NCBI GenBank assembly: GCA_037139335.1
Contig: JBAXGO010000001.1
Coordinates: 4,503 to 68,502, forward strand
Length of the DNA stretch: 64,000 bases
Direction of reading: 5' to 3'
Source of the DNA: a bacterium
GTDB taxonomy: Bacteria > Patescibacteriota > Dojkabacteria > JAOAGR01 > JBAXGO01
Shown: positions 1 through 64,000 of the stretch, piece by piece
Layout: each line of letters begins with the position of its first letter
Numbering within the stretch: position 1 is the stretch's first letter
Notes under the pieces: generated by a model
Database searches by the model: none
The model's input: only the letters and a program-made list of their open reading frames with translations
Told to the model about the DNA's origin: nothing
Translations under genes and position numbers: made by a program

Positions 1-1105
1 TGGTGTTTTGCCAAGAGTTCATGGATCTGCAATTTTTAATAGAGGTGAAACGCAGGTACTTAGTGTTGTTACATTGGGTTCTTCTAGATTAGAACAAATC
101 GTAGAGGGATTGGAAGGTGAGGGCACAAAAAGATATATGCATCACTACAATTTTCCTCAATTTTCCGTCGGTGAAGTTGATAGAAAATTTGGAATGGCAA
201 ATAGACGTGCAATCGGTCACGGAATTATTGGTGAAAAATCAATTTTACAAGTTCTTCCTGGTGAAGATAATTTCAAATATACAGTCAGAGTTGTCTCAGA
301 GGTTTTGGGCTCCAATGGTTCTACCTCAATGGCAGCCACATGTGGCTCTATGCTTGCTCTTCTAGATGCAGGTGTAAAATTAGAAGAACAAATTGCAGGT
401 ATATCCATGGGTTTGATTTATGAAGGAAATGGTAAATATGTCCTATTTACAGATATTATTGGTGATGAAGATCATTATGGTGATATGGATTTCAAGATTA
501 CAGGAACTAGAGATGGTTGGACTGCAATTCAGCTAGATAATAAACTTCAGGGAATTCCTGTTGAAATTTTGATAGAAGCTGTTGCTCAATCAAAGAAGAC
601 TAGAATACAAATACTTGATTATTTATTAACAGTTATCAATGCACCTAGAGAAGAACTTTCTCAATTTGCGCCAAGAATTACTACAATTAAAATTAATCCA
701 TCGAAAATTGGTGATGTTATTGGTCCTGGTGGTAAAGTAATTAAAGAAATTATTGCTCAATCAGGAGCCGAAATTGATATTGAAGATGATGGTTCAGTAA
801 ATATTGCTGCTTCATCAGAAGAAGCCTCAAAGAAGGCCATTGTTTTAATCAAAGAGGCTTTAAACGAAGTTGAACCGGGAACAATACTAGATGCAGTTAT
901 AAAAAGAGTTGAAACATATGGTGCATTTATCGAAGTAAATCGAAATTTTGGAGGACTTGTACATGTTTCACAATTGAGTGATGAATTTGTAAAAAATGCA
1001 GCAGATATTGTTAAAATTGGTGATAAAGTTAAAGTAAGATATGATGGCACTGATGAACAGGGAAGACATAATTTCTCGATGAAAGGTTTGGGATTAGCTA
1101 AGTAA
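1..1105 (+). CDS. pnp: Polynucleotide phosphorylase, C-terminal part (second RNase PH domain, KH and S1 domains). The 5' end lies outside the window.
   Basis: The ORF is open to the window edge. An RNase PH-like core is followed by a KH motif (IGDVIGPGGKVIKEI) and an S1 domain (GTILDAVIKRVETYGAFIEV). Confidence 0.9.
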   Translation, partial: GVLPRVHGSAIFNRGETQVLSVVTLGSSRLEQIVEGLEGEGTKRYMHHYNFPQFSVGEVDRKFGMANRRAIGHGIIGEKSILQVLPGEDNFKYTVRVVSEVLGSNGSTSMAATCGSMLALLDAGVKLEEQIAGISMGLIYEGNGKYVLFTDIIGDEDHYGDMDFKITGTRDGWTAIQLDNKLQGIPVEILIEAVAQSKKTRIQILDYLLTVINAPREELSQFAPRITTIKINPSKIGDVIGPGGKVIKEIIAQSGAEIDIEDDGSVNIAASSEEASKKAIVLIKEALNEVEPGTILDAVIKRVETYGAFIEVNRNFGGLVHVSQLSDEFVKNAADIVKIGDKVKVRYDGTDEQGRHNFSMKGLGLAK

Positions 1106-1143
1106 AGTATGACAGAAAAACATGCATATGATATTATTTTCGC

Positions 1144-1539
1144 ATGAAAAGTAATTTAAACAAAAAAATAAGTAATTTATTAGTATCTGCTGTTGTAATA
1201 TTCTTCACAGCAGCAGATATTGTTCAGGCTAAATGCGGTATTGTCGCAGATCCTTTGGACCCAAATTGTACAGGTACTCCATCACTTGGCGATTTGGTTG
1301 GAGGATTTATTCCGTTTATTCCTATCGCAGTTGGTGTATTATTATTTGGAATGATAACCGTTGGAGCAGTTCAGATTACTATTGCTGGTCCAAATGATGA
1401 AGCTAAGAAAAAAGGAATTCAAACTATTCAAAATGCCATTGTTGGTGCTGTAATATTGTTTGTTTCAGTAGGCATAGTTTCATTAATTGAAGCTATTTTT
1501 GGTGTCAAACTTTTATATGGAGTAAATATTGGAAAATGA
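1144..1539 (+). CDS. Small secreted two-TM protein, TrbC/VirB2-like (T4SS pilin-like), member A1 of the paralog array
   Basis: Signal peptide, then a Cys pair (KCG..DPNCTG), then TM1, a charged loop (NDEAKKKGIQTIQNAI) and TM2. This is the topology typical of VirB2/TrbC pilins. Confidence 0.55.
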   Translation: MKSNLNKKISNLLVSAVVIFFTAADIVQAKCGIVADPLDPNCTGTPSLGDLVGGFIPFIPIAVGVLLFGMITVGAVQITIAGPNDEAKKKGIQTIQNAIVGAVILFVSVGIVSLIEAIFGVKLLYGVNIGK

Positions 1540-1937
1540 TTAAAAAAAATATACAAAAATTTAGTTTAATGTTTTTTTCTTTATTCCTTCTATCATCTAA
1601 TGTTTTTGCCGATTCGGATTGTGTGAAAAATAACCAAGTCCCTTCGCTTTGGGATCCGAATTGTACTGGCAAAACACCATCTATTGGCGATATTATCGCA
1701 GGAATTGTCCCAATAATTCCTACCTTAGTAGGTGCTTTACTTTTTGGTGTACTAATTTGGGGTGGAATTCAGATTTTTAGTGCGAATGCCAATGAAGAGG
1801 CCAAGAAAAAAGGCATCAAAACTATACAAAATGCTATTACAGGAATTGTATTACTCTTTTTATCAATTGCAATTATTACAATTATTGAATCAATACTAGG
1901 TCAAAAAATATTATTTGGTGTCTTTGTAAATAAATAA
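1536..1937 (+). CDS. TrbC/VirB2-like pilin-like protein, paralog A2
   Basis: Close paralog of A1 with the same signal-Cys-TM-loop-TM layout (DPNCTG, EEAKKKGIKTIQNAI). Its start overlaps the A1 stop by 4 nt. Confidence 0.55.
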   Translation: MIKKNIQKFSLMFFSLFLLSSNVFADSDCVKNNQVPSLWDPNCTGKTPSIGDIIAGIVPIIPTLVGALLFGVLIWGGIQIFSANANEEAKKKGIKTIQNAITGIVLLFLSIAIITIIESILGQKILFGVFVNK

Positions 1938-1943
1938 AGATTT

Positions 1944-2720
1944 ATGAAAGTTTATAAAAATATAATCAAATTAAGTATATTTTTAATATTACTCTTTTCT
2001 TCATTTAATTTCGCATTTGCTGCTCCAGTGCCAACTACTACTACAGTTACTCCTATGCAATATGCGAAAACAACTCCATGTCCTAGAGTTGGTACTACAA
2101 ATAGTTCTGGAAGTGTTGTTACATACGATGAATACGAAAAATGTCTTGAAATTGAAAGTGGTGCAAATAAAATAAATGCGAGTGGTTTTTTTCCCAATTT
2201 TAATTTTAACGATATTATAGGTGTTGTAACTACAATATTATTAGCTTTACTAGTAATAATTTTAACATTCAAAATAGTGCTTGCCGCTTTTAAATGGGCA
2301 AATAATGATGGTCAAGATAAGAATAAGAAAGATGCTATTAAAAGTATTAGTAATGGAATTGTTGGTTTGATAATATCTTTTTCAGCTTATTTCGTTATAA
2401 TTATTATAAGAGGCTTTTTCAATATCGACACTCAGTTGATACAGTGTAGTAACCTGTATTTTAAAAATGCTACGTCTTATGAAAATAATTCTAGTGCTGC
2501 ATCGATAACGACATCAGAGTCAGAATTCAAAAAATGCATAGATTTAGCTGGTAAAACTAATGTATTATCAGATAGCACAAAATATTCTGGTTTTATATCA
2601 AATATTCAAAAAAATTGTTCACCAAAATATTATGAATATTTATCTTCTACAAAGGAAATAAAGGTTTATGATAATCAGAAACTTAATCAATGTTTTGCTG
2701 ATGAATTGAAAAAATTATGA
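1944..2720 (+). CDS. Pilin-like two-TM protein with a ~100-aa Cys-containing C-terminal extension, paralog B1
   Basis: Signal peptide and a Thr-rich N-terminal segment (PVPTTTTVTP). A TM-loop-TM core carries FKWANNDGQDKNKKDAIKSISNGIVG. The C-terminal domain has 4 conserved Cys and ends in QCFADELKKL. Confidence 0.5.
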   Translation: MKVYKNIIKLSIFLILLFSSFNFAFAAPVPTTTTVTPMQYAKTTPCPRVGTTNSSGSVVTYDEYEKCLEIESGANKINASGFFPNFNFNDIIGVVTTILLALLVIILTFKIVLAAFKWANNDGQDKNKKDAIKSISNGIVGLIISFSAYFVIIIIRGFFNIDTQLIQCSNLYFKNATSYENNSSAASITTSESEFKKCIDLAGKTNVLSDSTKYSGFISNIQKNCSPKYYEYLSSTKEIKVYDNQKLNQCFADELKKL

Positions 2721-3418
2721 AAAAAATAAGTAAATTTATAATAATATTATTAACATCTTTTACATTAGTAAATATTGTTTCTGCGGCTACTCCTTGTCCT
2801 GCAGGAGATCAATCAGCAGATTGTGTCTCAAATGGCTTTGGTTTTGATGCAATAGATCTTAGAAGATTCTTTCCAAGTTTATCTTTTAATGATGTAATTT
2901 CTAGTACGGCAACGATTATTTTAATAGGATTGGTGATATTATTTGGTTTTAGAATAATTCTTGCAGGTTTCAAATGGGTTAATAATGACGGTCAGGATAA
3001 AAGTAAAAAAGATGCATTGAAAGGAATTATTAATGGAGTTGTTGGTATTGCGATTACATTTTCAGCATATTTTATAGTTTTATTCGTAAGGTCTTTGACA
3101 GCTGGTAATGATCAGCTTGTAAATTGTGCTAATCTTTATTATCGTGATACCAATTCATACATTACTAATTATAATGCTGGGGTGGCAGATACTTTTGGAA
3201 ATGCATCAGAAGAATTTACAAGGTGTATGAAGTTAGCTGGCTGGGCAGATACACTATCTGCTAGTGGAAAATTTAGTACTTTTACCACGAATCTAGATAA
3301 TAATTGCAAACAATATCTTACTTCGTCTCCAAACTCGAGTGGAATTGTGAAAGGGATTGAGATTAAAGATAAAAATAATTTACAACAATGTTTTGTTAAT
3401 GAACTAAAGAAATTATGA
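2717..3418 (+). CDS. Pilin-like two-TM protein with a Cys-containing C-terminal extension, paralog B2
   Basis: Paralog of B1 with core loop FKWVNNDGQDKSKKDALKGIINGVVG, conserved Cys in the C-domain and the ending QCFVNELKKL. It overlaps the B1 stop by 4 nt. Confidence 0.5.
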   Translation: MKKISKFIIILLTSFTLVNIVSAATPCPAGDQSADCVSNGFGFDAIDLRRFFPSLSFNDVISSTATIILIGLVILFGFRIILAGFKWVNNDGQDKSKKDALKGIINGVVGIAITFSAYFIVLFVRSLTAGNDQLVNCANLYYRDTNSYITNYNAGVADTFGNASEEFTRCMKLAGWADTLSASGKFSTFTTNLDNNCKQYLTSSPNSSGIVKGIEIKDKNNLQQCFVNELKKL

Positions 3419-4104
3419 AAATAAAATCAATAAAATATATTTCCATTGTATCGTTAGGTTTGCTCGGGGCTTCTAGTATTTCAAATGCAGAAACGACTAC
3501 TTGCAAAGATAGTTTTGCTCCGAAGTTTATATGTGAAAAATTCGCAGATATTACTACAAATTTCACATTTGGTTCAGTGCTTGATATGTTTTTTTCTATA
3601 GCTATTGCGGCACTTGTTGTTTTTATCTTATTTCAAATTGTGAAGGCAATCTTCAAATGGGTCTCTAAATCTGGTGATGAAAAAGAACGATCAGGGGCAA
3701 TTAAATCAATCTCAAATGCAGTTGCCGCAGGTATTGCTTTATTAGTTCTATTATTCGTAGTCCCATTATTTACTGATTTATTAAATATTGGTGGTAAACC
3801 AAATCCAGCGTATGTCTGTTATTCGGCTACAAGTTCTACTATGACACAGGCTAATATAGATCAGGAGACAGGTGCCTTGAATTCTGGTGTTAGTGCTTCT
3901 GAATTATCTGGAGGCATCGCATATGAAGGCAAAGCAAAAGGCGGAACTAAGAATAATAAAACAGCAGATTTTATAACTTTAACTGCGGATAATAAAGACA
4001 CAGTGGATTTTTTGAGCACAAAAATGTATTGCAAGGACAAAGATACTGGTGATGAGTATAAAGATGGATATGTTGTTTTGAAGAGAGTTGGGATCAAAAA
4101 GTAG
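3415..4104 (+). CDS. Pilin-like two-TM protein with a C-terminal extension, paralog C1
   Basis: Signal peptide and a Cys pair (TTCKD..FICEKF). The TM-loop-TM core carries FKWVSKSGDEKERSGAIKSISNAVAAG, followed by a ~100-aa C-terminal domain with 2 Cys. Confidence 0.5.
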   Translation: MKIKSIKYISIVSLGLLGASSISNAETTTCKDSFAPKFICEKFADITTNFTFGSVLDMFFSIAIAALVVFILFQIVKAIFKWVSKSGDEKERSGAIKSISNAVAAGIALLVLLFVVPLFTDLLNIGGKPNPAYVCYSATSSTMTQANIDQETGALNSGVSASELSGGIAYEGKAKGGTKNNKTADFITLTADNKDTVDFLSTKMYCKDKDTGDEYKDGYVVLKRVGIKK

Positions 4105-4175
4105 TCAAATAGTGTATGGTATTGTATAATTAATGCTTTAGTTTTAATATATCTTAATTAATTTTTTACATATAT

Positions 4176-4865
4176 ATGAATAAGAATAGTATAAAGTATT
4201 CTGTAGCCGCAGGAGCTGTTTTAGTAGCTAGTACATCTGTTGCTCATGCTGAAGATATTAGTTGTGATGGTTCATTGGTTCCTCAAGTCTGCAAAATATT
4301 CGCAGGAGCAGGAAGTTTCTCAGTAAGTGGTATATTACAGTCAGTTTTTGCTGTAGTTATTGCTATACTCGTCATTTTTATATTATTCCAAATTGTCAAA
4401 GCCGTATTTGATTGGGTTGGCAAATCAGGTGATGAAAAAGCAAGAAGTGCTGCAATCAAATCAATTACAAATGCAGTAGTTGCAGGTATCGTATTATTAG
4501 TTGCAATCTTGATTGTTGTTGTAGGATCAAGTCTTTTGAACATTGGTACACCAGCCGTTAATTATGTTTGTGTTGCTTCATCAACTCTTCCTAGCGGAGC
4601 CGCAAATCTAACGGCAAGAGGTACATTACTTTCTGGCAATTTGAAAGAACTTCCTGATGTACAAGCTCAAGAAGGAGCAGGCGTAAACAATAAATGGAAT
4701 GAAGGTTCTGCTTATGATAAATATATTAAAGGAACTACTGGGGCTGATGAGGACGTAGTCTCAGCATTAAAGAAAGTAAAATGTGTTCAGACATCTGGTG
4801 AAAGTAGTGGTAAAGAATATTCACCTAATTACTGGGTTGTTGCTAAAGTAGGTTTGAAAAAGTAA
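4176..4865 (+). CDS. Pilin-like two-TM protein with a C-terminal extension, paralog C2
   Basis: Paralog of C1 (ISCDG..QVCKIF; FDWVGKSGDEKARSAAIKSITNAVVAG). The array ends in an intrinsic terminator at 4879-4920. Confidence 0.5.
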   Translation: MNKNSIKYSVAAGAVLVASTSVAHAEDISCDGSLVPQVCKIFAGAGSFSVSGILQSVFAVVIAILVIFILFQIVKAVFDWVGKSGDEKARSAAIKSITNAVVAGIVLLVAILIVVVGSSLLNIGTPAVNYVCVASSTLPSGAANLTARGTLLSGNLKELPDVQAQEGAGVNNKWNEGSAYDKYIKGTTGADEDVVSALKKVKCVQTSGESSGKEYSPNYWVVAKVGLKK

Positions 4866-4878
4866 ATTAAGTCTTTTT

Positions 4879-4920
4879 AATAGGTCTTGTACTGAGAGGT
4901 ATGAGACCTATTTGTTTTTT
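4879..4920 (+). terminator. Rho-independent terminator closing the pilin-like array
   Basis: Stem taggtct/agaccta followed by tttgtttttt. Confidence 0.6.
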
Positions 4921-4969
4921 ATCGCAACTTATTTTATTATTCTAAAGATAACTAAACTGTCAAAATTAA

Positions 4970-6817
4970 ATGTTCAAACGTTTTAATGCCCAAAACGCTG
5001 ATGGAGAGCTGTATACTGCTTTGGATTTTTCTGGTTCAAATGCTTTTTTGTATTTTGCAAAAGATGGAGATATATCTATCTTGCGAAAATTTATTCAATT
5101 AAGCTGGGCTAGTACTTCTGAAGATGGTCTATCGCTAACACTAAATCTTAATTCGAGTGATCATACTATTTCTTCCACTCCTGATAATATTTATTTAGAT
5201 GAAAATGTTGCCAAAATTAGTGCCATGGAATCCTTTTATGGTATTGGATATTCGGATTATTCTAAATTATTTGTTATCACATATACACAGCTTTTGAATC
5301 TTGAACTAGGACGAATTCCTTTTCAACAATATTTAAATAGGTATGTCTTTCATAAACCAGATTCCAAATCTTATTATTCACCAGTTGAAGATATTTTTTA
5401 TGATATTGAGCAAGCCAGAAAATATAGTGGTGATAATTCAGCATCAACATTAAAAAAAGAAAAAAATGATATTTCTGAAAAATCTGAAATTTTAAGAAAA
5501 AAAATTAAAGATTTAGAAAATATAAATTTGGATAATGATATAGATGTAAATATTGATGAAAAAATAAATAATCTTGAAAAAAAATTAGGAGATCAAAAAA
5601 AACAAGATGAGTATGTTGGCCGTAAAGAAGTTTTGGTAGAAGAATTAAAAAGTATTAATGAAAAAATAAAACAATACGAGGTAGCTCTTAACAAAGTTTC
5701 AAAAGTTGATATTGATATGGTGAAATACAATAACTTTATGAGGTTAAATGTTCAGAGAGTAGAGAATGACTTATCTATGTTTCTATATCGTATTCGAGAA
5801 AGAGAAAAAGTCCTTTCAGATTTAGCTAATATCCATGTACAGTATCAAGCCTCTGATTCAAAACATTTGGCATATCTTCCGTTTATTATATTATTAATAA
5901 TATCTATAAGTGTTGGATTGACATTGAGCTTTATAGCAGATCCATTTGTTGGTGCTGTTTTAGGATCGATAATGTTAGTCTTAAGTTTGTTCTTTCTAAT
6001 ATTTTTCAAATCTTCTGGCAAAGTAAAGCCAAATGAATTAAGCCGAGATAAAGTATCGGCTATTGCAAATGAAATAGATGCTTTGAAATCAGCCAAGCAA
6101 AGGTATCTTCAAAATATGGGCTTTCAAAACGAAGATGATTATTTTGCTACGAAAGCACTTGTTAGAGCTTTGTTATTTCAAAAGGAAAATGATTTAGCCA
6201 AAATTCATGAGAAATTTGAAGGTAAAGAACTTAGTGATTATAAATATTTATATTCAGAAAAAAATAAAAAAATAGTAGATTTGCAGATTGAGATTGATAA
6301 ATTTGGGCCTATAATTTCTCCCGAAGAATATATTAGGAAAAAACGAGAGCTAGATATGCTCAAATTAGAAAAATCAGCAACTATTACTAATTATTCAGTT
6401 GAAGATAATTCCAAACAAATTGAAGAGCTTAAAAGAGAACTTGATACACTTCTTACGTCAAACAATGGAAATCTAGTAAATAATCCACTCGATGTTTATT
6501 TACGAATATTGCGAGAATATTTCGAAGATGAAAATATTCAGGCAAATAATGAGTATGTTCTTGATAATAAACAAATTAATTCATATGAAGAAAAGGTCGA
6601 GATGTTAATTATTCAAAGATATGCATATTTGATGTCCAATTTTCCTGATTCAAATCTTCCTATTTATCTAGAAGATCCTTTTGCTGGTGTCGAAAATAAA
6701 AATATTATCAATAAAATAATTAATTTTTGTTCAAAAAATAAACAAGTTATTCTAATATCTGAACATGATAATTATAAAGATTTAGGATTGAAAGTTTTAA
6801 ATCTTTCTTCTAATTAA
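4970..6817 (+). CDS. SMC/SbcC-like coiled-coil membrane protein with degenerate ATPase head motifs
   Basis: N-terminal domain with a Walker-A-like but non-canonical FSGSNAF. Long coiled coils (K/E/N-rich heptads) are interrupted by two TM helices (LAYLPFIILLIISISVGL..., AVLGSIMLVLSLFFLIFF). The C-terminal lobe has a Walker-B-like IYLEDPFAGVE and an H-loop-like QVILISEHDN. Confidence 0.45.
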   Translation: MFKRFNAQNADGELYTALDFSGSNAFLYFAKDGDISILRKFIQLSWASTSEDGLSLTLNLNSSDHTISSTPDNIYLDENVAKISAMESFYGIGYSDYSKLFVITYTQLLNLELGRIPFQQYLNRYVFHKPDSKSYYSPVEDIFYDIEQARKYSGDNSASTLKKEKNDISEKSEILRKKIKDLENINLDNDIDVNIDEKINNLEKKLGDQKKQDEYVGRKEVLVEELKSINEKIKQYEVALNKVSKVDIDMVKYNNFMRLNVQRVENDLSMFLYRIREREKVLSDLANIHVQYQASDSKHLAYLPFIILLIISISVGLTLSFIADPFVGAVLGSIMLVLSLFFLIFFKSSGKVKPNELSRDKVSAIANEIDALKSAKQRYLQNMGFQNEDDYFATKALVRALLFQKENDLAKIHEKFEGKELSDYKYLYSEKNKKIVDLQIEIDKFGPIISPEEYIRKKRELDMLKLEKSATITNYSVEDNSKQIEELKRELDTLLTSNNGNLVNNPLDVYLRILREYFEDENIQANNEYVLDNKQINSYEEKVEMLIIQRYAYLMSNFPDSNLPIYLEDPFAGVENKNIINKIINFCSKNKQVILISEHDNYKDLGLKVLNLSSN

Positions 6818-7677
6818 AGATTCTTCAAAACAATTTGAGTCTTTGGGGTTGTTTTTCCTTTCTTAATCTTTGTATACTTGATGGTGCTGGAAAGGTTCTT
6901 GTGGCCAACTATTTGTGATAGTTTCAAAATATTTTCACCGTTTTTAATATGGTGATATATAAAAGTATTTCGAAGATCGTTGACTGTTGCATTCGTTATC
7001 TTGGCTTTTTTCATTGCTCGGCTGATATATGTGCGAGCGTTTCTTATGATAATTGGTTTCCCTGCTTTAGTGACAAAAACATAACTGTTCTTCTGTGTAT
7101 TTGGTCTGACATCAAAATACATTGAGATTGCATCAGTTGCTGCTGAATTTAATGGAACTGTACGAGATGGGGTGCTTTCATTTTTTTCGATTCTTACTGC
7201 ATAAGGTTTCGTTTTAGATTTATAGCATATATCGCTAACTTTTAGCCTACATAATTCTCCAATTCTAATGCCAGTTTGTAAAAGAAGTTCTATCATTGCA
7301 TAAGTTCTAATATCTTTCAAACAAGAATTCCTAAGCTTAGTATATTCTTCTTTTGTTAAATATCTAGGAGCTTTTTCTTTAATTTTTGGATGATGTATGT
7401 TTTCTGAAGGATCTTTTTTAATATAATTTTGCTCCTTCATATGTTTGAAGAATGACCGTATACTGTTTATTTTTCTTGAAATACTTTTTAAATCGTAGTT
7501 TGCTTTTTTTAAAATTGCAATGTATTTTTTTATTCCATCTTCATCTACATCTTTCAATTTAAGTACTTGTAGCGTGGTGAATAATTGTTCAATGTCTTTT
7601 ACATACGCTTGTACAGTATATGCGGATTTTCCGTTCTCTTCTAGAAAGTTTTTATATTTGTTTATATAAGTCTTCAC
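6814..7677 (-). CDS. xerD: Tyrosine site-specific recombinase, XerC/XerD-like (phage integrase family)
   Basis: N-terminal SAM-like domain (AYTVQAYVKDIEQLF). The C-terminal catalytic domain has the R...H..R...Y residues (LRNTF, VGHKNLSSTIKYTKI). Its stop overlaps the stop of the convergent upstream gene. Confidence 0.75.
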   Translation of the reverse strand: MKTYINKYKNFLEENGKSAYTVQAYVKDIEQLFTTLQVLKLKDVDEDGIKKYIAILKKANYDLKSISRKINSIRSFFKHMKEQNYIKKDPSENIHHPKIKEKAPRYLTKEEYTKLRNSCLKDIRTYAMIELLLQTGIRIGELCRLKVSDICYKSKTKPYAVRIEKNESTPSRTVPLNSAATDAISMYFDVRPNTQKNSYVFVTKAGKPIIIRNARTYISRAMKKAKITNATVNDLRNTFIYHHIKNGENILKLSQIVGHKNLSSTIKYTKIKKGKTTPKTQIVLKNL

Positions 7678-7739
7678 TTTATGTTATTCTATGATACTAA
7701 TTTATGTAGTAAGTGATTCTATCACATAATGTATAGGAT

Positions 7740-8159
7740 ATGAACAAAAATCATAAGGATTATACACAATTTATCAAATCTTCAAAAGGGTTGAAATCAA
7801 TTCTTATGTTTATAGTCTTCCTAATTTTGTTTAGTGGACTAGCTGTATTTCTAGTTGTTCAATATAATCAAACAGTATCAAAAAGCAATCAACTTCAAAT
7901 ATTAGAAAATGAACTAAAAGCTGAAAAACAGAGAAATGACGAGCTAAAATTACAGAAAGAAGACGTTAAATCTGATACATATATTGAAAAAGAAGCAAGA
8001 AATAAACTAGGATATTCATATCCAAATGAAAATTTATATATACTAAAAAAAATTGTCGATAGTTCTGTTTCACCAATTGAAAGTAATCCTGTATTATCAT
8101 TAGCTCAGGAAAATAAATCTCCAATTCAGAAATGGATGGATCTAATATTTGGACAATAG
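7740..8159 (+). CDS. ftsB: Septum formation initiator (FtsB/DivIC family)
   Basis: N-terminal TM, a coiled coil and the conserved YIEKEARNKLGYSYPNE motif. Confidence 0.7.
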   Translation: MNKNHKDYTQFIKSSKGLKSILMFIVFLILFSGLAVFLVVQYNQTVSKSNQLQILENELKAEKQRNDELKLQKEDVKSDTYIEKEARNKLGYSYPNENLYILKKIVDSSVSPIESNPVLSLAQENKSPIQKWMDLIFGQ

Positions 8160-8195
8160 AGCATAATTTGGTATAATCCCGAGTGCATGTAAATA

Positions 8196-8270
8196 CGCGG
8201 GGTAGAGCAGTGGCAGCTCGTCAGGCTCATAACCTGAAGGTCGTTGGTTCGAATCCAACCCCCGCAACCA
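8196..8270 (+). tRNA. Initiator tRNA-fMet (CAU)
   Basis: Cloverleaf with anticodon loop ctCATaa. The 5' CGCGGGG and 3' CCCCGCAACCA give a C1-A72 mismatch. The sequence is near-identical in pattern to bacterial initiator tRNA, and CCA is encoded. Confidence 0.85.
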
Positions 8271-8413
8271 TTATTCCTCAGAATCAATTTTCAATAAAAT
8301 TACTTATTCAATTCGTTTATTAATATTGGAACTGCCAATTATAAAAATATTCAGTATCTAATCTTTTATAACTTAAAAAATTCTCGATAAATTGTAGATA
8401 GACCATTATTTTT

Positions 8414-8423
8414 ATGTTAAAAT
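8414..8423 (+). promoter_or_regulatory. Extended -10 element (TGtTAAAAT) upstream of the elongator tRNA-Met
   Basis: TGnTAAAAT lies about 10 nt before the tRNA 5' end. Confidence 0.45.
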
Positions 8424-8432
8424 ACCCCTGCT

Positions 8433-8505
8433 GGCGACGTAGCTCAGGGGTTAGAGCATTGGACTCATAAGCCAAGGGTCGGTGGTTCAAATCCACCCGT
8501 CGTCA
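8433..8505 (+). tRNA. Elongator tRNA-Met (CAU)
   Basis: GGCGACGTAGCTCAG...ACTCATAA...GGTTCAAATCC...CGTCGTCA closely resembles elongator tRNA-Met. CCA is not encoded. Confidence 0.8.
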
Positions 8506-8598
8506 CTTTAGAAAACTTTAACCTAGCTGTCTTCGTACTTTATAAGCTAATATTGTAGAATTCTTGATGGCTCTTTTTACTTTAACATTGAAATTATT

Positions 8599-10527
8599 AT
8601 GGCGAAAAAACTCGATATAAAAAACGTCTTGAATAAGGATGCAAAAAAAAACAGTAATTCTGTAGGTAATAATCCCACAAAACCAATAAAGAGATCCAAA
8701 TCTGGTCTTCCTCTTAATCTTAAAAATATGAGGAATCCCAAAAAATGGTATAAGAATCCTACTTTTTGGATTTTGATAGCTATTGGCTTTTCAATAATTA
8801 TTTTCAAAACAGCTGTGGTTGAACCTCCTACAAAAACTGTAGATTATGGAGCATTTATTGCTGCTGTTAAAGATAAAAAATATACTAAAGTAACTGTTTT
8901 TGATTACAGTGCTGTCGGTACAAAAGAAGATCAAAAATCTACTGATACCGTTGGTATTCCAAATAAATCATCTTTCTCACAAAGTTTAAAAGACGCAGGT
9001 ATACCTGTTACTGAATCTGGAATTACATATGATCAGCCTGCTGCTGTAGATATTTTCCCTTTACTTGTGAATGTTGGTTTAACAATTGGTGCAATCTTAC
9101 TTTTAATTTATTTCTTATCAAAGCAGGGAGGGGCAGGTGGTGGTTCTTCTGGTATATTTGGTATGGGCGAAAGTAAGGCTCGAATGATTTATGGAAAAAA
9201 ACAAGATATTAATTTCGATTCTGTTGCTGGTATAGATGAATCTAAGGATGAATTAAAAGAAGTTGTAGATTTTCTCAAGAATCCACAAAAGTACACGCGT
9301 ATGGGCGCTAGAATCCCAAAGGGGGTGCTTCTAGTAGGGCCTCCAGGAACAGGTAAGACATTATTAGCCAGAGCTGTTTCTGGTGAAGCAGGTGTTCCTT
9401 TCTTTTTCACATCAGGTGCTGAATTTGAAGAATTATTAGTTGGTGCAGGAGCCGCACGTGTTAGAGATCTTTTTGCTAAGGCCAAAAAAGCATCTCCATC
9501 AATTATTTTTATTGATGAAATTGATGCTATGGCTCGAAAAAGAGGCTCTGTAATACAATCTACAGCAACTGAACAAACCTTAAATCAGATACTTGTTGAA
9601 ATGGATGGATTTGATAATAACACTGGAATTCTTGTTTTAGCTGCTACAAATAGAGCTGATGTATTAGATCCAGCTATATTAAGACCAGGTAGATTTGATA
9701 GAAGAGTAACTTTAGATTTGCCTGACAAAGATGCTAGAAGACAGATACTTGATGTTCATGTGAAAAATAAACCATTATCAAAAGAAATTGATTTGGACAT
9801 TATTGCCAGAAGAACTGGAGGATTTTCAGGTGCTGATATAGAAAATATGCTCAATGAGTCCGCTATTATTACAGCCAAAGAAGGCCGATCTGAAATTACA
9901 AATAAGGATATAGAAGAAGCTGTCGCCAAAATAATGGTTGGTCCTGCCAAAAAAACAATGGCTACAGATAAAGATCGAAAAATTATTGCTTATCATGAAG
10001 CTGGTCATGCTATTGTTGGATATATGACAGGAGCTGATAGAGATGTACATAGAATTACTATTATTGCCAGAGGAAGTGCCGGTGGATATACAGAATACAT
10101 CCCTCATGATGATGATAAATTGATGTCAAAAGAGAAAATGACTTCTATGATTACTAGTGTTCTTGCTGGAAATGCAACAGAAAAATTAATTTTCAATGAC
10201 ACTACGACTGGAGCTTCAGATGATTTTGAAAAGGCAACATCTATTGCAAGACGAATGATTACTAAGTATGGAATGGGTGATATTGGTCCAATGGTTTTAT
10301 CGGATGGTGATGATACATATTCTATGACATATGGAATGAGAAAGGAGTTCTCAGAAAAAATTGCTGAAGAAGTCGACAGAAATGTTCAGAGACTTCTTAA
10401 TGAATGTTATGATAATGCTACTGAACTTCTCAAAAGATATAAGGTTAAACTTGAAAGAGTTGTGCAGGTTTTGTTTGAAAAAGAAACTATTGAAGGAGAA
10501 GAATTCAAGGCTATTATGGCTGAATAA
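8599..10527 (+). CDS. ftsH: ATP-dependent zinc metalloprotease FtsH
   Basis: TM segments, AAA+ Walker A (GPPGTGKT), the SRH region and HEAGHAIVG zinc motif. Confidence 0.95.
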   Translation: MAKKLDIKNVLNKDAKKNSNSVGNNPTKPIKRSKSGLPLNLKNMRNPKKWYKNPTFWILIAIGFSIIIFKTAVVEPPTKTVDYGAFIAAVKDKKYTKVTVFDYSAVGTKEDQKSTDTVGIPNKSSFSQSLKDAGIPVTESGITYDQPAAVDIFPLLVNVGLTIGAILLLIYFLSKQGGAGGGSSGIFGMGESKARMIYGKKQDINFDSVAGIDESKDELKEVVDFLKNPQKYTRMGARIPKGVLLVGPPGTGKTLLARAVSGEAGVPFFFTSGAEFEELLVGAGAARVRDLFAKAKKASPSIIFIDEIDAMARKRGSVIQSTATEQTLNQILVEMDGFDNNTGILVLAATNRADVLDPAILRPGRFDRRVTLDLPDKDARRQILDVHVKNKPLSKEIDLDIIARRTGGFSGADIENMLNESAIITAKEGRSEITNKDIEEAVAKIMVGPAKKTMATDKDRKIIAYHEAGHAIVGYMTGADRDVHRITIIARGSAGGYTEYIPHDDDKLMSKEKMTSMITSVLAGNATEKLIFNDTTTGASDDFEKATSIARRMITKYGMGDIGPMVLSDGDDTYSMTYGMRKEFSEKIAEEVDRNVQRLLNECYDNATELLKRYKVKLERVVQVLFEKETIEGEEFKAIMAE

Positions 10528-10550
10528 TGCTTTGTTTATAAATATAATAA

Positions 10551-10581
10551 AGGCTTAGTGAAAATCTAAGCCTTTTTTTTA
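10551..10581 (+). terminator. Rho-independent terminator after ftsH
   Basis: aggcttag / ctaagcct stem followed by tttttttt. Confidence 0.7.
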
Positions 10582-10620
10582 TTAAATTATATTGTTGAAA
10601 AATATTTAGTTGTACAAGTT

Positions 10621-11064
10621 ATGAGAAAAAGAGCTACAGGAATGTTAATTCATCAGGACAAGATTTTGATGATTTATCGTAAAAGAAGGCATGAAGAATT
10701 TTATTACTTACCAGGAGGTCAAATAGAAATTGACGAGAATCCTTTTTATGCTTGTTATCGTGAAATGTATGAAGAAACTGGTGTAGTTATCAAAAATCAT
10801 AAATTAGTTTTTGAATATCATCATATTGATGAATATGAAAATCTTAATAATTATGAGTACTATTTTACTATAAATGAATTTGATGGTGAGCCTGAATTAT
10901 ATGCTAACGGGGATCATTCTGATTTAGAAGCTAAGGCAAAAATGACTGATGATAATTTTTATACATTAGAGTGGGTTGATATTATGAAAATTGATGACAT
11001 AATAATTAAGCCTCATGCCATTAAGGATAAAATTAAAGAAGAACACAGCAGATTATGTTTTTAG
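10621..11064 (+). CDS. NUDIX hydrolase
   Basis: Nudix box GGQIEIDENPFYACYREMYEETGV. Confidence 0.8.
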   Translation: MRKRATGMLIHQDKILMIYRKRRHEEFYYLPGGQIEIDENPFYACYREMYEETGVVIKNHKLVFEYHHIDEYENLNNYEYYFTINEFDGEPELYANGDHSDLEAKAKMTDDNFYTLEWVDIMKIDDIIIKPHAIKDKIKEEHSRLCF

Positions 11065-11630
11065 AAAATTATGAAGAAATTACAGATTGTATTGTTATAG
11101 ATACCGAAACCGTAACCGATGAAATAACTAGGATATCAAAAGTGTGGGAAATCGGACTACTTGTTATCAAAGATTCTCAAATTATTGAAAAAGCAGAATG
11201 GTTGATTTCTCCAGATGCTAAATTTGAAAAACTTGATATTTGGTATCCAGAAGATCACATCTCTATTGAACAAATTAAAGCCAGTCCGAAGTTTATTGAT
11301 TTATATATTGAGTTTGAAAAATATCTACATCCTGATTTTGTAATCTGTGGGCATAATATTGATTACGATATTCGTATGATAAATCAAGAATTAGTAAAAA
11401 TAAAAAAACCATTAATTGGCAAACAAAAAGTTGATACTATCCGTATGGCCAGATTGGTGCATCCTGAATGGACGCATTATAAGCTTGATAATTTATCAGC
11501 TGAATATGGTTTGGAAATTGAAAATAGACATCGTGCCCTAGATGATGCCCATGCTACTGCGTTAGCTTTTCTTAAGATGAAAGAAAAAATAATCAATAAA
11601 GCTGAAGCTGAAAATACTGGACTCTTTTAG
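11055..11630 (+). CDS. DEDDh-family 3'-5' exonuclease (DnaQ/epsilon-like)
   Basis: Exo I motif IVIDTETV, Exo II motif GHNIDYDIRM and Exo III motif HRALDDAHAT. Confidence 0.8.
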   Translation: MFLENYEEITDCIVIDTETVTDEITRISKVWEIGLLVIKDSQIIEKAEWLISPDAKFEKLDIWYPEDHISIEQIKASPKFIDLYIEFEKYLHPDFVICGHNIDYDIRMINQELVKIKKPLIGKQKVDTIRMARLVHPEWTHYKLDNLSAEYGLEIENRHRALDDAHATALAFLKMKEKIINKAEAENTGLF

Positions 11631-11847
11631 TTAAAAGTTAGGAATTGAAAATTGAAAGTTACGAGTTAAAAGTTTGTAATGGTGTCCTCCGGATTTGTCA
11701 TCTCGAATGAAATGAGAGATCCTGTTGAATGAATTTATCGCCAAGTTACTGCTAATCCGTATGACGTAGAACCCAACATTTTATAATTAATCTACTTACT
11801 TTTAATTCTTAACTTTTAATCTATAATTGACACAATGAATAAAATAT

Positions 11848-14445
11848 ATGAAAGAAAAATTAGTACTAATTGATTCAATGGCTCTTATACATAGAGCGTT
11901 TCATGCATATCCAGGACTGACAACTACAGATGGTGTCTTAGTTAATTCCGTTTATGGCTTCGGAGTTATGTTTCTTCAAATATTAAAAAATATTAAACCA
12001 GAACATGTCGTATTTACATCAGATTTAAAAGAAAAAACCGTTAGACATGACAAATATGAAGACTATAAAGCGAATCGTGCGCCTATGGATGAAGGTTTGG
12101 TTAGTCAACTTGAAATAGTCTATGATTTTATTAGATCTACCGGCTTACCTTTGTTTACGAAAAATGGCTATGAAGCTGATGATATTATTGCATCACTAGC
12201 CACGAAATATTCCAATGATTATGATGTCAGAATTGTAACAGGAGATAAAGATCTTCTTCAAATATTAAGTGATGACATTAAGGTCGTTCTTCCAGGAAAA
12301 TCTTTTTCGGATATGAAAATATATACACCAGAAATTTTTAAAGAAAGATTTGGATTTGATTCTATTAATTATATTTATTATAAGGCTTTGCTCGGTGACG
12401 CTGGTGATAATATTAAGGGAGCTAAGGGTATCGGAGAAAAAACAGCGACGGATCTCATCAAAGAATACTATACCCTAGGGGGTATATATGAAAATCTTGA
12501 TAAGATTAAAGAAAGATATCAAAAAATACTAAATGAATATAAGGATCATGTATTTGAAAATATAGAACTAGTTGAAGTTCACAAAGATTTAGATTTGGAA
12601 ATAAATGAAGATCAATCTCGTGTTCAAAATTTTGACTTAAAATCTACAATTGATTTCTTTAAAAAATATGAATTTAATTCTTTAATTACTCAAATTCAAA
12701 AACTTGGATTAAAAATTGATAATAGTATTGTAATAGAAGAAAAAAATAAAATTATTTTTACTTTAAACGATGATAAAAAAAATGAATATGTTAATTTTAT
12801 AAAATATAAGGAGAAATATATTTGCTTTGATGATAATTATAATTACCAAATTTCAAATGATATTCCATCTTCGGGAATTACGTTTAATCTGAAAACTTTT
12901 TTGAAAAAAAAAATGTTGCAAGAAAATAATGCAACATCTTTTGATGGCTTATTTAATGATGTTGTTGAAAATAAAATTGATAATAATCTAGAGACAATAA
13001 AAGATAGAATTTCCAAATATGATGATTTGCAGATAATGGCTTATTGTATGGATACTTCTTTCTGTGAAGATTATGTGGTCAAGTTGTATAAAAAAATATT
13101 TCATAAAAATATTGATGATGCGTTTGAAGTATCTGGCGAAAATATCGATAACCAAATTTTACTATCAATCCTGGCTTTTATTGAAATAAAAAAGAAAGTA
13201 AAAAAAGAAATTGGTGAAAAAGAACTTAATGTGTACAAAAATATTGATCTTCCGCTAGTGCCAATTATAGCGGAAATGGAGGATGTTGGTATGAAAGTTG
13301 ATGTAGATTATATTAAGAGTCTTCAAACACAGTTTGATGTCAAAATTAATGAATTAAAGAAAAAAATATTCGAAACTATTGGTCACGAATTTAATCCAAA
13401 TTCAACTAAGGAACTTTCTCATGTTTTATTTGAGGAACTTGGTCTTCCAAAAATGAAAAAAATAAAGACTGGTTTTTCTACAAACGAAAGAACAATAAGC
13501 AAATTGATAGGTGTGCATCCCATTATTGAATTGATTTTAGAATATCGTGAATATACTAAGTTACAAAGTACATATGTGATAGGTCTGCAAAAATTAATTG
13601 TTGATGGGAAAATACATACAGAGCTTAAGCAGGCCGTTGTTGCTACTGGTCGTTTATCTTCTGTTAATCCGAATTTACAGAATATTCCTACTCGAAGTGC
13701 TATTGGTGAGCAAATAAGAAAAGTTTTTATCGCGGACCATAGTTGTCTTTTGTTATCTATGGATTATTCTCAGATCGAATTGCGTTTGATGGCTCATATT
13801 AGTGGTGATGAAAAATTTATTGAAGCATTTAAAGATGCTAAAGATATTCACACGAATACTGCGTCATTAATGTTTAATGTTGCTGAAGAAGATGTTAGTT
13901 CAGAGCAGAGAAGAGTAGCTAAAATGATTAATTTTGGGATCATATACGGCATATCCGACTTTGGACTTTCTGATCGGCTTGGTAATATTGATGTGAAAAC
14001 AGCAAAAGAATTTATACAAAAATATTTTGAAAGATATCCAATGGTTGAGGAGTATTTTGAAAAAATAAAAAAAGAAGTTAAAGAAAATGGCTATGTAGAA
14101 ACGATATTCGGTAGACGAAGATATTTTAATATTGAAGCTGGAAATTACATGGTTAAACAGGCTATGTATCGAGAGGCTATAAATATGCCTATTCAAGGAG
14201 CAGATGCTGATATTGTAAAAATGGCAATGATAAAAGTTCAAGATCTTATTAATAAAAAATATTTGGGCAAAGTTCAAATGTTGCTTCAGATTCACGATGA
14301 ACTTCTTTTTCAAATTGTTGATGATGAAAAAATTAAAAATGATTTTGAATCTGAGGCAAAACAAATTATGGAAAGTATTGTTGAATTGAAAGTCCCGATG
14401 ATAGTTAATATCAAGTCTGGTATAAATTGGGGCGAAATGAAGTAA
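11848..14445 (+). CDS. polA: DNA polymerase I
   Basis: N-terminal 5'-3' exonuclease domain. Polymerase motifs A and B (RRVAKMINFGIIYGIS) and motif C (LLQIHDELLF). Confidence 0.95.
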   Translation: MKEKLVLIDSMALIHRAFHAYPGLTTTDGVLVNSVYGFGVMFLQILKNIKPEHVVFTSDLKEKTVRHDKYEDYKANRAPMDEGLVSQLEIVYDFIRSTGLPLFTKNGYEADDIIASLATKYSNDYDVRIVTGDKDLLQILSDDIKVVLPGKSFSDMKIYTPEIFKERFGFDSINYIYYKALLGDAGDNIKGAKGIGEKTATDLIKEYYTLGGIYENLDKIKERYQKILNEYKDHVFENIELVEVHKDLDLEINEDQSRVQNFDLKSTIDFFKKYEFNSLITQIQKLGLKIDNSIVIEEKNKIIFTLNDDKKNEYVNFIKYKEKYICFDDNYNYQISNDIPSSGITFNLKTFLKKKMLQENNATSFDGLFNDVVENKIDNNLETIKDRISKYDDLQIMAYCMDTSFCEDYVVKLYKKIFHKNIDDAFEVSGENIDNQILLSILAFIEIKKKVKKEIGEKELNVYKNIDLPLVPIIAEMEDVGMKVDVDYIKSLQTQFDVKINELKKKIFETIGHEFNPNSTKELSHVLFEELGLPKMKKIKTGFSTNERTISKLIGVHPIIELILEYREYTKLQSTYVIGLQKLIVDGKIHTELKQAVVATGRLSSVNPNLQNIPTRSAIGEQIRKVFIADHSCLLLSMDYSQIELRLMAHISGDEKFIEAFKDAKDIHTNTASLMFNVAEEDVSSEQRRVAKMINFGIIYGISDFGLSDRLGNIDVKTAKEFIQKYFERYPMVEEYFEKIKKEVKENGYVETIFGRRRYFNIEAGNYMVKQAMYREAINMPIQGADADIVKMAMIKVQDLINKKYLGKVQMLLQIHDELLFQIVDDEKIKNDFESEAKQIMESIVELKVPMIVNIKSGINWGEMK

Positions 14446-14491
14446 ATCTTTTTCATCGGTGTGTAAGAATAAGTTGGTGGTAATTAATTAA

Positions 14492-14518
14492 CTCTCGTAT
14501 AAAACCGAGAGTTTTTTT
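14492..14518 (+). terminator. Rho-independent terminator after polA
   Basis: ctctcg-tataaaac-cgagag followed by ttttttt. Confidence 0.75.
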
Positions 14519-14871
14519 GCTATATTTTTGTGATTGGAAGTATTTTTAGAATACTTGTTAATATACGGAATAGTTTTTTCTCCTTGGTTCTTAGTATTTT
14601 GAATCCGTTTAGAAATACACAATCACTTTCTCTGCTTAAAAGCTAAGTTTAGAAATTCTAAATATATTTGTTTAATAAAACACTTGGTTGTTGCAATTAA
14701 ATAAACAAATTTTCCTTATCCTAAAAAATCCAAGTAGTCTCCAAGTTTATTCACTAATCTATCCACTAATAAAAAAGCATGTTACGCAAAAGGCGGTGTC
14801 GATATAAGGCGACAAGCAATCCTGTCTGTAAAAAAGACAACTCTTTACTTTTATAAAATCTATAGTCTTGA

Positions 14872-14880
14872 TGGTATAAT
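14872..14880 (+). promoter_or_regulatory. Extended -10 promoter (TGgTATAAT) placing the transcription start at or next to the mnmA ATG (leaderless)
   Basis: A perfect TGnTATAAT ends 8 nt before the first ATG (14889). There is no room for a Shine-Dalgarno sequence. Confidence 0.45.
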
Positions 14881-14888
14881 TAGTGCTT

Positions 14889-16001
14889 ATGGAAAAAACA
14901 TTTTTAAAACACAAAATAGTTGTTGGTATGTCTGGAGGAGTCGATAGCTCTGTGGCGGCAGTTCTTCTGAAAGAGGAGGGTTATGATGTTATTGGTGTTC
15001 ACATGAAATATTGGTCCGAAAAAGACGAATTCGAGCTTTGTGATACTGGTATTGTCAATAATGATCCATCGAAGGCAAATGCATGTTGTTCGATTGATTC
15101 GCTTGAGGATGCTCGTCGTGTATGCGCGAAATTGGAAATCCCATTGTATGTTGTGGATTTGAAGGGTGAATTCAAAAAGAAAATTGTAGATACTTATATT
15201 GAAGATTTGAAAATTGGTTTGACGCCTAATGCGTGTGTTATTTGTAATAGAGATGTTAAGTTCGGGCTTCTGATGGATTATGCTGAGTCTATTGGGGCGG
15301 AATATGTTGCCACTGGTCATTATGCTCAAATTTATAACGATGAAAAAATTGATCGGTATGTTTTGAAAAAGGCTGTAGATGAAAACAAAGACCAGTCCTA
15401 TTTTTTATCGCTGTTATCACAAAAACAACTTTCGAAGATTAAATTGCCTTTAGGTACATTAACAAAAGATAAAGTTAGGGAAATTGCATCGCAGTATGGT
15501 TTGGTAAATTCGAAAAGAAGAGATAGTCAGGATTTATGCTTTATTGCTAATGATTATAAGACTTTCGTGCAAAAATATGCACCTAGTAAATCTGGAGATA
15601 TTATTTTGAAAGAAAGTGGTAAAAAAATTGGAACTCATGATGGGTTATCTCTCTATACAATTGGACAGAGGAAGGGCCTTTCTACGATTATAAATAAACC
15701 ATTATATGTGAGCTTTAAAGATTATGGTAATAATGTATTAGTGGTTGATTATAATGCAGTTAATGACAATACAAAGGTTATTTTAAAAGATTTTAACTGG
15801 ATAAAAATTCCGAATAAGAACACAAAATTAAATTTTGTTGGACGTTATCAAGGAATCGGTCGAGTAGTTGATTCGATAACTCATGATGGTTATGATGTTG
15901 TGGTGGGTTTCAACGACTCTGGTGTCAAATTTTCAGCTGGGCAGATCGGAGCGTTGTATGAAGGAGATATTTTAATCGGGGCTGGAAAAATAATAGACTG
16001 A
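14889..16001 (+). CDS. mnmA: tRNA-specific 2-thiouridylase MnmA
   Basis: PP-loop motif VVGMSGGVDSSVAA and conserved catalytic Cys residues. Confidence 0.9.
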   Translation: MEKTFLKHKIVVGMSGGVDSSVAAVLLKEEGYDVIGVHMKYWSEKDEFELCDTGIVNNDPSKANACCSIDSLEDARRVCAKLEIPLYVVDLKGEFKKKIVDTYIEDLKIGLTPNACVICNRDVKFGLLMDYAESIGAEYVATGHYAQIYNDEKIDRYVLKKAVDENKDQSYFLSLLSQKQLSKIKLPLGTLTKDKVREIASQYGLVNSKRRDSQDLCFIANDYKTFVQKYAPSKSGDIILKESGKKIGTHDGLSLYTIGQRKGLSTIINKPLYVSFKDYGNNVLVVDYNAVNDNTKVILKDFNWIKIPNKNTKLNFVGRYQGIGRVVDSITHDGYDVVVGFNDSGVKFSAGQIGALYEGDILIGAGKIID

Positions 16002-16003
16002 AA

Positions 16004-16690
16004 ATGTTTGGATTTTTTGGGCGAGGTGAAAAACTGAAAGATGAAGCTCGTACAAAAGTAGCTCCAGAGCTATTAATGTCTGTTTTTGATTCATTTATGA
16101 TTAAGTATGGTGAGGATCCGAATTCTTTTCCAAAGAGTACTTTTGCGCGACTGGATATAGAAATAAAAAATAGTATACGCACTGCTTTTGCCTCGTCTTA
16201 CACTTCTTTTTCTCAAGCTAGTGTCTTTTTGAAACATATGCATTGTGGTTCTGATGGCTTATATCCGTTTGGCTTTAATATTGATCGGACTGGGTTTCCT
16301 TTTCAAAAATTAACTTCCAATCAAGTTGTCATGATCATGGCGAATGTAGATCCGCCGTACAATACTATAGACGGGAAAACGGAATCGAATTCCATTATTG
16401 GCTTTTTTGGCGTTAAAGGAAAAGAACTTTTTTATCTAAGTAGTGCTGGAGGGGGTAGATTTAGTAAGGAATTTGCTCACTCTAGATCGGGCTATGATTA
16501 TATGATTAAGTCAAGTGGTGAAAAAAATATATTTTGGTGGTTGAAGGATGATGATGGTGGTGAAGTTGATGAAACAAATAGTCGTGTATTGAGTAGTGTG
16601 CGTTTATATGTCTTTGAAGTAGGGGGCGATGGTGCTCGCAGTGGCGTTGAAAAACATGCAAGGTTTTCGATGCAATCCTCTCGACTTTAG
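16004..16690 (+). CDS. Hypothetical protein, translationally coupled to mnmA
   Basis: Its ATG lies 2 nt after the mnmA TGA. It has a 228-aa ORF with no recognisable motif, and the block looks locally GC-richer. Confidence 0.5.
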   Translation: MFGFFGRGEKLKDEARTKVAPELLMSVFDSFMIKYGEDPNSFPKSTFARLDIEIKNSIRTAFASSYTSFSQASVFLKHMHCGSDGLYPFGFNIDRTGFPFQKLTSNQVVMIMANVDPPYNTIDGKTESNSIIGFFGVKGKELFYLSSAGGGRFSKEFAHSRSGYDYMIKSSGEKNIFWWLKDDDGGEVDETNSRVLSSVRLYVFEVGGDGARSGVEKHARFSMQSSRL

Positions 16691-16860
16691 GATTTTTTTA
16701 ATAAAATTTATATTACTTTTGTGCTAAAAAACCCATCAAATTTGATTAAAAAAGGCTATAGAATTTTATAAAAACTGTTATTATTTTATTACGAAAGGAT
16801 AAAATAAATATTAATTTTTTTTAATGCTGATTTGTTCATTATTTATGCGGTATTAGGGTG

Positions 16861-16889
16861 TTGACAATAGTATTTCAAACTGATATTAT
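16861..16889 (+). promoter_or_regulatory. Consensus sigma70 promoter (TTGACA-17-TATTAT) for the 16S rRNA transcript
   Basis: ttgaca, a 17-nt spacer and tattat lie about 140 nt upstream of the 16S 5' end. Confidence 0.6.
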
Positions 16890-17028
16890 CACGATGCTTT
16901 ATCAAAACTAAAGCGTTTTTCAATAAGGTTTTCTGATTGAAATCCCAAATGATCATTAACAATCTACAAGTGGTAAGAGTGCAATTTGAAACATAATTGC
17001 AAAAATATTTTTTCGTCAATTTATACTA

Positions 17029-18603
<1,575 letters not shown>

Positions 18604-18880
18604 TTAAAGGAGCTTTGAATCAGATCACACTGATTCATCAAAAATTTATAAAATACATTGTAATTCGATTGAAAAAATACTCTTACCGCTTGTAGGCAGT
18701 TAATGATCTTTTTTCTTTTTCAAAGTTAAAAAGTTCATAAGTTAAATAGGTTAGTATGTTATTGTTACCCTGAGCTTGTCAAACCAACACCATGACAACT
18801 ATTTTTGTTAAATTTTCTTCACTAGTTTTTTCTTCCTAAACGCATTACCATTTACTCTTAACTTTTAATTCTTAACTGAT

Positions 18881-19222
18881 ATGCAGGTAATACTAAAAAG
18901 TGACTCCGTTGAGTACCATAATGCATCTTCATGTACAGCGATAGAATATCCATCAAATGAAAAAGATATTAATATTGCGGGAATTATTATAAACGGCCGT
19001 TATCCCGAAACTGGTCTTGCTTATAACAAGGTTTGTAAGCTCATGGCTTATGTAGTAAAAGGTAGTGGAAAACTTGTCGTAGAAAGCCTAGAGGTTGTCT
19101 TAAATATAGGTGATGTCGTTACTATTAATCCAATGGAAAAGTACTACTGGGAAGGCTCTATGGAGCTAATAATGCCAAGTGTACCAGCATGGACACCAGA
19201 TCAATATATACATGAGGAATAA
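18881..19222 (+). CDS. Small cupin-fold protein (no metal-binding His motif)
   Basis: 113 aa with a beta-barrel-like pattern (GDVVTINP...). It lies between 16S and tRNA-Ile. Confidence 0.4.
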   Translation: MQVILKSDSVEYHNASSCTAIEYPSNEKDINIAGIIINGRYPETGLAYNKVCKLMAYVVKGSGKLVVESLEVVLNIGDVVTINPMEKYYWEGSMELIMPSVPAWTPDQYIHEE

Positions 19223-19410
19223 ATCTTGAATATTAGATCGATAAAAGATAAATTCCGTGAAATTTAAATGATTTTTATGGCTGAATTATTTACGCGTGAG
19301 TTATACGAAAAGATTAGTGATAATTCACATTATGTTTATGTAACTATACAAAAACGAGAATCCGAAGATGAGCAACCGAAAATCATGTTTTAGAGTTTAA
19401 TTTTGGAGCT

Positions 19411-19734
19411 ATGCTTGGAGATAGATCTAAAATAATAATTAAGTCGTTATCAGAGTTGTTAAAACAAGGATATGCTGAAATTAGTAGAGGAGATCTTTTA
19501 TTCGAAAGACCTAAACAGGGTGAGGAAATAATTCAAAATGGTGATTCTTTTTTGAGAACACATTTCATTACGGTCACTGGAAATGAAAGCGGTTCAGTAG
19601 TTGAAAATGGGCGTAGAGCAACTTGTATGGCAATTCAAAATATTGTTGGAGATAATGTTGGTGTTGTAGGAAAAATTGGTTTTGAATCTCGTGTTGTTTA
19701 CGATACACAAAAAATACCTATAATTAAGCCTTAG
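19411..19734 (+). CDS. Hypothetical protein
   Basis: 107-aa ORF between 16S and tRNA-Ile with no motif recognised. Confidence 0.35.
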   Translation: MLGDRSKIIIKSLSELLKQGYAEISRGDLLFERPKQGEEIIQNGDSFLRTHFITVTGNESGSVVENGRRATCMAIQNIVGDNVGVVGKIGFESRVVYDTQKIPIIKP

Positions 19735-19900
19735 AATATTGTTTAATAGTTATTGATAATTATCAGCTTTACTGGTAACATTCTTTTGCTGTTTTTCAAA
19801 ACGGTTCTTTCTTTTTTGTAATATTTAGGAACTGTATTTAGGAAGACATAGATTGAGTTTATAGTATTCGTTATTGGCGGTTGCAGAAAGATATGGTTAC

Positions 19901-19977
19901 GGGCGATTAGCTCAGCTGGTTAGAGCGCAGTCCTGATAAGACTGAGGTCCTTGGTTCGAGTCCAAGACCGCCCACCA
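19901..19977 (+). tRNA. tRNA-Ile (GAU)
   Basis: Cloverleaf with anticodon loop ctGATaa and a TTCGAGT T-loop. CCA is encoded. Confidence 0.9.
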
Positions 19978-20055
19978 TTTGTCAGTTAACAGTTTAAAAT
20001 TAAAAATTAAGAGTTTTGGCACAGTATTCAGAAAAACAACTTTTAATTGATTTTG

Positions 20056-20131
20056 GGGCCCTTAGCTTAGCTGGTAGAGCGCCTCGTTTGCAACGAGGAG
20101 GTCAGGAGTTCGAATCTCCTAGGGTCCACCA
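20056..20131 (+). tRNA. tRNA-Ala (UGC)
   Basis: Anticodon loop ttTGCaa and the G3:U70 identity pair. CCA is encoded. Confidence 0.9.
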
Positions 20132-20136
20132 TAAAG

Positions 20137-20160
20137 AAATCCCGTGAGGGATTTTTTGCT
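20137..20160 (+). terminator. Rho-independent terminator immediately after tRNA-Ala
   Basis: aaatccc-gtga-gggattt followed by tttgcttttt. Confidence 0.7.
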
Positions 20161-20211
20161 TTTTATAAAAACTTCACAGTAGAAAAATGTCTTTAGTGTT
20201 AATTTATTGTT

Positions 20212-20487
20212 ATGAAAACAAAAATAGTTGATCTAATAACCAAGTCCTTCCAGCCAGAATCAATATTTAATTACGGTTCTCGGGCCAGAACGGATTGTCT
20301 TGATAAAAGTGATTACGATATTGGTGTTATCTTTTCGGATGCAAACTTTGTTAGCAGAATGGCTTTGAAGAAAGCTATTAATTTAGATGGCGTTAGTGCT
20401 TATCCTTTTCACTTAAATGATTTCAAGAATGGAATGATTGATACTCCATTTCAAAAAAGTATCTTTAGTAATATTTCAAAAACATAA
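20212..20487 (+). CDS. Minimal nucleotidyltransferase (MNT/Pol-beta superfamily), possibly truncated by a frameshift
   Basis: The GS-x9-DxD motif YGSRARTDCLDKSDYDIGV is present. The ORF ends just after an A6 run. Confidence 0.55.
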   Translation: MKTKIVDLITKSFQPESIFNYGSRARTDCLDKSDYDIGVIFSDANFVSRMALKKAINLDGVSAYPFHLNDFKNGMIDTPFQKSIFSNISKT

Positions 20488-20701
20488 GTTTGCTATTACA
20501 TACGACGAAATTATTAAAGAGTCGGAATTATTAAAATTGCGGAAATACACTGAACTAGTTGCTAATGCATATAAAGTTAGGTTGGGAGAAATGAAAGTCT
20601 ATGAATCTGATCTTTATAAAAATATCTCTTATATTAATAAATTCATAGAACCAAAATTTATGGATTTATATCAATGTTCTGGGGATATTCAATTAATATA
20701 A
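20438..20701 (+). CDS. Hypothetical ORF in the +1 frame overlapping the MNT 3' end by 50 nt. It may be the frameshifted continuation or a HEPN-like partner.
   Basis: It has no ATG start (the track uses TTG). It overlaps the MNT gene and no RxxxxH motif was seen. Confidence 0.3.
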   Translation: MILHFKKVSLVIFQKHKFAITYDEIIKESELLKLRKYTELVANAYKVRLGEMKVYESDLYKNISYINKFIEPKFMDLYQCSGDIQLI

Positions 20702-21002
20702 AAATTTCTGCGTTGCTCAAATATTGGTTTGTCGAGTATTTTAGTAGCTAAATGTATAAAAAATTTCCATTATTAGTTCTCATAGCTAAACTATGATACG
20801 TAATATTATCTAGTATTAAGCCTTTCTGTCGATATCTATCATTCCAGAATTGCTTTTCATTTTATAAAAATATTATTGGTGGTATTAATTGCACAACTTT
20901 ATAAATCGTTTGTTATAAAAGATATCGTGGAAAAATGTGTGAACGTATGTGGGCAATAGGACTTGCGTGTTATAATCTATCATGCATTTAATATCCTCAT
21001 AA

Positions 21003-21356
21003 ATGTCAAACCCTCCACAAGCATCTGAAATATATGTACCTCGTTATTATATTGAAATCGCCAATAATAAAGGTGGATCGGCTCCTTCTTTTTTAGTTAA
21101 CCGTAATTTAACGCTAGCTATTTTAGAATTAGGTCGTAGTGAAAATATTTATGAATTAATTAATAATAGTATTCCAGTCCCAGAGCTTCTGAAAAGAGTA
21201 GATAGGTTCTTTGCTTTTGGCGATAAATTTGGATGGAATAAAACAAGAAAACTTCAAGTTATAAATGACGCAGGGCGAAGACCTTTCCTTCCTCAAGGTA
21301 TTGAACATAAAAAAGAAAAAATATTGAAGTATATGTTGCTAAATCGGGACTATTAG
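21003..21356 (+). CDS. Hypothetical cytoplasmic protein
   Basis: 117-aa ORF preceded by an extended -10-like tgtTATAAT at about 20966-20974. Confidence 0.45.
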   Translation: MSNPPQASEIYVPRYYIEIANNKGGSAPSFLVNRNLTLAILELGRSENIYELINNSIPVPELLKRVDRFFAFGDKFGWNKTRKLQVINDAGRRPFLPQGIEHKKEKILKYMLLNRDY

Positions 21357-21382
21357 GTCGTCAAACAATTAAGCTTGCACTG

Positions 21383-21757
21383 GTGGATTTTGTATCAGAA
21401 CCTACACAATCGGAAAGTAATGCCGGTTATAGAGAAGTTATTCGGTTACAATTTGGTAATCCATTTGGTGGTGATTCCGCTTTGATTGTTATTGGAAAAA
21501 AGATTCCTGGACAAAATAAATTATTATATTCTTATACTATTCGTGATACTAGATTTGATCCGTGGGTGCAAGTTTACATTTCTAATATAAATAATCCTGA
21601 TAATAGATTTGTAACGGAAAACGATGAGGTAGTCCGAGATATATCTTCATATGGATTTGAATATCAGACTGGATTCTTACAATATATGGGGATTCCAACT
21701 TTTTCAAGGCATGTTGGTGATTATTCTCCTGTATCGATTAAGAATAATAGAAATTAA
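21383..21757 (+). CDS. Hypothetical cytoplasmic protein
   Basis: 124-aa ORF 26 nt downstream of the previous one, probably the same operon. Confidence 0.45.
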   Translation: MDFVSEPTQSESNAGYREVIRLQFGNPFGGDSALIVIGKKIPGQNKLLYSYTIRDTRFDPWVQVYISNINNPDNRFVTENDEVVRDISSYGFEYQTGFLQYMGIPTFSRHVGDYSPVSIKNNRN

Positions 21758-21764
21758 TTATTAT

Positions 21765-22967
21765 TTAATCTACCCACACTGGAGTGTCAATTTCTGCCCA
21801 ATTATAAAGCCATTTTACATTTGTTAATGGTGTCCTGATGCAACCTAAACTTCCTCTGGTGTGATAGTCCATTCCTCCGTAATTAGTTGGAGTAGGGGTG
21901 TCGTGAATTCCATAATCTTGGTAAAAAGGCATCCAATAATTTACTAATACATCATAATTATGACCACTTGTGTCGACTCCTCTCAGATGTTCTTGTTCTT
22001 TTTTTTGAAATATCGCGAATTTACCTGTTACTGTTGGGGATAAATCTTTTCCAGTAGTTACTACTGTTGTAAAAACTGGAACTCCATACTCATATGCGTA
22101 CATCTTTTGATCAGCAATACTGATGTATATGAATTTTGGTGCGTTGTTTTTTGCGGTTGGAGCCTGAACGTTCTTTGCTTGATTATCTTTCTTTTGTTGC
22201 TCAATTTGTTTTTCTAATTCTTGTGCGGAAGATAATTGTGCAGATAAGTTAGGCGTATACACTGTTTTTACATCACTATATGCTATTGTTTTACCTTTCC
22301 ATTTGGTGAGTAAGTCAGAAACTTTCGATTTGTAATCTGTTAATGATGTTGCGATATTTTCTTTGGTTGGTACTGTTGAAAAATATTTTGCAAGTCTATT
22401 GGCTTCTGTTTCGTTAGTAAGTAATTCGTTGTATAGATTAATTTCTTTTGAAAAAGATAATTCAACTGCTAATTTTACGTCTAATTCGTAAACAGTGAAC
22501 GTATTAATATTAGGAATTGGTATTGAAGGGTTATTTAAAGCTTGTTTTAGTGAAGTATATTGGCTTTTTATCTCTTCATAACTTGGCAATTCTGTAGCTT
22601 CTGGCAAGCTCAAATTTTGTTCGATTTTATTTAATGTTTGTAATGTATTTTCTTTATAGTAATTTTTGTTATTAATTTCGATATCTTTCTTGTAATTTGA
22701 AAGTTCAGAATTAATGGACTTTAATTCGAAGATATATTTAATATTATTAATTTTATTTTTTGCTTCGCTCATAGCGACTTTTATTTCAGAATATTTATTA
22801 GAGTCAACATCCTTAATAAGGCTGATTGCAGATTCTATAGAATTAATAGAACTTGTTGCCTTATTGTTTTCGCTAATAAAGAACCATATGAAAGTTCCTA
22901 ATATTGTGACTACTATTAATACAATAGTAAGAAATGTGAATAATAGGATTGTTTTTATGTTTTTCAT
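21765..22967 (-). CDS. L,D-transpeptidase (YkuD domain) with an N-terminal TM and a coiled-coil region
   Basis: C-terminal YkuD catalytic motif (YGIHDTP...GSLGCIRTP). N-terminal membrane anchor and a long coiled coil. Confidence 0.75.
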   Translation of the reverse strand: MKNIKTILLFTFLTIVLIVVTILGTFIWFFISENNKATSSINSIESAISLIKDVDSNKYSEIKVAMSEAKNKINNIKYIFELKSINSELSNYKKDIEINNKNYYKENTLQTLNKIEQNLSLPEATELPSYEEIKSQYTSLKQALNNPSIPIPNINTFTVYELDVKLAVELSFSKEINLYNELLTNETEANRLAKYFSTVPTKENIATSLTDYKSKVSDLLTKWKGKTIAYSDVKTVYTPNLSAQLSSAQELEKQIEQQKKDNQAKNVQAPTAKNNAPKFIYISIADQKMYAYEYGVPVFTTVVTTGKDLSPTVTGKFAIFQKKEQEHLRGVDTSGHNYDVLVNYWMPFYQDYGIHDTPTPTNYGGMDYHTRGSLGCIRTPLTNVKWLYNWAEIDTPVWVD

Positions 22968-23561
22968 GCTTTTTGTGACTTCTCAAATAATGCCATGTTT
23001 TAATACATTCGTAAAGAGTAAAGATACTTACATATGTATAAAACTATAATATGATAATTATATTTCTATTTATTCAAATTATTCGTAAATTTTATCATAA
23101 TTTTGTTAAAAAATTGTAATATTTTGTATGTTTTTGTAATTATATGATTTTCAATCTTTATCTATCTGCATTAATGCCGTGATTATCTATGTTTTTTATG
23201 TATTAAATGTGTTGCATTTTGTAATAACATATGGTATATTTTCAGCCGATATGACGCTAATGTCCTCTATTCATAATACAAGTCAATTACCACGCGCGTA
23301 GTTAGACCTCTGTAGTGATATTATTCTTTATAGAACTGATAAATCTAAGTGTTGCGGTTTATGAATTATTATGATAATATCACCGTGCTTTGCTAATGTA
23401 AGTTATAAGTTGAAGATTAAGAAGTAAGTCTTCAGCTTGAAAGCTTGTAAAAGCAATCAAATGTTCCTTTAAAACTGAATAGGTTATTTTTGCAAAATTC
23501 AATTGAGTCTAATTATAAAACAAGTCTCTTGTTTTTGGTGGATTCATTGTTCGTAAATTTG

Positions 23562-26680
<3,119 letters not shown>

Positions 26681-26815
26681 ACAAATTTACGAATTTTTGC
26701 AAAAATTAGCCTGTTCAGTTTCAAAGGAATATATACTGAATTATTAGTGACAAATTAATAATTTAGTGATATACTCCCAGAGTGTTCATACGACAGTTAG
26801 TAATGCTGACTGTTG

Positions 26816-26931
26816 TATGGTCACTGTAGCGAAGCGGCACTACCTCTTCCCATACCGAACAGAGTCGTAAAACGTTTTTGCGCCGAAAATACTCGGACCT
26901 TAGGTCCCGGGAAAATAGGTCGTGGCCAGCC
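26816..26931 (+). rRNA. rrf: 5S ribosomal RNA
   Basis: CCCATACCGAACAGAG...GTAAAACG...GCGCCGA...TACTCGG resembles loops B and C of 5S. The terminal helix is tggtcac/gtggcca. Confidence 0.65.
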
Positions 26932-26937
26932 AAAAGA

Positions 26938-26968
26938 GCATCTATGCTAAAACATAGGTGCTTTTTTG
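26938..26968 (+). terminator. Rho-independent terminator after 5S
   Basis: agcatctatg / cataggtgct stem followed by ttttt. Confidence 0.6.
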
Positions 26969-27222
26969 CTTTACAAATAACATCTTTTCCCTCTACTCAA
27001 AGTCGGTATTATCTGCTATAATACCGTGCATTTTTATATGCGCATTTAAAGGAGGATTTAATCGTTGACTAGGTTTAGTTAACAAATTAAAGAAAAATGC
27101 AGTCCTGGAATCATCATGTAAATGATAATTGTAGGGATGTCTTTTTTTATTTGCAAAAAGTTTATTGTATTAGGATTTTGTACAAAAACTTATTATTTAT
27201 AAAATCCGAAAGAAAAAGGTTA

Positions 27223-28371
27223 ATGATGGATGATTTTAAAAAATTAATTCAGGACAATCTTGAAACTGTTGCCAAATTACCAAAACTTAAAAAAGGTGAT
27301 TTGATCCAAGGAAAGGTTGTGGATGTAAAAAAAGGAACTGTTTTGGTAGACATTGGTGCCAAGTCAGAAGGTGTTATAAGTGGTAAAGAACTTGCTACAA
27401 AGGAAAAATTAGAAATCAATGTTGGTGATGGTATTATGGTTTACGTTGTAAACCCAGAAGATGAGGTTGGTAACATTGTTCTTTCTCTTAGAAGAACAGA
27501 TGCCGTACGAAGATGGTTAGCTCTAGAACTTGCTCAAAAAAGTGATGAAGTTGTAGTTGCTACTGTTACAGAAGCAAATACAGGTGGTGTTTTGGTCATG
27601 GTTGGTGGTTTATCCGGATTTATCCCTACCTCACAACTTTCACAAGAAGTTATGGCGCAGACCGGTATTTCCAATATGTCCAAAGATGATATTTCTGCAA
27701 TTCCTATGAAGCTAAATGAACTTGTAGGTAAAGAAATTAAAGCTAAGATCATGGAATTGGATAGAAAGAAAAATAGAATCATTCTTTCTGAAAAACTTGT
27801 TGTAAATGCTCAATCTGTCAAAGAAAGAGAAGCTACATTGAAGAGAATCAAGGTAGGAGATGCATTAACTGGTCAGGTTACAGGTATAACTCCATTCGGG
27901 TTATTTGTAAACGCAGAAGGATTGGAAGGATTAGTCCATCTTTCAGAAATGTCATGGGACAAAGTCGACAATCCAGCAGATCTTTATGAAGTTGGTAAGA
28001 GTATTAAAGTTCAGCTCATTGGTCTTTCTGACAATGGCAAAAGAGTTGCATACTCAATCAAAAGACTTACACCAGATCCATGGGCAACAGTTGTATCAAA
28101 ATACAAAGTTGGTCAATTGGTTAGTGGTAAGATTACTAAAATTGCAGTATTCGGTGCATTCGTAAGAATTGATGATGGTCTAAATGGACTTATTCATATA
28201 TCTGAACTTTCAGATAAAATGGTCACAAATCCTGAGGATGTTGTAAAAGTTGGTGATGCTGTAGAAGTTATGATAATTTCTATCTCTCCCAACGAAAGAC
28301 ATCTTGGTCTAAGTCTCAAAAGAGTGAATGGTAAAGAAGTTGAGTCTTTGGATGAAGAAATGATTAAGTAA
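27223..28371 (+). CDS. rpsA: 30S ribosomal protein S1
   Basis: Four S1 domains. The start is taken at ATGATGGAT (MMDDFKK) after gaaaaagg. The 42-codon N-terminal extension in the ORF track looks spurious. Confidence 0.85.
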   Translation: MMDDFKKLIQDNLETVAKLPKLKKGDLIQGKVVDVKKGTVLVDIGAKSEGVISGKELATKEKLEINVGDGIMVYVVNPEDEVGNIVLSLRRTDAVRRWLALELAQKSDEVVVATVTEANTGGVLVMVGGLSGFIPTSQLSQEVMAQTGISNMSKDDISAIPMKLNELVGKEIKAKIMELDRKKNRIILSEKLVVNAQSVKEREATLKRIKVGDALTGQVTGITPFGLFVNAEGLEGLVHLSEMSWDKVDNPADLYEVGKSIKVQLIGLSDNGKRVAYSIKRLTPDPWATVVSKYKVGQLVSGKITKIAVFGAFVRIDDGLNGLIHISELSDKMVTNPEDVVKVGDAVEVMIISISPNERHLGLSLKRVNGKEVESLDEEMIK

Positions 28372-28383
28372 TTTGTATCCTAG

Positions 28384-28415
28384 GGCTGCGGAGTGATCTT
28401 CGCAGCCTTTTTTTA
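28384..28415 (+). terminator. Rho-independent terminator after rpsA
   Basis: ggctgcg...cgcagcc followed by tttttttt. Confidence 0.75.
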
Positions 28416-28526
28416 TTCATCTCAAATTCACTTATCGTGCTATATATTATAGATAGTAAAAAAGTATACATGTGCAAGATGAATTAGCAATATAAAATCA
28501 TATCTGCTAAAATTGGTCTCGAGTAA

Positions 28527-30968
28527 TTGTTAATGGAATTTATGAAAATACAGAAAACATCAAAAAATTTGGATGAAACATTGAGAATATCTGTTGATAT
28601 TGCTAAAAATTATAATTGTTTAGTTCTTGATGAAAGTATTTTGTTTGCGGCTCTTCTTTCTTTGAAAGAATCTGCTGCTGTCAGAGCACTTCAAGAATTT
28701 GATATTGAGATTGATTCAACTATTGGTAATGTTTTAAGTGCGATTAAAAATAATCTGTCTATTGCTCCTACGTATGACATGTCTGAAAATACGAATAGGA
28801 CAATGGTAATTTCTACAATGTATAAAAAAATATTAGAAGATGCGTACAAAGTTGCGATGCAGATGCCAGCGCCATATGTGGGCACTGAACATTTATTAAT
28901 TGCATGGTATGAAGATGTAGATAATGAAATTAAGGAAAACTTAGTAAAGAAGGGGATAGATCATCAAGCTTTGTACGTTGCGATAAAAAATACGGTTAAG
29001 TATCCAGTTTTTTTTGATGATAAGAATACTAATGAAAAATCTGGTGTTTTGAAAATGATTGGAAAAAATCTAACTGAGATGGCAAGAAAAAAAATGCTTG
29101 ATCCAGTTATTGGTAGAGATAAGGAAATGGATCGTCTGGCTTCAATTTTAATGAGAAGGACTAAAAATAATCCTATACTAATTGGTGATGCTGGAGTTGG
29201 AAAAACAGCAATTGTTGAAGGTTTTACACAAAAAATAGCAAATGGTACAGCACCGTATCTATTTAAAGATAAAACTATTTGGCAGATTGATTCAGCAGTT
29301 TTGTTTGCAGGAAGTCCTATGCGTGGTGATATTGAAAATAAATTATTAGCGTTGATAGATGAAGTAAGTAATGAGAAAACTTCGATACTGTTTATAGATG
29401 AAATTCACACCTTAATAAGCGGTGCACAAGGCGGAGGCGGGGATATTGCCAATGTTTTGAAACCGGCGCTAGCTAGAGGTCAGCTGCGCTGTATTGGAGC
29501 TACGACCTATGCTGAATATGTTAAATATATTGAATCCGATCCAGCTTTGGCTAGAAGATTTCAGCCAATATTTGTTGATGAAATTGATGCAGAAAGTGCC
29601 AAAATTATTGTAAATAAAATCAAGCCGATGCTCGAAAAACATCATCATGTATCTATTTCCGAAGCGATAGTAGAAGAATCTATTGAACTGTCTGAAAGAT
29701 ATATTACAGAAAGGTATTTACCTGACAAAGTAATTGATCTTTTGGATGAAGCAGCATCCAAGATTAATTTAAAATACGTCAGTGTTCTTGATGAAAATAT
29801 TGGGGTTTTACAAAGTTTGGAAGAAGAACAGCAAAGATTGATTGAAGTTGATGATATCTCTGGCGCAGCAAAAATTCGTGAAGCGAAAAGGGAAATTGAA
29901 AAACTTGTCAACGATATTGCAGCACCTAAGAAGGCACATAGTTTTATGCGTGAAGGAGATTTAAAAGATGTTATAAGTCAATGGACTGGAATTCCGATTA
30001 ACTCTCTGACTACTGCAGATGTCAAAAAAATTAAAAATCTACCATCGATTCTTTCCGAATCTGTGATTGGACAAAAAAAAGCTGTTGATATAGTTTCTGA
30101 TGCATTGCAGGTTGCGAAGGTCGGTATATCTGATGAGAAGAAGCCAATGTCATCTTTTCTTTTTGCTGGTCCAACAGGAGTTGGTAAGACTGAAATGGCG
30201 AGGCAAATTGCGGCGGTTTTATTTGGTTCCAAAGATTATTTAGTCCAGTTGGATATGAGTGAATTTATGGAAGCGCATAGTGTATCTAAATTAATTGGAT
30301 CCCCCCCAGGGTATATTGGTTTTGATACGGGTGGCCAGTTGACTGAAAAAATTAGGAAGAGACCCTACAGTGTGGTTCTATTTGATGAGATAGAAAAAGC
30401 TCATCCAGATGTATTAAATATATTACTTCAGATACTTGAAGAAGGGAAGTTAACAGATAATAAAGGAAGAATTGCAAACTTCAAAAACACGATTATTGTC
30501 ATGACGACAAATTTGGGTGCAGAGGCCATAGCCAATAATGAAATCTTAGGATTAAAGGTAAAAGCATCAAAAGAAGATTCAGAAAAAGAAGCGTATGTGG
30601 AAATGGAGAAAAAAGTTATGGAAGAATTAAAAAAACACTTGTTACCCGAATTGATCAATAGAATTGATCATATTGTAATATTTAAATCTCTGACTAAAAA
30701 AGATATTGAAGAAATATCCAGGCTTCAACTTTTGGAATTGGTTAATAGAATAAAAAAGATTAAAAAAATTCAAGTTAGCTTCACTGACAGTTTGAAAAAA
30801 TATATTGCAAAAGAGGGTTATGATGAAGAATATGGTGCTCGTAATATAAAAAGAAAGGTTAATGAACTTATAGAATCAAAGATTAGTAAATATCTTTTGT
30901 CTCGTCAGAAGGCTGTAAAAGTAATTAATCTAGATTATAAAGATTCTGAAGTCGTCGTAAATTCCTGA
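28527..30968 (+). CDS. clpC: Clp/Hsp100 AAA+ chaperone, ClpC-type (short middle domain)
   Basis: Clp_N repeats and two AAA+ modules (GDAGVGKTAI; GPTGVGKTE). The sensor motifs are present and the linker is short. Confidence 0.85.
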   Translation: MLMEFMKIQKTSKNLDETLRISVDIAKNYNCLVLDESILFAALLSLKESAAVRALQEFDIEIDSTIGNVLSAIKNNLSIAPTYDMSENTNRTMVISTMYKKILEDAYKVAMQMPAPYVGTEHLLIAWYEDVDNEIKENLVKKGIDHQALYVAIKNTVKYPVFFDDKNTNEKSGVLKMIGKNLTEMARKKMLDPVIGRDKEMDRLASILMRRTKNNPILIGDAGVGKTAIVEGFTQKIANGTAPYLFKDKTIWQIDSAVLFAGSPMRGDIENKLLALIDEVSNEKTSILFIDEIHTLISGAQGGGGDIANVLKPALARGQLRCIGATTYAEYVKYIESDPALARRFQPIFVDEIDAESAKIIVNKIKPMLEKHHHVSISEAIVEESIELSERYITERYLPDKVIDLLDEAASKINLKYVSVLDENIGVLQSLEEEQQRLIEVDDISGAAKIREAKREIEKLVNDIAAPKKAHSFMREGDLKDVISQWTGIPINSLTTADVKKIKNLPSILSESVIGQKKAVDIVSDALQVAKVGISDEKKPMSSFLFAGPTGVGKTEMARQIAAVLFGSKDYLVQLDMSEFMEAHSVSKLIGSPPGYIGFDTGGQLTEKIRKRPYSVVLFDEIEKAHPDVLNILLQILEEGKLTDNKGRIANFKNTIIVMTTNLGAEAIANNEILGLKVKASKEDSEKEAYVEMEKKVMEELKKHLLPELINRIDHIVIFKSLTKKDIEEISRLQLLELVNRIKKIKKIQVSFTDSLKKYIAKEGYDEEYGARNIKRKVNELIESKISKYLLSRQKAVKVINLDYKDSEVVVNS

Positions 30969-31024
30969 TGTGTGAAAAATGACTGCCTATTTCGACTATC
31001 TATAAAACGACCATACTACAGGAC

Positions 31025-31053
31025 TTGACACTGCTCATTATATAGGTTATACT
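31025..31053 (+). promoter_or_regulatory. Consensus sigma70 promoter (TTGACA-17-TATACT) of the rho leader
   Basis: A perfect -35 box, a 17-nt spacer and a near-consensus -10 box. Confidence 0.65.
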
Positions 31054-31190
31054 GTTGTCGTAATAGTAGATCCCTAGGCTTGGTTGGTTAGAAGCTACAC
31101 TGAGCCTACGGATTTGCTATATACGAAAGGGATTCTTTAGTAACTGCCACTTTGGGAACCAATGAAGGAGTATCGTGTATTTCGTCATTG

Positions 31191-31224
31191 GGGTCGGTTG
31201 GGGCAGTACCGATCCCTTTTTATT
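31191..31224 (+). promoter_or_regulatory. Terminator-like hairpin plus U-run inside the rho 5' leader (candidate attenuator)
   Basis: gggtcggt...accgatccc stem (8 bp with one bulge) followed by tttttatt. It lies between the promoter and the rho ATG at 31390. Confidence 0.5.
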
Positions 31225-31389
31225 CTTCAGCTACTTATTATAGAAATTCAAAAATTCCTCGTAATTGTTATCACTTAGTGCTGAAAAATAGAAAAAATGT
31301 GCTCCAATTTGTATTGACTATAATTTTAACTACTATATAATACTAGTAGTTTTACCCTCATAAAATTTTATTTTTTTCATAAAACCACC

Positions 31390-33201
31390 ATGGCTCGTAC
31401 TAAATTACTTACTGTAAATACTTCTGAGGATACTGAAATTCAAGAAAAAAAATCATTATCGAAACCAGGAAAAAAACCAACCATAAAATCTATCAAAGAT
31501 GAAATAAAGGTTGAAAAAAAAGTTAAACCAGTAAAGGAATTAGTGAAAAAAGCTATCGTTGAAAAAGTTTTAATAGAAGAGAAAACTATTGCTAACCAAG
31601 ACATTAAGCCCGTGGAAATAAATAAAGAGGTTGTTCAAGAAAAAGTTTCTAGTAATCAAATCGAAGAAAAAAATACAACTGTTGAAAAAACAAGAAGTGG
31701 TTTTGAAGGCCAGGTTATTAAACATGTGTCAAACGAAATGAAAAGACCATTTAATAATGATAGAAATAGACCTATGAGAAACCATGAAAACGGAAATTCT
31801 AATCAGTTCGGCAAGAAACCGTTCGATAATAAATACCAACAAAAAGGAAACTCAAACGTTCAAAATAATAGATCAATGCCGCCACAGTTTAATAATGCTA
31901 GTAATAACGGCAGTAATGTTTCAAAAAGTGTTCCACAGTTTACACCTTATAAAATCACAGATCTTGAAGGTAAGACTGTTGCGGAGCTTCGAGAGATTGC
32001 ATCAAAAATGAATCTTGAGGGAGTTGGTGAAATGAATAAGCATGATTTAATTATTTTTATTCTTGCAGCTGCTACTCAAAATCAAGGAAATAACATACTT
32101 GTGGAAGGTATATTGGAAATTATGGCTGATGGAACTCATGGTGTATTGAGATCTATGAAACTTTTACCATCAGAAAATGATGTTTATGTGTCTCTTTCTC
32201 AAATAAGAAGATTTAATATGAGAATGGGCGATTTTGTTGTTGGTCTTGCTAGACTTCCAAAAGATAATGAAAGATATTTATCTCTTCTTCGAGTTGATTC
32301 TATTAATGCTACTAAAGCAGAAGAAGCTACTAATAGACCGTATTTCGAAAGAATGACTCCAATATTTCCTAACAAGATAATGAATCTTGAAACAGAACCA
32401 GAAACACTATCTACTAGACTTATTGATTTATTATCTCCAATTGGTTATGGCCAAAGAGGTATGGTTGTTGCTCCGCCAAAAGCAGGTAAAACATGGCTTT
32501 TAAAAGACATTGCTAAAGGCATAAGCCAGAATCATCCTAATGCTCATTTAATGGTTGTTCTAATTGCAGAAAGACCCGAAGAAGTTACAGATATGGCACG
32601 TTTCGTGAAAGGTGAAGTTTTCGCTGCAAATTTTGATGAATCAGCAGAAGTTCAAGTTAAAGTCGCTGAGTTATCTTTGGAGAGAGCAAAAAGAATGGTC
32701 GAGTCTGGACATGATGTTGTAATTCTTCTGGACAGTATTACACGTTTGGCAAGAGCATATAATGTTGTAATGCCTACATCTGGAAGAACATTGTCTGGTG
32801 GTATGGATCCAATTGCTTTGTATCCACCAAAGAGATTCTTTGGGGCTGCACGTAATTTTGAAAATGGTAAAAGTTTAACAATTATTGCGACAGCTTTGGT
32901 TGATACTGGAAGTAAAATGGATGATGTTGTCTTTGAAGAATTCAAAGGTACAGGTAATATGGAGCTTCATTTGGATAGAGCATTATCTGAGAGAAGAGTA
33001 TTTCCTGCTATTAATATTAAAGAATCTGGTACTAGAAACGAAGATCTATTATTAGGTAAGGAGAATCTTGCTAAGATATGGAGCATTCGAAGACTGATTG
33101 ATGAAATGAAGACCATTGATGCTGTTTCAGCAATTGCCGATAGACTCAAAAAAACTAAAACTAATCAATCTTTTCTTGATACAATTCATGAAATAATCTA
33201 A
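31390..33201 (+). CDS. rho: Transcription termination factor Rho with a long N-terminal insertion domain
   Basis: RNA-binding domain, Walker A (PPKAGKT) and the Q- and R-loops. It is preceded by a ~200-aa K/E- and N/Q-rich low-complexity region. Confidence 0.92.
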   Translation: MARTKLLTVNTSEDTEIQEKKSLSKPGKKPTIKSIKDEIKVEKKVKPVKELVKKAIVEKVLIEEKTIANQDIKPVEINKEVVQEKVSSNQIEEKNTTVEKTRSGFEGQVIKHVSNEMKRPFNNDRNRPMRNHENGNSNQFGKKPFDNKYQQKGNSNVQNNRSMPPQFNNASNNGSNVSKSVPQFTPYKITDLEGKTVAELREIASKMNLEGVGEMNKHDLIIFILAAATQNQGNNILVEGILEIMADGTHGVLRSMKLLPSENDVYVSLSQIRRFNMRMGDFVVGLARLPKDNERYLSLLRVDSINATKAEEATNRPYFERMTPIFPNKIMNLETEPETLSTRLIDLLSPIGYGQRGMVVAPPKAGKTWLLKDIAKGISQNHPNAHLMVVLIAERPEEVTDMARFVKGEVFAANFDESAEVQVKVAELSLERAKRMVESGHDVVILLDSITRLARAYNVVMPTSGRTLSGGMDPIALYPPKRFFGAARNFENGKSLTIIATALVDTGSKMDDVVFEEFKGTGNMELHLDRALSERRVFPAINIKESGTRNEDLLLGKENLAKIWSIRRLIDEMKTIDAVSAIADRLKKTKTNQSFLDTIHEII

Positions 33202-33256
33202 TAGTCTATGTTTGTTATTGATGCTTTTGAGTCCATTATGATGATATAATAAAGCC

Positions 33257-34468
33257 ATGACAATAGATAATACTGGTAATAGAAAAAGAAATAGTGTCGA
33301 TTTTCACTCTGCTTTTCGTGTAAAACAATTGCGGAAGCCTAGGCTTTTCAGATTTGGTAAAACCGAAAAAGATAAAAATGCTTTATCTATTCCCAAAAAA
33401 ACATATTCAATAAAAAAGACTTTCTTTGGGCTTTCCATATTACTAAAGAGATCCAAAAAATTACTTTACAAGAACTTTTTTTGGGGACGTGGTATTTATT
33501 ATAAATACTCAGTAGTTTTTGTAATACTATTAACATTGCTTCCAATCGGTGCATTTGCTAATAATATTAAAAAAGAAGAGAAGGATATTCCAGGTACACC
33601 AGCTACTTTCTATGATGCGGCTTTTGACACTGGCGGTAAGACCGTAATATTGAATAATAAAAATATTGATAATATTCAAGTTTATCAGGTCCAAAACGGA
33701 GATACTTTATCCAGTATTGCTACTAAATTTGGTATTACAGTAGATACTCTTACATATGTTAATCAATTGAATGATTATTCTATATTAAAAGTAGGTACTT
33801 CACTAAAAATATTACCCGTTTCAGGAATTTTATATAAAGTTAATTCGGGTGATACGCTGACAAGTATTGCGAAAAAATATAATATTGCACAAAGTGGATA
33901 CTCGGAACAAGTTATATTGGATATTAATAATCTAGACAGTACTGATTTGAATGTTAATCAAGAAATACTCGTCCCAGGTGCAATAATAGAAAAACCAAAA
34001 CCAATACAAGATCCTGTCGTAGCTCGAACTTCAACGCGAATAATTGTTGTTCCTTCTGGTTCAACATTATTTATTCCACCTACTGCTGGAATAGGTTCTA
34101 TTTCTACATGTTACAGTAGTGTTCATCCTGCTGTGGACATTGCTTCCAATTCATATCCTCCTTTGGTTGCTTCTGCTTCTGGGCGTGTCGTGTATGCCGG
34201 GTATGGCCTTTCTGGTGGTTCAGGAATAGCAGTTAGCATAGATCATGGAAATGGATATATCACACAATATTTACATCTTTCACAACTATCTGTTAGTGCA
34301 GGAGATAACGTACAGCAAGGCCAACAAATTGGTATAATGGGTAGTACAGGTAAAAGCACAGGGCCTCATGTTCATTTTATAATCAAATATAATGGGGTAA
34401 ATCAGAATCCTTTTGAATATGTAAATTTAAGTGATTATCCTAGAGAATATACTGCAACTAGTTGTTAA
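33257..34468 (+). CDS. Peptidoglycan endopeptidase with two LysM repeats and an M23 (LytM) domain
   Basis: LysM motifs (YQVQNGDTLSSIATKFGI; YKVNSGDTLTSIAKKYNI). M23 motifs HPAVDIA and HVHF. The start is uncertain. Confidence 0.8.
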   Translation: MTIDNTGNRKRNSVDFHSAFRVKQLRKPRLFRFGKTEKDKNALSIPKKTYSIKKTFFGLSILLKRSKKLLYKNFFWGRGIYYKYSVVFVILLTLLPIGAFANNIKKEEKDIPGTPATFYDAAFDTGGKTVILNNKNIDNIQVYQVQNGDTLSSIATKFGITVDTLTYVNQLNDYSILKVGTSLKILPVSGILYKVNSGDTLTSIAKKYNIAQSGYSEQVILDINNLDSTDLNVNQEILVPGAIIEKPKPIQDPVVARTSTRIIVVPSGSTLFIPPTAGIGSISTCYSSVHPAVDIASNSYPPLVASASGRVVYAGYGLSGGSGIAVSIDHGNGYITQYLHLSQLSVSAGDNVQQGQQIGIMGSTGKSTGPHVHFIIKYNGVNQNPFEYVNLSDYPREYTATSC

Positions 34469-34478
34469 AAACAAATAA

Positions 34479-35255
34479 ATGAGTTTTATAAGTGGTGAAA
34501 TAAAAAAATTAATGTTTACTCTTTTTGGTGCGGCTTTGTTGATGTTGGGCCTAGTCTGGGTTGCTGGTAATTCGCAGTCAATATTCACTATGTCAAAAAA
34601 AATTGTAAATACTATTACTGGTACTAAGCAATATTCTGATCAATATAAATATAATTTAGATAAGTCAAAAACATATTATCTAAATATTGATACAAATCTT
34701 GGAAAAATGTCTTTCCTTTTATACAAAGATAATGCTCCAAATACTGTGAATAATATTGTCAATTTAACGAAGGATAAATTTTATGATAATACGAAAAGTA
34801 TTGAAATCACTCCAAATTATATTTTAACTGGTAAAGGTTCTAGTAATTCAGAAACCGAATATCGAATTCGAGAAGAGATTAATGCAAATAGTTTGGGGTT
34901 GGACAGGACAACCGTTGGAGATAATTTCTCAATGTTATCAGAACATTTCAATCAACAAGTCTTGAATAAAAATAGTACATTGTCTGTTAAGGATTATTAT
35001 GTTTTAGAAGGATATTCGTATACGGAAAATATTACGTCAAAAAAAATCAAGAAAGGATCTCTAGTTATGTATTCTGAAGTTGCTAATGGTTTTGGTAATA
35101 AGTTTTTCATTTCTACCCAAAATAATCTACCAGCAATTGATGGTCGTATGACTAATTTTGGTGAAATTGTAAACGGTTCTGATGTTTTGGATAAAATTAT
35201 TGCATCTACATCCAAAAATGTTAAAATAGACTCAATTACCATAACAGAAAAGTGA
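34479..35255 (+). CDS. Membrane-anchored cyclophilin-type peptidyl-prolyl isomerase (divergent)
   Basis: N-terminal TM. Cyclophilin-like motifs KDNAPNTVNNIVNL...FYDNT and FGEIVNGSDVLDKI. Confidence 0.45.
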   Translation: MSFISGEIKKLMFTLFGAALLMLGLVWVAGNSQSIFTMSKKIVNTITGTKQYSDQYKYNLDKSKTYYLNIDTNLGKMSFLLYKDNAPNTVNNIVNLTKDKFYDNTKSIEITPNYILTGKGSSNSETEYRIREEINANSLGLDRTTVGDNFSMLSEHFNQQVLNKNSTLSVKDYYVLEGYSYTENITSKKIKKGSLVMYSEVANGFGNKFFISTQNNLPAIDGRMTNFGEIVNGSDVLDKIIASTSKNVKIDSITITEK

Positions 35256-35791
35256 CGGAAAAGATAAAATCTTTTTTTACATTTTTCTTGGTAAAAGTCC
35301 TCCCTGTAATCATTTTCATCCTATTATCATTTGGTCTTTTCTTTTTTATTACGAAAGAAGGGCAGAGAACTACCGAGATATTTGTAAAAATTCACATAGC
35401 AGGAGCTGTAGTTAGTCCAGGACAATATGAACTAAAAAATGGTTCAATTGTGGATGATGCTATACAAAAAGCAGGAGGTTTCGCCTCTAATTATGATGCT
35501 GTCTATGTAGAAGAGAAAATAAATCTAGCAAAGAAATTAAAGGACGAGGATAAAATATTTATTCCATTCAAGCAAGAAGATACTTCAGCTGCTGAAGGTG
35601 TTTCAATAACTGGAAAAATCAGTATTAATAAGGCTGATGCTAAACAATTAGATTTACTTCCTGGAATAGGTGAGGTTACTGCAAAAAAAATAATATCTGG
35701 TAGACCGTATGCCAAAGTTACTGATTTAGTTGATAAAAAAATAATCAGCCAGTCTGTATATGATAAAATCAAATCCCAAATTGATTTATGA
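35252..35791 (+). CDS. comEA: Competence protein ComEA (SLBB plus helix-hairpin-helix DNA-binding)
   Basis: N-terminal TM, an SLBB-like segment and the HhH motif LDLLPGIGEVTAKKII. Confidence 0.75.
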   Translation: MTEKIKSFFTFFLVKVLPVIIFILLSFGLFFFITKEGQRTTEIFVKIHIAGAVVSPGQYELKNGSIVDDAIQKAGGFASNYDAVYVEEKINLAKKLKDEDKIFIPFKQEDTSAAEGVSITGKISINKADAKQLDLLPGIGEVTAKKIISGRPYAKVTDLVDKKIISQSVYDKIKSQIDL

Positions 35792-37163
35792 ATATGTTAA
35801 AAATAGAGTTGATTTGATTTCATTATCTATTGGTGTCTTTCTTGTTGGATATTATTTGGGGGTTGGAATTAAGGGGGATTTTTTTCTTTTTTTCTTTCTT
35901 ATTCTTTGTTTTATTGTTTTAATAATATATAAAAAAGTAGAATTTGTTATACTTTTTATTTTTATATTTGGTATATTTTATTCGTTTCAACTCTTTTCTT
36001 TTCTTTCAACTAGTAATGTGAATGTTGATTCCTCAGTAGATTATGTTGGTTCATATAAAATTATTAGTATTAAAAGATTATTATGGTATAGTGAGAAAGT
36101 TGTCATGAATAACAGCTATTTCTTTCCTACTAGCGGAAGTCGAATTAAGTGCACAAGTGTTGAAAATTTCGAATTTGTAACAGATCCGGAATTAATTAAC
36201 CAAGGAATTAGAAGAAGTGCTACTTGCATTAAGGCCCAATACTATTCGGATAATTCTACATTTGTAAATATTAGGAATAGATTGTCTCAGAATTTTGATA
36301 GTTTCAATTATGATACTTCAAATGTTTTGAAAGGTATTACTTTAGGCATTAAGCCACCGCAAGAACTGAATGAGGCTTTTCGCAATGCAGGTATTTCGCA
36401 TATTCTAGTTATATCGGGATTTAATATAACTCTAATTCTTTTAATCATAACTCAGTTAATAAAAAAATTACCAACATTTTATAAAATATATTCATCAATT
36501 TTTTTTGTTGTTATATTTGTCCTTATTGTTGGACCTACCGCTCCTGTTTTACGTGCTGCTGTAATGGGCTTTATAGCATATTTAGCAACATTTCAATTCA
36601 AAAACTTATCATATGTACGAATATTATTAATTTCGGTAATAATCATGTTATTTCTAGATAACTACATTCTTTTTAACGTTAGTTTTCATCTGTCGTTTTT
36701 AGCAACTTTAGGCATTATTCTCTTTGGAAATATTACTAGAGATCTTTTCAAAATATTGCCAGATATTATTGGAGTACCATTTTCACAATCACTTTCTGCT
36801 GGAGTCTTTACTATACCGTATACTATAAATGTGTTTAGCTCCTTTTCGCCTATGTTATTGTTTACAAACATTATGGTAATTCCCTATATATCGTTGCTTT
36901 CTATTCTTGCGTATTTATATATGATATTTCCTAATATATTGTTTCGCTTCCCACTTGAAATTATGTCAAATTTTATTATTCAATTAGTTTTGTTTATATC
37001 GTCATTTTCTCTATCGAATATGCCTGCTGGCATACAGATTAAAGAGCTGGTTCTTTTTATCCTATTTGTAATAATCTCCTTGGTGGTTGGGATTTATGTG
37101 GTCAGAAAACTTTTGCTATATACGAGGATTGCAAAAAAATGTAAATTTAAGTACTATTGCTAG
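35760..37163 (+). CDS. comEC: ComEC/Rec2-like DNA internalisation channel, short form (competence domain only)
   Basis: Polytopic membrane protein with the competence-domain motif GISHILVISGFNITLIL. It has no metallo-beta-lactamase domain. Confidence 0.7.
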   Translation: MIKSNPKLIYEYVKNRVDLISLSIGVFLVGYYLGVGIKGDFFLFFFLILCFIVLIIYKKVEFVILFIFIFGIFYSFQLFSFLSTSNVNVDSSVDYVGSYKIISIKRLLWYSEKVVMNNSYFFPTSGSRIKCTSVENFEFVTDPELINQGIRRSATCIKAQYYSDNSTFVNIRNRLSQNFDSFNYDTSNVLKGITLGIKPPQELNEAFRNAGISHILVISGFNITLILLIITQLIKKLPTFYKIYSSIFFVVIFVLIVGPTAPVLRAAVMGFIAYLATFQFKNLSYVRILLISVIIMLFLDNYILFNVSFHLSFLATLGIILFGNITRDLFKILPDIIGVPFSQSLSAGVFTIPYTINVFSSFSPMLLFTNIMVIPYISLLSILAYLYMIFPNILFRFPLEIMSNFIIQLVLFISSFSLSNMPAGIQIKELVLFILFVIISLVVGIYVVRKLLLYTRIAKKCKFKYYC

Positions 37164-37190
37164 TAAATTTTTATTTATTAATATTTTTTT

Positions 37191-37817
37191 ATGCATCGAG
37201 ATGATGAAAAGCTAAAGGGGATAATCAAAGAAAAAACCCTTGTTATAATTAAACCAGATGGAGTTCTACGAAAGATTGTTGGTGAATTAATAACAAGATT
37301 CGAAAGAAAAGGTCTCAAAATCATAGCTATGAAAATGGTTTGGCCTACAAAAGAACTTGTAGAGCAACATTATACAGATAGCGAAGAATGGCTAATGGAT
37401 ACTGGTACTAGAACTTACAATAGTTATTTAGAAAAAGGTGTTAAATTGGACAAAACTCCAAAAGAATTAGCTCTTGATGTAAGAAGAAGATTAATGGATC
37501 ATCTTACTGCAGGTCCTGTTGTTGTTTTGGTACTTCAAGGTGCTCACGCAATAGAAGTAGTAAGACGAATGAGAGGTTCTACAAGTCCATTAAAGGCAGA
37601 TGTTGGCACAATAGGCTTCGATTACACACTTGAATCTTATGAGCTTTCTGACGCTGGTGGTTGGGCTATTAGAAATGTTATTCATGCAAGTGACAGTGTT
37701 CAAAATTCTGCAAGAGAAATGGGAATTTGGTTTAAACCAGAAGATATTATTGAATATTCAACAGCAATTGATGATGTTCTTTATGACACAAATTGGTATG
37801 GTGCTTTTACCAGATAA
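37191..37817 (+). CDS. ndk: Nucleoside diphosphate kinase (long variant)
   Basis: KTLVIIKPDGV and the catalytic His region (NVIHASDS). There is an insertion relative to canonical NDK. Confidence 0.8.
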   Translation: MHRDDEKLKGIIKEKTLVIIKPDGVLRKIVGELITRFERKGLKIIAMKMVWPTKELVEQHYTDSEEWLMDTGTRTYNSYLEKGVKLDKTPKELALDVRRRLMDHLTAGPVVVLVLQGAHAIEVVRRMRGSTSPLKADVGTIGFDYTLESYELSDAGGWAIRNVIHASDSVQNSAREMGIWFKPEDIIEYSTAIDDVLYDTNWYGAFTR

Positions 37818-37837
37818 AATTTGTCGGAATTTAGTAA

Positions 37838-37863
37838 AGAGGCTTAATAAGCCTCTTTTTTGT
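37838..37863 (+). terminator. Rho-independent terminator after ndk
   Basis: agaggc-ttaataa-gcctct followed by ttttttg. Confidence 0.75.
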
Positions 37864-38067
37864 TTTATAAAACATGAATTAATCATAGTGAGAGAGCAGA
37901 AATAGAGTAGGATCTAGTTCTTAATAATAAACCGTTTTTTGGAATAATATGTTTTGTCTAGTTAATATAGGGGAAATTTGATATTATTAGCGTTATTGTG
38001 TGAGTATAATCTTAACATTAATAAGATTTGTTTTATCAAATAATAAAGTTAAAGTTGATTGTGTTCA

Positions 38068-38144
38068 CAGGGTATAGCTTAGTTGGCTAAAGCGCCAGGC
38101 TGGGGGTCTGGAGATCGGTGGTTCGAGCCCACTTACCCTGACCA
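38068..38144 (+). tRNA. tRNA-Pro (GGG)
   Basis: Anticodon loop ctGGGgg and a C1:G72 pair. CCA is encoded. Confidence 0.8.
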
Positions 38145-38148
38145 TATA

Positions 38149-38221
38149 GCTTCCGTAGCTCAGGGGATAGAGCGAGGCACTCCTAACGCCTAGGCCGTAG
38201 GTTCGAATCCTACCGGAAGCA
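38149..38221 (+). tRNA. tRNA-Arg (CCU)
   Basis: Anticodon loop ctCCTaa with acceptor stem gcttccg/cggaagc. CCA is not encoded. Confidence 0.8.
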
Positions 38222-38222
38222 A

Positions 38223-39551
38223 TTAATCATTTCCAAATTTAATATATTTTATTTCCGATTTGGAGCCAAAATATATGTAGCTATCAGATCCGTTTTGGGT
38301 CATTAGGAAAGATGTTGATGCATCTTCAGTGACTATATTATCCTGACCTCCAAAATCCGCTAAGTGTATTTTATATTCGCTGTCTGAATAAAAAAACGTA
38401 AATAAATCTGGGAAAACTTGCATGTCTATCGGTGAATATTTTAAGCCTATTGTGAAATATTTATCTTTTGATAATAAACTAATCTTATTTTTTCCTATTA
38501 AGTATGCGGTATTTCGATCCTGAATTTTTATGCTAGATATATTCTTTTCAAATTCTATAATTTTATTTTTATTTAGTTTGTAAATAATGTCGTTATTTAT
38601 TATATAAATGTTTTGATAAAAATATGACATCGAAATATTATTTTTCGCGAATTCGTCGGGTGAATCTACTATTTCTGTTTTATTTTGTGAAACTCCGTCT
38701 ATGCTAAATGTTTCGATATATATTTTATCATTCTCGGCATAAATAATATAAATGTTGTTATTTTCTCCGATCGAATATGATTTTATGCTTCCTGTGAATA
38801 CTAGGTTCTTTTGTACTTTTTGGATATCGCTTATATTGAATGAGTATAATAACTGTTCGTATCTAATAATTAGATAATTATCTCTTAGCTCATATGATGT
38901 TATGGCTCCTGATGGAATTAATGATGATATGTCGCTAAATATGGATTTATTGAAGTCGATTAGCAATGTCTTTTTATCATCGCTTATTAGCACTGAATTA
39001 CCGTTATCGTTGTGTGTTATTTTAATACTTTTACTAAAATCTAGGACGCCCGTAATATTTACACCAACAATTGTACTATCTACATTAAAAAGTGATTTAT
39101 TAAGTGTTAATCTTTCAATGAAAATTTTATTATCTTCTTTAACTGTATAAAACATAAATCTTTCAGAAGTACTTATATTACTTATGTTTTCTCGTATCGA
39201 ATTAATTTTGATATGATTGGGGATTAAAATAGGGCTTATGTATATGACTTCTCCTTGCTTAATATCTACTGAAGTAGTGTAATCCTTTCTGCTATCCTTG
39301 GTTATTTTGAATGTGTAATTTTTTTGATCAAGCTGCTTGAAAGAATGGTTCCTTTCATCCTTATATTTTTCGTTATTAAATAGTACTGTTGTATTATCTT
39401 CTAGATTTTCAATGGTTAGGGCGCCAGTTTGGACGAGAACTTTCTTTTCGAAATCATATTTATAACCTGTCGCAATAATGTATACAATTATTACTATAAG
39501 CAAAAGTAAAAAAAACTCCATTATATTAAAAATATTTTTAAAACGTTTCAT
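38223..39551 (-). CDS. Hypothetical membrane-anchored, beta-rich extracytoplasmic protein
   Basis: N-terminal TM and a 400-aa N/S/I-rich repetitive beta-strand-like sequence. Its stop abuts the tRNA-Arg 3' end. Confidence 0.5.
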   Translation of the reverse strand: MKRFKNIFNIMEFFLLLLIVIIVYIIATGYKYDFEKKVLVQTGALTIENLEDNTTVLFNNEKYKDERNHSFKQLDQKNYTFKITKDSRKDYTTSVDIKQGEVIYISPILIPNHIKINSIRENISNISTSERFMFYTVKEDNKIFIERLTLNKSLFNVDSTIVGVNITGVLDFSKSIKITHNDNGNSVLISDDKKTLLIDFNKSIFSDISSLIPSGAITSYELRDNYLIIRYEQLLYSFNISDIQKVQKNLVFTGSIKSYSIGENNNIYIIYAENDKIYIETFSIDGVSQNKTEIVDSPDEFAKNNISMSYFYQNIYIINNDIIYKLNKNKIIEFEKNISSIKIQDRNTAYLIGKNKISLLSKDKYFTIGLKYSPIDMQVFPDLFTFFYSDSEYKIHLADFGGQDNIVTEDASTSFLMTQNGSDSYIYFGSKSEIKYIKFGND

Positions 39552-39604
39552 CTAAATAATATGATATAATGAAATATATCATTATTTTACCGTAATTTCT
39601 AATA

Positions 39605-40600
39605 ATGTTTCGAAAAACAATAGCGATAGACTTTGGTTCGGTTAAAACAGTAGTTGTCGGAGAAGGAGGGGATATTCTATATCAAGAACCTTCTATCGTT
39701 GCAATTGATAGTATTTCAAATAAGGTAATTGCCATTGGTGAAGAAGCTCAGAAAACAATAGGAAAGACACCAGAAAATATTGCTGTAGCATATCCTATCA
39801 AAGAAGGTGTTATATCTAGTCCTAGAGTAGCAGCCGCTGTACTTTCATATATAATTTCAAAAATTTCAAAAAAAAATCGGTTGTTTAAACCTGATTTAAT
39901 ACTATCTATTCCTGTAGGAATAACTTCAGTTGAGCGTAGAGCTATGTATGAAGCTGGTATGGCTGCAGGAGCTCGAGAAGTTTACCTTGTTCCATCGTTA
40001 TTATGTGCCGCACTTGGCTCGGAAATGGATATTAATTCTGCCTTTGGCAATACAATAATTTCAGTTGGAGGTGGTATTACAGAAATGGGAATAATGTCAT
40101 TGGGAGGGTTAGTTTTATCCAATTCAACTAGGCTTGCAGGTATTAGTATAACTGAGTCTATTATTACTCATATTAAAAAACATCATCAGTTGATTATTGG
40201 CTTTTCTATGGGAGAGATTGTGAAAACTAAGATTGGTAACGCTATTCGAGTTGACGAGCAATTAGAAGTGGAAGTTCGTGGACGTGATGCTACTACTAAT
40301 ATGCCCAAGAATATAGTTTTGCAAACGAATGACATTATTGATGCTATTAAACCTACATTGATGAATATTGTTGTGATGATAAAGCAGATAATGGAAAAAA
40401 CTCCACCAGAATTATCTTCAGATCTTGTTGATGCTGGAGTTATGGTCGCAGGAGGATCTGCTATGTTACCAAATATTGCTTCAGTTTTTACGAAAAGTAT
40501 TGGAGTATCTTTTTATGTTGCTGACAATCCAGCTCTTTTAGTCGCAGAAGGTTTACAACTTATTATTAAACAGCCAGAGCTGTATACAACATATAAATAA
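39605..40600 (+). CDS. Divergent actin-like MreB paralog
   Basis: MreB-like over its whole length (PENIAVAYPIKEGVIS, VERRAMYEAGMAAGAREVYLV, VGGGITEMGIMSLGG), but phosphate-1 is altered (AIDFGSVKT vs GIDLGTANT). Confidence 0.7.
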   Translation: MFRKTIAIDFGSVKTVVVGEGGDILYQEPSIVAIDSISNKVIAIGEEAQKTIGKTPENIAVAYPIKEGVISSPRVAAAVLSYIISKISKKNRLFKPDLILSIPVGITSVERRAMYEAGMAAGAREVYLVPSLLCAALGSEMDINSAFGNTIISVGGGITEMGIMSLGGLVLSNSTRLAGISITESIITHIKKHHQLIIGFSMGEIVKTKIGNAIRVDEQLEVEVRGRDATTNMPKNIVLQTNDIIDAIKPTLMNIVVMIKQIMEKTPPELSSDLVDAGVMVAGGSAMLPNIASVFTKSIGVSFYVADNPALLVAEGLQLIIKQPELYTTYK

Positions 40601-40830
40601 TTAAAAGTTAATAGTTAAACATTAACCATTATTAACTGCATATTACTCCATTCTGAGCTTTGTTCTTTAATACTTTTTTTATGGATTTGTTGATAAAGCT
40701 GTATTACAACTGGTGCAAAATATTCTGTCCTTTTAAAAAAGTCTCGAATTACGAAAGTACAAACTTAGTGCCAGTCGGGTGTCTGTCATCCCAGCGAAAG
40801 CTGGGATCCAGTATTAATCTTATAATCATA

Positions 40831-41091
40831 TTAAACATGAAAAATATCTTTTAAAATATACTTCTGAATAATATATATAATGCCTCCAATTAAATCTTCA
40901 AAAGCCAGAATAAGGTATACTGAATCTTTAAATAGAAGAAATAATATTACTGAAATTAAAAATATTTCAATTACCATTATCTCAAAAATTTTTCTTAGTC
41001 GTCTTCGGGGATTGTGGCGCGAGATATTATCTTTTATTTCAGATTCTATTTCTTGTTGCTTTAAACTCCTTATGTTATTACTTTTTCCCAT
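40831..41091 (-). CDS. Small hypothetical membrane protein
   Basis: 86-aa ORF with one TM. It overlaps the next ORF by 14 nt and may be a single frameshifted gene. Confidence 0.25.
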   Translation of the reverse strand: MGKSNNIRSLKQQEIESEIKDNISRHNPRRRLRKIFEIMVIEIFLISVILFLLFKDSVYLILAFEDLIGGIIYIIQKYILKDIFHV

Positions 41092-41260
41092 ATGCCTTCC
41101 TTATTATCCCTTCAATCTGCTTTGGGTTTAACAATGGGTAGCCAGCGACAACGATGAATATATATCCTTGGTTTAGTAACCAGCTTAGAAAGAATGCTAG
41201 AATGACAATAAAATACATTTGTAACGTTTTTTCTTTAAATTTTGTTTTTCCTACTTCCAT
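41078..41260 (-). CDS. Small hypothetical membrane protein
   Basis: 60-aa ORF with one TM. Palindromes lie in its upstream region. Confidence 0.25.
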   Translation of the reverse strand: MEVGKTKFKEKTLQMYFIVILAFFLSWLLNQGYIFIVVAGYPLLNPKQIEGIIRKAYGKK

Positions 41261-41471
41261 CGAGTAAATCTAATCATATTAGATTTATATCTCAATATTG
41301 GGGAATTACCAAAATACTGAGATATAAATACTAATAGAATAAATAGTAAATGTACGACTTATTAAATGACTATTACCAAAATTTTACTTATTATAATACT
41401 GATAGAGGTTCTGACGAGATTTCTCATTTCATTCGAAATGACAGTGATAATAGGAAAAAGAGTGGGGGGGA

Positions 41472-41500
41472 AACAAAAAAGAGCACCATTATGGTGCTCT
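41472..41500 (-). terminator. Rho-independent terminator after rplL
   Basis: On the minus strand, agagcaccat-a-atggtgctct followed by tttttt. Confidence 0.75.
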
Positions 41501-41521
41501 TAATCTTAGAGTTTGAGTAAC

Positions 41522-41899
41522 TTATTTTACTGTTACTGTTGCTCCTGCTTCTTCTAATTTTGCTTTTGCTTTTTCTGCATCTTCTTTCTTTATACCCTGC
41601 AATACCATCTTTGGTGCTGCGTCTACAAGGTCTTTTGCTTCCTTGAGTCCAAGTGCTGAATTTAATTCTCTTACTGCCTTGATAACAGCAATTTTGTTAC
41701 CACCAGCTGATGTTATTTCTACATCAAATGCTGTCTTTTCTTCTACTGCTTCTGCTGCTGCTGCTGGAGCTGCAACTGCCATAGCTGGCATAGCTGCTGA
41801 TACACCGAATTTTTCTTCGAGTGCTTTTACTAAATCGCTTACTTCAACGATGTTTAATTCGCTGATCTGTTCGATGATTTGTTCAATTTTTGTTGACAT
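41522..41899 (-). CDS. rplL: 50S ribosomal protein L7/L12
   Basis: N-terminal dimerisation region, an Ala-rich hinge and a conserved C-terminal domain. Confidence 0.95.
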
Positions 41900-41921
41900 A
41901 ATTATATAAAATTAATAAATA

Positions 41922-42413
41922 TTATTTAATTTGAGATAAAACAGAGACTAGTTTTTGGATAGGACTCTGAAGATCTTTAACCAATAGTGTTGCAGGAGTA
42001 GCAAGTATGGAAACTAGTTTCCCATTTACTTGATATGCACTACCCAAACCTGCGATTTCTTTCAATCTACTGCCGTTATAAACGTTTGTTCCGACAACTA
42101 CAGAATTAATCTTGTAGTCATTCTCTGATAAAAATTTACTTAATGCTCCAGCATCTTCAATTAGACTTGTTCCTACGAACAATACGTTATTGTAGTCAGC
42201 TGCATTAATCTCGATACCTTCTTCCTTAACTGCTAAATTGAACAATGTGTTCTTAATTAGAGTTAATTTTGCATCATCACTTAATACTTTCTTCAGAGCT
42301 TGTGTCTTTGAAGCGTTAAGTGAACCGCTGAACAAATATATACCAGCTGCTTTATTTACCAGCTTTCTATAATTTTCAACTAATTGTTTTTTTTGGTTTG
42401 TATTTTTTGCCAT
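41922..42413 (-). CDS. rplJ: 50S ribosomal protein L10
   Basis: L10 family. The start is taken at the ATG (MAKNTNQKK); the upstream TTG extension is unlikely. Confidence 0.85.
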   Translation of the reverse strand: MAKNTNQKKQLVENYRKLVNKAAGIYLFSGSLNASKTQALKKVLSDDAKLTLIKNTLFNLAVKEEGIEINAADYNNVLFVGTSLIEDAGALSKFLSENDYKINSVVVGTNVYNGSRLKEIAGLGSAYQVNGKLVSILATPATLLVKDLQSPIQKLVSVLSQIK

Positions 42414-42430
42414 AGTTTTAAAAAACAAAA

Positions 42431-42451
42431 ATCTCAGCTAAATTCGCTGAG
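42431..42451 (-). promoter_or_regulatory. Hairpin plus U-run between rplA and rplJ (candidate attenuator of the L10 leader)
   Basis: The minus-strand mRNA reads tctcagc-gaattta-gctgaga followed by tttttgtttttt, about 18 nt before the rplJ ATG. Confidence 0.45.
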
Positions 42452-42553
42452 ACAAAACAAATAATACCATTTTATGTAGTTTTATTTGTCTAACCAGGAT
42501 TTATTCCTACCGGAACCTAGTGTCTCAGACGTTTGGTATAATACCAGATTGAT

Positions 42554-43159
42554 TTAAATTAGTCTATAGGGAACGCCCATTGATGTTTTAACAAAAATGC
42601 TTTTCACCTTAGTATTAAAGTTCTTTTCGATTCCTTCGCTTAATGTCTTGACTGTGTATTCAATGTTTTCAGAAAGTTTTTCATCATCCATTGATTTTTT
42701 ACCTACTGCTAATTGGATTTGACCTGATTTATTACTCTTAATATTGATTTTACCAGATTTGAATTCACCAATTGCCTTTGCTACATCTTTGGTAACTGTT
42801 CCGTTTTTTGGATTTGGCATAAGACCTGATGAACCAAGATATTTACCTAATATTGCGATTTTTGGCATAACTGTTGGTGTTGCTATTACAACATCAAATT
42901 CTCTCCATCCATTCTTTATTTTCTCTACAAAATCTTCCAATCCAATGAAGTCTGCACCTTTTGCACCATCAGCTTCTGATTTATCGCAAAGAACAAGAAC
43001 TGATTTCTGTTTTCCAAATGAATTTGGAATGTTGATATCCATTCTAATTGCTGCATCTCCAGATTTTGGCTGAACAACAGAAAGTATTACTTCAACTGAT
43101 TCATCAAACTTTCTAACTTTTTGTGATTTTATCTTTTTTAGAATATTCTTAGTGTCCAT
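42554..43159 (-). CDS. rplA: 50S ribosomal protein L1
   Basis: L1 family (KFDESVEV...). Confidence 0.9.
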   Translation of the reverse strand: MDTKNILKKIKSQKVRKFDESVEVILSVVQPKSGDAAIRMDINIPNSFGKQKSVLVLCDKSEADGAKGADFIGLEDFVEKIKNGWREFDVVIATPTVMPKIAILGKYLGSSGLMPNPKNGTVTKDVAKAIGEFKSGKINIKSNKSGQIQLAVGKKSMDDEKLSENIEYTVKTLSEGIEKNFNTKVKSIFVKTSMGVPYRLI

Positions 43160-43162
43160 TTA

Positions 43163-43588
43163 TTATTCAGTAATATTTAAACCAATGCTTTTTGCTGTTC
43201 CGACTACCATAGCCAGTGCAGAATCCATGTTTTTTGTATTCATATCTTTTAGTTTCATTTCTGCTACTTTTTTCAAAATATCCATACTTACTGATCCAAC
43301 CTTTGTTTTGTTAGGTGTACCAGAACCTTTGGCTAATGAAATTTCCTTCTTTATTAAATCAGCAGTTGGAGGAGTTTTTGTAATGAATGTATATGTTCTG
43401 TCTTCGAATACAGTCACTATTACAGGTATTGTTAATCCATCCATGTTTGCTGTCAAAGCGTTGAAAGCATTACAGAATTCCATAATGTTTAACCCGTGTT
43501 GACCTAATGCTGGTCCTACAGGAGGAGCTGGATTAGCCTTTCCTGCTGTAATCTGAAACTTTATTGTTGCTTTTATTTTTTTTGCCAT
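43163..43588 (-). CDS. rplK: 50S ribosomal protein L11
   Basis: MAKKI...[18 protein letters not shown]. Confidence 0.95.
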
Positions 43589-43590
43589 AA

Positions 43591-44136
43591 TTAAATCTTT
43601 TCAATTTCTAAAATATCTAATGTTACAGGAACTTCTCTACCTAAGAAATGAAGTTTCACTGTAACTTTTCCTTTTTCTTCATTAATAGTATCTATTATAC
43701 CAGTGTATTCTTTGAAGTTGCCATTCTTTACTTTTACTGTATCTCCAGGTGTTATGTTGGTCTTTAATACTGGTTGTTGTAATTTAGAGAATTTAATAAT
43801 TGCATCAGCTTGTAAGTCTGTAACTGCTGATGGCTTTTTTTCTGTTCCTACAAAAGAGGTTACTCCTGGTGTATCTCTTACGATTGCCCAAGTATCTTCA
43901 CCCAAGACCATATGTATTAAAATATAACCTGGTAGAATTTTCTCTGTTGCATCTTTCTTTTTACCATTCTTGATCTGAGTTACATTTCTAGTTGGTGTTA
44001 CAATTTCTTGTATTAATTCGCCTAGACCTGCATTGTCAGCTCTCTGTTTAATTAATTCGGAAACTTTGTGTTCATGTCCTGAATGAGTATAAAGGACATA
44101 CCACGCGAATTTTCCCTTGTTCTTATTAAGTATCAT
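43591..44136 (-). CDS. nusG: Transcription antitermination factor NusG
   Basis: NGN domain ([11 protein letters not shown]) and a C-terminal KOW domain. Confidence 0.9.
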
Positions 44137-44378
44137 TTATTTATAAAGTAAAAACATTTGGATATTATCTGGTCTACGCCATATACTAAAGATGCGGTTA
44201 CGACAGAGAATAATATAACAAAAGCGGCGACTTTTACAGTCTGCCAATATGTCATCCAGTCTACTGTTTTTAGCTCCTTATAGGTAGCTATTCCGTAAGG
44301 AATTAGTGTTAAGCGAAATAAACCTTTTGCGGTTTTCTTCAGCAATTTTTTTAAGTTAAATTTCTTTATTTTTTTCAT
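44133..44378 (-). CDS. secE: Preprotein translocase subunit SecE
   Basis: Single-TM small protein with the ELKKVxWP-like motif (YKELKTVDWMTYWQ). Confidence 0.75.
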   Translation of the reverse strand: MKKIKKFNLKKLLKKTAKGLFRLTLIPYGIATYKELKTVDWMTYWQTVKVAAFVILFSVVTASLVYGVDQIISKCFYFINK

Positions 44379-44525
44379 TGTAACAATTGAAAAGCGTTTT
44401 TGTACTTAGAGCGATGTATTGTATGGTTTTTTATTTATTTTTGCAAGATATGCGTGGGGAGTGGGATAGTTAGGAATTGGGGCAAGTTAACAATTAAAAA
44501 TTATAGTACCAAAGCTGGCACGGGC

Positions 44526-44599
44526 GGAAGGACTCGAACCTCCAGGAGCGGTTTTGGAGACCACCCGTTTACCATTAACGGACGCCCGCATGCACAATG
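44526..44599 (-). tRNA. tRNA-Trp (CCA)
   Basis: Anticodon arm GGTCTCCAAAACC as in bacterial tRNA-Trp. CCA is encoded. Confidence 0.85.
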
Positions 44600-44677
44600 A
44601 TTATAATGTAAAAAATGAGAAATTAGAAATTTATGCTTTCTTGACATCTGATTCTAATTTCTCACCTCTTTGTTTTA

Positions 44678-44753
44678 TGGAGCTGAAGATGGGACTCGGA
44701 CCCATGACCTTTCCCTTACCATGGGAATGCTCTACCAGCTGAGCTACTCCAGC
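44678..44753 (-). tRNA. tRNA-Thr (GGU)
   Basis: Anticodon loop atGGTaa with acceptor stem gctggag/cttcagc. CCA is encoded. Confidence 0.8.
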
Positions 44754-44805
44754 ATATGAAAAAAATGCTCATTTAGACAATTTTTTTATTTCTGGCAGTC
44801 AACAG

Positions 44806-44881
44806 TGGAGCCGAAGGCGGGACTCGAACCCGCGACTTGCTGTTTACAAAACAGCTACTCTACCAACTGAGTTACTTCGGC
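44806..44881 (-). tRNA. tRNA-Thr (UGU)
   Basis: Anticodon loop ttTGTaa with acceptor stem gccgaag/cttcggc. CCA is encoded. Confidence 0.8.
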
Positions 44882-45357
44882 ACTAATAAAGAGCATATTA
44901 TCAGGAAAATCATGATAAAAAAAGAACCTCATTCTTACAACAGTCTTTATATCGTAAAAATAAAAAATTTTCAATAGGTCACCTTGGTGAGGGTATGATA
45001 CTGAACGATGTTCTTACGAACAGTCGATTAGGATTTCTCAAAATAACCACGGTTATGTTGGGTTATCCACTCTAAATTGGTGTAGAACAATTTTTCTATG
45101 CATCAAAATTCACACCAAAGTGACGGTATATTTTAACGTATTTTACTTAGGAGTACCATATAATAATTAAGTTGTATTAATTCTACATATTTTTAATAAT
45201 GTATAAGATTCTTATCTTTAAGACAGTTTATGCAACATTAGTAATTGTTTCAGGATGAATTGGTAGTATAAAGTGAATGATTAAGTAAATTATATGCATA
45301 TTGAAAAAAAAATCGTTTTGGTATATCCTCATCCCATAGTAATTAATTTGATATATC

Positions 45358-45609
45358 ATGTCCAAGGTATGTGCATTTTGTGGTAAGGGTGGCGTAAAAC
45401 GCAACAACGGTAGACATACCAGCCATAATAAAAAGAAAACATTCGCAAATAGAGGTCCTCGTGGTTTAGATGCTGTAAAGCATTCTGAAAGCGTAAAGCC
45501 AAATTTTCGAGAAGTTCGTTTAGTAAAAGGTTCGCCTAAAGTAGTTTCTTGTATGAGATGTTATAAATCTCTTAAGGATTCTGTATTAAGTTTAACAGCT
45601 GAGAAATAA
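45358..45609 (+). CDS. rpmB: 50S ribosomal protein L28
   Basis: The CxxCGK...GNNxSH...K.TFxANL pattern is typical of bL28. It is 83 aa long. Confidence 0.6.
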   Translation: MSKVCAFCGKGGVKRNNGRHTSHNKKKTFANRGPRGLDAVKHSESVKPNFREVRLVKGSPKVVSCMRCYKSLKDSVLSLTAEK

Positions 45610-45633
45610 TTTGATATCTGCAACCATTTAGCT

Positions 45634-46695
45634 ATGCCAAGAGATTTAATAGATTTTTTTTGGAAACTCTTCACAGATGATATTGGTATAGATTTGGGAA
45701 CTGCAAATACTAAGATTGCCCTGCGAAACGAGGGGATTGTGGCTACCGAACCAACTGTAGTTGCAATTAACAAGAAAACTAAACAAATATTAAGTGTTGG
45801 CACTGAAGCCAAAAAAATGATTGGCAGGACTCCTGCCAACATTATTGCCATACGTCCTCTAAAAGATGGAGTAGTGTCCGATTTTGACGCTACCCGTGAT
45901 ATGATTCAGCATTTTATAGAATTAGCTTATGGCCGTTCTACAAAAATAATTAAAATTCCTCGTCCTAGAGTTGTTATTGGTATACCTTCCACAGCTACTG
46001 AAGTTGGCAAAAAAGCGGTCAAAGATGCTGCTAAAAGTGCAGGTGCTAGACAAGCATTTGTTATAGAAGAACCAATGGCTGCCGCTATAGGTGCTGGTCT
46101 TCCAATAACCGAACCTCAAGGAAGCATGATAGTTGATATTGGTGGTGGTACTACTGACATAGCGATAATTTCACTAGGAGGTATTGTTGTTGATAAAACA
46201 ATACAAATTGCTGGTGATGAGATGGATCAAGAAATCGTTAATTATGTTCGACATAAATATAATATTATTATTGGTGAAAGAATAGCTGAAGATATCAAAA
46301 TCAAGATAGGTTCTGCATATGAAACAGGTGATAATAAAACAGCAGAAGTAAGAGGACGAGATCTGGTTGATGGCATGCCAAAAGTTTTGATATTAACATC
46401 ACTTGAAATTAGAGAAGCCATAACAGTACAACTAAAGGCTATCACAGAAGCTATTTCTATAGCCTTGGAAGAAGCCCCTCCAGAACTCTTATCAGATATT
46501 GGTGAAAAGGGAATTATTTTAGCAGGTGGTGGAGCCATGATTCCAGGTCTTGCCAAATTTTGTGAGGAACGTGTTAAAATCAAATGTATAGTAGCTGATG
46601 ATCCTATTACATGTGTTGTAAAAGGCACTCAGATGCTACTTGAAGATATTGATTTGCTTTCAAAAGTCCAAGTAGATAAGGATGAACTTATATAA
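45634..46695 (+). CDS. mreB: Rod shape-determining protein MreB (canonical)
   Basis: GIDLGTANT, the phosphate-2 motif and DIGGGTTD. Confidence 0.92.
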   Translation: MPRDLIDFFWKLFTDDIGIDLGTANTKIALRNEGIVATEPTVVAINKKTKQILSVGTEAKKMIGRTPANIIAIRPLKDGVVSDFDATRDMIQHFIELAYGRSTKIIKIPRPRVVIGIPSTATEVGKKAVKDAAKSAGARQAFVIEEPMAAAIGAGLPITEPQGSMIVDIGGGTTDIAIISLGGIVVDKTIQIAGDEMDQEIVNYVRHKYNIIIGERIAEDIKIKIGSAYETGDNKTAEVRGRDLVDGMPKVLILTSLEIREAITVQLKAITEAISIALEEAPPELLSDIGEKGIILAGGGAMIPGLAKFCEERVKIKCIVADDPITCVVKGTQMLLEDIDLLSKVQVDKDELI

Positions 46696-47467
46696 AAGTC
46701 CTAAAATAAATAATATCAGAGGAATACTTTTTGTATTATGTTTAGTTATCGTTTTACTCTCTTATGCGGGATTTTTCCGTATTATTCCTATACTAGATAT
46801 TTTTTCAACTACTATTGGGCAAACTATTACTGATATGAAAAAAGCATCGTCAAGTTTTTTTTCAAAATTTGAAGACAATGAAAAATTAGTGACAGAAAAT
46901 ATAGAACTAAGGAAAGAAATTATCAAAAAGGATGTAGATATTCAAAATATTAAAGATAGTGTTAAAGATCTTGAATCTGTAAAAAAATTACTAAACTTTT
47001 ATAATCCCAAAGCGGATATTATAGTAACTAAAAATATTTCTATTGTGCCATCAGATAAAGTTCCAGTTAAGATTACTATCGATAAAGGATTGAAGAATGG
47101 AATTAAAGAAGGGAAGGCTGTTTTTAACGATAGTGGTAGTTTAATCGGAAAAATATATGTAGCTAGAGAATATAGTTCTGATATTTTGCCATATTATGTA
47201 ATTGATAATATTAAATTACCTATAAAAAGTACTTCGACATCGACCGCTTTAGTCGATGGATATAAGGACGGGCTTGTTGTTTGTACAGATATAGGATTGG
47301 AAACAACAGTTAAGGAAGGGGATTTATTTTTCACTTCTTCTTTAGGAGATCAGGTTTCAGAAGGTATATATGTAGGGAAAGTTGTGAAAATTTCTGCGGA
47401 CGACAAAAAGAAATTTTATCTAGAAGCTGATATCTTAAATGTTGATATTTTGTACGTATATCTATGA
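46682..47467 (+). CDS. mreC: Rod shape-determining protein MreC
   Basis: N-terminal TM, a coiled coil and a beta domain. Its position after mreB supports the call. Confidence 0.6.
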   Translation: MNLYKSPKINNIRGILFVLCLVIVLLSYAGFFRIIPILDIFSTTIGQTITDMKKASSSFFSKFEDNEKLVTENIELRKEIIKKDVDIQNIKDSVKDLESVKKLLNFYNPKADIIVTKNISIVPSDKVPVKITIDKGLKNGIKEGKAVFNDSGSLIGKIYVAREYSSDILPYYVIDNIKLPIKSTSTSTALVDGYKDGLVVCTDIGLETTVKEGDLFFTSSLGDQVSEGIYVGKVVKISADDKKKFYLEADILNVDILYVYL

Positions 47468-47919
47468 TACTAAAAGTTTTTATAATTATATTATTTCTTT
47501 TATGGGGATTTGTTGATAAATCTATGGATTTACAACTTTTCGGATATAGTCTTTTTATAGGTCAATTCGTATATTTATCACTTTTATTAATTCTTAGAAA
47601 TAAGGATTTTTACTCAATATGTGGTTTTTTTTATTTCTTATCATTAGGATCAAGTTTGAATATCATTGGTTTTTTGCCTCTGATGATGCTAATTCTTGAA
47701 TCAATATTTTTTCTTGCTATAACTTTTTTATATTCAAAAAATAGAACTATATATTTTATTATTTGTCTTGTATTCTTTATTCTTAATTATTTTTTGACTA
47801 TATATCTTATGAGTGATTATAGGATGAATTTGTCGTATAATATTTTTATAGTCCTTATCCTCGTAGGACTCGTTGGTGGTGCAATATCAATATTCTCACA
47901 TAAACCTAATGAAAGATAA
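47464..47919 (+). CDS. mreD: Rod shape-determining protein MreD
   Basis: Small polytopic membrane protein between mreC and PBP2. Confidence 0.5.
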   Translation: MILKVFIIILFLLWGFVDKSMDLQLFGYSLFIGQFVYLSLLLILRNKDFYSICGFFYFLSLGSSLNIIGFLPLMMLILESIFFLAITFLYSKNRTIYFIICLVFFILNYFLTIYLMSDYRMNLSYNIFIVLILVGLVGGAISIFSHKPNER

Positions 47920-49747
47920 GATCTTTACTACAATATTAACGCTTGTGCTACTTTTTGTTGTTGCTCTGTCTTCATTTAATATACAAATGATACAAGGTGC
48001 ACAATTAAGGAATGATTCTGTGTCAAAATTCAGAATGGAATATATTAAAGCTTCAAGAGGTCTAATATTTGATCGAAACGGCAAACCACTTGTTCAAAAT
48101 AAATCATCATTTACATTATATTTAGAACCCTTAGTTATATCAGATTATAACCAGTTAAAAGCATCTATAACATCTATTGAAACATCAGAAATCGAATATA
48201 TCGATAAAAAATATAATGAAGTTTTGGATATTCAAAAATTTAACAATGGTTTAGTAGGCAATGACAAAAAAAATGAAAAAATTATTCCAGATAGAATACT
48301 AATTGATAAAAATTTTAACAATCCTATCTTTATAACTCAATATTTATCTGATCCTTCAAGATACAAAGGATTAAGGCTTGAAGAAGAATCACAAAGAGTA
48401 TATCTGCAAAAGGAATTAACAGCTCATTTGATCGGTTATACTGGAGAAGTTGTTGATGAGATTAATCTTGGTTATAGACCAAATACTGAAATAGGAAAAG
48501 CTGGCGTTGAATTATCATATGACTCACTTCTTCGTGGAAATGATGGCAAAGTTTCCGTGGATACTGATACTCAAAAAAGAAATATTGAATCATCTCCAGT
48601 TAATGGTAAAAACTTATACTTATCTGTAGATATTGATATTCAAAAGAGCTTATATGATATTTTGAAATCAGGTATGGAAGAATATAAGGCGACAGGTGCT
48701 GCAGGACTTTTACAGGATGTTAATACAGGAGAAGTTTTGGCTTATATATCACTTCCTTCTTATGATGATAATTTATTTGTTGGTGGAATTGGTAATAATG
48801 ATTTTGATAAATTAAATAAAGATCCGAATTCTCCAATGCTGGATAGAATTATTGATGGCACGTATCCTCCAGGTTCAGACTTCAAATTGAATACGGCAAC
48901 AGCTTTGCTGGAAACTGGTTCTATAACCAAAGATACTATGTTTCCTACTGGTGGATTATTTAAATTTGGTGATGTTACATTTAGAGATTTTTCAAATATT
49001 AATCAAGGAACGCTCGATGTTGTAGGTGGTTTGTGTAGGTCAAGTAATATCTTTTTTATGAAATCCACTCTTCAAATGGATGACTATACCAAGGGACTGG
49101 CTATTAATAAAATTATTGAATATGGATCCCGATATGGCTTAGGTAAAAAAACTGGTATCGATATGCCTGAAGGTTATCCTGGATATATTTCATCTCCTTC
49201 AATTAAAAAAGAATTAACAGGTGAAGAATGGCTCACAGGAGATTTATTAAATGCTTCAATCGGACAAGGGTATACTTTATTATCACCAATACAAGTGCAG
49301 ACAATGGTTACTGCAATTGCAAATGGAGGTAATGTTCTGCAACCTAGAGTTGTAATGGCTACGAATGATAGTCTTGAGGATAGTACAAAGACAAAAACCT
49401 CGCCAATTATAAGAAATAGTATTAATGTTTCAAAAAACACTTTAGATATTATTAAAGAAGGTATGTATTGTGGTGTGCATACTGGAATTATTCAGGATAT
49501 GAATTCATCGTTTGTACAAGTAGCTGCTAAATCTGGAACGGCTGAATTTGGTGCTCCAGATCCTGCTACTGGAGCTTATCCTAATAGGCATGGGTGGGTA
49601 ACAGGTTATTTCCCATATGATAATCCCAAATATTCATTTACATTACTTTTAGAGAAAGGGGGAAGCAGTGGTAATACAGTTAAAGTCGCTAGAAAGTTTA
49701 TAGATTGGCTTTATAAAGATTATAAAATTAATGAGAAAATAAAATGA
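47873..49747 (+). CDS. mrdA: Penicillin-binding protein 2 (peptidoglycan D,D-transpeptidase)
   Basis: N-terminal TM, a dimerisation domain and transpeptidase motifs (SDFK, KSG). The start may instead be the ATG at 47909. Confidence 0.85.
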   Translation: MVVQYQYSHINLMKDKIFTTILTLVLLFVVALSSFNIQMIQGAQLRNDSVSKFRMEYIKASRGLIFDRNGKPLVQNKSSFTLYLEPLVISDYNQLKASITSIETSEIEYIDKKYNEVLDIQKFNNGLVGNDKKNEKIIPDRILIDKNFNNPIFITQYLSDPSRYKGLRLEEESQRVYLQKELTAHLIGYTGEVVDEINLGYRPNTEIGKAGVELSYDSLLRGNDGKVSVDTDTQKRNIESSPVNGKNLYLSVDIDIQKSLYDILKSGMEEYKATGAAGLLQDVNTGEVLAYISLPSYDDNLFVGGIGNNDFDKLNKDPNSPMLDRIIDGTYPPGSDFKLNTATALLETGSITKDTMFPTGGLFKFGDVTFRDFSNINQGTLDVVGGLCRSSNIFFMKSTLQMDDYTKGLAINKIIEYGSRYGLGKKTGIDMPEGYPGYISSPSIKKELTGEEWLTGDLLNASIGQGYTLLSPIQVQTMVTAIANGGNVLQPRVVMATNDSLEDSTKTKTSPIIRNSINVSKNTLDIIKEGMYCGVHTGIIQDMNSSFVQVAAKSGTAEFGAPDPATGAYPNRHGWVTGYFPYDNPKYSFTLLLEKGGSSGNTVKVARKFIDWLYKDYKINEKIK

Positions 49748-50793
49748 ATGATGAAGATTATATAAATCTTTATTTGCGTTCGTTTGATGGCATCGGTCCC
49801 AAAACTCTTAAAAAAGCACAAAATACTTGTACAGGTGAAAAATTGATAGAATATTTTCATCATACAGAGTCGTCTATTTCATTCAAAGATTATAAAAACT
49901 GGAAACAAAAATTTGTCGAAAATGTGGAAAAACGACATATTGGGATCTTAAATATTGATGATGAAAACTACCCTCAACTATTGAAAAATATTGCAAATCC
50001 TCCTGATTTTATCTTTTACATAGGTAATATCTCCTTGATTAATCAAAAATGTTTTGCCGTTGTTGGATCCAGAAGACCAACAGGGTATGGTGTTAATGCA
50101 ACTAAAGATATAACAAAAGGATTATCAGATTATGGATTTATAATTGTTTCGGGTATGGCACTAGGCATAGACAGTATTTCACATTATTCATCAATACAAA
50201 ATGGTACTATCGCAGTTCTTGGTTGTGGACTGAATTATATATATCCTTCAACAAATGGAATTCTATACAAAAAAATTATTGAAAATAATGGACTAATTAT
50301 TAGTGAACTCTTTCCTGAAATTCTTCCTCATCCAGCCTTGTTTGTGCAGAGAAGTAGGATTATTGCTGGTTTAAGTGAGGGATTGCTTGTAACAGAAGCT
50401 GCTCTGAAAAGCGGTAGTCTTTTGGCATGTAATTTTGCATTTGATGCGGGAAGGAATGTTTACGCTGTTCCAGGAGATATTACAAGAGAAACCTCGCGAG
50501 GCTGTAACATGCTTATTAATCGGAATATTGCCAAATTAGTGACAACAGCTACAGATATTATTGAAGATTATTCAAATGATTATATAAGTACAATTCAAAA
50601 AGCTAACATTAGTAATAATTATTCTGATTTGTCTCAAAAAATTATTAGTTTATTAAAAGAAGGTGTTTCAACGGTCGACTTACTATCGGATTCTATTGGA
50701 TGTGATATTCAAAGTATTTTTTCTGAACTAACAGATTTAGAAATAGCAGGCGTAATAGAGCGGGGGGGTAGTGAAATTTATTTAAAGTTATGA
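49744..50793 (+). CDS. dprA: DNA processing protein DprA
   Basis: Rossmann-like DprA core (VVGSRRPTGYG...GMALGIDSISH). Confidence 0.85.
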   Translation: MNDEDYINLYLRSFDGIGPKTLKKAQNTCTGEKLIEYFHHTESSISFKDYKNWKQKFVENVEKRHIGILNIDDENYPQLLKNIANPPDFIFYIGNISLINQKCFAVVGSRRPTGYGVNATKDITKGLSDYGFIIVSGMALGIDSISHYSSIQNGTIAVLGCGLNYIYPSTNGILYKKIIENNGLIISELFPEILPHPALFVQRSRIIAGLSEGLLVTEAALKSGSLLACNFAFDAGRNVYAVPGDITRETSRGCNMLINRNIAKLVTTATDIIEDYSNDYISTIQKANISNNYSDLSQKIISLLKEGVSTVDLLSDSIGCDIQSIFSELTDLEIAGVIERGGSEIYLKL

Positions 50794-50873
50794 TATTATG
50801 CGGTAAAACCATTCCACTGTAACCTTCTTACTTTATTTAACCTACAGTGGATCAGACCTATAAGGAGGAAAAA

Positions 50874-51860
50874 ATGGCACAAATAGATAACTCAAAAGAA
50901 ACCATATCAACGTTTCTTGAAGCTGGTCTTCATTTCGGACACCAGACAAATAAGTGGAATCCCAAAAATAAGAAATTTATTTTTGGCGAAAAAAGTGGTA
51001 TTCATATTATTGATGTATCACAAACAGTAAATTATCTCAACGATGCTCTTGAATTTTTGAAGGATGCCTCAACAAAAGGAGATATTTTGTTTGTAGGTAC
51101 CAAAAAACAAGCCCAAGACATTATCAAAGACACGGCAAGACATTTAGGAATGCCTTATGTTATTTCTAGATGGCCAGGTGGTTTATTAACCAATTTTGCT
51201 AGTGTTAGACAGAGAGTTAGAAAAATTAATGAAATTTTGAAATCATTCTCTGAAGGTATCGAAAATAGAACGAAGAAAGAGTTGGTTTTAATGAAAAAAG
51301 AATTAAAAAAGCTTGAAAGATTATATGGTGGTGTCAGAGTAATGGAAAAAAAACCAGTCGCAATATTTGTAGTAGATTCTAAATACGAAAAAAATGCGGT
51401 TAGAGAAGCTATAAAACTAGGTATTCCAGTAGTTGCTTTGCACGATACTAATGCTGATCCTGATTTAATAAAATATCCAATTCCTGGAAATGATGATGCA
51501 ATCAAATCAATTCAATTGATTGCTAACTATGTAAAAGGAGTTGTTGTACAAAGAACAGGTATGCCTGATGATGTTGATTTTGATAAAATTGATGTCGATA
51601 TTCAAAAAATGACAGAAAAGCTTCATACAAAAACTTCAGTAGAAATTGAAGCAGAAAAACCAACTGTTGTAAGAGTAAAAATGACAGATATTGATTCAGA
51701 AAAGAAAACAGAGCAATCGGTTAAAACAAATGTAGCTCCAGTCAAGGAAAATGCATTTAAGCCAAGACGAGAATTTCCTGCAAAGAACGTTGTTGCAGCT
51801 AAACCTCAAGATAAGCCATTTGTAAAAAAAGAAGCTAAAACTGATACAAAAAGCAAATAA
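50874..51860 (+). CDS. rpsB: 30S ribosomal protein S2 with a C-terminal K/E-rich extension
   Basis: LEAGLHFGHQTNKWNP follows an AGGAGG SD 6 nt upstream. There is an extra acidic/basic tail of about 90 aa. Confidence 0.92.
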   Translation: MAQIDNSKETISTFLEAGLHFGHQTNKWNPKNKKFIFGEKSGIHIIDVSQTVNYLNDALEFLKDASTKGDILFVGTKKQAQDIIKDTARHLGMPYVISRWPGGLLTNFASVRQRVRKINEILKSFSEGIENRTKKELVLMKKELKKLERLYGGVRVMEKKPVAIFVVDSKYEKNAVREAIKLGIPVVALHDTNADPDLIKYPIPGNDDAIKSIQLIANYVKGVVVQRTGMPDDVDFDKIDVDIQKMTEKLHTKTSVEIEAEKPTVVRVKMTDIDSEKKTEQSVKTNVAPVKENAFKPRREFPAKNVVAAKPQDKPFVKKEAKTDTKSK

Positions 51861-51881
51861 TTATTTTTAAAATCTCGCAAT

Positions 51882-52379
51882 ATGAAAGTCAGTATAGAAG
51901 ATATCAAACTTTTAAGAGAACAAACTGCAGCAAGTCTTGCTGATGTTAAGTATGCTCTCGAGCAAGCAGAAGGCGATTATGAAAAAGCTTTGAAAGTTTT
52001 GTTTGAAAAAGGTCTTACTTCTGCAACCAAAAAAATGGAAAGAGAAGCCAATCAAGGAATAATTTATTCATATGTTCATAACTTCAGAATTGGAGTAATG
52101 ATTGAATTAAATTGTGAAACCGATTTCGTAGCTCGTAACACAGAATTTGTTGATTTAGCCAAAGATTTGGCAATTCAGATAGTACTTAATGATCCTAAAT
52201 ATATAGATTCATCTGAAGTTGAAGATTCAAAAGAAGATGTCAAAGATTTTGTACTATTAATGCAACCTTATTTTAAGGACTCTAGTATTACTATTGAAGA
52301 ATTGATAAAAAGATCTATTGCAAAATTTGGTGAAAATATTAAAGTAAGAAGATTTTATAAAATGTCATTAGGAATTTGA
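51882..52379 (+). CDS. tsf: Elongation factor Ts (short form)
   Basis: UBA-like N-terminus (LREQTAASLADVKYAL) and the TDFVARN motif. At 165 aa it is shorter than the usual ~280. Confidence 0.85.
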   Translation: MKVSIEDIKLLREQTAASLADVKYALEQAEGDYEKALKVLFEKGLTSATKKMEREANQGIIYSYVHNFRIGVMIELNCETDFVARNTEFVDLAKDLAIQIVLNDPKYIDSSEVEDSKEDVKDFVLLMQPYFKDSSITIEELIKRSIAKFGENIKVRRFYKMSLGI

Positions 52380-52383
52380 AATT

Positions 52384-52917
52384 ATGGATACTGCTAAATT
52401 GGATAAAGCTGTTGATTACTTTATTGATCAAATAAAATTTATTCATGCCAGTGGTGGTGGTAATTTGATTTTGGAAGAAGTTAAATGTGATGTTTATAAT
52501 TCCAAAATGAGAATTAAGGAATTAGGCACAGTTAATTCACTTGGTGCTGGTGCATATGTTGTAAATCTTTGGGATATGACCATTGCAGAAGAAGTCAAAA
52601 AATCCATTATGAATTCTATAAACCTTAATGCAAATGTTGATGGAGGAACTTTGAAAGTCGTATTTCCTGCTCCAACTCAAGAAAAAAGATTGGAGCTTGG
52701 AAAGTTAGTTTCAAAATATGCTGAAGACTGTCTAATAGCAATAAGAAATATTCGTCGTGATGAAATGACTCAGATTGATAAAGATTTCAAAGAAAAAATC
52801 ATATCTGAAGATCAGAAAAAAACTTTAGAAAACAAAGTTGAAGATGTTATTAAACAATTCAACAAAAAGGTTGAAGAATTAAAAGGGAAAAAAATAATTG
52901 AAATAAATACAATTTAA
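52384..52917 (+). CDS. frr: Ribosome recycling factor
   Basis: RRF family length and pattern, positioned after tsf. Confidence 0.8.
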   Translation: MDTAKLDKAVDYFIDQIKFIHASGGGNLILEEVKCDVYNSKMRIKELGTVNSLGAGAYVVNLWDMTIAEEVKKSIMNSINLNANVDGGTLKVVFPAPTQEKRLELGKLVSKYAEDCLIAIRNIRRDEMTQIDKDFKEKIISEDQKKTLENKVEDVIKQFNKKVEELKGKKIIEINTI

Positions 52918-54107
52918 TGATTGAAACTGCCATAAAAAATATATTTGAAGTATTAATGGGAATTATAACTAGTTTACCTTTAATACTTCTTTTTTTGCTT
53001 ATACTCACTGCTATCGTTTGTATTCATGAACTTGGTCATTTTTTAGCTGCAAAGAAATTTGGAGTTAAAGTAGAAGAGTTTTCAATTGGTATGGGACCTT
53101 TATTATATAAATGGGGAAAAGGAGAAACTCAATATAGTATTAGGGCATTTCCAATTGGAGGTTATGTGAAAATGCTTGGAGAAGGGGAATCAAACGATAA
53201 TCCTAGAAGTTATTCGATTGCTAAACCATGGAAAAGATTAATTATCATTTTCGCAGGTGTTTTTATGAATTTTGTTTTAGTTGCTGTTATTTTCACAGGA
53301 CTAGCTATTGCATCAGGTGGTACTTTTATTGGCGGTAGATTTAATCCTAATTACAACTATCCTTTTGGAGATAATAAATCGTCAAAAATTGGAGTTGGGT
53401 CTCTAGAAGAAGGTTCTCCTGCTCAAAAAGCTGGACTTAAATCATTAGATGTCATTATTAAAGTTAATGATATTGATTATAACGGTGTAGCAGAATATAA
53501 ATCTATTATAGATAAAAACTTAGGTAAGGAGATAAAACTAGAAGTTGCTCCATATCTTGGTGGCGTCAAAAAAAATGTTAACGTAATTCCTAGAACGAAA
53601 GAAGAATTAAAAGAAGGTCAAGGTCCTATTGGTTTTTATATACTAGGTGGAGATGCTTCGTTTATACGAGCTCAATTCGATGGCTTTTCTTTTCCATTTG
53701 CTGGCGTTTTGCAGACCTACAATGCCACTGATAACTATGTAAATACATTAGGTACTATTTTCAAACAAGCCTTTGATAAAAAGGATATACAGCCACTTGC
53801 AGACAGTGTAAGTAGTCCAGTTGGAACATATGCAGTTACCAAAAAAGTCATAGATTTAAATGGTTTTGCTGGATTAATGACTATTACAGCTCTTATTAGT
53901 TTGGCAATAGGATTTATGAATGCTATTCCTTTTCCTGCATTGGATGGCTGGCATGGTTTATTTATAATCTTTGAAATGATTTTTAAGAAGCGACCCAATG
54001 AAAAGCTTTATAATACTATAACATTCTTAGGTTTTGTGTTATTATTAGCGCTGGGGATAATCATTATGATTAAAGATGTCCTCAACTACAATAAATTATT
54101 CGGATGA
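52917..54107 (+). CDS. rseP: Site-2 protease RseP (M50 family) with a PDZ domain
   Basis: HELGHFLAAKKFG zinc motif, a PDZ segment and a C-terminal LDG motif. Confidence 0.85.
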   Translation: MIETAIKNIFEVLMGIITSLPLILLFLLILTAIVCIHELGHFLAAKKFGVKVEEFSIGMGPLLYKWGKGETQYSIRAFPIGGYVKMLGEGESNDNPRSYSIAKPWKRLIIIFAGVFMNFVLVAVIFTGLAIASGGTFIGGRFNPNYNYPFGDNKSSKIGVGSLEEGSPAQKAGLKSLDVIIKVNDIDYNGVAEYKSIIDKNLGKEIKLEVAPYLGGVKKNVNVIPRTKEELKEGQGPIGFYILGGDASFIRAQFDGFSFPFAGVLQTYNATDNYVNTLGTIFKQAFDKKDIQPLADSVSSPVGTYAVTKKVIDLNGFAGLMTITALISLAIGFMNAIPFPALDGWHGLFIIFEMIFKKRPNEKLYNTITFLGFVLLLALGIIIMIKDVLNYNKLFG

Positions 54108-54121
54108 GGAGGTGAGAATTT

Positions 54122-54325
54122 ATGTCTATAGCAGTAAGAGCTGACGAGAATCCAGAAGTTGCTTGGAGAAGACTCGTTAGAGAATTAGTTAGTAATGGTG
54201 TGTTTGAAGAATTGACGAAGAGACAGTTTTACCGAAGTAAGGGAAGCCTTATGAGGGATAAGAGAAGAGCAGTTAAAAAACAAAAGAGAAAGAGAAGTCA
54301 TGCCAAAAGAAAAGCTAAGAAATAA
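54122..54325 (+). CDS. rpsU: 30S ribosomal protein S21
   Basis: Basic 67-aa protein (ALRRLxREL...FYxxxxxxRxxKRxAxKK) with a GGAGG SD. Confidence 0.8.
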   Translation: MSIAVRADENPEVAWRRLVRELVSNGVFEELTKRQFYRSKGSLMRDKRRAVKKQKRKRSHAKRKAKK

Positions 54326-54770
54326 AACTTTTTTTCAGTGTCATTTTGTACCAAAACAGTTAGTTCAGGATATAAATATATTTCTGGATAAACTAATACA
54401 AAATGACACTTTTCTTTTTGAGTTAAATAAATGTAAAGAATTTTTTTCGATAGAGATAAACTTCCTTGATGAAATAGCAATTAGAAAATTAAATCTTGAA
54501 TATCGAGATATTGATAATTCGACCGATGTACTTAGTTTTAATTTAGGACCGGTTGGTGAGATTGATTTATGTTTTTCCATAATAGAAAAAAACGCAATTG
54601 ATCTAAAAATATCATCAAAAGAGGAGCTGTTTCGATGTATAATACATGGAATTCTTCATATACTTGGTTATGATCATATATCCAAACTAGATACTGAAAA
54701 TTTATCTCAGGAAGAAATGTTTTTATTACAGGAAAATATATTAAAAAATGTCACATCAGGTAGTCTATAG
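54300..54770 (+). CDS. ybeY: Endoribonuclease YbeY
   Basis: HGILHILGYDH zinc-binding motif. Confidence 0.85.
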   Translation: MPKEKLRNKTFFQCHFVPKQLVQDINIFLDKLIQNDTFLFELNKCKEFFSIEINFLDEIAIRKLNLEYRDIDNSTDVLSFNLGPVGEIDLCFSIIEKNAIDLKISSKEELFRCIIHGILHILGYDHISKLDTENLSQEEMFLLQENILKNVTSGSL

Positions 54771-56259
54771 AAAATACAGATCGCAAAGTTTTTTACAGTT
54801 AATTGGCCAAGAACATATTGTTCAAACTCTTTCCAATCAGATAAAATCTGATTCCATTGGTCATGCCTATCTATTTTTTGGTCCTAGAGGCTGTGGTAAA
54901 ACGTCTACAGCTAGAATATTTGCAAAAACAATTAATTGTTTAACTCCTATACAAGAAGCTGATGTACTCGTTCCATGTGAAAAATGTGAAAGTTGTATAA
55001 ATTTTTCTACTGAAGATATGGATATCTTTGAACTTGACGCTGCTTCAAACAGAGGTATTGATGATGCTCGTTTATTACGTGAAAAAGTTATATCACAACC
55101 AATTTCTCATAAATATAAAATCGTTATCCTTGATGAGGCTCATATGCTCACTAGAGAGGCTGTAAATTCTTTATTAAAGATAATAGAGGAACCTCCAGAG
55201 TATGTTGTTTTTATGTTTTGTACTACTGAATTTCATAAAATACCAATTACAATTGCTTCTAGGTGCCAGAGGTTCAAATTTCTGCTTGCCAAAGAATCTG
55301 ACATCAAAAAAAAGTTGGAGTATATATGTCAACAAGAAAAAATTGAAGTTAAAGAAAGTGATTTGAATATTATTATAAAATTGGCAAAGGGAAGTTTCAG
55401 AGATTCAGAAAGCTTATTGGAGCAGTTTATTCATACAAACAATAATAATTATTTTGATGATTTATTTAGTTTGTACAATGATAAAAATAAAATTGATAAT
55501 TTTATCGATTATATTCTTAAAGATAAAATTGAAGAATTATGGAATTTTCTTTGCGATTTAGAACAAAATCAAGAAGATCTTAAACAGCTACTTGATGTTG
55601 TAGTTGAGCGGGGGAGAGAATTGGTTGAAGCCAAAAAGATGGAATTTAAAGAGTTCACAAAACTTATACGATTGTCTGGAGGCTTTCGAAACGGAGGAAA
55701 AGAAGAATTCTTGTATCTTTTATGTCGAGTCCAGGATAAAATAAGCCAAGCCGAAGAAAAAACTTTCCCTCATCAATCTACCACGCCGACTGCTAATGCT
55801 CAAAAGCGTGTTGAATGGGATGCTCCTGTTGCTGCTAATAATAATAAAAATTCTGTTTATAATGTGGAGAAACAAGTTCAGCCATCAACTGTGAAAGCAA
55901 TACAGGTAAAAAACGAAGTTGGAGTTTTTAACGAAAGCGGTATTCTTAAAATATTTGCAGATAAAGTGGGAATATATAGCATATTGTTGAAAAGCCGTGT
56001 TGTAATTGAAGGTGAAATTGTTAAAATATTTGTAAATTCAACAGTGTCAAAAATATATCTTCAGAAGAACAAGGTTGGAGCCGAAATTATGGATAAGTTT
56101 AAGGAGGTAAAAGATGTTATAATTGACTTCGTGCATAGCGCGAGTAATATTTCAGAACCTAATAAAACTTCAGAAAAATCCGATATTCAAGGGAAAAAAG
56201 ATGCTGGTGGGGAAGTGTCGGTTGATTTAGAAGAAATATTTGGTTCAAAATTTCAATAA
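54748..56259 (+). CDS. dnaX: DNA polymerase III subunit gamma/tau
   Basis: AAA+ clamp-loader motifs (GPRGCGKT, the SRC-like region) and a zinc module (CEKCESC). Confidence 0.9.
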   Translation: MSHQVVYRKYRSQSFLQLIGQEHIVQTLSNQIKSDSIGHAYLFFGPRGCGKTSTARIFAKTINCLTPIQEADVLVPCEKCESCINFSTEDMDIFELDAASNRGIDDARLLREKVISQPISHKYKIVILDEAHMLTREAVNSLLKIIEEPPEYVVFMFCTTEFHKIPITIASRCQRFKFLLAKESDIKKKLEYICQQEKIEVKESDLNIIIKLAKGSFRDSESLLEQFIHTNNNNYFDDLFSLYNDKNKIDNFIDYILKDKIEELWNFLCDLEQNQEDLKQLLDVVVERGRELVEAKKMEFKEFTKLIRLSGGFRNGGKEEFLYLLCRVQDKISQAEEKTFPHQSTTPTANAQKRVEWDAPVAANNNKNSVYNVEKQVQPSTVKAIQVKNEVGVFNESGILKIFADKVGIYSILLKSRVVIEGEIVKIFVNSTVSKIYLQKNKVGAEIMDKFKEVKDVIIDFVHSASNISEPNKTSEKSDIQGKKDAGGEVSVDLEEIFGSKFQ

Positions 56260-56282
56260 TTATATTTTTAAAAAAATTTTTT

Positions 56283-56585
56283 ATGGTAAATCCTATATCG
56301 CAAATAAACAAAGTTAACAAATTAAGAAAAATTGGTGAACAAAAAAAGAAGGAAATGGAAGCTATCAAAATTCAAGGGGTTTCCGATAAACAGAGGGTTA
56401 AAGTTACTTTAAACGGAACATATGAGATTATTCATATGGAGATAGAAGATGAATTATTATCGTCAGATAAAAAAGAAATGTTGATTAAAGCTATTTGTAG
56501 TGCTCATACAGATGCAAGAAAAAAATTAGAAAAAGAATTAGCAAAAACTATGGATATTAGTCAATTAATGGAGATGTTTAGCTAA
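56283..56585 (+). CDS. ybaB: Nucleoid-associated protein YbaB/EbfC
   Basis: 100-aa YbaB pattern in the conserved dnaX-ybaB-recR context. Confidence 0.8.
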   Translation: MVNPISQINKVNKLRKIGEQKKKEMEAIKIQGVSDKQRVKVTLNGTYEIIHMEIEDELLSSDKKEMLIKAICSAHTDARKKLEKELAKTMDISQLMEMFS

Positions 56586-56586
56586 T

Positions 56587-57204
56587 ATGCCGAATGATTT
56601 TGAGAATTTAATTAATTATATTCAAAGATTACCTGGTATCGGTCCCAAGGCTGCTACCAGGATTGCTATTTATCTACTTACTAAAGATAATAAACTTGCA
56701 AATGAATTATCGACTGCTATTTCACACACTGTAAATACGGTTGGCACATGTATTAATTGTGGTAATTTTTCAAAAAAAGGTAGTTTATGTGCGATCTGTA
56801 ATGATTCTAAGAGGAATCGAGCTTCAATAGCTATAGTAGCTGGAATATCAGATATTTATGCCATAGAAAAAGCAGGGGTTCATGATGGGATGTATTTTGT
56901 ATTTGATGCTATTGATAATTTATTCGAAGATAAATATTTATTTGATAATCAAATAGAAAAATTAGCCTCTATAATTAAAGGTTATATGGATAAAGTAGAA
57001 AGTAAAGTAGAAGTCATATTTGCTCTTCCTTATAACATTGATTCAGAAGTTGCTTGCTCAGTTATTTCCGAAAAATTAGCTGATTTATTCAGTAATAATA
57101 TACATCTAAGTAGAATTTCGCTAGGTATGCCAAGTGGTGCTGATTTTGACTATACGGATAAACTTACCATTTTGAAATCATTCAAAGGCAGAACTGTTGT
57201 GTAA
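56587..57204 (+). CDS. recR: Recombination protein RecR
   Basis: HhH motif (LPGIGPKAATRIA), a C4 zinc finger (CINCGN...CAICND) and a Toprim domain. Confidence 0.9.
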   Translation: MPNDFENLINYIQRLPGIGPKAATRIAIYLLTKDNKLANELSTAISHTVNTVGTCINCGNFSKKGSLCAICNDSKRNRASIAIVAGISDIYAIEKAGVHDGMYFVFDAIDNLFEDKYLFDNQIEKLASIIKGYMDKVESKVEVIFALPYNIDSEVACSVISEKLADLFSNNIHLSRISLGMPSGADFDYTDKLTILKSFKGRTVV

Positions 57205-57365
57205 AACCTTTCTTTATAGAAAGATTTGTTTAAAATACAGGCAAATTATATAGGATTATGTAATAACTGTGGTTTTCCTGTTATAATGTCGAGGTTAAAT
57301 CTTGAGGAAATAACCATAATATGATATAAATCGTATCGAAGTTTTTTTATATAAAGTTATTAATT

Positions 57366-57647
57366 ATGAATAAGTACGAATTGTTGGTTGTGTTGAAACC
57401 AATGTTACCAGATCCAGTAAGAAATGCAGTTGAAGAAAAGATAATTCAACTAGTTTCAGAAGGTGGTGGTTCAATATTGTCTACTGACACATTAGGTAAG
57501 AGATATTTGGCATATAGAATAAAGGGTCATACAGAAGGTTATTATTTGGTATACGATCTAGACTTGACAGCAGAAGCTATCAAAAATATAAACTCATCAT
57601 TAAGAATTATGTCACAGGTACTAAGATTTTTAGTTTTGAAAAAATAA
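57366..57647 (+). CDS. rpsF: 30S ribosomal protein S6
   Basis: MNKYELLVVLKP... matches the S6 family. Confidence 0.85.
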   Translation: MNKYELLVVLKPMLPDPVRNAVEEKIIQLVSEGGGSILSTDTLGKRYLAYRIKGHTEGYYLVYDLDLTAEAIKNINSSLRIMSQVLRFLVLKK

Positions 57648-57651
57648 AAAT

Positions 57652-58083
57652 ATGAGTAGATCATTAAACGTCGTCTTTTTAATTGGTCATTTGACTAGAC
57701 CTCCAGTAATTAAATACACCCCAAATGGTGCTGCAGTTACGAGATTTAGTATCGCCACAAATAGATCTTTTAAGAAAGCTGACGGAACTCTTGATGAAAC
57801 TGTTGAGTATCATGATTTGGAAGCATGGGGCAAATTGGCTGAAATATGTAATCAGTTACTGACTACAGGCAGTTATGTTCATGTTACTGGTGAGTTAAGA
57901 ACACAAAAGTGGACTGACCAAGCTGGTGTTAGCAGATCAAAGACAGTAATTAGATTGAGTTCAATGATTTCATTGACTGGTAAGAAAGAAGGTGTGGCTG
58001 GTTCATCAACATTATCTGATGACGAGGATCGTCCTGTTGTTGATGAGGTAGTTGAAGAAGTTGTTGACGATATGCCCTTTTAA
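57652..58083 (+). CDS. ssb: Single-stranded DNA-binding protein
   Basis: OB fold with an acidic C-terminal tail ending DDMPF. Confidence 0.9.
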   Translation: MSRSLNVVFLIGHLTRPPVIKYTPNGAAVTRFSIATNRSFKKADGTLDETVEYHDLEAWGKLAEICNQLLTTGSYVHVTGELRTQKWTDQAGVSRSKTVIRLSSMISLTGKKEGVAGSSTLSDDEDRPVVDEVVEEVVDDMPF

Positions 58084-58105
58084 GAATCATTAATATTAAC
58101 ATTTT

Positions 58106-58357
58106 ATGGCACAGAAAAAGAAAAAAAAGAAAATTAATAAAAATCATATAACGAATCTGTCATGTCCTTTATGCACAGAGGGAGTTAAAGAATTAGACTA
58201 CAAGGATTTAAGTCATTTAAAGAAGTTTGTATCAAGAAGAGGTAAAATTCTTCCTAGATCTAGAACAGGAGCTTGTGCTAAACATCAGCGTTCTATCTCA
58301 ACTGCTGTGAAAAGATCAAGATATGTAGCTTTATTGCCATTCTTAAATCTTGAGTAA
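58106..58357 (+). CDS. rpsR: 30S ribosomal protein S18
   Basis: Conserved S18 core ([22 protein letters not shown]). Confidence 0.9.
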
Positions 58358-58359
58358 TA

Positions 58360-59592
58360 ATGAATGAATTTGAAAAAAGATACAGTAGAGATAGTTATGT
58401 CGTTTTAATTCTGTTGTGTCTTTTTTTTATTACTGTTGGTTTTTTTACGGGGAGTGTTTTTTTTCCTAGAATTGATAAAAAAACAAACTCGAACATTGAT
58501 TCGTCAGGTTTGATTAAATTTAATCAAGTCGCAGATAAATTGAATTCTGATTTTTATTATAGAGATAAATTACAAACATCTCTTGTTGAAGATTCCACCA
58601 TAAAAGGGCTTTTAGCCGGTTTAGGAGATCCTCCAACTAGATACTATAATACTCAAGAATATTCACAATATAAGGAAGCTCTTGCAGGAAATATTTTCGG
58701 TATTGGTATTGAAATTTCAAGTGATAATGGTAGCTCAAAAATAAATGCTGTTTATTCTGGCTCTCCAGCAGAAAAAGCAGGTGTACTAAAAGATGATGTT
58801 ATTATTAAAGTTGACGATAAAGATACCGAAGGTTTAACTACAAGTGATGTAGCAAATCTTATTCGTGGTCCTATTGGTACAAAGGTAACAATATCGTTTC
58901 GACGAAAAGAAGAAGTTGTCGTATTTCCAATAATTAGAGATAAGATTAAAACTGATAGTATAAAATTTTCAAATCTCAATAATGATGGTATTTGTAAAAT
59001 TGATATTTTGAGATTTACAGATGAAAGCGTAATTGCTTGGGACAATAATTGGGATGTTGCTGTTGCAAAGTTTAATGAACAAAAATGTACTAAATTAATA
59101 ATTGATTTAAGAAATAATGGTGGTGGTTATGTTGATGCTGCTAAATATTCTTTAGGTGAATTTGTTAATGATGGTACCGTAATATTCGGACAGAAAAAGA
59201 GTAATGGTTCAATTGAAAATGTCGCATCAAATAGAGATGTTATGTCAAAAAGTTCTGGCGTACCAGGAAAATTAAGAGATACTAAAACCGTTATTATAAT
59301 AAATTCCTCAAGCGCATCAGCGTCAGAAATATTTGCTGGAGCTATGCAAAGCTTAGGTCGAGCTAAGCTAGTTGGAATTAATTCGTACGGGAAAGGGAGT
59401 GTGCAAGAAACTTATCCCTTTACGGATGGTTCTGCTATGGTTTTTACTACTGCAAACTGGACTTTGCCTAACGGACAGGTCATTGATAAAAATTATCCCA
59501 TAACACCTGATCAAGTAGTGACGATATCTGAAGAAGATACAAAAATTAAAAAAGATCCTCAGTTAGATAAAGCTATAGAATTATTAAAATAA
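58360..59592 (+). CDS. ctpA: Carboxy-terminal processing protease (S41 family)
   Basis: N-terminal TM, a PDZ domain and the S41 catalytic region (NNGGGY...SASASE). Confidence 0.85.
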   Translation: MNEFEKRYSRDSYVVLILLCLFFITVGFFTGSVFFPRIDKKTNSNIDSSGLIKFNQVADKLNSDFYYRDKLQTSLVEDSTIKGLLAGLGDPPTRYYNTQEYSQYKEALAGNIFGIGIEISSDNGSSKINAVYSGSPAEKAGVLKDDVIIKVDDKDTEGLTTSDVANLIRGPIGTKVTISFRRKEEVVVFPIIRDKIKTDSIKFSNLNNDGICKIDILRFTDESVIAWDNNWDVAVAKFNEQKCTKLIIDLRNNGGGYVDAAKYSLGEFVNDGTVIFGQKKSNGSIENVASNRDVMSKSSGVPGKLRDTKTVIIINSSSASASEIFAGAMQSLGRAKLVGINSYGKGSVQETYPFTDGSAMVFTTANWTLPNGQVIDKNYPITPDQVVTISEEDTKIKKDPQLDKAIELLK

Positions 59593-59704
59593 TAATTTCA
59601 TATTATAAAAATATAGTGGTTTCATAGATTGTTGAAATACACTTATATTGTTAATTTCATAAATACAAGTTATGCTTATTATGTTATAGTATTGTATATA
59701 TAAT

Positions 59705-60802
59705 ATGGAAATGAAAAAAATTGATTTATTCAGCTCAAAGATAATACTGATTCCAATATTTCTTGGATCTATCGTTTTAACAGTATTTTTATTACAAATT
59801 GTATTTGGGTTTTTATCTCAATTTGGCTGGCTATTTATCTCATTCATTTATGCGTACATAATATATGTTTTTGTAGCACCTCTCGATAAATTATTACAGA
59901 AAATAAAGATACCATCCAAAGTTTCATTGATATTATCTTTCTTAATAATATTATTAATTCTTTCACTTTCAATAATATTTATTAATCCAGTTTTAACACA
60001 GGAATTAAACAATCTTGCAGATCAAATAAAAAGAAATAATTTTAATAGTTCTTTTGACTTATTTGTCAATGATGTTGCTAGACTGTTAAATACCGATCCT
60101 TTGCAACTTAGAGATAGTGTTATTGGTAATATTACAAAATTTGCAGAATCTATTACCAGTAACATGATTAATATATTAAGTAACGCCTTTTTTACATCTT
60201 TTCAAATAGTATTAGCTTTAATTATTGGTTACTTTTTTATCAAAGAGGGGAATACATGGTTCGAAAGATTTTTGAAATTAATTCCTCAGGGGTATCGAAA
60301 TGAAGTACATGCTATTTCTGAATATTTTAATAGAAGCGCCTCGTCGTTTTTGCGTGTACAAGTCTTTATGGCTTTTATATATGGAGTTATAAATTTTATG
60401 GTTATGAGTGGATTGGGGATTAGCTTTGCTTTAACATCTTCTATCGTTGCTTTTGTAACTTTTATAGTACCTGGCGTTGGACCTTTCATATCAGTACTTA
60501 TTCCTATTATTGTTGCTTTCTTATTTGATGCAAATAAAGTAGTTCTATTAATAATAATATTACTTTTTGTTCAGCAAATAATATTAAATGTCCTAATACC
60601 TAGACTTTATGGCGATAAAGTAGGTGTTCATCCACTTGTTATTTTACTTTCTATACTTATAGGCATTCAACTCTTTGGAGTGCTAGGGGTATTGATTTTT
60701 ATACCAGTTGTAACGGTTATTATAAATGTAGCTTCTATATATTTTGAAAAAACAATTCGGTTATCGAATAGTGAGGAAGTGGAAAATATTAAAGAGTTAT
60801 AG
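59705..60802 (+). CDS. AI-2E family transporter (UPF0118/PerM-like) membrane protein
   Basis: Eight predicted TM segments with the spacing typical of the family. Confidence 0.5.
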   Translation: MEMKKIDLFSSKIILIPIFLGSIVLTVFLLQIVFGFLSQFGWLFISFIYAYIIYVFVAPLDKLLQKIKIPSKVSLILSFLIILLILSLSIIFINPVLTQELNNLADQIKRNNFNSSFDLFVNDVARLLNTDPLQLRDSVIGNITKFAESITSNMINILSNAFFTSFQIVLALIIGYFFIKEGNTWFERFLKLIPQGYRNEVHAISEYFNRSASSFLRVQVFMAFIYGVINFMVMSGLGISFALTSSIVAFVTFIVPGVGPFISVLIPIIVAFLFDANKVVLLIIILLFVQQIILNVLIPRLYGDKVGVHPLVILLSILIGIQLFGVLGVLIFIPVVTVIINVASIYFEKTIRLSNSEEVENIKEL

Positions 60803-61834
60803 TTAAATCTCGTTTTCTTCTTTGGATAATTCAATATTAATTTTCATCAGAATTTCTTTGATTTCGCCTTGCATAAATTTATTAATATTGGAGAAATCAA
60901 GCTTAACTCTATGGTCTGTTATTCTATCTTGTAGGTAATTATATGTTCTAATTTTTTCTGATCTATCTGAATTTTGTATCTGTTTATTTCTCAAATCTGT
61001 TATGCTCTTGTTGCTTTGTTTACTTGCAATATCTTCTAGTCTAGCAAGTAAAACTTTCATTGCCATCTCCTTGTTTTTTATTTGTGACTTCGTATTTTGA
61101 CATGTTACTACTAGGCCTGAGGGAAGATGTGTTAATCTAACTGCAGAATCTGTTGTATTTACGCTTTGCCCTCCATGTCCTGAAGATCTATATACGTCAG
61201 TTCTTATATCGGCAGGGTTTATTTGTACATTACTTTTTTCGACTATTGGGAGTATTGCAATCGATATTGTGGATGTATGTATTCTTCCTGATGATTCTGT
61301 TTTTGGAACTCTTTGGACTCTATGTACGCCACCTTCGTTTTTGAAATAATCGTAAACTGACTTTCCGTTAACCTCGAAAATAATAGTTGAATATCCACCC
61401 GAATCTGCCCCAGATAGTTCTATTATTTCAATATTTGCTTTTTCGTTTAAAATGAATTTTGTATATGCGCTAAAAATATCTTTACAGAAGAGTGATGCTT
61501 CTTCTCCCCCGGCTCCAGCTCTTATTTCTACAATGAAGTTCGATACCGAGGGATTATTTATATCATATAGCATTTGTCTGATCGTATTGCTTAATGCTTC
61601 GAATTCGTCTACGTTAGATCGTAAAAAACTCGAATCGTAGTCTTGAGGGTTGGCTTTTATGTATTCAATATCATTATATAGCTGTTTTTGTTTAGAGAGT
61701 AGGGGATAGAATTTCACTGACATAGAAAAATCCTCAGCCTCAGATTCTGATAGTCTGAGGCCTTGGGATATTTTCTTATTATATTTTTCTATCTTATTAG
61801 TTATAGAATCTAATAAGATTTTATTGTTTGTCAC
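60803..61834 (-). CDS. prfA: Peptide chain release factor 1
   Basis: GGQ motif (SGHGGQSVNTTDSAVR) and the PxT tripeptide (PKT) in the codon-recognition region. Confidence 0.85.
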   Translation of the reverse strand: MTNNKILLDSITNKIEKYNKKISQGLRLSESEAEDFSMSVKFYPLLSKQKQLYNDIEYIKANPQDYDSSFLRSNVDEFEALSNTIRQMLYDINNPSVSNFIVEIRAGAGGEEASLFCKDIFSAYTKFILNEKANIEIIELSGADSGGYSTIIFEVNGKSVYDYFKNEGGVHRVQRVPKTESSGRIHTSTISIAILPIVEKSNVQINPADIRTDVYRSSGHGGQSVNTTDSAVRLTHLPSGLVVTCQNTKSQIKNKEMAMKVLLARLEDIASKQSNKSITDLRNKQIQNSDRSEKIRTYNYLQDRITDHRVKLDFSNINKFMQGEIKEILMKINIELSKEENEI

Positions 61835-62165
61835 CTTGTTTTAATAATTTCATCATATCCTTCAATGTCATAGGAGCATTTGAAGAGTTAGATGCATTTG
61901 ATGCTTCTACTTTCTTAGCTTTTTCTGCTTTTTGAGCAGCTATCTTTTGTTGAAGAACCTTTGCAGCCTGTTGTCTCTTTTCGAAATCCTTGGCTTTATT
62001 AGCAATGTCGACAATTTTTTGTGTACCCGTAAAAAACGGATGACACTTGTAACAGACATCTACCATAAAACTGTCTGTATTCGTTGACCCTACTGTAAAC
62101 TGGTTTTTACAACCGTTACAGATTATGGTCATTTGGTAGTATTTTGGGTGTATAGAACTTTTCAT
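61821..62165 (-). CDS. rpmE: 50S ribosomal protein L31 (Zn-ribbon type) with a K/A-rich C-terminal extension
   Basis: IHPKYY...CNGC...CYKCHPFFTG followed by a ~45-aa lysine/alanine-rich tail. Confidence 0.85.
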   Translation of the reverse strand: MKSSIHPKYYQMTIICNGCKNQFTVGSTNTDSFMVDVCYKCHPFFTGTQKIVDIANKAKDFEKRQQAAKVLQQKIAAQKAEKAKKVEASNASNSSNAPMTLKDMMKLLKQGDKQ

Positions 62166-62206
62166 AATATTCGTGTAAACTCAAGGCATTATATGATTTT
62201 TATTCT

Positions 62207-62443
62207 ATGAATGCAAGGAAAAAAGAGTCAAAGCAGCAACTGATAAATAGGATTCACAGGCTCAAAGGACAGTTGGAGGCTGTGGAACGCATGATTGACT
62301 CAGAAGAGGATCCCAAGGAGGTTCTGGTTCAATTGCAAGCTTGTATTAGTGCAATAAATGGTGTAAAAAACAATTATTCGAAATATCTTATCTTAAACTC
62401 TTCTCTAGGTGATATCCGTGAAGTAGTTGACTTATTAACATAA
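62207..62443 (+). CDS. Metal-sensing transcriptional repressor, CsoR/RcnR/FrmR family
   Basis: LINRIHRLKGQLEAVERMI...VLVQLQACISAINGV matches the DUF156 pattern, including the conserved Cys. Confidence 0.7.
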   Translation: MNARKKESKQQLINRIHRLKGQLEAVERMIDSEEDPKEVLVQLQACISAINGVKNNYSKYLILNSSLGDIREVVDLLT

Positions 62444-62448
62444 AAAAT

Positions 62449-62943
62449 ATGGTTATATCAAAGCAAAAAAATATTGTTATTTCATATGATAACGGTGGTG
62501 TCATAACTAATAGTGAGTTATATGACTCAAGTAAATATATTTGTCTTAGCCTGAATGGCGATATAAAGTCCACTAAGGGGATTTTGTCTATTATAAATCC
62601 GGGTGAGTATGAATATATGGGGATTCTGATTAAGGTCACACAAAATAAAAATACTTTTATTTCGTCTGAAGGTATTAAAATTTGTATAGTGGGAGATGAT
62701 TCATTGCTTATTAAGGAAGATGGAATTAATAATGTCGACATAATTATCCTTGATGCAATCAAAGGGAAAAAATATTCTCAAGAAGATATTTTGGCAATTC
62801 AAAAAGCGATACAACCAAAAATTATTGTTGCAAATTCCCACACTGCTGACGAAAATATCGCCAATGCTGAGAAAATCAATAAAATTAAAATGAAGAGTTC
62901 TGAGCTCGATGCTATTGTAGATACTAAATTATATATTCTCTGA
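62449..62943 (+). CDS. Hypothetical protein downstream of the CsoR-like repressor
   Basis: 164-aa ORF with no motif recognised. It is probably co-transcribed with the repressor. Confidence 0.45.
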   Translation: MVISKQKNIVISYDNGGVITNSELYDSSKYICLSLNGDIKSTKGILSIINPGEYEYMGILIKVTQNKNTFISSEGIKICIVGDDSLLIKEDGINNVDIIILDAIKGKKYSQEDILAIQKAIQPKIIVANSHTADENIANAEKINKIKMKSSELDAIVDTKLYIL

Positions 62944-62948
62944 TTGTT

Positions 62949-64000
62949 ATGGATGAGCTTATCAAATTCGACTTTGAAGCCGAAAAATACGTTGCCGCTT
63001 CTGCGCTCATTGATAAAGAGGCGCTGATGGATGCTGTCGATATACTCAAGCCTACTGATTTTCTTGATTTAAAAAATAAGGAAATATATTTTTCCATATT
63101 TAATCTTTTTCAAAAGGATGTTCCTGTTGATTACCTTACAGTTCTAGCAGATCTTAGGAAGCGAAAGGTATTAGCTAAGGTTGGTAGCCAGTATTTGGCG
63201 GATTTGTCTGTTTTGTTACCGACATCTAAAAACGCTAAACATTATGCTAACATTGTAAGAGAATGTAGTATTAGAAGGCAGCTAAACGATTTATCGGCAT
63301 CACTAGCAAATGATAGTAAAGATCCTTCGTTATTGCCACAAGACTTGTTGGAAAGAGCCGAAAAATTAATATTTGAATTAGCTAAAAATAATTCAGATAA
63401 AGGCTTTAAAAGTATAAAAGATCTTTTTATGTCTGCTTATGAAAGAGTAGAGATGTTATCAAAAAACCCAGACTTAATTAGAGGTATACCTACAGGTTTC
63501 GTTGATTTAGATAAAATTCTTGGTGGTATTCATCAATCTGACTTTGTTGTTGTTGGTGCCAGACCTGGTGTGGGTAAGACTGCATTGATGTTGAATATTG
63601 CATCTAATATGGCCGCAAAAGGTAAAAGAAAGGTTGGGTTTTTTTCATTAGAAATGTCGCAAGATCAACTCGTAGATAGAATTATTTCTATGAGAGGAAA
63701 AATCGATTTTTGGAAGATTAGGACTGGCAAAGTAGATAATGATGCTTGGGCAGCGATGTCTGATGTATTTGGTATGTTTGAGGATGGTGACGTGCTTATT
63801 GATGATACGCCTGGTTTGACTATTAGTGATATTAGAACTAAAGCTAGAAAAATGAAACTTGAAAATGGTTTAGATGCTTTATTTATTGATTATTTACAGT
63901 TAATCATTGGAAGTAGCGCTCATAGAGATAGCAATAGGGCTCAGGAAGTTGCTGAAATATCTAGATCCTTGAAAAATCTTGCAAGAGAGCTTAATATACC
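62949..64000 (+). CDS. dnaB: Replicative DNA helicase DnaB, N-terminal part. The 3' end lies outside the window.
   Basis: DnaB N-terminal domain and Walker A (GARPGVGKTA). The ORF is open to the window end. Confidence 0.9.
   Translation, partial: MDELIKFDFEAEKYVAASALIDKEALMDAVDILKPTDFLDLKNKEIYFSIFNLFQKDVPVDYLTVLADLRKRKVLAKVGSQYLADLSVLLPTSKNAKHYANIVRECSIRRQLNDLSASLANDSKDPSLLPQDLLERAEKLIFELAKNNSDKGFKSIKDLFMSAYERVEMLSKNPDLIRGIPTGFVDLDKILGGIHQSDFVVVGARPGVGKTALMLNIASNMAAKGKRKVGFFSLEMSQDQLVDRIISMRGKIDFWKIRTGKVDNDAWAAMSDVFGMFEDGDVLIDDTPGLTISDIRTKARKMKLENGLDALFIDYLQLIIGSSAHRDSNRAQEVAEISRSLKNLARELNI

Follow-up and report, generated by a model that had tools for sequence, protein, structure and literature searches.

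What does a second MreB do in a bacterium that also carries an mreBCD-PBP2 operon, and is the membrane protein encoded opposite it a partner or a bystander? These questions are raised by one locus in a 64-kb stretch of bacterial DNA, termed the window here, in which an MreB-family gene and a gene for a 442-aa membrane protein diverge from a short spacer (Table 1). In the elongasome, the MreB filament is coupled to wall synthesis via RodZ, MreC/D, RodA, and PBP2. A first-pass annotation of the window had described the divergent pair, and the ORF coordinates confirm it; all of the sequence features that the annotation named are there, and its interpretation is partly supported. The flanks of the MreB-family gene consist of the partner gene on one side, plus small ORFs and rplL; rRNA genes are unlinked. 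The unlinked rRNA genes, the gene content, and the nearest relatives, which are Dojkabacteria, Saccharibacteria-labelled, and "Patescibacteria group" MAGs, make membership of Patescibacteria probable, and a scan with the MreB alignment found the close (~70% identity) clade absent from GTDB species representatives.

Table 1. Features of the divergent locus and of the conventional operon, in window coordinates.
Feature	Position	Strand	Basis
Partner gene, 442 aa, TM-PEGA-beta-propeller family, predicted bitopic	38223..39551	(-)	ORF, profile search, AF2
Predicted eight-bladed beta-propeller ectodomain, aa 115-439, 32 strands	38235..39209	(-)	AF2
Degenerate PEGA-like beta-sandwich, aa 30-105 (predicted)	39237..39464	(-)	AF2 strands; PEGA matches in relatives at equivalent residues
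Predicted transmembrane helix, ~aa 10-28	39468..39524	(-)	AF2 helix at residues 2-28
Predicted cytoplasmic N-tail, aa 1-9, MKRFKNIFN, three basic residues	39525..39551	(-)	Sequence
Divergent promoter spacer, 53 bp, 15% G+C	39552..39604	.	Between the two ORFs
Perfect inverted repeat atgatata-N6-tatatcat	39561..39582	.	Sequence; spans both boxes
Extended -10 box TGATATAAT, predicted promoter of the MreB-like gene, left palindrome arm	39562..39570	(+)	
Extended -10-like box TGATATATT, predicted partner promoter, right palindrome arm	39573..39581	(-)	Promoter scan, TG upstream
MreB-family actin gene, 331 aa	39605..40600	(+)	ORF, Pfam, phmmer, AF2
Conventional mreB, mreC, mreD-like, and PBP2 operon	45634..49747	(+)	Pfam, motifs, NJ tree

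The 331-aa protein is a genuine MreB, matching Pfam MreB_Mbl (PF06723) over residues 4-324 (1.1e-95, 320.7 bits) and NCBIfam NF010539 at 320 bits, above the cut-off of 293, although it does not reach the 365.75 cut-off of TIGR00904 "mreB" (304 bits vs 425 for the window's other MreB). T. maritima MreB (1JCE) is recovered by phmmer at 1e-69, aligned without gaps through the motifs. When its AF2 model (pLDDT 75.6) was searched with Foldseek, the top 25 matches were all MreB or Mbl (TM 0.79-0.87), followed by MamK (0.63-0.72).

The first-pass annotation had also claimed an altered nucleotide site, pointing to a phosphate-1 motif that reads AIDFGSVKT instead of the GIDLGTANT of the copy at 45634-46695. 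This is borne out, and the change is stronger than the annotation said. Outside Spiroplasma, 95.8% of MreBs conserve the core motif E140...T167-X-E169 (CcMreB numbering; PMC9597168); in the paralog, the ATPase core reads S...I-T-E instead of E...T-X-[D/E], with two of the three motif residues gone (E->S and T->I). Additionally, the phosphate-2 Asp is replaced by Ser (ISVGGGITE), with the GGG retained. The D, G, and S of the phosphate-1 consensus D-x-G-[ST] are kept, as is the adenosine motif. Judged from the sequence, a T. maritima-type membrane-insertion loop is probably retained as well: the paralog has RLFKP, with L-F at the position of L93/F94, the residues that mediate membrane binding in TmMreB (PMC3163269), and this pair stays two hydrophobic residues throughout the clade of the paralog.

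Loss of catalytic residues might signal a duplicate that is decaying into a pseudogene, and in one relative (L006) the gene is indeed split into 89 + 231 aa. Such decay is scarcely credible, as the ORF is unbroken in all other relatives, which are 67-72% identical, and the fold is predicted to be intact. Moreover, the S, I, and S substitutions are themselves conserved across the clade, being common to every close relative and to the more distant L007, and pN (0.17-0.21 against relatives) lies far under pS (~0.7). The paralog is under purifying selection.

Spiroplasma MreB3 (SpeMreB3, PDB 7E1C/7E1G), which is without the core motif, releases Pi slowly and still forms filaments (PMC9597168). Like the paralog, it is an MreB-family protein lacking E...T-X-[D/E] that coexists with catalytically complete MreB(s), and the paralog model superposes on it with a TM of ~0.84. 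The substitutions differ, however, being D/K/S in MreB3 and S/I, with the final E kept and phosphate-2 D->S, in the paralog, and there is no specific relationship between the two proteins (phmmer 9e-50, against 1e-69 to TmMreB). MreB3 comes from Mollicutes that swim and lack a wall, and it uses an N-terminal amphipathic helix, whereas the paralog has a T. maritima-type loop and is encoded alongside mreCD, PBP2, and peptidoglycan genes in its genome. Because the phosphate loops, adenosine motif, and insertion loop are retained, the paralog is predicted to bind ATP and the membrane and to polymerize. By analogy with MreB3, and despite the different substitutions, ATP binding and polymerization would be combined with slow hydrolysis.

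The operon that the first-pass annotation had called mreBCD-PBP2 holds up, with Pfam confirming MreB, MreC, and PBP2; the gene in the mreD position encodes a 151-aa polytopic membrane protein with no Pfam or NCBIfam match. Its mreB has the full catalytic motif and an N-terminal extension, MPRDLIDFFWKLFT. In an NJ tree, this mreBCD-linked MreB falls inside the conventional-MreB cluster of other phyla (bootstrap 84) and joins one deltaproteobacterial MreB, one WOR-1 MreB, and the metagenomic P0083 in a group with bootstrap 100. The paralog is placed with MreBs of the Patescibacteria (CPR) type, of which many are partner-linked; the deep nodes of the tree are weakly supported, and for this reason monophyly of the partner-linked MreBs is not claimed. 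Of the earlier label "second MreB paralog", the divergent MreB thus stands, and "second paralog" needs reframing: since the tree places the two MreBs in different groups, the paired gene may be the original CPR-type MreB of the lineage and not a recent duplicate. The passages on CPR in Takahashi, Fujiwara & Miyata 2020 (10.1101/2020.05.13.095042) describe CPR MreBs as a radiation apart from conventional MreBs, in two clades, note that some CPR species carry both, and suggest distinct roles for two MreB types. The window, with one CPR-type and one conventional-type MreB, resembles that situation; those passages mention neither a conserved neighbor nor catalytic-site changes.

With both MreBs encoded within 6 kb, the degenerate one might modulate the conventional one as a non-hydrolyzing co-polymer or cap, the gene next door being irrelevant. 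For actin-like proteins it is a common idea that hydrolysis-deficient subunits stabilize mixed filaments, which such a role would fit by analogy, and the actin fold of the paralog is preserved in the model. Nevertheless, this is very unlikely. The two MreBs are only 32% identical, come from different MreB radiations, and differ in their membrane devices, an insertion loop in the paralog and an N-terminal extension in the conventional protein; furthermore, many contigs with a paired MreB show no conventional mreBCD nearby.

The protein encoded opposite the paralog was described in the first-pass annotation as beta-rich and N-terminally anchored, and both properties are recovered in its AF2 model (pLDDT 82.4, pTM 0.71), which shows a beta-propeller. 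By the positive-inside rule, the N-terminus would be cytoplasmic, and the propeller is accordingly modeled as lying outside the cell. The protein has no match to any Pfam family (E<=0.01) or to NCBIfam. Word-indexed homologue searches recovered only two or three relatives, and the family emerged from an exhaustive profile search, which found 840 at E<=1e-3, many aligned end to end. Members of this TM-PEGA-propeller family, defined here by profile, are ~430-480 aa long and combine a short basic tail (median 7 aa, 3 K/R, and 0 D/E), one transmembrane helix, a beta-sandwich, and a propeller, with the juxtamembrane motif G-[YF]-x-[FY]-D...T-G. The window partner falls within this definition, and hhalign relates it to the L007 partner with a probability of 97%.

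Assignment of the beta-sandwich to PEGA comes from relatives. Distant family members carry PF08308 PEGA at the same position with 38-54 bits, and the close relative P0124 scores 15.8 bits vs a gathering score of 20.8; the window protein lies below this Pfam threshold, and the family consensus P-x-G-A is E-D-N-T in it. The partner is a fast-evolving member of the family, with pN of 0.40-0.46 vs pS of 0.69-0.78. Conserved features in its clade include a C-terminal motif, H-[LV]-A-D-x-G-G-Q-D-N-I, and an invariant Glu at position 12, in the transmembrane helix. A Glu at the start of this helix is common to the partners of the window clade and of L007. Partner tails are long and Lys-rich in the group whose MreBs have D->N and are 5 residues long in the T->A group; this tracking of tail features with MreB type is suggestive and too weak to count as co-evolution.

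Known envelope proteins were considered and rejected as identities for the partner. Like RodZ and MreC of the elongasome, it is a predicted bitopic protein, with its bulk outside the cytoplasm, that would be linked to a membrane-associated MreB filament. RodZ binds MreB through a cytoplasmic HTH, whereas the partner has no HTH, a cytoplasmic part of only ~9 residues, and no Pfam match. MreC has a short N-tail, one transmembrane helix, and a beta-rich ectodomain. The partner shares this topology, but its ectodomain, a PEGA-like sandwich and an eight-bladed propeller, is unlike that of MreC, and no match to MreC (PF04085) was found with Pfam or NCBIfam. BamB, an eight-bladed envelope propeller, was rejected because the partner has no lipoprotein signal, an identity of 8-10% in structural alignments, and no sequence relation.

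The first-pass annotation's view of the two genes as a pair is not refuted, since the pairing is conserved well beyond close relatives. Among the matches listed, all 36 of the 36 loci that carry both genes have the family member upstream of the MreB gene and in divergent orientation, although these represent perhaps ten lineages and not 36 independent events. The pair is present in 12/12 Patescibacteria-type GTDB loci vs 0/68 loci of other phyla, and in at least ~20 further metagenome loci. In addition to the close clade (L001, L002-5, L006, L010, and the contig carrying P0005), it is found in L007, at 48% MreB identity and with different flanking genes, and in L011, at ~44%. Two loci of a sister MreB clade that is also without the Glu, L008 and L009, have no such neighbor gene. 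No mreC or PBP2 lies close to any paired MreB in the paired loci examined, and the divergent arrangement differs from the operon order of mreBCD. The catalytic site also sets these MreBs apart: the full set is present in 0/36 paired MreBs vs 32/41 that are mreC/PBP2-linked and 57/79 others. The changes in paired MreBs are D->N, T->A/S, or, in the window, triple loss of E, T, and D. Literature on PEGA with MreB or CPR with MreB yielded no description of the pair, and its recurrence across many Patescibacteria-type bacteria suggests an undescribed cytoskeleton-to-envelope module.

The two genes could instead share a neighborhood and a regulatory region without physical cooperation, the propeller protein being a general envelope factor and the MreB acting independently. 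The minimal cytoplasmic tail of the partner would fit this, as would the Dojkabacteria-type loci, where trpS sits between the two genes and the neighborhood is otherwise retained. Moreover, two distant family members have murA, and not mreB, as their divergent neighbor, and murA and mreB are frequent neighbors in Firmicutes loci. The murA pairings mean that the family is not strictly an MreB partner, and they point to a cell-wall role for it. Set against this is the invariant divergent adjacency noted above, which persists with MreBs only 37-48% identical to the paralog and with all other flanks changed. Additionally, the catalytic site is deviant in every paired MreB, and both proteins have drifted from the family consensus together in the window lineage. 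Mere neighborhood is therefore possible but rather unlikely.

The spacer between the genes was the basis for a further claim, that its perfect inverted repeat is operator-like. The repeat is present; its interpretation as an operator fares poorly. For perfect repeats with arms >=8 and loops <=12, the window yields 64 position hits vs 22-42 in Markov simulations, with about a dozen distinct repeats in 9.5 kb of intergenic DNA. The chance of such a repeat in a 53-bp, 85% A+T spacer is roughly estimated at ~10-15%, and the palindrome alone is therefore not significant. It is best read, more simply, as two opposed extended -10 promoter boxes predicted from the sequence, TGnTATAAT and TGnTATATT. 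The window has 12 TGNTATAAT sites, mostly just upstream of same-strand genes. L001, L002, and L006 retain TGnTATAAT at the corresponding position, and L010 has it too. Equivalents of the minus-strand box are TGTTATATT in L002, TGATATTAT in L001, and TGCTATATG in L010, with differing spacings: the gap between the opposed boxes is 2 bp in the window, 5 bp in L001, and ~36 bp in L010. The 5ʹ leader, ending in AATTTCTAATA-ATG, is conserved among the window, L001, and L002, which is notable given that these genomes are saturated at synonymous sites.

That a dimeric transcription factor controls both genes with the 8-N6-8 palindrome as its operator is highly improbable, even though the repeat is perfect and overlaps the two predicted -10 boxes and the start sites. 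In the L002 lineage, the geometry is identical and the repeat again perfect (atgttata-N6-tataacat), with A/T replaced symmetrically by T/A in each arm. Yet the window and L002 spacers resemble each other from end to end, and the arms therefore show no special conservation. With at least one further close lineage from a metagenome scan, the comparison covers five lineages, and the repeat is absent or imperfect in L001, L006, and L007; these three and L010 lose the symmetry or change the spacing and keep TGnTATAAT-type boxes. Furthermore, the 64-kb window contains no second copy of the palindrome, and no regulator gene adjoins the pair. The locus is a clear example of opposed extended -10 promoters mimicking an operator.

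Taken as a whole, the locus has about an even chance of encoding a slowly hydrolyzing, membrane-bound MreB scaffold that is coupled to, or co-regulated with, an envelope propeller protein. It would exemplify a two-gene module that is conserved in Patescibacteria-type bacteria, consisting of an mreCD-unlinked MreB actin and a divergently encoded, bitopic PEGA-sandwich/8-bladed-propeller protein with a very short, basic tail. The MreB would have kept ATP binding, membrane binding, and polymerization, with very slow phosphate release predicted, and would serve as a long-lived scaffold and not a dynamic filament; ordinary elongasome function would presumably come from the mreBCD-PBP2 operon 5 kb away. 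The partner would act on the external face of the membrane, in cell-wall or envelope assembly, and would be coupled to the MreB scaffold in its expression and perhaps also in where it sits. Expression of both genes appears to start from a pair of opposed, interleaved extended -10 promoters, which yield the apparent palindrome. We infer a coupling that may be physical or functional, along with an envelope role for the partner and filament formation and slow hydrolysis by the paralog.

A stronger version of this scaffold proposal, which we regard as distinctly unlikely, has the MreB filament of the Patescibacteria module physically coupled to events outside the cell, for instance wall synthesis, surface-layer organization, or host attachment, by way of the partner's tail and transmembrane helix. 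In the window lineage, the filament protein would then have become a static, non-hydrolyzing scaffold after elongation passed to a conventional mreBCD-PBP2 set.

MreB biology is known from a few model organisms, and Patescibacteria are ultra-small, mostly uncultured, and often episymbiotic. For these bacteria, the MreB and ectodomain-propeller pair is a testable candidate for a link between filament and envelope. The systematic catalytic-site changes in the paired MreBs form a natural series on the part that ATP hydrolysis plays in MreB function, extending knowledge that has so far come mainly from Spiroplasma MreB3.

The gene pair comprises a 331-aa MreB-like protein and, across a gap of 53 bp, a divergently transcribed 442-aa partner (see table). 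The sequence facts in the first-pass annotation, namely the ORFs, the AIDFGSVKT phosphate-1 motif of the 331-aa protein, the mreBCD-PBP2 operon, and the inverted repeat, are all present as described. The 331-aa protein aligns with T. maritima MreB over residues 1-323, gap-free across the nucleotide-binding motifs. Its AlphaFold model (pLDDT 75.6) has solved MreB/Mbl structures as all of its best matches (TM ~0.8-0.87), with MamK, BeeR, DnaK, and Arp far weaker. It reaches the cut-off of the MreB subfamily model NF010539 (NCBIfam) and falls below the stricter one of TIGR00904. Judged by sequence, its main departures from MreB lie outside phosphate-1. The MreB ATPase core is E...T-X-[D/E] (E140, T167, and E169 in C. 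crescentus), which is kept in 95.8% of non-Spiroplasma MreBs (Takahashi et al., PMC9597168). In the 331-aa protein, the catalytic Glu is replaced by Ser (LVPSLLC vs LIEEPMA), the catalytic Thr by Ile (GGGITE vs GGGTTE), and the phosphate-2 Asp by Ser, states common to all 68-72%-identical relatives and to the 48%-identical MreB of locus L007. Purifying selection acts on the gene, which is not in decay: pN (0.17-0.21) is far below a saturated pS of ~0.7. This otherwise intact, selected MreB has thus lost the Glu, Thr, and Asp yet keeps the membrane loop: RLFKP retains a hydrophobic pair of the type formed by L93/F94 in the membrane-insertion loop of TmMreB (PMC3163269).

Features of the window and of related loci
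Feature	Position	Strand or placement	Basis or context
Partner gene, 442 aa	38223-39551	minus	ORF in window
MreB-like gene, 331 aa	39605-40600	plus	Pfam MreB_Mbl 1.1e-95
Inverted repeat atgatata-N6-tatatcat	39561-39582	spacer	sequence
Second MreB gene	45634-46695		leads mreB-mreC-(mreD-like)-PBP2 operon
Two tRNA genes	38068-38141, 38149-38221	plus	convergent with partner gene
Hairpin ATCCCAGC-GAAA-GCTGGGAT	40788-40807		~190 bp 3' of MreB-like gene
Two small ORFs	40831-41091, 41078-41260	minus	predicted membrane proteins
16S rRNA gene	17022-18603		
23S rRNA gene	23562-26684		3123-nt match, 2925-nt model
murA-paired partner-family members P0126/P0141	L169:53-1312, L170, L171:1-834	divergent	locus context
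Broken degenerate MreB	L006:5741-6696		89-aa and 231-aa ORFs
More distant paired MreB	L156:2567-4972		37% identity to 331-aa protein
Pkinase/RIO1-like gene, 216 aa	L002:7009-7659 (also L003-L005, L092, L093)		starts 10 bp after degenerate MreB
MATCAP-family gene	L013:6509-7672, L017:8519-9688, L026:7069-8235		3' of partner-linked MreB
SdrD_B-domain surface proteins	L008:38-1342, L009:4167-5966		near partner-less sister-clade MreBs

The same genome carries a conventional elongasome operon, whose MreB is 32% identical to the paired one and lacks the L93/F94-type pair, having a Gram-negative-type N-terminal extension instead. In a neighbor-joining tree (Kimura distances, 100 bootstraps), this operon-linked MreB groups with one deltaproteobacterial MreB, one WOR-1 MreB, and the metagenomic P0083 (bootstrap 100), and the group nests in the conventional-MreB cluster (bootstrap 84). 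The paired MreB forms a clade with those of L007, L008, and L009 and with P0023 (bootstrap 99) that falls among other Patescibacteria MreBs, the deep nodes being weak. This placement agrees with a preprint (bioRxiv 10.1101/2020.05.13.095042) in which CPR MreBs make up a separate radiation of two clades and some species carry both. The "second paralog" is a divergent MreB but perhaps not a recent duplicate: it may represent the CPR-type MreB that the lineage had originally, much changed since.

The 442-aa partner itself has no match in Pfam or NCBIfam. A word-indexed search of 5.8 billion proteins returned only two or three relatives, and an exhaustive profile search 840 at E<=1e-3, only five of them below 1e-30. 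Many distant relatives are 430-480 aa long and align end to end; they have an N-terminal TM helix followed directly by a Pfam PEGA domain and then by weak propeller matches. No literature linking PEGA proteins to MreB was found. Two distant family members, P0126 and P0141, are divergent from murA (UDP-GlcNAc enolpyruvyl transferase) and not from mreB, which argues that the family is tied to cell-wall synthesis generally and not exclusively to MreB.

The divergent pair is present in every close relative with readable context (L001, L002-L005, L006, L010, and the P0005 contig), loci so fully syntenic that conservation among them proves little by itself. The pair is also kept amid different flanking genes in L007 and in L011, where MreB is 44% identical and the partner has a clear PEGA domain. 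An HMM of 92 partner-family members was run against all fetched loci. In the GTDB scan, a family gene lies upstream of MreB on the opposite strand in 12 of 12 Patescibacteria-type loci (Dojkabacteria, Saccharibacteria-labelled, "Patescibacteria group", and two other MAGs) and upstream of MreB in none of 68 loci from other phyla; trpS sits between the two genes in those Dojkabacteria-type loci checked. The metagenome scan added at least some 20 paired loci. Among the matches listed, all 36 co-occurrences (31 without identical copies, perhaps ten lineages) are divergent, and neither mreC nor PBP2 was seen near MreB in any paired locus. The proposed pairing with a membrane protein is thus real, kept in relatives, and wider than the first-pass annotation supposed. 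The partner gene is missing beside the sister-clade MreBs of L008 and L009.

A complete catalytic set, defined as the phosphate-2 Asp plus E...T-X-[D/E], occurs among the matches listed in none of the 36 paired MreBs (14 D->N, 13 T->A/S, 9 with an E/D/T triple change), in 32 of 41 mreC/PBP2-linked MreBs, and in 57 of 79 others. In the paired MreB of L156, Ser, Ser, and Leu stand in place of Glu, Asp, and Thr, respectively (INKSVMA, IISIGAGLTEV), which could reflect either an independent loss or deep kinship with the window clade. The broken MreB of L006 reflects a frameshift or an assembly error.

The palindrome had been read as an operator, an idea that the evidence does not support. The repeat is real and perfect, but it is not unusual for the base composition of the window, has no second copy there, and varies in spacing and symmetry among relatives while the promoter boxes stay. 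On the plus strand, the left arm forms a perfect extended -10 element, TGATATAAT; on the minus strand, the right arm reads TGATATATT. TGnTATAAT upstream of MreB is kept in L001, L002, and L006 and also occurs in L010, and an opposite-strand TGnTAT-type box is found in L001, L002, and L010. The distance between the opposed boxes is 2, 5, and ~36 bp in the window, L001, and L010, respectively; among relatives, the 8-N6-8 repeat is perfect only in the L002 lineage, where both arms differ symmetrically at the "n" position, which is unconstrained. The window contains 12 copies of TGNTATAAT, most of them a short way 5' of same-strand genes. Most simply, the palindrome represents two extended -10 promoters that face and interleave with each other, so that each overlaps the start site predicted for the other; a dimeric repressor could conceivably act here but is not needed. 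Conservation between window and L002 extends over the entire spacer although synonymous sites are saturated, and the spacer is therefore functional DNA.

In the window, a single base separates the end of the second tRNA gene from the partner gene's stop codon, the hairpin lacks a T tract, and the two small predicted membrane ORFs lie past it; small ORFs alone occupy the position of the Pkinase/RIO1-like gene found in one close lineage, that of L002. Some 5 kb separates the window's rRNA genes, a stretch that holds ORFs and two tRNAs, and the length of the 23S match suggests an insertion. The MATCAP-family gene of Dojkabacteria-type loci (PF08014, "microtubule-associated tyrosine carboxypeptidase", E 1e-27 to 1e-31) adjoins several RimK/TTL-like ATP-grasp ligase genes; amino-acid ligase and carboxypeptidase form a curious set to find next to an actin homologue, and the window lacks this set. 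At the C-terminus of the SdrD_B proteins of L008 and L009, LPNTG is followed by a hydrophobic segment and a basic tail, resembling a sortase signal; the L009 gene is directly upstream of MreB on the same strand. In six metagenome loci (L101, L116, L135, L139, L155, and L163), mreC and PBP2 precede MreB on the same strand, so that the genes run mreC-...-PBP2-mreB and invert the usual mreBCD-PBP2 arrangement.

In Spiroplasma MreB3, the lack of E...T-X-[D/E] accounts for slow Pi release, and the protein still polymerizes (PMC9597168). By analogy with MreB3 and with general actin-fold enzymology, the degenerate MreB would bind ATP and polymerize on the membrane, slow hydrolysis or Pi release yielding a stable scaffold. 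Neighborhood conservation, the murA pairings, and topology suggest that the propeller protein would act outside the membrane in envelope assembly, co-regulated with the scaffold and possibly positioned by it. Direct contact between the two would be the weakest step, because only ~9 cytoplasmic residues and the TM helix are available. Overall, the pair is best viewed as a CPR-type MreB with a degenerate catalytic site and its conserved, uncharacterized TM-PEGA-propeller partner.
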